A stretch of DNA of 63,894 nucleotides, filler included, from Reticulomyxa filosa (Eukaryota > Protista > Foraminifera): NCBI GenBank assembly GCA_000512085.1. It is 21 parts of 21 records of this genome, joined end to end, with 100 filler letters (N's around TTAATTAATTAA, not from the genome) between each part and the next. Parts side by side here need not be neighbours in the genome. Positions count along the whole stretch, not along the records: positions 4,220 to 15,221 come from ASPP01006199.1; 20 more parts are not named here. The stretch is one strand, 5' to 3'. Below the pieces are notes generated by a model. That model did no database searches. It saw only the letters and a list, made by a program, of their open reading frames with translations, and had not been told where the DNA came from. The position numbers and the translations under genes were made by a program. Each line of letters begins with the position of its first letter. Position 1 is the stretch's first letter. Below, in pieces: positions 1 through 63,894 of the stretch.

Positions 1-809
1 TTTTTTTTTTTTTTTGATATAATGGTTTTGTGTGTGTTATCAATTACAGCCTCAACCCTCTATCAAAAAATGATAAAAAATTATATGTCCCAATCCCTTC
101 AAATAAAAACTTGGGGTTGAAGCAAAACCCGCAATCCAAAATAAAAAAAAGAGTTTGTATTTGTTTATTTTATTTTTTATTTTTAATAAAAAGTGTTTTT
201 GTGTTTTTGTGAATAGGCATGCCCCCATCAAAAAAAATTTATGTGTCCCCCCCCATGTGCAAAGATAAAAAAAAATATATATATTGAAATTAGAGCTTTT
301 AGCTCAGATGCAAAAAGTATGTTATTTTATTTTTTGCTTAAAAAATTAAAAAACTTTACTTTGTGGTATGTTTATAGGAGTCAAGATCATCACAAAATTG
401 GAAGTTTTTTTATTTTTGTTTTTATTTTTTATTTATACTTGAGATTAGAGGGATAGGGAGAGGATGGAAAAAATAGATTGGAAAAGGGAGTGAAAAAATA
501 GATTGGAAAAGGGGGGGAAAAAAATTAATTTGAAAAAATGTGGGGAAAAAATAAAGTGAAAAAAATAAATTGGAAAAAAAATTAATGTAAAAAGTGATTG
601 GAAAGGGGAAAAATAAATGATAAAATTTTATTTAAGAAGTTGAAAAAAATAAAAAAAAGAGTTCAAAATAAAAAAGAATGTTGTAAGATGAAAAATTAAA
701 AAAATGGCAATTTCAAAAAAAAGTAAAAAAAAAGAGAAGAAGAAAAAAATAAAAGGGAATAATGAAGGAAATGAAAAAGTAAAATGAAGAATAAAAAAGA
801 AAAAGAAAA

Positions 810-2509
810 ATCGAGTTGGTGCCAATTATCAACAAAGATAGCGACAAACTGCGATTTACAAATTTCAACGAACAATGAAAGATTGATGAACTAACCTATC
901 ATAGCGATCCAATGGAAGGTTCAAGCAGTATCAACCCGAAACATTGAAAAATGTGTTTAGCATCAACAAGGCGCACAAGTCTCTTCAAATAATTGTTGGA
1001 GCGTCACATCATCAAAGACGATGTCGAGCTGCGACTACTGGCGCCAACAAACAATCGAAACGGTCCTGTGCGTGAGCAAATTCTCAACAACGTGTATAAG
1101 CTGGAGGGGTGAGGGAGGACACCGAGCAACGAATCACCCAAGAAAAAGAAAAAAAAAGAAATGGTATCTCCACATCATTAAACCGCAATGGAAGAGTTGA
1201 TGTACTGAAAATATCCGCTCAAAGTTTGTCTTATCACAAGGTAGAGTTTTTTAACTACGAAGTCCATCACTATCGGGGACAATTAACAAGATTTTCTCAT
1301 ATCATCCCGGAAAATCGGATCTTGGTGCGTCATACAACGAAAGAAAGCTAATCAATAAGAAAAAAAAAAATGGTGATACGCGCAAAGTAGAAAAGACGTT
1401 GTCGCAACTGCAGCAGAGAAAAGTTGAAAGCAGTGAAGAAAAGAACATGGAGTTTGTAAAGAAATACTTACTCATCGAATCGAGAAAGCCACTACATTGG
1501 GAGAACATTCTCTATGAGAGTGGTTCAACTTGGTGGAGGAGTTGTGCGAAACTCCGTCAAATATTAGCAAGCAAGAAGATGGACATGAATAGGAGGAGAA
1601 GGAGGACGATACGATAAGAATTACCATATCACGCTGGACCTGTTAAAAAAAAAACAAAGAAACAAATTCGTTTGCCAGATTTACATAGTGTGATTATTTA
1701 TGGCTCTTCACGCCCGCGAGTGAAGATTTTGTGTTTCCAGACTTTACATAGAATGCGCCAATCAAAGATAACGCATAAGTTGTGGAGATATCTTACCGTG
1801 ATAAACCGAATAACTTAGCCATCAATACAGGTGCACACAAGTCTCTGGCGCTGTGCCACGTCAACAATTATCCCCAAAAAGGACATTGAACTGCGATTTA
1901 CAGGTTCCAACGAACAATAGGAACTTGGTTGTAATGGAAATGGCGCGTAACTACGCATGTCGAAACTAGCGCACTCGACCCTTGCAGGTATGATCTCCGG
2001 GATCGACTATGAACTAAAGACGGCGTGTTGGATGCGATGCAATACTTTGTATTGTTTGCATTATCCCAGTACTTGGAGAACAGTCTCAATTTGAGTTGTA
2101 TTCGAATCGACGTGGTTTTAAATTACAAATGGCATGGTGACTTTGGCGTACTCAAAAATCGCTTAGCCATAGTATCAAGAACGAATACGTCCAATAATGA
2201 AAAAGGAAATGCTAATAGTATCCTCCCTCGTTGAATCGCCAATCCAAATATAATCCAATGGATGCATAATGATGAATACAGAAATTTCTAATATTGACTA
2301 TGATCCAACGCAAATGTGTGTCCCTCATCATAAGAGCGACGAGAGTGGATGAACGTCATATTTAGAAAATATCCATCATATGAGGGCATTGGAATAGTTT
2401 CAAAAAAATTGTCCAGTTCAATTGCGAATAATATTTCTTTTTGATAAGCTTGCTTTCGTAGTCGGGCAGCATCAAGATCCAGAAAGAAAGACTTGGCGCA
2501 AAAAAAAAA
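810..2509 (+). pseudogene. Decayed member of an unknown internally repeated protein family (homologous to ~51250-54000)
   Basis: A motif translating roughly as II.K...ELRFTG.NEQ recurs at ~820, ~1000 and ~1860. Segment 2360-2490 (LENIHHMRALE*FQKNCPVQ) aligns with 53308-53430 (LENMHCMTALEKLKKIIPVQ). Many stops and frameshifts. Confidence 0.6.
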
Positions 2510-2609
2510 NNNNNNNNNNNNNNNNNNNNNNNNNNNNNNNNNNNNNNNNNNNNTTAATTAATTAANNNNNNNNNNNNNNNNNNNNNNNNNNNNNNNNNNN
2601 NNNNNNNNN
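2510..2609. other. Artificial contig-joining spacer (N-run + TTAATTAATTAA + N-run), first of 20
   Basis: The same 100-nt linker, with stops in all six frames, also occurs at 4120-4219, 15222-15321, 16647-16746, 29810-29909, 33344-33443, 34957-35056, 36271-36370, 39404-39503, 40716-40815, 42496-42595, 44580-44679, 46165-46264, 47749-47848, 49549-49648, 50833-50932, 56000-56099, 57913-58012, 59873-59972 and 61887-61986. Confidence 0.98.
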
Positions 2610-2639
2610 TATTAAATGATAAAATATTCACAATATTAA

Positions 2640-3460
2640 ATGAATTGAAGTCCGACGTGTCAGAGCCTGAAGAGCGATTTGTCTCGGTGCTTTCCAAAGA
2701 AAATATCGTTTGTGTTGTCATATCCTCCACGGTATAATGTTTATTTGAACAAAGAATAGACTTTTTTCTTTCTCTATCTGCTTTGCAAAGCCTTGACGTC
2801 TTTTAAAAATTTTTCAAAGGGGTGAGGGAAACTGGAGTAATGGTACAACTCTCTAACTAGGATGAAGTATATGACGTTTAGTATTTCCACTATAGTAAAT
2901 ACACAATGTCTCAATAACTCTCTTTTGAATGAAAGCTGTTTTGGTACATAAGTTTACTTGAAACTATAATTAAAACAAAAATAATGTGAGTTGCAATTCT
3001 GGTAGAATGAAGTGAATTGTAAATGATAGATGGGATTAAGTTTCATTTATTACAAACAAATTTTTTAAATGTACGTAAGAAACTTATGTGAACATATAAC
3101 ATTGATTTACAGTGCCATTGACATGTCGAAGATTACTTAAACTTGTATCACTTCGAAATTGCAATGCCCGTGTCTACAGTCGATAAATGTATTGTTAGCT
3201 GACTTGTTTACTTGTGACAGTTTTTTATTTAAATATATATTATGTTATTATTAGTTTACGTTAGGGTCAATGCCACAGTTGAAGTCAAACACGCTTGAAT
3301 CATTCGCGGGAAAGTTCCGCTCCCAAGCAGATCTGCAGTGAGTCGAGCGTATCCATTCACTGTTTGAGAGAACATAGTTGCTGCTACTATTCCAAAAGGC
3401 CACTTGTCCAGTCACGCATTAGCACAACAAATGCCGTCACAAATACAAAGAGCATTGGTC
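2640..3460 (-). pseudogene. Possible decayed secreted-protein gene
   Basis: The minus strand reads MLFVFVTAFVVLMRDWTSG, then after a frameshift FWNSSSNYVLSNSEWIRSTHCRSAWERNFPANDSSVFDFNCGIDPN. Further exon-like GC-richer blocks carry stops. No family recognised. Confidence 0.3.
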
Positions 3461-3701
3461 ATTTCATGTCTTAACTTTCAAACTATCTGTTTCCTCCTCC
3501 AGCTCCTACGTTTTTTACTCAAATATAGTTTATTCACTCCTAATAATTTTCAAAAGAAACAACAGAATTGCAAATATAAACATACGTTTTGAAATAGTGT
3601 TACTTTTTCAAAGAAAATAAAACCTAGTAAAAAACAGTGAGTATTTCGCACGTGTGAAATCTCTTTAAAAAAGTAGTAACTTCAAAAAAGAACTCTATCT
3701 C

Positions 3702-4119
3702 ATGTCTACTCAAGTCAACAACTTTCAAACTTTGCCTGAATTACCAAAACCATTCGCAGATGCACAATGTATTTTGTTCAAGGAAGAGCTTCTTATTTGT
3801 GGAGGCAAACAAATTAACGACTGTTACTCGTACCATACTCTGAAAAAACAATACAAATACATCTGCTCTTATCCCAATGACGCTAAAATATATGGACATT
3901 GTATCATTCAATTGAATCATCCACAAACCAATCCCAATGAAATTGATTTGTTATCTTTTGGAGGACAAGATGAAGATATAATGAAACAAACATTTTCAAT
4001 GAAATATAAAAGTGTTTGGGAAATTACTGATCATAATAACAATACTAATCAGAGTGACTCCAAATATGACAATACTTCCATTTCTCAACCTTTCAATACT
4101 TGGATACAACATAATCAAG
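3702..4119 (+). CDS. Kelch-repeat (beta-propeller) family protein, N-terminal part, truncated by contig end
   Basis: ATG-initiated ORF with Kelch signatures: LPELPKPF..AQCILFKEELLICGG, CYSYHTLKKQYKYICSYP, GHCII, LLSFGG. Confidence 0.85.
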
Positions 4120-4637
4120 NNNNNNNNNNNNNNNNNNNNNNNNNNNNNNNNNNNNNNNNNNNNTTAATTAATTAANNNNNNNNNNNNNNNNNNNNNNNNN
4201 NNNNNNNNNNNNNNNNNNNTCGAAACTACCAAAACAAAACTACTTGTTAAAGGTACAACTTTATTTTCCATTTTTTTTTAAAAACCTGAGACATGTACTA
4301 CGATATCAATGTTTTCTTTTTTTAAATTTTTTAATCAATTATCGAATTAAATCAGTTACATCGTGTATAAAGTGTACAAGTCTGTCCTTTAGTGTTTTTA
4401 GAAAGTGTGAGTCGTCTTCAATGCCGAACTTTAAGATTGATGAAGGCAGCAAAAGTTTAACGTAAATTTGCAAATAAACTTTTTGGCTGTCGATGTACTT
4501 TAACACATTAGAGTTTAAGTAATGAAAGAAGATGAGGTTAGAGCAAAAGAACAGAAAACATTTAATAAAATGTACTAAATTTTTTTGATCTTGTGAACCA
4601 ATCTTTTGCAAAAAAAGATAAATTAATGCTTTGAACT

Positions 4638-6257
4638 TTACAATTTTGCCTGTCTAGTGACAAAGTCCAATAAAATTTCTTCACTGCCACCAGCAATCGC
4701 TTGTGATCTGACAATGCGATATATGCGGTCAATGACAGCACCACGTCCGGTTCGAACGTAACTTCTACCACCAAAGATTTGGCTGGCTTCAATGACAACT
4801 TGTTGCAACATCCGGCTGGATTGTACTTTTAACAATGCGATATTGCGGGGAATGCTTTTATCTTTTTGGCCGAGTCGGTCATGTTGGATTTGATAAGCTG
4901 TTCGTTCCAAGAAAGCATGCGTGGCCAATACCAGACGACTCATTTCTGCAATTTTGTGTCGAATTACTTGATGTGACGACAGTTTTTTTCCAAAAGTTTC
5001 GCGTTCTCTCGCCCATTGGATCGATTCCTCGACGCACAGTCGCCCAGCGGCCACACAGCTACAAGCAATAATAAATCTTTCATTATTGAATCCATACATC
5101 ACAATTTTGAATCCTTCGTTCACTTCACCAATCACATTCTCAACGGGCACTTTCACATCTTTGAAAGTCACCTGAGCCGTTTCACTCATCTCCGACCCTT
5201 CATTTGGTTGTTTATTTTTTGTGTACGTATGTACGTATACCCTATCGTTATTAAAAGAAAAAAGGACCAATAATTAAATTATTTTAAGTGGTTAACCTTG
5301 TAGTGGGATCTTGTCAGTAAATACGCCTTCTTGACGAGGGACCAATATTAACGTCAAGCCTTTATATCCCTTGCCACTGGTTCGTACCAATGTTACAAAA
5401 TAATCCGCCCAACCCCCAAATGTAATCCAATACTTTCCTTTTTTTTTTTTTTGTTAAGACAAAGGAGAAAAAAAAGTTTATTTGTACATATTAGATATAA
5501 CTTTTTTCCCCTCGTTAAAATTTTTTTTTTGAAGTTTAATAAACTACAATTAATATAATACAAACCTCCGTTGATAATGTAATACTGCTTGTTATCATTT
5601 GGATCAGTCACCAACACGGCCTGTGTGGCGATCTGTGCAACGTCACTGCCACCACGCAACTCGCTAATGGCTAATGAGATCACTTTCTCTCCACTGACCA
5701 CTTCCCGTACGCACTGCTTGTGGATCGCGTTCTTCCCAAAAAATAACACAGGTGGTAATGACTGTTCACAAATTAATATTATTTTCAAAAAGCACATAAT
5801 TTTATTGCAAAGGGAAGGGAAAAGGTCTTTTTTTTTTTTTTGTTTTCCCCTCTGGAAACATTTCTCTCCCCTTGCCCCCCTTTTCTGCTTACAAATGTCT
5901 CTATTAAAGTCGTCTTTTAACCATATTGTGGATCCACAAGGAATTCACTCCTCCTGCTTTCACCATTTCTTGAGCAAACACGATGGAGTAGAAAGGGTCC
6001 CATTTGTATCCTTTCCATTCCGTTTCTCCCAAGCCCCATGGGAACATAAATATTCCACCATGAGCGGCCACTTTTTTCAATAAATCACGAGGTATTTTCC
6101 CATCCTGCTCCCATTTCTGGTAGTACGGCAAGATCTCTTTTTCCACAAACACCCTCACGTGCTTTCGAAAGGCTGCATGTCCTTCATTATAATAGGGAGA
6201 CACTTGATTTTCGAAATCCAGCAATGTTGGAGTATTTCCCTTTTTTTCAGTTGCCAT
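4638..6257 (-). CDS. Acyl-CoA dehydrogenase (LCAD-type catalytic Glu) with C-terminal PTS1 (AKL); 4 exons
   Basis: Exons 6257-5922, 5761-5566, 5437-5297 and 5197-4638 splice in frame via GT-AG. Motifs: LAISELRGGSDVA, NGGKYWITFGG, FKDVKVPVENVIG, FNNERF, RETFGKKL, QIFGGRSY, AIAGGSEEI. Ends RQAKL*. Confidence 0.95.
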
Positions 6258-7581
6258 TTCTTTTCTATCTTGCTCTTATAGACGCTGAAATGAAAGAGGG
6301 GACCGCAAGAGTTTTTGTCCTAAGAAGAACGTCACAAAACTGTCTTAGTGTACTTCTGTTTTGGTAATGTAACATTAAAAACTAAAGTTACATGTTAAAA
6401 AGAACAGAAAACTAGTGAACGAAAAATAACGCCAAAAAAAAATGGTCAAAAAGGAAAGAAAAAAATCTAGTTTGTTTTTATTACTTCAACTTAGCCACTC
6501 ATATTGAAATTATAAGAAATGTTGGTGAAATATCAAGTGAAAGAACTTCCTAAAAAAGGAAAAAGACTTGGCTGTAGCACAAACAAGCACAAAGGGCAAA
6601 TAAATCTGGAAATACAGTAAAAGTAATTGAAAAGTAATTATCACGTTCCAGGCATAAATAAAGAAAAGGTGATTGAATTCTTATATCCCTTTATACAGTA
6701 AATAATTGAAAGCAAATTATACGCATGTATAAAATTGATTATTCTATTATTTTAAAAAGTTTTGTTTCAAAACTGTACTTCAAATTTTTTTCTTTGTACG
6801 TATGATTATAAATTTGACATAAGTTTTTTTGTTATAAAAGCTAATGAACATCACCAAATGGTTGCAATACTTTAATTGTTGAAGAAGTAAAGAAAATACA
6901 ATATTGGAACTTATGCATTCTGAGATATTAAAGAAGATGAAGATTTTTGAGTTTATTGACTGATATAAAAGAATTAATATAAACTAGTACATAAGTAAAG
7001 TAATAGTTATATATTTTCAAAGTTTTATTTTTATAATTTTTTTACGTATAAATTCAAATTTTTGATTTGTTATTTATAACAATTGACGACAACAATTCTG
7101 ATGTAGATTATATACAATGTGTTAAAATATATGTAGTTAAGTCAAGTTGCACTTTATTCACAGACTAGTATATATTTTTTATATTATATAGTAAGCAAAT
7201 CGAGTTTTCGACGTCAGCTTCTTGTTCAATGTTTGTGTGTTTGATGAAAAAAGTTGTAGATTACATGCAAATGAAATTATATTTATGTCGTACGCAATAC
7301 TGACGATAATATCAAATCATATTAGAATGGTAGTTGGACTTATGCAAATTTTTTTTTTTGTAAGTTTAGTTTAGTAAAAGTAGGATCAAAGACATTATTT
7401 TTTCGTTTAAAGAAAATATCATAATAAAAGTATATTCTTTTCAAAGCTATGTTAAATAGAATACAGCAAAATGTAACATCATGTTGTATTTTCTAATTTT
7501 TAGAAAGAAGACAAATGTTTGTATATTGACCCCTCTTTGCTCTTTCAAAAGATAATCTTCCATATATCTTGTGTTTGAAAT

Positions 7582-10500
7582 ATGTCAGAGCCTGAAGAGA
7601 CTGAGAAAGTGCATTTACAAGAATGGTTTAATGGTTTGAATGAAGCAACGCAGCATGTGCTGATAACAAAGGCACTGGAAGAAGATAGCTTAGAGTTTAA
7701 CTCGTTGGTCGAAATGATGTTGAAGCACAAAACCTATGACAAAGAGCAAATCCCAACGTTTCGAATATTTGTAAAATCATTGAAGAGTCTGACGGAAGAT
7801 ATGCCCAACAAAAAAGAGGAAAAAGAAGCAAAGCAGGACAACACAGCAAAAGCAGGAGGCAGTATAAAAAGCCCAACGACAACCACAGCGCTAAAGACGA
7901 GCGACACAGCAAAAGCAGAGACGAACAAAAAGGCTTCTGACAAAAAGATACCTTCGACCAACACCAGCACAAGGTCCAAGTCGCAAGGTGCCGCCCTGTC
8001 ATCGAGAGGAAGTGTGAAAGAAGTGTCCAAGGGGACGAAAGCATCAAATGTACCAAAAGGATCGAACGTACCGATTACAAGGGTGAGGATGTTGTGTGTG
8101 TGTGTGTGTGTATGTTTAAAGTCATTGAAAATACGTATACACTTGAAGACATATTTTACACTTATGAGTATGAGTATACGTATTTCAAAAAAAAAAAAAA
8201 GGCAAAAAGCAAAGGAGAAGTGTTGGCAGTAACAATAACCCCCGCTTCGCCACAAGACGATGCAAGAGGACGAGCAAAGATAAAAAAGAAGGGGACACTA
8301 CCACAACCACAGCCACAACCACAGCCACGTCAGCACCAAAGAAGTCAACAACATCAGCAACAGCAACAGCAACAGCAACATCAGCATCAGCATCAGCATC
8401 AGCATCAAGACCATCAACAACAACAAAAGTGGGTAGAGACAATAGCGCGGATTCAAACAAAAAGACAAGTGGCAACGACAAAGGAGAAACGGAAGGGACA
8501 AAGGACAAAACAACAGAAAAGAAGTCGTCGTCGTGGAGCCCTGCTCCGTGGTACAAACAAAACTTGACAGAGAAGCTCAGCGACTTTTGGGAGGAGAAAG
8601 AAGCCTCGCACATGCGTGGCAAATGGAACCACGACGTGGATCGACTGAAGACGACGCCCAAAGTGGCCACGGCGGTGATGCGATTCAGCCCCTCGCCCGA
8701 CCGCAGCAGATACGCAGGACTGCAGCGTACGTATCACGGCAAAGGTCGCAAGCGTCCGCGCAAAAATGTACCCAAGCCTAAGAACATCAAGTTCCGTGCG
8801 CTTCAGCGCGCCACCGATTATGGAGGAGGCGAAGGGGGGCAGCACCAACGAATAGAAGGGACCGGCGGAGAGGGTGGCCAGCACAGTGGTACGACCGGTG
8901 CAGGAGGAGGTGAAGGAGCAGACCCCAATGCTGGTAATAAGGTTAGTGGTACCGGTGGAAATGGAGGGGTCGATGAAAAGAAGTCTGGGACAGGAGGTGA
9001 TGAAGGCGAACATAAAGTTAATTTTTTCTATTTGGAGAACAAAGTGATACAAAAGGGGGGGGGGGAGGGGGAAAAAAAAAGATTGACTCTGGATTCATCA
9101 TACCAAAAAAAAAATATATATATATATACGTACATATGTATATATAACATTAACATTAACAAAAAAATATATCGTAATGTTTGCTTGTGATTAGAAAATA
9201 TCGAAAAAAGCAAAATTCAAAAAAAAACTAGCCATCAATGAAGCCGTTCGAGCCGCAGAACGCAACGAAGATGCCATTGCGGTGAACTTGGACAACATGC
9301 GAAACAAACCCGACTTTGACAAGATGATAACGTACAACATCAATTGGCTCGCCAACTTGGCCAACAATCCCTTCAATGTCGATTACATCATCCAACAAGG
9401 GGCCATTGACACCATTGCCGAAATCATGAAACATCACAAAAACAACCCCGCCATCATGAAGGACGTGGCTCGACTGCTCGACTGCATCGCCAAGTCCAAG
9501 CCCGAACACGCCGATTTGGTACTGCACTCGTCCATCATTGACCAGTGCTTGGCCACATTGCGCGACTTCCCCAATGAGTGTGGCATTTATGCTCTCGACA
9601 TTTTGGATTCCATCTTGGATGGTTGCAGCGACCCCCATCAAATGGTCGACATCCTCGTTGACAAGAACGCACTGCCCATTTTGTGCGACGCCTTGGACGA
9701 GTTTGGAGAGGAAAACTCCAAATTGGCCGCCGCCATTACAAAGCATTTGACCAAGCAAGCCAAATGGAAGCCAGAGACAATGGATTGGATGGGAGAAAAC
9801 GAACTGTTTTTGCCGATTTTGCGAGCCATGCGTGAGCATCCCGATAATGAGGAATTGGGTTTTTACGGATGTCACATTTTGCCGGTATACATTTTTTTTT
9901 CTCTTTGATATGTATATATTTATTTTATTTAATTCAGTAGTAATGAATAATAATAATAATAATAATAATGTTTTGATTTGATTTAATTATATTTATTTAA
10001 AAAAAAATAAAAAAAGGATATTGCATTGCGCAACAATAAGTATCTACAAGCCATGAAAGACAAAGACGTAGTGCCAATAATTTGCGGTGTGATGTCCGAA
10101 ACACCCGAGTCCGAGCGACTACAACAAGCGGGAGTGCGGGCATTGAAAGTGTTTGCCGACCGAGACGATCTGCTGGATGCCCTGAAGGTCGTGTTCAACT
10201 TTGACAAGTTTGACTATCCGATATTGAACGAGGGACTGATCATCGTTGGGAACTTGGTGCTGCTCCCAGAACATGCCGACTTTGTGACGTCCAAAGGCGG
10301 CGTCAATGTCCTCTTGAATTGCATCACGGCAAAAGACAACGCGGCGAACCAAAGCTTTGAAGACTTGGACATTATCGCCAAAGCGACGAGGACCTTGGGT
10401 CGACTGCTGGGCAACGAGGAATCTGCTCGGAACTTTAGCAACGCCAGAGGACTCGACCACTTTGAACATTTGGTCGACAAGTATAGCGACGAAGAGCCCA

Positions 10501-10620
10501 TCCTAAATGCAGTAATGGAAGCATTGGAGTATTTGGTGAAAACACCAAACGGACAAGAACAAATTCTGGAAAGTGGTATTTTGACACTAGTCACAGAAGT
10601 ATTGGCAGTTGTGTGCATCT

Positions 10621-10651
<31 letters not shown>

Positions 10652-13600
10652 TCTATTATTTATTTGTATTGTTTGTTAACTCTTAAATCTCTCAATACAA
10701 ATACAAACGCAAATACAAATGCAAATACAATTAGGAAAATCCAGAGTATAATATCATGTTCCGAAGATATGCCAAATTGATGGGCTATCTGCCTTTGGAC
10801 AACCAAGAATTCTTGGGCGGCTTAATTGATGCCGGCATGTTGAACTGCATCACCGATAACTTGACGCATCACATGGACAAGCGCAATGATGTAATGGCGT
10901 CCTCCGACTTGATCTGCGACTTGGCGACGTTGCACCCGAGCTTGTCCGGACAACTGGCCGAGGCAGACGCGTCTCCACTGATCGCCGCGATGAAGACCCA
11001 TCAAAACGACGCGGAGACCATGAAGCACATCTTTGATGCCATCGAAGCGCTGGTCGCCGGAGACCCGTCCTTACGTGAGCTGTTCGAAAAGGCAGGAATG
11101 GACTTTGAGTTGGACAAAATGTTGAAAAGCGAAAACACGTCATTGCAGATGAAAGAGATGATTCAAGAGTTTTTGGACCGCTTGAATGCATTGAAGGCAA
11201 AGCCTGCAGAACCCGAAGAAAATCGACGAGACCAATTGTTACGTGAGCTCAAAGAGTTGTACGATCAATTGGACGATCTGCAATTTGCAGAGCAGTTTAT
11301 TCAGGAAGGCAAAGTTGTTGGAGTGTTAGACGGTTTGTTATTTATTTATTTTTATTTATTTATATTGTCATTATTGCTATTGCTATTGCTATTGCTATTG
11401 TTATTTTGTGTTCTTTTGGGAAACAATAGGAATCCAAGAGTATTACGATGATGCCGAAATCGTGGAATGGGGTCTCAAAGACTTGGCAAAGATTGCACGC
11501 GTGCCAAACAGCTTTCCAACGATCGAAGAGGCAGGACTCGCTGAAGCAGTTGTCCAATGCATGCTGGAACATCCTGGTGTGATCGAAGTTCAACTCGAGG
11601 GCTTCAAAGTGTTCAGCGGATTGGCACAACAGAACGACAACAACATACCCGATATATTGATGCAGCCAATTACTTTGGATACGCTATTGAAAGGCGTCGA
11701 AGACAACATTATCAGTTCCATTTTTGTCGGCGAGTTTTGCAACATTGTCGAGGGACTGTTGAAATCCAATCCAAATGATGCTTACAATGTTGCCAGCGCT
11801 TTACAAGCAGAAGGTGTGTTTTTATTTACCTTTGTTACTATTATTATTATTATTATAACAAATATTAAACAAATTAAACATAGGCGTGACTGAGGTGTTG
11901 GAAGATGCATTGGATATTCATAAACAACAAACACCGCAATTGGTTCCTAGAATTGAAGAAGTGCTCGGATATCTGAAACACTTGCTCACGCCGATCGATG
12001 CGAAGATGAATGTGGACATGGATCTCGAACCTTATGGCACAGCGGTGTTGACTATGGCCCAATTGGGCAATCTCGACGAAGAAGAGTTGATAAAACTCAT
12101 GTCTTCGTGGGACACGGATCAATTGATGAAAACGATGCGAGAAGCCAAAGACCCCATGCTGGTCCAATGGAGTGTCAATGAGGTCAATCGACGACTCAAT
12201 GGCGGTGATCAAGATGTTCACACTGCCATGGTAGGTGGTGGCATTGATGCGTTGTTGGATCAAGCGCACGCTCATTTTGATAACGAAGGTCCTTTGGGTG
12301 CCGCCTTGGACACACTGGGAACATTAGCTAACGAGGAGAGATTGAAACCAATGTTGGGAATGATTGGTTTGATTCAAGTTTAGCTTTTTTTTATTTTTTA
12401 AAAAAGAAAATTTTATATATATATATACAACTTATCAAAAAAAAAAAAAAAATTAGTTGATATTAGAAACAATGCGTGCTCATCCCCATGACATCGAGCT
12501 ATTGGATCGTTGCTGTTATTTGCTGTCACTTTTGACCTACAACAATGAGGACAACATCAACCAAGTCATCGAGTTGAGTGGCATTGCCGATATTCTCAAC
12601 GTCATCAAACGACACAATGTTGTCAACTTTTTGTGTGGATCCGCGCTTTTGGTGTTGGTAAACTTGTGTCATCGATCAGACAAAAACAAAGTTTTGAATT
12701 GTATTTGTTTATTTGTATATTTATTATTTTTTATTATTCTTAGGTTTAAAACTTTTTGAATATATGTGTGTGTGTGTGTGTGTGTGCATAAATAATAAAG
12801 GTGTTGATATGCCGAAGTGGCGGTGCAAAAGTAAGCATCGATTGCTTGGTGCAATACAGCCATTGTCGAACTACCGATGACGAAAATGTGGTCGTCGCGG
12901 CCCTTCGATGTTTGGCCAACTTTGGATTTGTCGAGGAAAACCTGAAGCAATTGATCAAACTGAACACCGTGCACTTGATCATGGACACGATGCAGCGAAA
13001 CACAGACAAGACTGCGCTGATCCAAATGGGTGTCGTGACGCTAGCAAACTTGAGCAGTCACGAGCGAGCAGTACGTATACTAGTCTCGTTGGGAGTGATG
13101 GATCTGGCCATCAACGTGTCAAAAGGATATCCTGACGAAATTGAAATCCAAAAGTCATGTTTGGGATGTATCGGCAATTTGGTGAGCGAGCCGGCGAATG
13201 TGGTTTTGTTCATGGACAAGAGCGGACACTTGCGATTATACGAAATCATGCGAGATCTGTTGTTCGAAGAGCCCGTCGTCGTCTTGTGTTTAAAGCTATT
13301 GAAAATCCTGGCCGTGAGTTCTGACGCAGCAAACAAGCTTTGCAGCAGCGGTGGATGTGGCGTGGTCACTCAACTGTTGAATGACAATATCAACAACACC
13401 TCTATCATCATGTTGGGATGTCAGGCTTTGTGTCGAATGATCGTCACAAAGGAGACTGCCAAGGAAATGTATTCACAAGGTATTTCTATTGATACGTCAT
13501 TTTAGCATATACATATATGCATTTAAACTATAACTAATAACACAAAATATTATAAAATGAACACAGGTGTCATCGATCTAATGATTCAGATTTCAACAGA

Positions 13601-14508
13601 AAACGAAAATTGGGCAAACTTGGAGTTGTACAATGAAGTGGTTAAAGTTGTTATCAATCTTACCAGCGCCGAGGAAAATGCACAAGCATATGCACACAAA
13701 GCGGCGATCCCATTGCTAAAGGCAATCGAAAGACACACCGAGGTAATGTTTTTGCAAAATGCTGCAGCTGCCATGACAAGCATGTCTTTGTATCCTGTCG
13801 CCTCCAAGTATTTAGTCAAGCGTGGTGCTGTTGCGGTAATCATCAAATCAGCCATTGATAACAAAGACAGGAAAAATCTGCTCGTGCGTTACATGCGAAT
13901 CATATCCAATTTTTTATACACCGAAAGTCGAACCAGTGACGAGTGTTTTAAAACAAATGCTTATTCTGTTTTCGAAGAACTCACACAAGAAGACAAAGAG
14001 GATAAAAGTGTACAAAAAGAATGGCGTGAGTTTGTAACTGCATATCGCATGAAAACTCAAAGATCTTCGTCTTTCATTGGAGCCAAGCACTACTCTATCC
14101 CGATTCAAGATCGCTTAGATCGTGCTTATCTGCGACTGTTGACTGGTGGCACAATTGTTATCAAACACAAAGGCAGAGGCACCAAGCCTCACAAAAAAAT
14201 TATTCGTGCAGATGAAACATGCACGAGACTGTTATTGAAAAAACCCTGATGACACCAGCAACAAAGCTGATACTGACAAACATGCGAAACAAATTTTAAT
14301 GACTGCTGTCAAAGAAATTAAGTCTGGTAATGATCATCCATGGCTTAGAGGGATACCAAATGACAAATGCTTCCAAATCGTTGCTTCAGATCCAAATGGA
14401 AAAGATTTTTATGTCTGTTTGGAAACTTTGACCCCTGAAGTATGCCAACGTTGGGTAGAAGCATTACAAAGTTTCATGCAAATAGTGCAAACCAGTGAAA
14501 AAAATTAA
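7582..14508 (+). CDS. Giant armadillo-repeat protein with C-terminal PH domain (GAC-like architecture); 10 exons, ~1,950 aa
   Basis: Exons 7582-8082, ~8202/8210-9016, 9195-9884, 10017-10607, 10735-11332, 11430-11813, 11884-12377, 12457-12690, 12801-13479, 13567-14508. Intron phases match from the end of exon 2 onward. ARM-like repeats (GG...I..M..H..., CLGCIGNL, ALRCLANF). PLC/ELMO-type PH domain at the end (LLTGGTIVIKH...CFQIV...LET...CQRWVEALQ). One extra base at ~14244-14246 (AAAAAACCC) interrupts the PH domain. Confidence 0.88.
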
Positions 14509-15562
14509 TAAAAGAGTTTAAAAGAAGAAGGAGGGATTTCCATTTTTTTTCTATTGTGTGCTAATATTTGAAACTATTTTTGTCACAATCAATTGTGTTA
14601 CTTTTTTGATGCAACAAATCGATTGTGTGTTGTCAAGATATATGAAAAAAATTATAATGAAATAACAACTCACTCATTCACAAATATTCTATCAGCTTAT
14701 CCGTTAGTAACATTTTTTTAGAGAAAAAAATAAAAGAGTGATCTCCAATAGGACATCCAACATATGTCTCACAATTGGCGTCCATCTTTTTATACTTGAA
14801 ACTTTGGTTAATGCCTTCTTCACTTGTCCCTGCAAAGCGATTAAAATAAGACAATATCTTTCCAATGCCAGATAAAAGATAATTATTACAATATTTAGTT
14901 TTTTTGGAAAGATAAAAATTTAATTATTAAATTAGAAAATGCCAAAACATGATCTAGACATTTGCCACTGCAACACTGCACTACAAAATAAAAAAGTTTA
15001 CAACACAAATTGCAAAGCAGTGTTTTGGTATTATTACTGTGGCTATGTCGGCCCAAATGATGTGCAACAATAGTAATGATTTCCTTTTCCAGCCGTTTGG
15101 AATGATTTGTTGGTCTTGTCATCTGAATATAGATTTTCGCGTAGAGAAAGAAAATTCATTGAACAAAATTTGCGAATGAAATTCTTTTTAATAAAAACTG
15201 AGTTTTACTAGTTAAAATCTANNNNNNNNNNNNNNNNNNNNNNNNNNNNNNNNNNNNNNNNNNNNTTAATTAATTAANNNNNNNNNNNNNNNNNNNNNNN
15301 NNNNNNNNNNNNNNNNNNNNNACAACACAATCAAGCAAAATGTGGTGCTACACACACTAGATTCATTAACATTTTCAAAAAAGAACTAAAGGACGTGACC
15401 GAAACACGTATAATTAGCCAATACACAACACCAAAGAAAACAATGCTCACCAAACGGTTTCCAGTTTTTATTTTGACGAAGACAAAAAATGGAGTAAAAT
15501 GATATTTTCAAAAAAAAAAGCAATAATAATAGTGATGAAAACATATAAATTTGCAATTGACA

Positions 15563-16524
15563 TCAAAGAAGCAGCTGCTCATCTTCAGATTCATCAATTT
15601 GATCCATTTCAATAAAACCACAGTAATACTTGTTTACATTAATAATCTTTCGCACCAACAAGGGATGCAGGAAATCACATTCAATGATATTGACTTTGTG
15701 AATCATTTGTTGTGTCAATCCTCTAAGTATTTGTCCGGTGACAAATTCAACATCGCAACGTAACCCAAACAGCCCATGAAGGAGTTGATGGAATACATAA
15801 AGAGGTGTAAATTTAGCAGTAACTTGAGCATTGACCAAATACCAATGTTTTTTGCATTGGCATCCATTAGCTGTGTCGGTGATTTTTGCTTCCATTGTTA
15901 CCGTAGGGTAGCATTCCTTTGTGCAAATATTTAGTGTAACTTCTAATGATCGTTTTTGTATATTCATCTCGGTTTTGTCTTCCACACTGCCAACAATTTC
16001 AATTTGCTGAGGAGTTAACTCTTTCTTCGTTTCCTTGCCAGAGTGTTCACTGCAATCAGGTTGATTTTCCGATCCAAAATAAAGAGGCCTAAAGATTTTT
16101 TTGTTATCAGGCAGTCCTTCAATCCAACTCACAATGTTGCGGAGCAGAGGCTTGGGTAATTCTGACTGCGTTTGGAGCCATGAAGTCACCATTTGATATT
16201 CATTGAATGCAAATTCATAAAACAATATTACATTCCATTGCTTTGCCAACAAATCTGTAATACGCATATCCAATATATTACCATTGCATCCGTGATCGTT
16301 TACAATTGGGGCCAATCGATTTCCTACCTGCTGTTCAATGATTTCTACCAGCTGAATGAGTGTCGGAGGATTTTGTTTCCATCCTTTTTCGCACTTCACT
16401 CGCAATATAACAATTTCGCTTGGATATTTGTTCAGATATTTGCCAACATGTTTCATCACCTTCTCAAATTTTACGCTGACAAAATTGCGATGTGCACACA
16501 CAATTTCGCCATTTGGGAATTGTC
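15563..16524 (-). CDS. PI-PLC X-domain (PLCXD-like) phosphodiesterase, 3' exon; 5' part missing
   Basis: EIVCAHRNFVSVKFEKVMKHVGKYLNKYPSEIVILRVK matches the X-domain H...FL..HP.E.VIL pattern. Also TDLLAKQWNVILFY, LVNAQVTA and VNIIECDF. Acceptor AG at 16525. Confidence 0.8.
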
Positions 16525-17429
16525 CTTTTCGAGTGTAAGCAATGGGATCAAACACAAAACAAAGCAAAAAAAAATAAAAATAAAAACGAGAGGAAAGAAA
16601 ATGACGTACACAAAATTATGAATTTCGATCAATCTAATTTAAAAAANNNNNNNNNNNNNNNNNNNNNNNNNNNNNNNNNNNNNNNNNNNNTTAATTAATT
16701 AANNNNNNNNNNNNNNNNNNNNNNNNNNNNNNNNNNNNNNNNNNNNAAAGAAAGCAAGAAATGCATTGAAAAACCTGACTCACTGCATCAAAAATATTTG
16801 CCTTTCCTTGTTATTAGGAAGCTCATTGTTGCTGGTTCAAAGAAGACTGTTTTTTTAGTTAAAAAATGAAAGTACGCATACATTTGGCACCTTTTTGGAT
16901 TGCATTTATTTTGAATAATGAAATGTTCAACAACATCAAATAATACAATTGTTTTTTCAAAAACAAAATCCTTTAAAAAATGACAAGTTCGTTTTTAACT
17001 GGTCTTTTGGGGAGTCTTTGTTGTTCTTTTAAATGCTCCGATTGAGATTGAAGAGTCGATTCCCAAAGAGTGTTATTCATTATTATCATTAGATCATAAA
17101 AGGATAAATTGTAATACAAATTTAAAAGAATCAGGAAATTGAAACAAATACGATTCATGTCCCATTTCAACACTAGCATTTCTTGATGTTTTATTCTTTT
17201 TTTTTCTTTCTACTTGCTTTTACAAGATGCTAAAACAAAAAGAATAAAACAAACTGAGGAGAAAGAGTTCTCCTTGAAATATATTCAACACTTGTTTTGC
17301 ATTATCCGTCGTCACGTAAATAAAAAACAATCAATCGATTATAAAAGTGTAAATCTTCTGATTCAACATGTACACAGCTTGGTTTGCAAAAATTAACAAC
17401 AGTAATCATGTAAATTGGCATAAAATTTG

Positions 17430-19400
17430 CAACATTTTTGTTAACTTTGTCTTTATTTGGAAAACTGAAAAAACAAACTGTGATTTAGAGTTTTGACAAA
17501 AAAAAAAGAACTATCCTTTTTTTACGAAAGGACAGAGCACTGTCAAAGAAGAGAGGAAAAAAAAAGTTAGGGAAACGACAATGACAACAAAGAAAGCAAA
17601 TGCTGATGAAGTCGCAAAATGTTTCTTTGAAGAGTTGAGTGAAAAGTACATTTTTTTTAACACAACTTTAAACATTACTGTGTTTCGAACAGCAGGATCG
17701 AACAAATGATTTTTTTTTTTACTCACGAAAACAATTGGTTTGTGGTATTCGAGCTGATCTTTTGGCTACTCGAACTTGTATCCATAATGAAATTGATATC
17801 AATAGAAACGAGTGGTCATTATTATGGTGATTATTTTTGTAATGATTATTTTAATTTGCATTGGTTGGCGAACAAAGAATCAATAAGTCGCTGATCAGCC
17901 TTAAGCTATCTCCAATTATTCTACAGGTAGGCAAGTGAATCACTTTTTTTATTTTTTTTTTTGTCCGAGGACGACTTTTTTTAAAATTTGTTTGTACGTA
18001 CTTGATGCAGATATTGATGTTGCTATTTTCAGTTATCTTGCGGTTAGTCCCCTCAACTCGATGCTTTAGTAGTTCAGCTTTTTTTTTTTGTTAATGACAC
18101 GAGTGTCTATCACTTTTTTTTTTTTATTAGAAATATTATACAAAAAAACATTTTTTTTTTTATAAAAAAAAAGGATTTGTTGGTTTTGCTGCGATGATGC
18201 ACAAATATGTCGAATTCATGATTGGGAATATCTGATTTACAAGGCAAGAACACTCATTCATTAGAAACGTGGTGATTATCTTGTACGTATATTTCATGGC
18301 CACGTTTTTGGCATTCATGCCAATAAATACGTTCTTGGCTGCGATGGTCCAACACGTCTGTCTGACCCTGAAAATAGCAATACGTATGGAAATTCGATTA
18401 ATAGAAGCGAAGAAAGACCCAAAAGGAAACCAAAAACAGAAGTGGCAAACGGTTAAAAGTAGTCTGTGCTCAGAAACTGCGGATGATGCAGTTTAGTTTT
18501 TTTTTTATTTACTTTTTTAAAGATAATGAAAAAATTTACTTTGTTTTTTTTTTTTTTAGGTTATGGCTCTAATACGTATTACTGGAGATGGCAAAGAAGT
18601 GGAACATCAGAAGATAAGAAGATAGCAAGAGAGTTTGTCAGGCAAAGGGCAATAACTTATTCAAAGTGTTTGCATGGGAAGGCAAAATTATTTTGTTGGC
18701 GCTTTTTTAATTGTATTGGCCAACGGACTGCTTATATGGTATTCGCCTAGTTATGCTTCTCTCTCATGTGCTATGTCCAAAGATTAAATGTTTTTTGGTT
18801 ACGACCAAGTCTATTTTTGTAAATTCGAGGGGAGTGGGGAAAAACATTTTCGACGTGTTTTTTTTTTAGAGTCGTGTTTTGTCTGTTTTTATTGTTTGTT
18901 TTTTTTGGATTTCATGGGTGACAATTTGTCTCCCTTTTTAAATTGATAAGTATTTTTTTTGGAATGAAACCAAAACAACATAAAGCCACTCTTTTTTTGC
19001 TTCTTCACTGAAACAGTCACACATACCAATCAATTCTTTTTTTCTTTGATCGCGAAATGACAAAAATATCTTGCCTTTTATGCTCTAGCTGTTGGATCAC
19101 ATACTACGCATTGTGGGTCATTTTGTATCAATTGTGGGTCATTTTTATATTTTTTTGAACCGATTATTAAAAAATAGTACTTTTTTTTAGAAAAAAGTAC
19201 TTAGTAGGGGGAAGGTGGTCCCCTATTTTTTATTTTCTTTTGTTTAATAGTTGTTGCTGGCTTACAAAGTTAGGTAGTTGTTAGCAAGGACTTTATCCTT
19301 TGGTTAAGAACATGCATCTCTACAAAATGACTAAAGGCAACTGCGTCTACAAGCATAGAGATGAGATTGACTTCGCCAACAGAAAAGAGAACGAACATGT
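17430..19400 (+). pseudogene. Decayed multi-pass membrane protein gene (possibly GPCR-like) plus flank; copy A of a local duplication
   Basis: Hydrophobic broken ORFs (VVIILYVYFMATFLAFMPINTFLAAMV). Collinear similarity to ~23830-26160; for example cattgtgggtcattttg...ttgtgggtcatttttatattttttt(t)gaaccgattat occurs in both. Confidence 0.55.
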
Positions 19401-21217
19401 GAACTACGAAGACGAAAAGACTTTCGTGAGAAATAAAAGATTGGACTATAGACATCAATGCGGACAGACACATGTAAGTGGAATAGAAATGGAAGGCAGA
19501 GATCTATCAAAAAAAATCATACTATTCAGTTTTTTTATCGATGGCTTTGTTCAGTACAAAAAAAATCTTCAAAAAAAAGGGTGTATCTGCAAACAAAAAG
19601 AGTTTTTAAATCAAATCACAGTAATGTCTTCTTTTTGTTTTGATAGTCATGACATGATTGCCTTTATCTTCCACTTATTTCAATGGAATACTATTAAGAA
19701 AACTTTGCAAGCGCGCACAAAAAAGACAACGGAAAGATTTTTGTAAACGGTGTTGATGTTATTCTTTCACACTTTGGATAGCAAATTTACCACTAGATGC
19801 CTATCCAAACACTTTGTACAATGCCTTTTTTTTACAGATTATCTCTTCATCCATAATGAAATAACCAATCGTACCTTTGCCACTGGCAAGCTTCATCCGA
19901 TTGTTTTCCAAATGCTGTCGATTGGTATTGATAATAATAAGCATCGTTCATGTTTGGAAACTGCTGACTATAGTCAGTGGGACGACTATTTCTTTCATCA
20001 TTTCTATTTCAAACAGCAACTTCTCCTTGCCATTTCTTTTTTCATTTCCTTTGGTTTTCTTCCGTTTATATTGAAACATCCCCTTTGTGAGGAGAAGCAA
20101 GCATAGCCAAAGAATGAGGTCATAGCCAACCACTGGCTAAAGTTGCAAAGCAACAACAACCATTAAGAAGAAGAAAATAAATACTTTTAGATACGCTTGT
20201 CTAGTTAACTAAAGACGAGATTTGAAAAATGAGAAAACATCAAATGCAATTAAAAAACAGCAATCACAAACAAATCTCTCTTTGAAAACAAAAGCACACA
20301 ATTTATTGAGTATTAACATTGTTCAAATATCACGTTTTTTTGCAATGTCCATGAGAAATTGCATCTCGTCGGTCAAACCTGTCAAGCAATTGTCCGCTCT
20401 TACGTCAAAAGACTTTTTTGTTCTTTTCGTGTTCTTCATGAATTGAATGCATTGAAAAGACTCTTTGCTTGTTATTCCAACGTATATACATGTGTCATTG
20501 TTAAAAGTTTTTCTCTTTGCATTTGCGAGTTTTTTATTCTAATTCTTCTCGCCGTGTGATTTTGCAAAAAAAAAAAGCATGATCATCAAGTCTCAGACTC
20601 ACAGGCAGTCAGTAATTACCCTTACTAAGCCAATAGTATTTCCAAAGTAGAAAATTCTTTTTTTTTAGAGGAAAAAAAGAAGAGAGACGGGGAGAAAAAA
20701 ACAAAATGAAAAGATTTTGAAATGTGTAATGAGTTGTCTTTTTCCTGTTGTGGGTTTGTTGTAGCCATTTGGGTGAAAATTATGACAATCACTTGTTCGA
20801 AATATGACCAAGACAAAAGTTAATTGAGAAGACTGTCCTTTTGTATATTTTTATGCAGGTGTTTTTGTTGAGCTGTTGCAGGTTAGAATAGATAAAGGCG
20901 GGTCAATAAAACTTCTTCATGTCTGTTTGTTGCCCGCTGTTCAAGCAAAAAATTATTCATTATTTTTAAGCATGAAATCGTTTTCATTTTGTTTTGGCCA
21001 AGTAATCGGAAAATTTTTTTTGAAAGGTAACTATCAGAATTTACAACCAAAAAAGCAAATAAAAAAAACGTGGCCAAATGAAATTGACACAATCAAAAGA
21101 AGAGACCAGCAGTTTTGTGAATTAAGGAACAAATAAATACAGCAACAAGAGACATAGCTCTTTCATTTTGTATTATCATTTATAAAAATTGGAATAATTT
21201 TTTTAACTTTTTCGTTT

Positions 21218-21840
21218 TCACATGAGATTGCAACCACAACCAATAGAATTAGAAATAGCGGCTGAAGCTTTGTCACTGAACTTGGTTTGTGGAGAGGGAT
21301 CTGCGATTCTACCAACAAACCACACTAAATCACTTTGAGTTGTCAAATCAAATGGATAATTGAAAGATTTTTTGACGACATCATTTTTAGTAATTTTAAT
21401 TGGCGTTTCTGGCGATTTTATTTCTTCATTAACGTGTTTTGTATAAGCAGAGGTAAATCTGGTCTCATCCACACATATGTGAATCTGTTGAATCAATTGC
21501 GACATATGCAAGCCTCTCTCTTTGGTGTTATTACACATTTTGCTAAAATCGGCTTCAGTTGGGTCAAAAGCCACCATTTAAGTGTTGTGACTCCTCCAAA
21601 AACTGAGCAATATCCATATGAGTTACAATATCCATTTTTGGAATTTGTAAATCAACACATACTTCTTCGCAAAGAAACTAACGTCAAAGATGCCTGGCTA
21701 AAATCACAATAGGTATATTTGATCAAAACCAACGACAAACTTTGCAACAAGTCGTCATGCAGCAAATGATAGTTTACAACAACGCAGCACTTCCCATCAG
21801 TTAGTATCTTTGAACTTAAGCTGTTTCTGACTTGTCGGTA
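21218..21840 (-). pseudogene. Serpin, C-terminal half, frameshifted; ends in CaaX motif (CNLM)
   Basis: VDLQIPKMDIVTHMDIAQFL (strand s2C/s6A-like), frameshift at ~21578, then AFDPTEADFSKM...LHMSQLIQQIHICVDE...FNYPF...LVWFVGRIADP, the serpin C-terminal signature. Further frame breaks upstream. Confidence 0.75.
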
Positions 21841-23569
21841 AAGCAAAAGCATTACAGATAGAAAATAAAAAAATGGAACCAACCCCTTTTGCGACCTTTG
21901 ATCCGATATGATTTTCATTTGCTTGCAGAAAGAAAAGAAAGGAAAAATCAAGCTAAAACATGACTTTGAAGAAATAATGCAATTTTCAAACATTTTCGTT
22001 ATTACAATTTCAACAGAGCAAAGTAAAAGAGGGAACAAGTTCTATCAAACCAAAAAAACTCTCTAAGCTATCTTTTTAGGAATAACAAGGTAGATTTTCT
22101 TTTTTGTCCAAGAAATGACAAATAGAAAACTTGCAAGTATAATTTCTTTGTCTATTAGCTACTCAGAATTCTAGGACAACTTCCGTTTGCAAACTGAAAG
22201 TAATTTCCTCAAATGTTTATGCATTTTTCCTAATTAAAAGGACATCAAATCTCCGCCACATTTGTAACTATTACAGCGACTTGTTCGATTACAACGTCTT
22301 AAACACTTCGACAATGCTGTCATCTTGACAATTGAGCAACATCTTCTAAGATATTTTATCGGAGTTTTTTTGACTTTTAGAAGGATAAAATATTCTGGTT
22401 TGTTGCTGTCTCTACATTTACCAACAAGTGGCCGTAACAAAGGTGATTAAGCCAACCAAAAAAATGCTACGTCAATTTGTCTTTGTTGTAACGATACAGC
22501 AAGTGTTTTGTTTCGGACATCAAGTAAAAAAAGCTTTGATGTTGCAAATTTCGGTAAAAGAGTTATTAGTCTTTGAAAAAGTCTTAGCAGATCTTCAATT
22601 GTCATTAGGATTCACCGAACAAATAAACTAAATCCCTATTACATTACAACGGTTGCAACCACCTCCTTACCGATGTGTAGCATACCGTGCATACTTATCC
22701 ATCAAACAGATAATTTGTTTTAATATGGAAATTGTGAACTTTTTAAAGTATTACAATTTTTTGTAATGTTAACTTATCTAATTTAACTTATCAGCAAAAT
22801 GTGAGCAAATATTAGCCCAATTTGGTCATATCCTTTACCAATGCATTTATCGTTTCATAGCGTTTGAATTTCTTAATGTAATGAAACGAAACTTAAAGAT
22901 TTCAATGATTAGAAAGAAAAGAATGTATATCGTTAGGAATTAAACTTGTGTTTGTGTTGTTTTGGAGAAACAACAATAATGACAAAGAAAAAATAAAAAA
23001 AATCGAACCACTCCCCTTTTAGGTACCTTTTCTGTTGTCTAATTTTATTGTTGTATTTTGTCAACACAATTTTAGTTTTGATTATTTTTTCTGTAGAAAA
23101 CTATCTACAATGCAATTTTCTTTCGTATGACAGTTTTTTTTACAATTACAATTGTATAGTGCAAATTTCAGCTGTATGTATCAAATAATGTCTTTTTGTG
23201 AAGAATACCATAGAAACTTGATGTTTGTTTTGTAGAGAGAATGGAGTAGACTAAGTGTAATACGAAAAAAAATTTATTTCATCTTTACTTTATTTTACTG
23301 AATTTGGTTTTTTAGGAACTAAGTATTCAACAACAATAAAGAAAACGGGTAAAAGGCACGACAAAACAAGTTATTTGTTGTGAATGAAGTTTTAATCCAC
23401 CAAGATACCACATTTTCTTTATTGTTTAAGATTGCACAATAGGGACTTACCCTACAGTCCTTGTTTTAATTAACCCAAAGGTTGCAAAATTGTAATTTCT
23501 GCTTCACCAAAGAAACTGTAAGAGAAGCTCCTACTATAGAGGGAGAAGAGTGGGCTAAACTTTCTCCAC

Positions 23570-24310
23570 CACTCTTCACTTACAAGTCTTGTTCCTCACT
23601 TTCATCCATTGCTTTCTTTTTTTTTAATTTAGTCTCTGTTTTTGTAGAAATTTGCTCGAAAGAGCTACTAAGCCTTTCGTATTACATTTAATGCACTCGC
23701 ACAAAACATTAATAAATGTTCAAAACAATCTTAAGAGAGTGCAACATTCAACATCGAACACCATGTCTTTATGTTCAAGCCGTACAAAATCGGTCCTTAA
23801 CATAAAACTCTCAACTTGTGGTTGTGTTCAACATGTTGTTAACTTTGTCTTTATTTAGAAATGTGTCAATAATTACGGCTTAGGATTGTGCCTAAAAGAG
23901 ACACTCCATTTTTTTCTCTCTGCTATTGTCCTTTTGAAAAGCAACACCCCAAAATAGACAACCCAAACTTTCTTGATTTTTGACGACACTATAAAGAAAG
24001 TGCATCTATTCTTTTTAAATGTCGCTGTGTTTTTGAACAGATGGAAGATATATAGTCAGTTTCGAAAACTTTAGTCACGGATGAAATCTTCCACTTCTAA
24101 GTCGTAGAGGACACTTTTCCATCTTATTTCTTCTTTTGGGGAATAACACTTTTCAACAAAAGCAAGTTTTCTGGATGATTACATTTTAATTTGTGGAATT
24201 GCACAAAATGTAATACGAAGGGTTTTGCTCTCCTGAGCAGTTTACAACAACAAAAAAAAACAAATGAATAACCAATGGTCAAGTGAAGAGAACAAAAGGG
24301 GTGAAAGTGG
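23570..24310. repeat. Degenerate inverted repeat (~130-bp arms, ~23570-23705 and ~24190-24310)
   Basis: ctcgaaagagctactaagcctttcgtattacatttaatgcactcgcacaaa on + matches the reverse complement of 24192-24240 (ctcaggagagcaaaacccttcgtattacattttgtgcaattccacaaa). Confidence 0.65.
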
Positions 24311-26160
24311 GATGTGTATGTAGTTGGAACACCAGTCCCTTTTTTTGGGAAACAACACTGCCAAAGAAGAGGAAGAAAGAGACTTAGGAAATGGTGATAA
24401 CGGCGACAGAGAGGCCAAATGATCATGTACTCACAAAAAAGCTTTCGATTTTGGTGCTACTATGAAAAGTTGAGTGAAAAAGTCGTTTTTTTTTAACACA
24501 ATTTTTGAGTGTTGCTGTGTTCTTGAACAGCTGGAACGAACAATACAACAATTTTTTTACTCATGAACACAATTGGTCTCATGGTAAAAGAGCTGAGATT
24601 TTAGCTCCTCGCGCTTGTATCCATAATGAAACTGGTGGTCATTACTTTGGGTTTAAAACACAGTAGAAATGACTGTGCTATCGTTGCCACTGTTATTATT
24701 GCAGTGACGTTTGTAATGTTTGTTTTGGTTGGCTATCAAAGAATCCACAGATTGCTGATCGGCTCACTTGGTTAGAACAATTTGAACCAATGTTTTTTTT
24801 TTTAAACCGAAACATACATTTTTTTTTATTGTACGTACTTGATTGTAATAGCGATTGCTATTTGCATTTATCTTGCAGCTAGCCCTTTCGACTCATGGCT
24901 TTAGCAGTTAGCTTTTTTTTTTTTGTTGATGACGTAGACGTATCATTTTTTTTTTTTTTTTAGAAACCGTACACAAAAAATTTTTTCAGAAAAAAAAAAA
25001 GGATTGTTGGTTTTACTATAGTGATACAAAGCTTTGTGGAGTTGTACCTGATTAGAAACGTTTGATTTGGAAAGAAAAAAAAACTCATCCATTGGAAAGG
25101 CGGCGATTGTTTTTTACGTATGTTCATGATCACGCTTTTAGCTTTATTGTCAATGAACACGTTGCGATGGCCATCTACTTTACATCACATTCCCCTGCAA
25201 TCATTGCAAATTTTAACGCATACAGACACAACTGAAAACTAGACAACATAGATAGACAGCGACTAATACAATTGGAATTAAAGCTTGGCTGGAAATAGTC
25301 CAGACTCAGAAGCAACATGGTGCAGTTTAATATTTTTTTTTTTACATTCTTAAAGATGAATATAAAATTTATGTTGGTTTTTTTAGTTTTATGTCTAATG
25401 CGCGTTACTGATTGTGCCAACGAAGTGGCAACGTCTGCGGACAAGAAGACAGCAAAGAGTTCGCAATACAAGGCAACTGCTTACTTTAGCGAAAGAATTA
25501 CTTATATGCTATTTGTTTCGTTGTGTATCCTCAAGCACTGTGTGTAAAAAGTGGTTTTTTGAACCACAAATTTTTTTTCTTACTGGAGTGAAGGGGAGGG
25601 GAAAAAAAGAGGGGAAAAAGTGCTTCCGTTGTTTTTTTTGGAGTATTTTTATCTGTTTTTATTTTTCGATTGTTTTTGCATTGTACTGGTGACACTTTGT
25701 CACCATTTTTAAATGCACTAAATGTTTCTTTTTTTTTGGAATGACATCAAAAGAAAAGAAACTCAACCTTTTTTTGTCTCAGCCATGTTACCCAGCCAAA
25801 TATTCTTTTTTTTTCCATCAGAAAGTGACAAAAAGATATTGCATTTCATGTTCTGATTGTCGGATCGCATACTACACATTGTGGGTCATTTTGAATAAAT
25901 TGTGGGTCATTTTTATATTTTTTTGAACCGATTATCAAAAAAAGTACTTTTTTTTTAGAAAAAACTACTTAGAAGGGAAGACGTGGTCCCATTTTTTTTA
26001 TTCTCTCTTCTATAATGCTTGTTGTCGTGTTACCAAGTTAGGCAGTTTTTTGGCAAGGGCTGCATTCTTTAGTTAATGACATTTCTCTCTGCGCAATGGA
26101 TAACATCAAATGTGTTTACAAGCTCAACATAACCTTTACTTTAACAAAAGAAAAGAGAAA
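23830..26160 (+). pseudogene. Copy B of the decayed membrane-protein gene duplication
   Basis: Same order of blocks as 17430-19400: caacat.ttgttaactttgtctttattt, aagttgagtgaaaa, cttgtatccataatgaaa, aagaatc..cag, gcagttagc/agttcagc-polyT, cattgtgggtcatttt. Confidence 0.55.
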
Positions 26161-26399
26161 CATCAAATCATTGCGTGTGGACTGGAAACGTTGAGACAAT
26201 GAGGAGTTGGTATGTGGTAGTTATGATTACGGACAGACGCCACTACTGATAAAAAGATTGGATAGAAAATATTTTGGGACATAAATAATTGGCTATCACA
26301 TGTATGCGCAATAAAAATAACAGACAAAAAAATTTATTTACTCTTCAACTGTGATCTGATTTAACAATAGAATTATCCAATGCATTTGGACTTTGTTGT

Positions 26400-40651: not shown

Positions 40652-41066
40652 TTAATATATACATATATACATATATGTGTATATATGCTCTTACAGTATT
40701 ATATACATACACACANNNNNNNNNNNNNNNNNNNNNNNNNNNNNNNNNNNNNNNNNNNNTTAATTAATTAANNNNNNNNNNNNNNNNNNNNNNNNNNNNN
40801 NNNNNNNNNNNNNNNTGACAAACAAAAAAGATAGTCGATATTATATTTATAATTTTTCTTATTTGAAAAACAAAAATGTAAATAATAAATAATCACAATG
40901 AATGTAGATGATATAAATCAGTAAAGTAAATGTTAAAAAATATTTTATTTTTTTTCGTACAATAAAACAGATAGGATGTCAAAGTAGGAAGTTTTAGGAA
41001 ACATTTTTTTTTCTTTTTTTAAAGCTTGCTTGTTGTTTCATCGTTAATTTGTAAAAAGAAAAAACT

Positions 41067-42135
41067 ATGTCTAGTCTAAAAAGGAAAAAAATGTTTGAAA
41101 GTAATGATAGACCACACGCGCCAACAATAGAAAAAGTAAATGAGGAAAAACATCATGAGGAAACGGCATTAATTTCAATGAATGATGTAGAACTAGCAAA
41201 GAACCAAGATTTCCAAGAAGTCCAGCTTTAAATTGATTAGGTATTTTTTTTAAAAAAAAGAAATTTCTTTACGCGACAAGTTCGCAAAAAAAAAAAAACG
41301 TAATGTATATACGTATAACAAAAAACTTTATGTACGATAAAAAAAATAGTTTAATAATTTAATGACATTTACTCTAATGAAATTTTTGAGTTAATACAAA
41401 ATACGATTAACTCGCTTAACAAAGTAAAAAACGTATCTCCAAAGGACACTGAAGTGTTAAATAAAGATAAAAAATTTAAAATTAAAATAATGTTATCCGA
41501 TCCCGATGAAAAAATAAATTCCGGAATTCGGATGAAAGAAAATATTGATAGTAGAAGAATTACCACAAAAAAATTATTAAGTGAACGCGTAGTGGTGAAA
41601 AGTATTATATACGATAAACAACATATGTATGAAAGTAATGCAAGCGGAGGCACTATAAGTGCTCGTAATTATTGTGATGACGATAACCCGTATAATACAA
41701 AACGGGCAAATGAGATAAAATACAATAATAATTGCGAAAATTGTTGTAAGTAAAAACTAAACTATCGCAATTCCCAGTTGACTTGTTGTCAACAATGAAA
41801 AAGGTTTTGTGTTTTTTTTTTCCCCCCCCCAATCGTATATACGTAGATAAAAAGTGTTTCTTTTTTTTGAAAGAAAAAAACAAACTTCTTGTTTAGTCTA
41901 TTTAGGAAGTGGACGATCGCGATCGCAAAAACAAAGACAAAGACAAATCAGAAGTTGAAGAAATTATTAATAAAGAAAAAAAAATAATAATAAAAGGATT
42001 GTTGGAACTGCTGAACAAGCAGAAGAAGCAAGAAGAAATACCGAATGAAAAAATATTGATGCTGACTTGGGCTAGTTGCAATAATACTCCAGAAAGAAAT
42101 TATCAAAGAAAAAAAAGTTTGTTTTTTTTTAAATG
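41067..42135 (+). pseudogene. Hypothetical multi-exon gene with stops (pseudogene or error-rich)
   Basis: Exon-like blocks at 41067-41240, ~41350-41802 and ~41905-42117 separated by GT..AG poly-T/poly-A introns. In-frame stops; no family recognised. Confidence 0.35.
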
Positions 42136-42636
42136 ATATTTTAAAAAAATAAATAAATATTACTTTTTTTTTTTTTTGAACCGCAAAACGAGATCTCGGT
42201 GGAGGTGACAATGTTGAAAAAATCAAACTTATTGACTAGTATTATTTTGTCTTTTCATTGATTTTATTTGTAAAGTTTTTTATAAAAGCTCAAGCCTTTC
42301 ATGATCGTGTCATTTTTTTTTTTTTTAAGTGATATAGGGGAACAAAAGCATTCTTTGTTTATCCGTTTTTTTAAATTTAATTTTTTATTTTTTTTGTGCT
42401 TAACGCACTTTGACAACTTCTCGATAATTTTTGTCGCCTATTTTACAAGACGACAAGTCGAAATGAAAAGTATTTGAAGAAAAACAATCAATTGANNNNN
42501 NNNNNNNNNNNNNNNNNNNNNNNNNNNNNNNNNNNNNNNTTAATTAATTAANNNNNNNNNNNNNNNNNNNNNNNNNNNNNNNNNNNNNNNNNNNNAGTTT
42601 CAAAAAACTTATGAATGTTTATTCTCCATAAAAACA

Positions 42637-43975
42637 TACGTTGCCATTAACGAAACCACAAAATAATGCGAAGTCACAATTGTGGAGTTTTTAATTTTCC
42701 ACAAGCTTAATACTTCTGATTCCATTAGACTGTCTCTCAAACTCATTAATAATAGATAACGCATATTTGCTTGATCGAATATCCCAAATTTTGATTGTTG
42801 AATCTTCTGATCCGGAACATATTAGATTCGCATTACCATTGCACCCTAGTAGATTTATTTTATTCAAAATTAATCCACGGACCACACAATATCTGTATGT
42901 CCTTTAAAAACTTGACATTTATTATTATCTCGAATATCTCATAAACGAACAGTATTATTACTTGATCCAGATAATACTGTATTCTGTAGTTGGTTTGATT
43001 CATATTTTACGCTTCTTAATCCACGCTCATGACCTAATAAAATATTTAATTGTTTCTTTTTCTCTATATCCCAAATACAAATACTACCATCATATGATCC
43101 AGAACACATTGTATATCCATTACCACCATTATTTCGTGATGGTGAAATAGCAATACACTGAACAGCATATTTGTGTCCTTTTATAAAATATAATTTCTCG
43201 GATTTCTCAACATCCCATGCATAAATATTATTATCGAATGATCCGGCATATAAATATTTTCCATAATTAAAAGATGAAAATTCAATACAATAAATAGACA
43301 TGCCATGTTTAAACATATCTAATTGTTTATTACACTTGAAATCTCAAAAACGAATTGTGTTGTCTTCAGATGAAGAACAGATAACATGTTGCTTATTTTT
43401 TGTATAATGATATGGTGAGAATTTCACACAATATACTGTACCCAGATGCAAATTTGATAACAAATTCAATTTGTCATCATTAATATCAAATATGGAAACC
43501 TTCTTGTCAGATGATCCAGAGCATATCAGTTGTTTGTCACCAATTGATGCAAAATCGATCGAATTTAAATAGCTACTATGTATAGTAGACGAAATGAATA
43601 AATAATTTAATGATAGCTTTGGGTTTTTTTCCATATACTTTTTTAAACTATCGTTTAAATTTTCAATTTTTGTGGTATTCATAGCATCAATTTCATTTAA
43701 TTGAGTTTTAAATTTTTGATTTTGCAATTCTTGATTTGTTTTTAAATCAAAAACCATTTGTTTTAATTCAAGTACGTCTTTTTGTAATTTTTCTTTTTGT
43801 GATGTTTCATATTGCAATTTGTAATTTAATTTATCAATAACACCTCGCAATATTTTGACTGTTGTATCATTTTCGCGTTCAATGTTTTGTTGAATTGGCG
43901 GTAAATTGTATGATCTATCTAAATGATTTTGTAGATCTTTTATTTTGCCATTAAAATGGCAATATACTCGCTCTT
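42637..43975 (-). pseudogene. TRAF-zinc-finger remnant/coiled-coil/WD40-repeat gene with premature stops
   Basis: YCHFNGKIKDLQNHLD, then coiled coil, then ~6 WD40 repeats (ICSGSSDKKVSIFD, ICSSSEDNTIRF*D, GSFDNNIYAWD, GSYDGSICIWD, SGSSNNTVRL*D, GSEDSTIKIWD). TGA at 43344-43346 and 42939-42941, frameshift near 42875, TAA at 42691. Confidence 0.88.
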
Positions 43976-45419
43976 TATTAAAGAAAGAAAATGGGGAATG
44001 ATCGAACGTAAGACATTCGAATCGGAACTTTTTGGACTTTTGTAAGCAAATGATAAAACATGGATTAAAATAATAAATTATTTGTAAATGAATTGATATA
44101 AAGAAATTTAAAAAAATAACAAATTGCTACAAATTACATTCGAATATTAAATCTTCACAATTAAAAGGTATAAATTAATTTAAAAAATGATATTAAATTT
44201 AACATTGATTAAATTTGTTTATGATCAACTTTGTAAATTCGATCCAAAGGAAAAGACGAGGTAAAGTTATTTATGTGATTTTATTTGAATATTTCAAGAA
44301 ATATATTATTAGTGAAATAAATTCAGTAAGTTATTTTAATATTGTATTATTATTAAAAAAATTAAGGAGATAAGAATTAGAAGAAGAATATTCATTACAT
44401 GCAACAATTATTCATATAATTAATGTCGAAATACACAAAATTGTTTATGTGATTGTTACAACATATAATTGATTCGTTAAGAGAAGATAAAAAATAAAAA
44501 AAATGAATAACAAGTGATAGTGTCACAAGGAAAACCATGACCATGTAATGGATGTTATTAGTGAAAATATTTCATTTGANNNNNNNNNNNNNNNNNNNNN
44601 NNNNNNNNNNNNNNNNNNNNNNNTTAATTAATTAANNNNNNNNNNNNNNNNNNNNNNNNNNNNNNNNNNNNNNNNNNNNAAAGAACTTAAATCAGCAACA
44701 TCGGTGATTAAGTTCATTGGATTGAGAAAGAAAAGTATTAGCGCCGGACATTATTTATTCATTTTGCAGTTGATTAATGAGCAGCTAATTCAACTAGATC
44801 ACAACTTCAATGATGCCAAGAATGGACAAATTGAACAAAAAACAAACATGTTTTTTAGATTGGTTGCAGTGGCGTGTCAAGTGTTGGACTACTCTATTGC
44901 TTCAAAAAAAAAATATATATATCTACTTGCATGGTAAATGCCGGCGGAAAGGGAGTGGCAGAAATGCCAAAATACTTCCACTCATCGCGGCTAGGCATCT
45001 CATTAACATGCGCTGATGCCGGACGCGCCCGCGCCAAAAGTACACGAGGAGCTGAAGGCTCCGAGCAAGGCCCGGAAACCAACAAGAAAGAATGCTTCAA
45101 CAAATTTTATGTTTGTTTTATTTTATTTTGATTGCAAAGTCTAGTTTAATTTTGTTAGTGGTGGTGACTGATATTGTTGATTTTTATACATTTTAATTTG
45201 ATTGATATTTGCCATTTGCTGAAGTCTCGTAGAATCCGAGCGTGGTCCCAAAGGGACCCTTGGATTTCCTCTGAGCTGCACAGGGACGAGCAATGCGAAT
45301 GTGTGATGATTACAATGTTTTGTTGGTTAAATTGACATCATTTTGAATTATATAAAATGTTGCAATGTCTGTTTTCACCATAAAGTAAAAAGGCACTTCG
45401 TTCTAAGAAATAGAACATA

Positions 45420-45930
45420 GTACTCAAAAAGAAAGACACAATCAAAAGAAAAACAATAAAGTTATTTCAATTTAAATTGAGATTGTCTTGAAGAAACTTG
45501 ACAATTGTTCAAATCCTTCCCTTGGTATCGATTACGAACTTGGCTGCTTTCACAACTTTAATCCTGACATCTGGTTTCCACGATTGATCACCAATGATGA
45601 ACTGTTTCATCGACAGGGACGATACATTAATGTATGGAAGCAATTCTTGGACATTCGTCCATCAACTGCGACGTGATTCACAATCTCTTCTTCTTCACAA
45701 CAAGTACAACCATGAGAATCTGATCTTTAATCCAACTTTGCCAGTAATCAACAGACAAATAATCTTGCGTTCTAAATGTCAATGAATGCAACACAATCTT
45801 TTCAAATGATTGTGTCCATCAGAAAATATCGTGGCATGTATGTCTTGGATTACCTAGTTCAATTGTCGGCACTCCAGCATCAGCTTCATTGATGCATCCA
45901 CTCAATGTCGACAATATAATTCAAATGGGT
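45420..45930 (-). mobile_element. Non-LTR retrotransposon (LINE) 3' end, decayed
   Basis: Minus strand across frames: RHTCHDIF..QSFEKIVLHSL..RKIICLLITGKVGL..SDSHGCTCCEEEEIVNH..LMDECP (C-x2-C-x7-H-..-C knuckle typical of LINE ORF2 C-termini), ending SMKQFIIGDQSWKPDVRIKVVK.AKFVIDTKGRI*, then an AT-rich 3' UTR. Confidence 0.75.
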
Positions 45931-45959
45931 CTGCATAAACTCAGGTCTTTCTAGTTAAA

Positions 45960-46164
45960 AGAGTACCTCGTTCTACTCAAAAAAAAGAAACAAAAATAAA
46001 AGAAAGACACACAAAATCTTACACCAACCAAAGGTCCATTCAAAAAATAATCAAAAGAAAAACAATAAAGTTATTTCAATTTAAATTGAGAAAACTTGAC
46101 AACTTTGGTCCTGACATCTGGTTTCCACGGTCGATCCCAATAATGAATTGTTTCATTGGCAGGG
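45960..46164 (-). mobile_element. Second, deleted copy of the same LINE 3' end
   Basis: Direct repeat of 45420-45620: aatcaaaagaaaaacaataaagttatttcaatttaaattgaga and tcctgacatctggtttccacg are shared. Confidence 0.75.
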
Positions 46165-46264
46165 NNNNNNNNNNNNNNNNNNNNNNNNNNNNNNNNNNNN
46201 NNNNNNNNTTAATTAATTAANNNNNNNNNNNNNNNNNNNNNNNNNNNNNNNNNNNNNNNNNNNN

Positions 46265-47680
46265 TCATTACTATTGCTATTGTTATTAGTATTGCTATTG
46301 TTATTAGTATTGCTATTGTTATTAGTATTGCCATTGTTATTACTATTGGCAGTGTTATTGCCATTACGACTGCTGTTGGCATTGGCATTGGCATTGACAT
46401 TAGTATTAGCATTTACATTTGCATTAGCATTAGTATTAACATTGGCATTGGCATTCGAATTTGATTGCTTACCACTTGGCTTAACTGGAGGCTTTTCCGT
46501 TTTTTTTTGATTGGACACAGTAGTCTTTGCTCTATCTGGGCGGGTGCGAGTGCCTGGATTAGCACTGCTACTACGGATTTTGTTTCGATTTTGATTTTGA
46601 TTTTGATTTTGACTTTGACTTTGAGCTTGAGACGACGATGACAGGCTATTATTGGATTTACTGTTGTTCTGTTTCTTTGCCGAATCTGAAGAACTGACAG
46701 GCGTTTTATCGACGTCTTTATTTTTGGATGCTGCTTTCGGGTTTTCTTCTTTCTTTGTTGACAATGTGACTGTCGATACGGCTGTTGTCTGAATAGTTTC
46801 TGGCTTTGTGTTAGGCGTAGCAGGGACAACAGCTTTGGAGTCCTTCGAATTCTTCTCCTCGCTTTTTGAGAAATTTGCATCTGCTTTCACCGCTTTGTTT
46901 TCTTTGTTTTCAGCGTTGTCTTTTGTGTCTTTGTCTTTGTCTTTCTCTTTCCGTTTGTTTGGAACTGGACTTTGCTTTGAATTGTCGCTGGCATTGGGTT
47001 TGAGTTTGGGCTTGTCCTTTCCAATTGTCAAATTACTCTTTGCTTGTTTATCCTTCGCTTGTTTATCCTTTGTTTGTTTATCCTTTGTTTGTTTATCTTT
47101 TTCTTGTCTTTGCGTTTTATTTGACTCAGCCTTTTGGGGTGGATCCTCCGTTGGATCATATTCTTGCGCAAGAGGAGGAGAAGGAGGAGAAGGAGAAGGA
47201 GAATGTATTGGCTCGGTCATTTCGGACTCTTTCTTTTGTAACGAGGACGTCTCCAGGACATCATCAGCGTGGTCCAAGTCGTCACTATTGTCCGCACTGT
47301 CTGTCTTTTGGATGGAAAGCGAGTCGCTGGTTTGGCTCAGTTGTAATTGATGGAAGAGCGACCAGTCCTTTGACCCTTCTTGTCGCAGAGACGGCAGATA
47401 CAAAGAAAGGGTATCCACAGAAGCGGAATACAAATGACCTGAGCCTTTGGACTCCTCGTCTCCACCATGTTTGTCTTCTTTTGCGTCTGCCGTGGATGGT
47501 ACCTGCAACGACTGGCCTTCGCTTAGTTGGGGCGCCTTCCGCCGTTTCTTGGCTTGCAATTTCGCCAAGTGCCACGGATCGTCACGGAGATACGTCAGGA
47601 AGCCAAGTTCTTTCACAATCTCAATTGCATTTATTAAAGCAAATTGTGGATCTTGCAGCAACGTGTTTAGTTTCAATTTC
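46265..47680 (-). CDS. Exon of a largely disordered S/K/N-rich protein, unknown function
   Basis: About 470 open codons after a poly-T/TTTAG acceptor. Short helical start, then KDKQ repeats and NANANV/NNNSNT tracts. Confidence 0.75.
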
Positions 47681-47848
47681 TAAAAAAAAAAAAAAAAAAC
47701 GAGAGAGAGGGGGGGGGATCAATTAAAAAAAAAAATAATACAAAAAAANNNNNNNNNNNNNNNNNNNNNNNNNNNNNNNNNNNNNNNNNNNNTTAATTAA
47801 TTAANNNNNNNNNNNNNNNNNNNNNNNNNNNNNNNNNNNNNNNNNNNN

Positions 47849-48617
47849 ACATTGACATTTGTCATAAAAGTTCAGCACTTCGAAAAATTTTTTCAGAGGA
47901 GACCCTTTGCTTGGTCCATTAAAAAAATTTTTAAAAAAATTAACTGAAGAAGGTTGCATTGGTTTCTCTTGCAACAGCTTTCGCCATCATAGATTTACCA
48001 GTTCCAGGCGCACCATAGAACAATACCCCCAACGGCGGGGCACATAACCTCGAAGTGCTTGTCAAGCCTGGGTGCATCAAGGGAACCAATACTGTTTCCA
48101 TCAGATCACTTTTTACACTGTCCAACCCTCCAATGTCATTAAACTGCACTGCAATTTGATTCGGTAAAACTATCATATCCAACAATGCATCTTCATAGGT
48201 CGAAGTGCTAAATTTCCGGATTTTTCGACCTGATGCCTTTTTTTTAAATCGCCCCCTTTTTTGTTTATTTATTATTTTTTTTAGAAAAGTAGTTCAGAAA
48301 TTAACTTCTATCCTTTTGATGATTGCGGTTTTCACATGCTCTGCTATTTTCTTACGACCCAAGTTACCGTCTGCGTCCGGTGCTTGCTTCACTAATTGAG
48401 AGAACATATAACCCAATGCTGCCAATGATCCTCCCAACAGAACCACTTCTGAAAAAAATGTCCACCAATCCTTCGAGTGCGTTATAACGAGACTTGCTGT
48501 TTGCTGTGCACCATCCCTCGACTGTTCAAAAGTTAGAGGCTGAGAACTTATGCTCGCATTTTCTGGAATCATTGAACGGATTCCTGCTTCGACCACATTT
48601 AAATTTTTGCCATACAT
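47849..48617 (-). CDS. ATAD1: ATAD1/Msp1-family AAA+ ATPase, N-terminal part; truncated
   Basis: N-terminal TM anchor (VVLLGGSLAALGYMF), YED.LLDMIVLP.QIAVQFNDIGGLD, ETVLVPLMHP, PPLGVLFYGAPGTGKSMMAKAVARE (Walker A). Intron ~48305-48238. Confidence 0.88.
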
Positions 48618-49648
48618 TGCTATGTTAGTTCAAGGGAATAAGTTTCTCAAGTAAAGCTTTTTGAACAAAGAAACTAAAAGAGGACAAACTTTAAATAAAG
48701 GAATACACAAAAGATAATACATTTGCGAGACATTTGATATAAATTCATTTATATTTGTCGCTCAATTTTCTTTTCATAAATTGCAACAATTGTCTTTGAT
48801 CATTTCCTTATGTTTTAGCTATGTTCGTCCCATCTTTTCACAAATTAACTACAATTTTAGATATAAAACAAATATTTTTCTTATATTAATTATATAAACA
48901 TAGGAAAATTTGATACAATAACAAAATCTTTTTAAAAAAATTAGAAATTTTTGTTGATGATTGAATTGATTGGATATTTCGAATTTTTTTCGGTCTGTGA
49001 TCTTATAATATAGAATTGTAATAAAATTTAAAATTTTGGACTTGTTGATGTAAAAATTATTATGTTGCTTACTTTGATTTATTGCTTGGCTCACTTTCGT
49101 GTTAGATACGCATAAAAGATTATCCAAAACACAAAAAGCAAAATATACAAAACGCACAAAAAAGTTGTTATGATAAACAATATTAGAAATGCAAATTAAC
49201 AATATTTGTGTTGAAATTTTTGTTTTAATTAATTCATTTGGCTTTTTTTCAAAGCGAAGTGGTACTAACTGAGAATAGTAATACACATCAACACAACAAT
49301 CGGATTTACACAAAACTGAAATCGATTTTACAGTAAATATAGGAAATTTTGAATATCAATTTTGTAGATTCAACATACGGAAAAACTATATTTCTCGGAT
49401 GTAGCAATAAAATTATCAAGATTGAACAGGTAATCATTTCAATCAATTCCGATCTTTTCTTTTGTGGACAATTGTGTATTTTACTAATTTTTCAATGACA
49501 AATTTGAAAAATGAATTTTGAACATAAATTTGGCAAACAAAACTGAAANNNNNNNNNNNNNNNNNNNNNNNNNNNNNNNNNNNNNNNNNNNNTTAATTAA
49601 TTAANNNNNNNNNNNNNNNNNNNNNNNNNNNNNNNNNNNNNNNNNNNN

Positions 49649-50800
49649 TCTGGTGAGTGGCACCGATGTCCGGACCATTTGGAGACAATCTTGTCAACTT
49701 TGAATTGGCAATATGTTTCGACCTTTGCAATAAGCAATCAATCGTGCATTTTCTCACATTATATGTACATATACATATATACGCATAATATAACATGCAA
49801 CAAACATGTTATAAACAATATAAGAGCGCACACTGTTAAGAATTGCACAAATATATTTTGAAGAAAAAGAAAGGTTAAGTTAAGATTGAACTCGATCGAC
49901 ACACAAAGCAACATCAAAATCAGTGCACGCAGCATCGCAAGGATCATCCAAGTCGCGATTGGCAGGAGAAGCCAAGAAGAGTCCCGATTTGGCCTGCGGA
50001 GCCAAGTACCAAAACTCTTTTTCGTTTTCATCGGCCCCGAAAATCCAAGGCAAAGATCTGTTTGGGTCTTTCAGCGTCTTCGTCATGTCAAGCGCATTAT
50101 AAGGACTGCCAGTCTGGAATTGTGGAGGAAAGATAATTATGGACCGACGTAAAGGTACAATATTTAATGGTCTGAGATTGGCCATTTGTGCAACGCTGTC
50201 CGCCCACGCGCCAGCGGCATTTACAATCAGTCGACATTTGTACTGTGTTTCGGCCTTCGTAACTACCTCCCACAGTCCATTGTGTGTATCCTTCTTGATC
50301 TGCGTCACCGGCTCGTCGCACTTCACCGACACGCCACGGGCTTGCAACCACGCAAGTAGCACTGGTGAACCCGACTGTACATTTTTATTCGCAAAAATTT
50401 AATATGAAAATTTAAAGTTTTTTTTTTTTAAGTTTTTTTTAAAAAAAAAAGGGGGGGGATAGGGAAAGTTTGTAATTGAACTTTTTGTGTGTATGTGTGT
50501 ATGGCAATTTCAAACCTAATATCAAGGTCAGTGGCACCAGGCTCCCACACACTCAATTCAGCAAGTGTGTCCCATTTCAACCAAGGGTAGATTTGCGATG
50601 CCTGCTGCTTGGAGATTACTTCAATTTTTTCCCGTCGCTTCTTTTCCAAATGTTCATACGACCGCTTTGCTTTCTTGCCCTTCGTGTCTGTGATCTCACT
50701 GTGGTGAGGACTGAACCCACGCAACAGCGACTCTTGGCACTCTGGGGCACCCACTGCCAATACACCACTTTTCTTTGTTTTGATAATTCGTCAGCCGTCA
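49649..50800 (-). CDS. FAD-dependent D-amino-acid dehydrogenase/oxidase (DAO family, DauA-like), internal part with 2 introns
   Basis: WEPGATDLDI|SRVHQCYLRG..ARG, IVNAAGAWADSVAQMANLRPLNIVPLRRS, WYLAP..GLFLASPAN.D..DPCD, DVALCVDR|VETYCQFKVDKIVSKWSGHR. Introns ~50516-50376 and 49891-49723. One frameshift at ~50342. Confidence 0.88.
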
Positions 50801-51249
50801 AGAGGCGGAGGGGGAAAGGTAAGATGCAAAAANNNNNNNNNNNNNNNNNNNNNNNNNNNNNNNNNNNNNNNNNNNNTTAATTAATTAANNNNNNNNNNNN
50901 NNNNNNNNNNNNNNNNNNNNNNNNNNNNNNNNATGATGACGATAAATAGTATTTCGATGTCATCGCGTTGGAAATGCTTTTTAAAAAAACAAATCGTTAG
51001 CTGAGTTTGGTTATGGAATTGCAATTTATTCTGGAAACTCGTGGACGTGGACTTAACGTATCGCAAACAAATGAAAAATACTGGACAAGTGCGGTAATGT
51101 CTAGCAATATAGCTCAAATGTTTGAAAATAACTTGTTGCCAAGTATTTGCCAGAACAATGATGGCGCGGCAAATCACTAGAAAGGCGTCAAACTTCGATC
51201 ATCGTCATCAACAATCTGGACCTTAGGTCGTTCAATTACGAAAGCAAGC

Positions 51250-54000
51250 CCATCAAGGAAAAAAAGAAGACGATAATATCGCGCAAAGTGAAGGCGATAT
51301 TGAGATTATGGTGCAGCGAGGGCAGCAACTGAACTGACAAAGAAGTGGAAGGCGAGGAAAAAGAGCATGGAAGTTGTCACTATGGCAATCGAGCAAACAA
51401 TTACATCGGGAGAATAGTTCCATGTGAATGTGGCCCAATTCGGCGGAGGAGTTGCATGAAACTCGTGTCAAGACGCCAGAAAGAAAAAAGATGGAGATTA
51501 GAAGAAGGATGAAGACAATAAAAAAAATTTCAAGCCCATATCGCGTTCAATTAGTTCAAAAAAAAACAAAACAAGTCTGGATATGTAATTGTTTTTTTAT
51601 CCCCGGAAACGCGCAAAGTCGCCACTCGTAGGCGTCGACTAACCTCCAATATCGCGCACAAATGGAAAATTTTAAACTAGTGCGGCAAGTTCAAGCAGCG
51701 GCAGCCCGAAGCATTGGAAAGAATATTTGCCATCAGCACATGTTTACAAAGGTCTCTGGGGATAATTATTGGCGCGGCATAGTACCAAAGAGAGCGCCAA
51801 AATGCAATCTATCGGCGCCCAACGAACAAGAGACGATCAATCGTTATGAAAATTGCACTAATTTTGTGAATGCAGATACTGAGCACTCGTGCCAAAAACT
51901 GGGCGTGTGCGTGCGCACATGCGCAAATTGGATTTTAAATTGTGCATATATTGACGTGAGAAATTTTGAGCTCGCGAAACATTGGGATGTTTGTCGGTGA
52001 AGAAAGTGATAGAGCTGGTTGCATCTTCCGACTCCATCGCCGCAAGAGTGGCGTGCCTTGTATTTGTCGAGCAAGAACCTATTACCTTTGCCGAGCTGCC
52101 TTCGGAAACTACTGACGACGTGTTGAATAGCAGTCAAGAAAGCAAGGAAACGAATATGACTAATAGTGGGAAATAGAATATGCAAATGTTCAAGTCTATT
52201 CGGTCGGGCCAAAGTATGTTCCTCATCACAACGGCGACGAGAGCAGATGAACTTACAGTTGGAAAATATCGCGATATGTAGTTGTAACAGTTGGCAAGAT
52301 TCTCTCAGGTCAATCGCAGACAATATCTCGACCTTGGTGCCGCCAAATATGAAAGCAAGTTCGCCAAGAAAAAAAAAAAAAGAAGACTGCAATATCGCGC
52401 AAAGTAAAAACGATTTGCACATTATGGTGTAAGAATGGTTCGATTTCGTTGTTCGAAACTACAAGCACCGGTAAGCAAGAAAGAGAGGAGGATTTGTTTA
52501 AGACGAAAAAAAAAAAAAAACAAATCGGATGACTTTATTGACTTTGGTTATGGAATCTCTTTTTACGTTTGGAAAACACGCAAAGTCGCCACTCGCGGAC
52601 GTATACTAATTTCATATTGGTGCGTCCCAAATGGAAAATGTTGAACGAACATGTCAATGTCTCGCAGCGGTAACCTAAAGTATTGCACAGAATTTGTTTG
52701 TCATAGATGTAGGTTGACACAAATCTCTGGTGCTTTGCCATGCCAACAATTATCCCGCAAAGATTGTGCCGAACTGTAATCCACTGGGTCCAATGAGCAA
52801 GTGAAACTCGATCGGTATGAAAATAGTGATAATTTTATAAACACAGCGTAACAATGGAAACGCAGATATTGGGCAATCATGTCAAAACTGATCGTGTGCG
52901 TGCGCATATGCACAAATTTGGATTTTGGATCGTGTTCGTGCTGATGGGAGGAATCTTAAGCTCGCAGTCAACATTGAGCATTGATAAGTAGTGAACATAG
53001 AGAGATTATTGCATTTTTTGACGCCATCACTGCAAGAGTTGTGTGCCTTGCATTTGTCGAAAGAGCGCATGCAATCTTTGACTATTGACTACAAGCAGCG
53101 TGTTGAACGGCACTCAAGAAAGCAAGCAAAAAGAATAAGTCAAAAAAAGAAAATACAATTGATACCGTCACTAATCTGATGGTCAATACAAAAATTGTTG
53201 AATGGACGTAATGTTGATGGATGCAAGAATTTCCAATAACAATAATCATCCAATGTCAAAGTGTGTATCTCATTACAGGGTTGATTAGAGCGAATGAATT
53301 TGGCATTTTAGAAAATATGCATTGTATGACTGCATTGGAAAAGTTGAAAAAGATTATACCAGTTCAATCGTCGACGATTTGGATCTTGGCACTGTCCGAT
53401 TACGTAGGCAAGCTAATCAAAAAGAAAGGAAAAAAAAAAGATTTGATAATATCGCTCAAAAATGGAAACGATATCGATATTGGTATTGCAACAACAACAG
53501 CGACTGGATTGGTAGAATAAATGAAAGACAAAGGAGAATATGGCATGGACGTTGTAGAAAATAAATAAGCACACATGACGATCGAGTTAGCCACTATCAC
53601 ATGGAACTATCCTTCCGATATCGTTGCTCAATTTGGTGGAAACTCAAGCCAGCATCACCATCAAACAAGAAGATAAGAGGAGGAGGAGGATGAATAGAAA
53701 GAAAGTTCCGAGAATACTGCGTTAGATTTGTTTTACAAAGTAAAAAAGATATTGTGTCGATTTTACTTTCGTTATTAAATGAATTCACGCCCACGAGCGG
53801 CGGCTTTGCGCATTCTTGTGCATGAACTGATTTCACATAATGCGCCTCCAATGGAAACTTCTTAACAGTGCTGTGACAATGTCAAGTGCGGCGCCAGTGA
53901 TGTCTGTAATGACGACGACAAAATGCAGTCCATGTCCTCGTTTACTCATTTATCAATTGTTCAATACATTGGATTGATGTTGTTTGCGCCAATAGTTGAG
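51250..54000 (+). repeat. Degenerate ~1-1.1 kb tandem repeat (about 3 units) of a decayed coding family
   Basis: aaaaagaagac..aatatcgcgcaaagt at ~51262, ~52378 and (diverged) ~53437. cgcaaagtcgccactcg at ~51612 and ~52579. cgtgtgcgtgcgca.atgc.caaat at ~51904 and ~52893. Confidence 0.7.
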
Positions 54001-54719
54001 TGCCAATGCCATATCCCACGACTTGCTTTGGTGTGCACTGAAGAGCTAATGTTGTGCATATTTGTTACAAAGGGAACAACGTCGTGCCAGTCGATAATTT
54101 GATGGACGATTCAAAAACCGGTCCATTATTTATCAAGTTAAGAAAAAAAGTGTTGATATTGTCAATGTGCTGGTGGCGCTGGGCCCTGCTGGATGGATGT
54201 GTGGACAACATTTATGTCAGCAGTCGAGCCCCCCCTTCACCTCTCTCTCATCTCATAAACGTAGTCGCTGTGGATACAAATTGTTCGATTACCAAAAGCT
54301 GAATCACTCGGATTCGAAAAGTGGAAGGTTGTACCATTGACAAGACCACCACTCGAAAAATGGTAGCTCTAGGGGACGAGCCTTTTCAATGATACCAATT
54401 TCCCCAATTCCGTCAGTCGTTCTAAAATAACGGGATAATTGATGGGAATATTGATCTTTGAAATTGAAGCGCGCATTCGCAAGATCTCAAGAAGTTCTAT
54501 TATTTGGTTGATCGTTTGTGCGCCTGCCCCCTTTCAAGTTACCTGACGATATAATCGTACTTGGGTCCATTGCTTGAAAAAGTTTTTTATACATACATTT
54601 TTTTTTTTTTTTATATGTACATATTTGATAACTAACAGCAACACAACATCTTTATACGTACATTGATTATTTATTTATGTGTATATGATATATTTGCTTG
54701 AAATTTTGATTAGACATTT

Positions 54720-55500
54720 AAAGATGTATCAATAATTGGAATGGACACGTTTTACTGTTTAAATTGTCATTGATGCTGCAACGAGTTCCCAGTGAAATGA
54801 TAATTGTGACAGCAATCACAGTAATATCGATTGTGGCAGTAGATGAAAGTAACACTGGCAATCTCATGGTCGAATGTTGCTGATGAAAACCAATATATCA
54901 TCGGATCATTGAAGCCGCACTACAACGCACTCACTCGGCATTTTTCCAATACATTTATTTGTTCATTATTGAACGAGTATCTATAGTGACGGCGTGCTTC
55001 GATATGGATCATTGTTTATGTTTTGAATGACGTGTGCAATTTGGAAAAAAATGAAAGGTCCATATTGTGTACTGCGGCTCATGATGGATTTGAAAGTGGT
55101 GAGCTGATGGTTATGATGGTTATGTGCGCAACCTATATTCTAAGTTATAATTTTTTTTTATGATGTGATTGAAATTGAAATATAAATGATCAATACACAC
55201 GTATGTAACATAGGTCTCTAAAGATACAATACCTGTGAAAAGTTGCTGTGATGGTTGCGGTGCCACTATTCGTGGCAAAAAAAGACTTCAAGTAGGAGTA
55301 GATGGCAAGAAAGAATACGAATGACAGAAAGGAACAAGAAGATGATAAGATAATAGCGAGAAAGAAAAAGAAAAGATCTTGGATTGGAAGTATTTTTGTA
55401 TCACAATATGTAAGAGAACACGTGTTTTCCTCCATGTCAGACTTTTTTTTATTTCTTAAAGGCTCACTGTAATAACAGTTATTCAAGTTAGTTTAAAAAA
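54720..55500 (+). pseudogene. Decayed membrane-protein-like gene (family shared with 34700-34956)
   Basis: Hydrophobic broken frames and direct nucleotide similarity to the contig at 33444-34956. Confidence 0.4.
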
Positions 55501-55631
55501 GAAAGCAAAAGTGTTTTAGAAAACAATTGAAAAGATTGACAAACATTAAAAAAATTTAAGTCCTGGACATTCTTTTGTATGTTATGGCCCAGGTGTTTGT
55601 GGTGGCACGGGCTTAAATGTTTTTTTCGTCA

Positions 55632-55965
55632 CTATTTTTTAACATTCATGAACTTTGGACCTCCAAATGCAAGTTTAAGTTCACTTTTACCAACGTTTCT
55701 GAAGGTGTTGCAACCAACCCGAACAATTTCAACAGTGGTGGACGTACGCATCGTGATTAATGACACATTTTTTTGCAGATCTCGGCGTACGACATGCCTT
55801 AAAAGTCGTGTACGTGCAATATTCATCTGATCGGCAACACAAGCACCAAAGTCGATTGTGTGTAATTCAAATGCGCTGGGATCTTTGTACAAAAAAGGTT
55901 TCCAGAAAGTTCCATTAGCAAAAAAATTTTTTGCAATTGGGTGCGAATCATGGCACAACAATAGT
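55632..55965 (-). CDS. 3' exon of an unknown protein (weak kinase-like H.D/IDFG pattern)
   Basis: About 110 open codons to a stop, preceded by a poly-A intron end. Contains CHDSHP..KNFF and LHTIDFGA. Confidence 0.4.
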
Positions 55966-56100
55966 GTTCATTATTTTTTACCTTTTTTTTTTTTTTTTTN
56001 NNNNNNNNNNNNNNNNNNNNNNNNNNNNNNNNNNNNNNNNNNNTTAATTAATTAANNNNNNNNNNNNNNNNNNNNNNNNNNNNNNNNNNNNNNNNNNNNC

Positions 56101-56493
56101 AAATTACGCTATCTTGTACAAATATTCCAACCTGCTGTCAGACCCACTGCCAAAACTCGCTCGCCCAACAACAATGCATCTGCTATGGTGGACATAAAGG
56201 ATGTCGATACAAGTGATTTTGATTTAAGCGTTCATATTGACGCTTTAAAGGATGTTATTCTGAAAGTACAAAAGGCAACCAAAAAACGCAATGCCGAGAA
56301 AATTCGTGCCAAAAGAGAACGTAAACAAGAGCATCGCAGGGCATTTGTCAAATTAAACCGACCCATCCAAAAAATGCGTAAAATGGGAATAAAAGTCAAA
56401 CTGCAAACACCTGATTTAAAATTTCTTAAAAAAAAAAAGAAAACCAAACGACCCACACAAAAGAAACATTCGAATGCTCAAAAAACAAAATAA
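56101..56493 (+). CDS. 3' end of a protein with a highly basic C-terminus
   Basis: Open from the contig start to TAA at 56491-56493; K/R-rich tail. Confidence 0.6.
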   Translation, partial: KLRYLVQIFQPAVRPTAKTRSPNNNASAMVDIKDVDTSDFDLSVHIDALKDVILKVQKATKKRNAEKIRAKRERKQEHRRAFVKLNRPIQKMRKMGIKVKLQTPDLKFLKKKKKTKRPTQKKHSNAQKTK

Positions 56494-56857
56494 AATAAAT
56501 GTCGTATTATGTCTTGTTTTGTACCTTTTTTCTACAAATCAACACGATGCTTTTTTTAATTGTGTTATTTTGCTCATTTTGGATTATTGTAGTTTATTAT
56601 TAAATGATTCGACACAATTTTTTCTTACTTTTGAATTTCGAACGCGCGCTCATTGATTTTTATAATCAAAAACATCACAAATATGAAAGCTTAATCAAGA
56701 GAAAACACAACTTAATAGTCACTGTCTTGCTTCTCTATCAATTAGCTAGCAACTTACTGCTAACAATAAACCCCAAAAGCTATGAATTTTTGTCTGCAAA
56801 AAACTTGTTTATCGAAAGTGCAACAGAAAAGCTAAAAACTTTGATTAAAGGCTTAAT

Positions 56858-57912
56858 ATGGAAGGACAGTTGCACACAACAGAAGTTGGAGAAAATGATG
56901 GCAATGGACAACAAACCGTAGAAGGCTTTTTGAACAAGTACAAGGTAATAAATGGTCAAGCTACTGCAAAGGCGTTGACTACTCTTGGAGTAACTGTTGA
57001 GCATTTAATGGAATGGAGAGAGCAAGACATTGAGTTATAAATAGACAAAAGAAAAAAAAAAAAATGGTGATAAAATACAAACAAATAAACAAATAAACAA
57101 AAAATGAAAACAGTGAAGTATGCAAAGAAGCAAATATTGGAGTGATAGCAGAGCAGATTTATTGAAAGTGTTGCGAAAAATTCCGGAGTCGCAAGTATAC
57201 AAAGACAACGAAGCAAAAACGAAATCAAAAACAGCAACAACAACGACAACAACAGCAGCAACAACGACAACAACAGCAACAACAGCAATAACATCACAAG
57301 TAATTATATTACATCCAAATGATCATGATAAAATGAATAAATTGTATGAAGAATTTAAAAAAATATCAAAAAAGGTTGAAAAAATAGAATCTGAAATAAT
57401 TGAATTGGAAGATAATTGTAAATTATCAAAAAAACAAATTACGGATACATGTCAATCAATTGTTGCATCAATTGAAAAACATGAACAATATTTATTACAA
57501 AAAATTGATACTTATAAAAATAAAAAAAAGATTTATTACAACAACAATTACAATATTTCCAACATTTTGAACAAGGTTTAAAACTTAAACTCGAACAAAT
57601 CAATAAATGCATTAATGAATCCAATATTGACATGTATGAAAGAAGACATCAATTACAACAGCTATTACAAGATGAAACAATCACTTATAATTTAAGTGAT
57701 GAAAATGAAAAAGAAGTTAATACAAATGTTACTGTTCAATTCACAAATGAAAAAAAAAATATTGAAAAACTTGTTGAAATGGTTGATCAATTACTTAAAC
57801 AACAAATGATCATTGTTGAATCTGGATCCATCACTTTAAGTAATGTAAAAGTAAAAGTTAGTGATAATCCATTAGTATCTGTAAACTATTCAATTAAAGA
57901 TATTGAAAAAAG
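56858..57912 (+). CDS. SAM-like domain plus coiled-coil protein, 5' part, with frameshifts
   Basis: TVEGFLNKY..ALTTLGVTVEHLMEWREQDI|EVCKEANIGVI..RADLLKVLRKI resembles a SAM domain. Then a Thr tract and a TRIM-like coiled coil. Intron ~57034-57114; frame breaks near 57148 and 57530. Confidence 0.6.
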
Positions 57913-59039
57913 NNNNNNNNNNNNNNNNNNNNNNNNNNNNNNNNNNNNNNNNNNNNTTAATTAATTAANNNNNNNNNNNNNNNNNNNNNNNNNNNNNNNN
58001 NNNNNNNNNNNNAGTTTGTTGTTTCCCACACACTTGTTTCCTCGATTACCTATTTTCTTTTTTACACTGATATTCAACGTCGTTGTCATCATACTATTAT
58101 CAAACAAGACGAGAGTCATACAACAATTCAATCAATGAATGACAATAGACGCAACTTTGCTTTTCCATTGAAGACATTGGCCTATTTCAAACGTTTTTAA
58201 ATTGTTTATGTATATTTCTCAAAGAATTATAAATATATAATGTTTTTGAGGCATTGAAATGCAGAAGAAAAACAATCCACACGAAACGATAATCTTACAA
58301 AAACGTTTCTTGTGTCTATTTTTTTTGTCCTTTTTATCATGACTCTTCCAAACTTATTTGAATAAATGAATACTTAATCTTATCCTCTTCAACATAAAAA
58401 AACAAAAATTTCAAAGCGCAAAATATTATCGAAAATTAATGCGATTTTGGTTCTTTTTTTTATTTACTATGTTTGTTTCATAAAATCAACCATCTTTTTC
58501 TGGAGCCACTCCAATTTATGCTAGCGTTTTTTATTAGAGGAATCTCCATTTTTTTTTTTGAAAGAAAAATATTTCTATTTTGATTACAATGGAATACATT
58601 TTAATGAATCATTTCGAAGGTCAATGGGAAAAAAAATATGATATCCTTTAACAAAACAAATTGATCCATATCGATTAATTAAATTTTATTTTTTTTGATC
58701 TTTATATTTGTTTGTTCTAAATCGCTTGGATGCACAAGGTTGTTTCTCTTTCTGTTATGAATAATAATAATTTTTATTATCATTTTAAAATTATCTTTCA
58801 AATTTGAATTATAAAAGTTGGAAAATTATTCGTTCAAGATATGTATATTCATTATTTGAATTAATTACATTGCACAATGTTATTTATTAAATTGAAAAGT
58901 AAATAATCCAAAAAAATAAAACAATTTGTTTAAAAAAATGTGTTTATTTATTCCCTATTGAAAGGTTCCATAATGAATTTGTTTTAATAAAGTTTTTTCT
59001 CCATATATTCCATTTTTTTGATATTTGAAGGTATTACTT

Positions 59040-59810
59040 CTTTTTCTTTTGTTCCATATCCACCAGGACCTTAATCTCTTGGATATCCTAATTGTAAACA
59101 ATTAATACTAGAAGATAAATTGGTCTCAACTTCCCATGTCAGTGTGGGCACACATATTATCATATCAAATACCTCATTCCATAACGTCCAATCCACCGAT
59201 GTCTGTGCAAGACAATACTACACACACACACACACACGCAATGTCTTCTTTACTCCAAAAGTAGTCGTCGAGGGCCATCTTTTGTTGCTGCGATTTCACA
59301 AATCCAAATACCTGCGAGGGAGTTTGTAAAAGCCGGGATAAGACAGCAGCTGTATCACCTTGCGGTGGAAGTGCAAGGAAGAAGACTCAGGTTTGCCATC
59401 CAGAGTCGTATTGAAGCCATCCGCGCAAAAACTTTTGCAACAAAATTTTCCAGTATAACTTGCAAGATTCTTCTTGCAATAGCTTTCTTAAAAGCACAAA
59501 GCGATATACCTAAATACAATAAAAACATTGAATTTTTATCTCAAAGGGGCATGCTCAAAGTTAAAGAAATTTTGCAAAACTGATTCCATGTTCGCAGTGC
59601 AACTTTTCCACGTGAGTATCTCTGTCTTGGGCAAGCCTTCAACGCAGTTTTTTTTCCACATTAATAACTTTTTCCAAATCGCTGTAAGCATATTTAATCT
59701 GCGTGCTAATCTCCTATTGTCTCAAATTCACAGCGATCTTCGCGCCATTGCCTTGCAACTACACCATAGGATAAAATTGTTCATTCACTCCGTCAAACGA
59801 ACTTCGTGAG
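59040..59810 (-). pseudogene. Decayed gene with SPRY-like C-terminal motif
   Basis: SFDGVNEQFYPMV*LQGNGAKIAVNLRQ* resembles the SPRY end (F..V...LYP.V.L...G..V.VN). Several stops downstream. Confidence 0.4.
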
Positions 59811-60093
59811 CCGTATATGAATATTCTTTTTTTAAAAAAAGTTTATTACAAAAAAAAAAAAAAAAAAAAAAANNNNNNNNNNNNNNNNNNNNNNNNNNNN
59901 NNNNNNNNNNNNNNNNTTAATTAATTAANNNNNNNNNNNNNNNNNNNNNNNNNNNNNNNNNNNNNNNNNNNNAGTTAGTTTTTTTTTTTTTGGTCTTTTT
60001 GTTTGCATGTCTAATTTAAGTTTTTTTTTTTTTTTTTGAGGGAGGGATTGAATGCACACTAATATTGAGCTTATTGGTTTATGTTTGGTAAAG

Positions 60094-60887
60094 CCGAATA
60101 ACTCCGGGGGCGTTGAAAACTGTACTGTAGAATATATGAACCCTCAGTCAGTTGGAAAGTGGAATGATGCAGAATGCTCCGGTACTCAAGATATTTGGTA
60201 TTGTGATGCAGTCGGTTTGTTTGTGTTTTTTTAAAAAGTCGAAATAATATATGTACATACATATATAAATATATATACATATATGTATATTATATATATA
60301 TATATGTATATACAAATGTCAAAAAAGTTTTGTAATGACGAGCGAATTGACACACTCCTTTTTTTTTTTTTTTTTTTCCTCTCATCCTTTCTTTGTGTCT
60401 GCTCTCGCTTTTAGGATCACCAACATTATTTACACAACATCCGACAATGTCCCCCACAAGATATCCGACAACTGCGCCAATCGTCTTGACAATGTCTCCA
60501 ACATTTTCGCCTGTCTTGTCCCCAACACGTTCGCCCGTCTTGTCCCCAACACATTCGCCCGTCTCTCCTCCAACACTTTCACCCGTCTCTCCCCCAACAC
60601 TTTCGCCCTTCTCTTCTACAACACCTTCGTCCATTATATCCCCTACTCTTTCTCCGACTTCTTTCGATTCAACTGCCTCTGTTTCAACCACTTTCGGTAC
60701 ATTTGATACCACCGAAACAACAGACACCTCTACATATAACGGATCCTTGGCACATTGGTGGAATTCTCAGACAGAATTGGCACAAGCGTTAATGTATGCC
60801 ATTTTAGTTGTTAGCGTTGGTATCGTTGCTCTTTCTGCCAAAATGATCCACATGAAATATGCAAGGTCAAATAGGAGGATCAAATAA
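60094..60887 (+). CDS. Type I membrane protein: C-type lectin domain, S/P/T mucin-like stalk, TM helix, short basic tail (last two exons)
   Basis: Exon 60094-60214 PNNSGGVENCTV...GKWNDAEC....WYCD. In-phase exon 60415-60887 with SPT/SPV repeats, TM ALMYAILVVSVGIVALSA and tail HMKYARSNRRIK*. Confidence 0.85.
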
Positions 60888-63197
60888 AACTGCTTACACA
60901 TTGTAAACTATGTCTTCTTTTTAAAATAATATTTACCTCTGCTTTTTTTTTGTGTGTGTCTAACTCTTTGATCCTCATATACATAGTTGTTTTGGGTCTT
61001 TTTCACTTACAAAAAAAAAAATTAAAAAGTTCTACTGTTAATCTGACGGGTAAGTACTATGTTACGATATCCGGAACAAAACACCATAACTCTTACGCGT
61101 AAATGCAATATTTTAATCTTTAATACAACTTTACCGATTTTCGTTACTTTTGGTGTCCAGTTTCTTTTTTATCGTTTACTGTTGTGTGCTTAGAATTTTT
61201 TGACGTTTTTATTTTGTTTAAAATTTATTTCGAAACGAATAATTTATAAGGTTCACCAGCAACTGTGAGTGATGTATGCAATATTTTTTCCTTGCTCAAA
61301 TATTGTCTAGATATAATTCCTGATTTTATATTTTTCATTGCAAGGTTTTGGAAAGCTATTCTCACAAAAAGTACAATAAACCAACATAATAAACAGCTAA
61401 GATTTCGAATATGCTCATGACAGTCTGTGCGATCAGTTTTAAGGTTGTACAAATACAATTAATCTTAACATCCAAAAAAACAAGTAAAAGTGACAAAACA
61501 ATTCATCTCAAGATTCCTTGACCGCAAAAAAGCAAAGACAAGAGCGTGTTTTTAAAAAGAATAGTTGTTGGACGGGTCTAATCAACAAAAGTTCAACAAT
61601 GAAAATTGTTGACGAAAATTAATTTATGATAACTAACAATCCAACCAAACTAAAGCAAAAAAAAGCAAACAACTCAAAAAAATTTGTGTTCAAAGAGACA
61701 ATGATGTGATAGTTTGAAAACCCCCACAAACAAGGAAGAATAAATTTTTATTTTTTTTATGACTCCGACCAAAAACAAAATAAAGACTAAATTAATGTAC
61801 AACCATTATCAAAAGGAATTTAGAACATTCAACTAATGTTTGAAAAGGGGTAAAAAAAAAAAGAAAATTTTTTTGCTCCCTCCTCANNNNNNNNNNNNNN
61901 NNNNNNNNNNNNNNNNNNNNNNNNNNNNNNTTAATTAATTAANNNNNNNNNNNNNNNNNNNNNNNNNNNNNNNNNNNNNNNNNNNNAAAAAAAAAAAAAA
62001 AAAAAAAAAAACAAACAAACATTGTTTCGATTTTCCGTGGCAAAAAAAAAATAATTATTCATCCCCCTTCGTACCCCCCCCTTTTTTTTATCGACATATA
62101 TACATATCATATAAAATCGTTTGGTGTCGTAACTTTTGCCATTTTATTGAACGTGCATTTTCTTTTCGCAATTTTGCTCGGTGCTCTTCTTCGTTTATTT
62201 GTGATGGGTTTTCGATTGGAAATCCGTATCGATCGATCGACACAGATAATAATGGGTTGTCGTGAGCTTTTTTTTTTTTTGAAAAAGAACTGCTTTTTTT
62301 TCACTTCACTTTTTTTTGTTAGGGTGTACATATAGTCAATGTAAACGCACTCTCTCCTTGTTTGATCAATAACTTAACCGATTTGCTCTCCCACACTCGG
62401 CTTGTAATCGGCGTCATTTTTTACGCCGTCATATCCACCCAATCCTCTTTTGTATACGATATCTCCGAATTGGTCCCGCTCGGAGATGGTGGTCGGCCAC
62501 GCGGGTTCTTTGCTGTTCGTTTGTTTGTACAAGTTTGCAGATTTGTACCACTTTTGCGACTGTAGTCACTTTTATCCAATACAAATACCTTGCGTGACTT
62601 TTATTGAAAAGATCTTATTTTTTGTCGTCATTTTACTTCAAATTAGAAGATGAAAGAGTTTTTTTTGGAGTAATCAAAGTTGTTCACCTTTTGGCTTGAG
62701 TTCATATAAAAGCATTGAAAACAATTTTTTCCTTTTATGTCGAAAATGGTTACTGTATTTTAAAATTTAGAAATAAAAGAAATAGGCAAAGTACAATTTA
62801 AAAAATTACAAGTGCTTCAAATTATTGAAAATATTTATAAAATACTATTACGTTGGATATTTGCTTATTTGTCAATCTCAATCAAATTTATATTTCAGAG
62901 TTTCAGATGGATGTTTCAGACCCACTTGTATCGCGAATTTATTTTTTTACAATTTTTAAGAAAAGGACAATATTGTTTTGAAACATTACAGACTCAGACA
63001 CACAAAATCCAAACAAAAATGTATGATTAACATTAGTACTGTTATTGTACCATTTTCAACAAGAAACTTGCACACTAGTGAAGAAATTGCGTACAAAGAA
63101 TCGTTGACAAAGTTTTTTTGGAAAAACAGTAAAAACGATCTTGAGGAGAACAGGAAATTACTGACCCTTTTTTTTTTTGTAAATTAAAAGTTAAAAA

Positions 63198-63894
63198 ATG
63201 TTGTATTTTGAGGACGATGTCGAAGGCGATGAAAAAAAGAGGCAGTATCAAATCCAAGTGAAAAAATATCATTGGAAGAATGTTACAACAAAGATTGGAT
63301 AATCACGCTGAACGACAGCGACAAAATAGACGACTATATCTGCGAGGTGTGTCATAACGTGGCGAGGAATGCGATGGAATTGACCTGTGACAGCCACGAG
63401 GACATGCAAAAATCGTTGATAGTAGGCGAGGAATGCCTGAAGCACTATTTAGAGCAGAATGACAACAAATGTCCGGTGGGCAACCATGTTAACTGTGAAT
63501 ATAGCAAAATGAAATTAGTGCGACAATACGTAAACGACTTGTTGGTAGTGTGCCCCCGACAATATGAGTTGAGCGTGCAGACGGGTATAAAAACGACCGG
63601 AACAGAAGGGAGCGAGTTGCCAATGGGAGTTAATTGCAACTTCCGAGGAAGACTCAAAGACGTGGCGGATCACTTGGATCAATCTTGCGAATTCAAGACA
63701 GTGGACTGTCCCTTCCATCAATACGGGTGTCAAGGGTCGTTCTACCAACACAGTTGTCAAGCGCATTTACAAGAGCAAGTGGAATACCATTTGAACTTGG
63801 TTGTCGACACTACCAAAACACTGCAAGACCAGCTGAGTCAGTCGGAATCTAGTGTTCACATATTACAAGTTCAGCCAAAAAAAATTTGTCCCCC
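63198..63894 (+). CDS. TRAF-type RING plus zinc-finger protein, N-terminal part (two homopolymer frameshifts); truncated by window end
   Basis: ECYNKDWI..YICEVCHNVARNAMELTCDSH...VGEECLKHYL..NDNKCPVGNH, DLLVVCPRQ, CNFRGRLKDVADHLDQSC, DCPFHQYGC...HL....YHL. Frameshifts at ~63232-63238 (A run) and ~63447-63450 (T run). Confidence 0.85.

What the first reader, a model, noticed from the sequence alone, without database searches (positions are those of the whole stretch)
7582..14508. GAC-like giant ARM-repeat + PH-domain protein in an apparent foraminiferan
Seen: a 10-exon gene of ~1,950 aa, with ~1,400 aa of armadillo-like repeats capped by a single C-terminal PLC-type PH domain. Established: this architecture defines the apicomplexan glideosome-associated connector (GAC), which binds F-actin, adhesin tails and phosphatidic acid (via its PH domain) to drive gliding. 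Inference: the start of the repeat block (AVNLDNMRNKPDFDKMITYNINWLANL) and the pre-PH segment (IQDRLDRAYLRLLTGGTIVIKH) resemble GAC-family termini as I recall them. A rhizarian orthologue would suggest that an actin-membrane-adhesin connector predates Apicomplexa within SAR. It could contribute to the rapid surface transport on reticulopodia.
Basis: partly seen in the sequence, partly recalled or inferred. Interest (0 to 1): 0.8.

Follow-up and report, generated by a model that had tools for sequence, protein, structure and literature searches.

The report
Foraminiferan armadillo-PH protein distantly resembling GAC
This is a real Reticulomyxa filosa gene for a long armadillo-repeat protein ending in a phospholipase-C-type PH domain; it belongs to a conserved rhizarian family that looks like a distant relative of the apicomplexan gliding connector GAC and that in some relatives forms the tail of a myosin motor.

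Summary
Window 7582-14508 (+) is a 10-exon GT-AG gene of Reticulomyxa filosa, deposited as RFI_07942. It encodes about 1,440 aa of armadillo repeats and a C-terminal PLC-delta1-type PH domain. The PH is split by one extra A in an A6 run (14238-14243), and the deposited model stops before the last exon and lacks it.

Exons 3-10 are collinear with 1,490-1,650-aa transcript-derived proteins of Ammonia, Nonionella, Bolivina and Rosalina. More distant members occur in a cercozoan (2,275 aa), a euglenid transcriptome, and as the tail of myosins in Spongospora and a metagenome.

The GAC idea is partly supported.
- For: a full-length family profile has Toxoplasma GAC as top PDB hit (E 4e-80), anchored N-end to N-end and PH to PH. 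Generic armadillo proteins hit one profile region only. GAC is the best natural Foldseek hit.
- Against: the score per repeat is no better than for beta-catenin. The PH profile finds PLC-delta/gamma, ELMO and pleckstrin but not the GAC PH. Rigid structural matches are generic (importin, Vac8, catenin). No reciprocal search was possible.

I put specific homology to GAC at about 0.6. Orthology and function are untested. The first ~460 aa (exons 1-2) are unverified low-complexity sequence.

The parts
7582..8082 (+). Predicted exon 1 with the start codon. Coding-like only in its first ~200 nt; no relative matches it.
   Evidence: ORF and GT donor at 8083; codon-usage scan; part of the deposited model RFI_07942; no match in the family.
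8267..9016 (+). Predicted exon 2 (boundaries as in the deposited model). Purine-rich, Q/H- and G-rich low-complexity sequence; frame and extent uncertain.
   Evidence: Frame 1 is open over 8174-9187, but the region is T-poor, so open frames are expected. Microsatellites at 8296-8426. tblastn of P0039.
9195..9884 (+). Exon 3: start of the conserved protein, with the N-terminal cap and first armadillo repeats.
   Evidence: Pfam ARM hits. Matches residues ~60-300 of foraminiferan relatives at 166-184 bits. As a single sequence it hits GAC at E 1.5e-5.
10017..10607 (+). Exon 4: armadillo repeats.
   Evidence: ARM_ARMC5 2e-10; collinear with relatives.
10735..11332 (+). Exon 5: armadillo repeats followed by an acidic, non-canonical stretch.
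   Evidence: Splice sites and phase 1; collinear with relatives.
11430..11813 (+). Exon 6: armadillo repeats.
   Evidence: Collinear with relatives.
11884..12377 (+). Exon 7: armadillo repeats.
   Evidence: Collinear with relatives.
12457..12690 (+). Exon 8: first part of the best-conserved C-terminal module.
   Evidence: About 100 bits over 78 aa against all foraminiferan relatives.
12801..13479 (+). Exon 9: canonical armadillo repeats and the most conserved exon. The deposited model runs from here into the intron and stops at 13503-13505.
   Evidence: 260-270 bits against relatives; Vac8 and LRRK2 hits; end of P0039.
13567..14105 (+). Exon 10, first part: last armadillo repeats and the linker to the PH domain. 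Missing from the deposited model.
   Evidence: phmmer against 1.84 billion proteins found 26 relatives; the match lies just before their C-terminal PH.
14106..14508 (+). Exon 10, last part: PLC-delta1-type PH domain and the stop codon (14506-14508), read in two frames.
   Evidence: Pfam PH; 1mai hit; family PH profile hits PLC-delta1 at 1.4e-13; both pieces match the PH of relatives.
14238..14243 (+). A6 run carrying one base too many: the +1 frameshift that splits the PH domain.
   Evidence: Sequence; alignment to the paralogue RFI_12136, which has one base fewer here.

Best explanation
The gene encodes a member of a conserved, so far unnamed rhizarian family. The family has an N-terminal cap, about 33 canonical three-helix armadillo repeats, a short linker and one C-terminal PH domain of the PLC-delta1 type.

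Shown: the gene structure, the family and its spread, the domain make-up, and a confident fold of the C-terminal module.

Inferred working:
- The PH domain keeps the basic residues that align with PLC-delta1 K30, K32 and R40, on a lysine-rich beta1-beta2 loop. It probably anchors the protein to acidic phosphoinositides in a membrane.
- The armadillo solenoid probably serves as a long scaffold that holds partner proteins.
- In Spongospora and in an unidentified metagenomic eukaryote the same module sits behind a myosin motor and IQ motif in one reading frame. The free-standing foraminiferan protein therefore most likely links membranes or membrane cargo to the actomyosin system, either by binding a motor in trans or by binding actin itself.

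The family is probably a distant homologue of apicomplexan GAC over its whole length. It is shorter, and its PH is more PLC-like. It is not shown to be a functional orthologue.
For: Gene and organism:
- P0039 (RFI_07942) maps at 100% identity onto 7582-13502, and its contig is 11,002 bp, the length of this piece.

Family:
- Exon 10 finds 26 proteins at E<=1e-3 among 1.84 billion.
- All exons from E3 onward are collinear with relatives from Ammonia, Nonionella, Bolivina and Rosalina transcriptomes.
- More distant members are Cercozoa sp. M6MM, Ploeotia and the Spongospora myosin.
- P0018 is one uninterrupted 7.6-kb ORF holding myosin head, IQ, armadillo repeats and PH.

PH type:
- The family PH profile hits PLC-delta1 at 1.4e-13 and PLC-gamma at 1e-12.

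Fold:
- AlphaFold model of the C-terminal module: pLDDT 90, about 11 armadillo repeats plus a PH barrel.

GAC link:
- Full-length profile against PDB: GAC at 273 bits, next best 120 bits, with both ends anchored.
- Generic armadillo proteins hit only profile positions 900-1400, while known distant members tile the profile as GAC does.
- The GAC N-terminal block scores 62.6 bits, more than that of the Spongospora member (41 bits).
- GAC is the best natural Foldseek hit and the only one aligned over more columns than the armadillo part.
- GAC's PH is reported to be structurally closest to PLC-delta1 (bioRxiv 10.1101/2022.12.09.519741).
Against: - GAC's score per repeat (about 6 bits) is no better than beta-catenin's or importin's.
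- Inside the family, unrelated repeat blocks cross-hit at 40-100 bits.
- The longest ordered chain is 3 of 5 significant stretches, which is what a random order gives. Only the anchoring at the two ends argues for collinearity.
- The PH profile does not detect the GAC PH at E<=10.
- VIA-align ranks designed armadillo proteins, catenin, importin-alpha and Vac8 first (Z 31-34); GAC is not in the top 50.
- GAC is reported absent from chromerids and is regarded as apicomplexan-specific (PMC9250747). Vertical descent would therefore need many losses.
- No reciprocal search from GAC could be run.
- There is no expression data for this gene, and the frameshift might be real.
- Lipid, actin or partner binding is not tested in any way.
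Confidence: 0.6

Rival explanations
1. It is a lineage-specific armadillo-plus-PH scaffold with no specific kinship to GAC. Both are long canonical armadillo arrays that acquired a PLC-like PH independently, and the profile match is only repeat-to-repeat similarity summed over GAC's 53 repeats.
For: - The score per repeat equals that of generic armadillo proteins.
- Generic proteins reach 86-185 bits over only about 1,000 aa.
- The PH profile misses GAC.
- Structural neighbours are generic.
- As single sequences, exons 4, 5 and 10 do not hit GAC at all, and exon 9 hits it off-diagonal.
- Other families (ELMO, melted/VEPH1) also combine armadillo-like repeats with a PH.
Against: - The N-terminal 400 aa of GAC choose the N-terminal 400 positions of the profile, and the next block stays on the same diagonal.
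- The last big block sits just before the PH in both proteins.
- Generic controls never behave this way.
- GAC outranks every natural protein in both the sequence-profile search and the Foldseek search.
Confidence: 0.3
2. This copy is a decaying paralogue. The frameshift is real, the PH is not made, and the functional genes are the paralogues RFI_12136, RFI_10655 and RFI_32075.
For: - A stop follows the A6 run in frame.
- R. filosa holds at least three further paralogues.
- No RNA evidence was obtained.
Against: - It is the only defect in about 1,535 conserved codons.
- It lies in a homopolymer, a classic site of sequencing error.
- The downstream frame is intact and conserved up to the shared C-terminus.
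Confidence: 0.12
3. The gene is the tail of a myosin whose motor exons were lost from the assembly or lie upstream.
For: Two distant members are myosin fusions.
Against: - Upstream lie 1.3 kb of AT-rich spacer and an acyl-CoA dehydrogenase gene on the other strand.
- Full-length transcripts of other foraminifera start 60-100 aa before the exon-3 match and carry no motor.
- No myosin Pfam hit occurs in any exon.
Confidence: 0.03

Closest known systems
Glideosome-associated connector (GAC) of Apicomplexa (TgGAC, PDB 8bt6 / 8c4a)
   Same: - A long armadillo solenoid capped by a single C-terminal PH that resembles PLC-delta1.
- It is the top PDB hit of the family profile, with N-end to N-end and PH to PH placement.
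- It is the best natural Foldseek hit.
   Different: - About 1,535 conserved aa against 2,639.
- Canonical armadillo repeats throughout, rather than mixed armadillo/HEAT units.
- The PH shows no detectable sequence likeness to the GAC PH.
- The canonical lipid pocket is basic here, whereas it is reported as negatively charged in TgGAC.
- Actin, adhesin and phosphatidic-acid binding are untested.
- GAC is held to be apicomplexan-specific.
Rhizarian myosins with an armadillo-PH tail (Spongospora subterranea CRZ11265.1; metagenome protein P0018)
   Same: The C-terminal 600-aa module (armadillo repeats plus PH) is clearly homologous, at 627-747 bits against the module profile. The N-terminal block is also present, in order.
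   Different: They carry a myosin head and IQ motif in front and a longer repeat array. The window's gene has no motor. The two fusions are not sisters in a quick tree.
Canonical armadillo proteins (importin-alpha, beta-catenin, Vac8, designed armadillo proteins)
   Same: The same three-helix repeat fold: Z 31-34 with rmsd about 3 A over 400 residues, plus Pfam Arm-clan hits.
   Different: Those have 8-12 repeats and no PH. The sequence similarity is generic only.
PH domain of phospholipase C delta-1 and gamma
   Same: These are the best PH matches, at E 1.4e-13 and 1e-12, aligned over the whole domain. The basic residues matching K30 and R40 are kept.
   Different: There are no catalytic X/Y, EF-hand or C2 domains, and the residues matching W36 and R56 are not kept. 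Lipid specificity is unknown.
ELMO and melted/VEPH1 (armadillo-like repeats plus a C-terminal PH)
   Same: Similar domain order. The ELMO1 PH is hit at 6e-6, some members give weak ELMO_ARM hits, and melted is an Atlas shape match at TM 0.48.
   Different: Both are much shorter. The similarity is weak, and there is no collinear sequence match.

Membership tests
Apicomplexan GAC | Very large solenoid (about 53 armadillo/HEAT units, about 2,500 aa) | tested here: not met
   The conserved armadillo part is about 1,440 aa, roughly 33 repeats. A cercozoan relative reaches 2,275 aa.
Apicomplexan GAC | Single C-terminal PH domain after the solenoid | tested here: met
   Pfam PH and 1mai hits on the last exon. 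The PH is seen in all full-length relatives and in the model.
Apicomplexan GAC | End-to-end collinear sequence homology to TgGAC | tested here: inconclusive
   The family profile scores E 4e-80 with anchoring at both ends, and controls support specificity of the pattern. However, the score per repeat is generic, two stretches lie off-diagonal, and single exons are not collinear.
Apicomplexan GAC | GAC-type PH (phosphatidic-acid binding by a non-canonical basic patch, acidic canonical pocket) | tested here: not met
   The PH profile lists PLC-delta, PLC-gamma, ELMO and pleckstrin but not GAC at E<=10. The canonical loop here is basic. Lipid binding itself is not testable with these tools.
Apicomplexan GAC | Reciprocal best hit from GAC to this family | not tested
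Apicomplexan GAC | Binds F-actin (residues ~559-1114 in TgGAC) and adhesin tails | not testable with these tools
   Known only from experiments on TgGAC (PMC10125020).
Rhizarian armadillo-PH family (unnamed) | Collinear match over the N-terminal block, the repeat array, the C-terminal module and the PH | tested here: met
   Every exon from E3 to the PH piece matches in order. For example, in Ammonia P0050 the exon-3 match begins at residue 62 and the PH-piece match ends at residue 1600 of 1,603. Tree placement is inside the foraminiferan clade.
Armadillo repeat fold (Pfam Arm clan) | Tandem three-helix repeats of about 42 aa forming a superhelix | tested here: met
   Pfam hits; model with repeated short-medium-long helices at pLDDT 90; Z 31-34 to importin, catenin and Vac8.
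PLC-type PH domain | Seven-strand barrel with a C-terminal helix and best similarity to the PLC-delta1 PH | tested here: met
   E 1.4e-13 to 1mai over 118 positions; strands and terminal helix present in the model.
Myosin | Motor (head) domain | tested here: not met
   No Myosin_head hit in any exon, and there is no room upstream. The motor is present only in the distant members P0018 and P0024.

The most novel reading that the evidence does not exclude
GAC is not an apicomplexan invention. It descends from an old armadillo-PH connector module that survives in Rhizaria both free-standing and welded to a myosin motor, giving motor and connector in one chain. The free foraminiferan form would then be the membrane-to-actomyosin connector of reticulopodia.
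Probability: 0.3. Interest if true: 0.85.

Novelty: new variant of a known kind. Interest (0 to 1): 0.62.

Why it matters
GAC is essential for gliding and invasion in Toxoplasma and Plasmodium. The literature treats it as unique to Apicomplexa and absent even from chromerids. A related family in free-living Rhizaria would give GAC an evolutionary origin. It would also offer simpler, shorter relatives for structure-function work.

The myosin fusions are an independent, fusion-based argument that this type of solenoid works with actomyosin. That fits the published remark that GAC's C-terminal repeats resemble UCS myosin chaperones.

For foraminifera, it names a candidate membrane-cytoskeleton linker in cells known for extreme pseudopodial transport.

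At the practical level, the deposited model RFI_07942 is wrong at its 3' end and hides the PH domain.

Tried and rejected
- RNA evidence: no sequencing run was listed.
- Earlier findings and the window's own genome were not available.
- Word-indexed protein search with exon 3 found nothing, because only proteins of 127-400 aa are candidates.
- The same tool with the 2,275-aa cercozoan protein found only two more giant relatives and no GAC.
- Language-model look-alikes of exons 3 and 10 were generic armadillo clusters.
- A single-sequence AlphaFold run of exon 10 was too poor to use (pLDDT 49).
- Single-exon phmmer against PDB was not collinear with GAC. Taken alone, this would have refuted the idea; only the family profiles changed the picture.
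- The hit of the PH piece to the TALE protein Hax3 is a repeat-summing artefact.
- P0022, a 2,446-aa hit of exon 10, is an unrelated repeat protein.
- VIA-align and the Atlas shape search gave only generic armadillo folds.
- Two myosin classification papers mention no armadillo-PH tails.
- I considered and rejected the reading that the top-ranked E-value by itself proves kinship. It is inflated by GAC's 53 repeats.
Full report
**What is in the window.** The piece 4220-15221 is 11,002 bp. On the + strand between 7582 and 14508 lies a row of long open frames separated by short AT-rich stretches that begin with GT and end with AG. From frame continuity I place the confident exons at 9195-9884, 10017-10607, 10735-11332, 11430-11813, 11884-12377, 12457-12690, 12801-13479 and 13567-14508. 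Together these hold 1,444 stop-free codons up to the frameshift and 88 more after it. Upstream, exon 1 (7582-8082) starts with ATG.

**Organism and deposited model.** A database protein, RFI_07942 of Reticulomyxa filosa (P0039, 1,721 aa), maps at 100% identity onto 7582-13502. Its contig is 11,002 bp long, the length of this piece. The deposited model reads into the intron after exon 9 and stops at 13503-13505. It therefore lacks the last armadillo repeats and the whole PH domain.

**How the exons were searched.** They were searched one by one by reference. Full-length work used database proteins: P0039 and the relatives described below.

**Domains.** Each exon from 3 to 10 gives weak Pfam hits to armadillo families (ARM_ARMC5, ARM_LRRK2, Arm). 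The last 89 codons hit Pfam PH, and in PDB their only real match is the PLC-delta1 PH domain 1mai.

**The frameshift.** The PH domain is read in two frames. Frame 2 meets TGA at 14247-14249 right after an A6 run (14238-14243), and the continuation lies in frame 0. The paralogue RFI_12136 (78% identical; contig ASPP01008803.1 of assembly GCA_000512085.1) has exactly one base fewer at this spot and reads through. A homopolymer sequencing error is the simplest explanation. A real frameshift cannot be excluded, because no reads were available.

**The family.**
- A phmmer search of exon 10 against 1.84 billion representative proteins gave 26 hits.
- Local per-exon comparison shows that every exon from 3 to the PH piece matches complete proteins of 1,490-1,653 aa, in order and abutting. 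Those proteins come from transcriptomes of Ammonia, Nonionella stella, Bolivina argentea and Rosalina, and from marine metagenomes. This validates the exon model. It also shows that armadillo repeats and PH sit on one mRNA in related species.
- In these relatives the exon-3 match starts at residue 60-100. Nothing matches exons 1-2. The conserved protein is therefore about 1,535 aa here, and the extra ~460 aa are unverified.
- R. filosa has at least three paralogues: RFI_12136, RFI_10655 and RFI_32075.
- More distant but still collinear members are a 2,275-aa protein of Cercozoa sp. M6MM, a 2,045-aa transcript product assigned to the euglenid Ploeotia vitrea, and two giant metagenome proteins. 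Contamination cannot be excluded for the Ploeotia sequence.
- Two members are myosins. Spongospora subterranea CRZ11265.1 (2,666 aa) has a motor at 1-663 that hits myosin X/V/XV at E 1e-150. P0018 (2,551 aa) carries head, IQ, armadillo repeats and PH_12 in one uninterrupted 7.6-kb ORF on a metagenome scaffold.
- In a quick tree the window's gene groups with RFI_10655 inside the foraminiferan clade, and the two myosin fusions are not sisters. That tree was made with FastTree and midpoint rooting, and I did not examine support values.

**Fold.** With a 31-sequence alignment, AlphaFold models the C-terminal 611 aa of the relative P0007 at pLDDT 90. The model shows about eleven three-helix armadillo repeats, a disordered 11-residue linker, and a PH barrel with its terminal helix.

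**The PH domain.** A profile of the family's linker plus PH hits PLC-delta1 (E 1.4e-13), PLC-gamma1/2 (1e-12 to 1e-9), ELMO1 (6e-6) and pleckstrin. In that alignment the family keeps the lysine matching PLC-delta1 K30 (nearly invariant) and the basic residue matching R40, within a K/R-rich beta1-beta2 loop. In my own reading of the window's sequence against that alignment, the window's protein also has a lysine at the K32 position. This points to binding of acidic phosphoinositides through the canonical pocket, which is inference. The GAC PH is not listed even at E<=10.

**Is it GAC-like? Evidence for.**
- A 1,594-position profile of 26 full-length family members has TgGAC (8bt6_A, 8c4a_A) as top PDB hit: E 4e-80 and 273 bits, against 120 bits for a designed armadillo protein, 60 for beta-catenin and 51 for LRRK2.
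- The stretches are placed tellingly:
  - profile 576-819 on GAC 605-852, the same diagonal;
  - profile 368-824 on GAC 963-1510, which looks like a second copy of the middle block;
  - profile 784-1319 on GAC 1729-2273, just before the PH in both;
  - PH on PH, 1467-1589 on 2509-2638, at only 4 bits.
- Controls run locally with the same profile show two behaviours. Generic armadillo proteins (P0040-P0043) score 86-185 bits, with all stretches piled on profile positions 900-1400. Accepted distant members (P0028, Spongospora P0024) tile the profile in order, as GAC does.
- GAC's N-terminal block (62.6 bits) even beats that of the Spongospora member (41 bits).
- By Foldseek, GAC is the best natural hit of the C-terminal model (E 2.5e-11). 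It is the only hit aligned over more columns (712) than the armadillo part alone.
- The literature says the GAC PH is structurally closest to PLC-delta1.

**Is it GAC-like? Evidence against.**
- The total score is inflated by GAC's 53 repeats. Per repeat it is about 6 bits, no better than catenin or importin.
- Repeat blocks cross-hit within the family at 40-100 bits.
- Of five significant stretches, only three form an ordered chain, which is what a random order would give. The case therefore rests on the anchoring at both ends. I estimate the chance of that roughly at 0.002-0.02; this is my own back-of-envelope figure, not a tool result.
- Single exons are not collinear with GAC.
- VIA-align ranks only generic armadillo proteins (Z 31-34).
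- The Atlas shape search gives Vac8, ARMC6 and melted/VEPH1.
- GAC is reported absent from chromerids.
- I could not run the reciprocal search.
- Overall I put specific homology at about 0.6.

**How it most likely works.**
- Shown: a long canonical armadillo solenoid with a PLC-type PH at its end, conserved across Foraminifera and present in other Rhizaria.
- Inferred: the PH tethers the solenoid to an acidic-lipid membrane, and the solenoid binds partners.
- The fusion of the same module to myosin motors in two lineages argues that its usual context is actomyosin-driven movement of membranes or membrane cargo.
- Kumar et al. note that GAC's C-terminal repeats resemble UCS myosin chaperones, which fits that picture.
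- Whether the foraminiferan protein binds actin, a myosin or adhesin tails, and whether it acts in reticulopodial surface transport, is open.

**Verdict.** The gene is a member of a new, well-defined rhizarian family that is the best candidate so far for a GAC relative outside Apicomplexa. Orthology is unproven, and several GAC features (size, PH type) are not met.

Noticed in passing
window 4638-6257, minus strand: A multi-exon acyl-CoA dehydrogenase gene lies head-to-head with the armadillo gene. Pfam hits are Acyl-CoA_dh_N, _M and _1, the last at 3e-37. A 1.3-kb AT-rich spacer (22-30% GC) separates the two genes.
   Followed up: partly
window 13480-13505 and 10608-10670: The deposited model RFI_07942 reads through several donor sites into introns. 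It ends at a stop inside intron 9, so the public protein lacks the last repeats and the PH domain.
   Followed up: yes
L002:3001-10656 (metagenome scaffold DOMB16-1_SAMN04262032_METAG-scaffold_683): An uninterrupted 7.6-kb ORF encodes myosin head, IQ, about 1,800 aa of armadillo repeats and a PH. The head match starts at profile position 120, so a first exon may be missing. A 97-aa gene lies 760 bp upstream.
   Followed up: partly
P0024 (Spongospora subterranea CRZ11265.1): A plasmodiophorid myosin of 2,666 aa has the same armadillo-PH module as its tail. The two myosin classification papers I searched mention no armadillo tail.
   Followed up: partly
window 8296-8426, 9941-9969, 10694-10730, 11372-11405, 12765-12786: Microsatellites occur in the putative exon 2 (CAG/CAA/CAT, reading as poly-Q/H) and in introns 3, 4, 5 and 8 ((TAA)n, (AATACA)n, (TATTGC)n, (TG)11).
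   Followed up: no
L001 (R. filosa contig ASPP01008803.1), about 790-800: The paralogue RFI_12136 shows its own one-base gap relative to the window inside the PH region. Its deposited C-terminus diverges after the last strands, so that model may also be damaged.
   Followed up: no
P0016 (Ploeotia vitrea transcriptome): A 2,045-aa collinear family member is assigned to a euglenid. It groups with the metagenome myosin P0018 in the tree. It could be prey or contaminant sequence, or a 5'-truncated myosin.
   Followed up: no
window 14895-15122, minus strand: A 75-aa ORF lies downstream of the gene. It was not examined.
   Followed up: no
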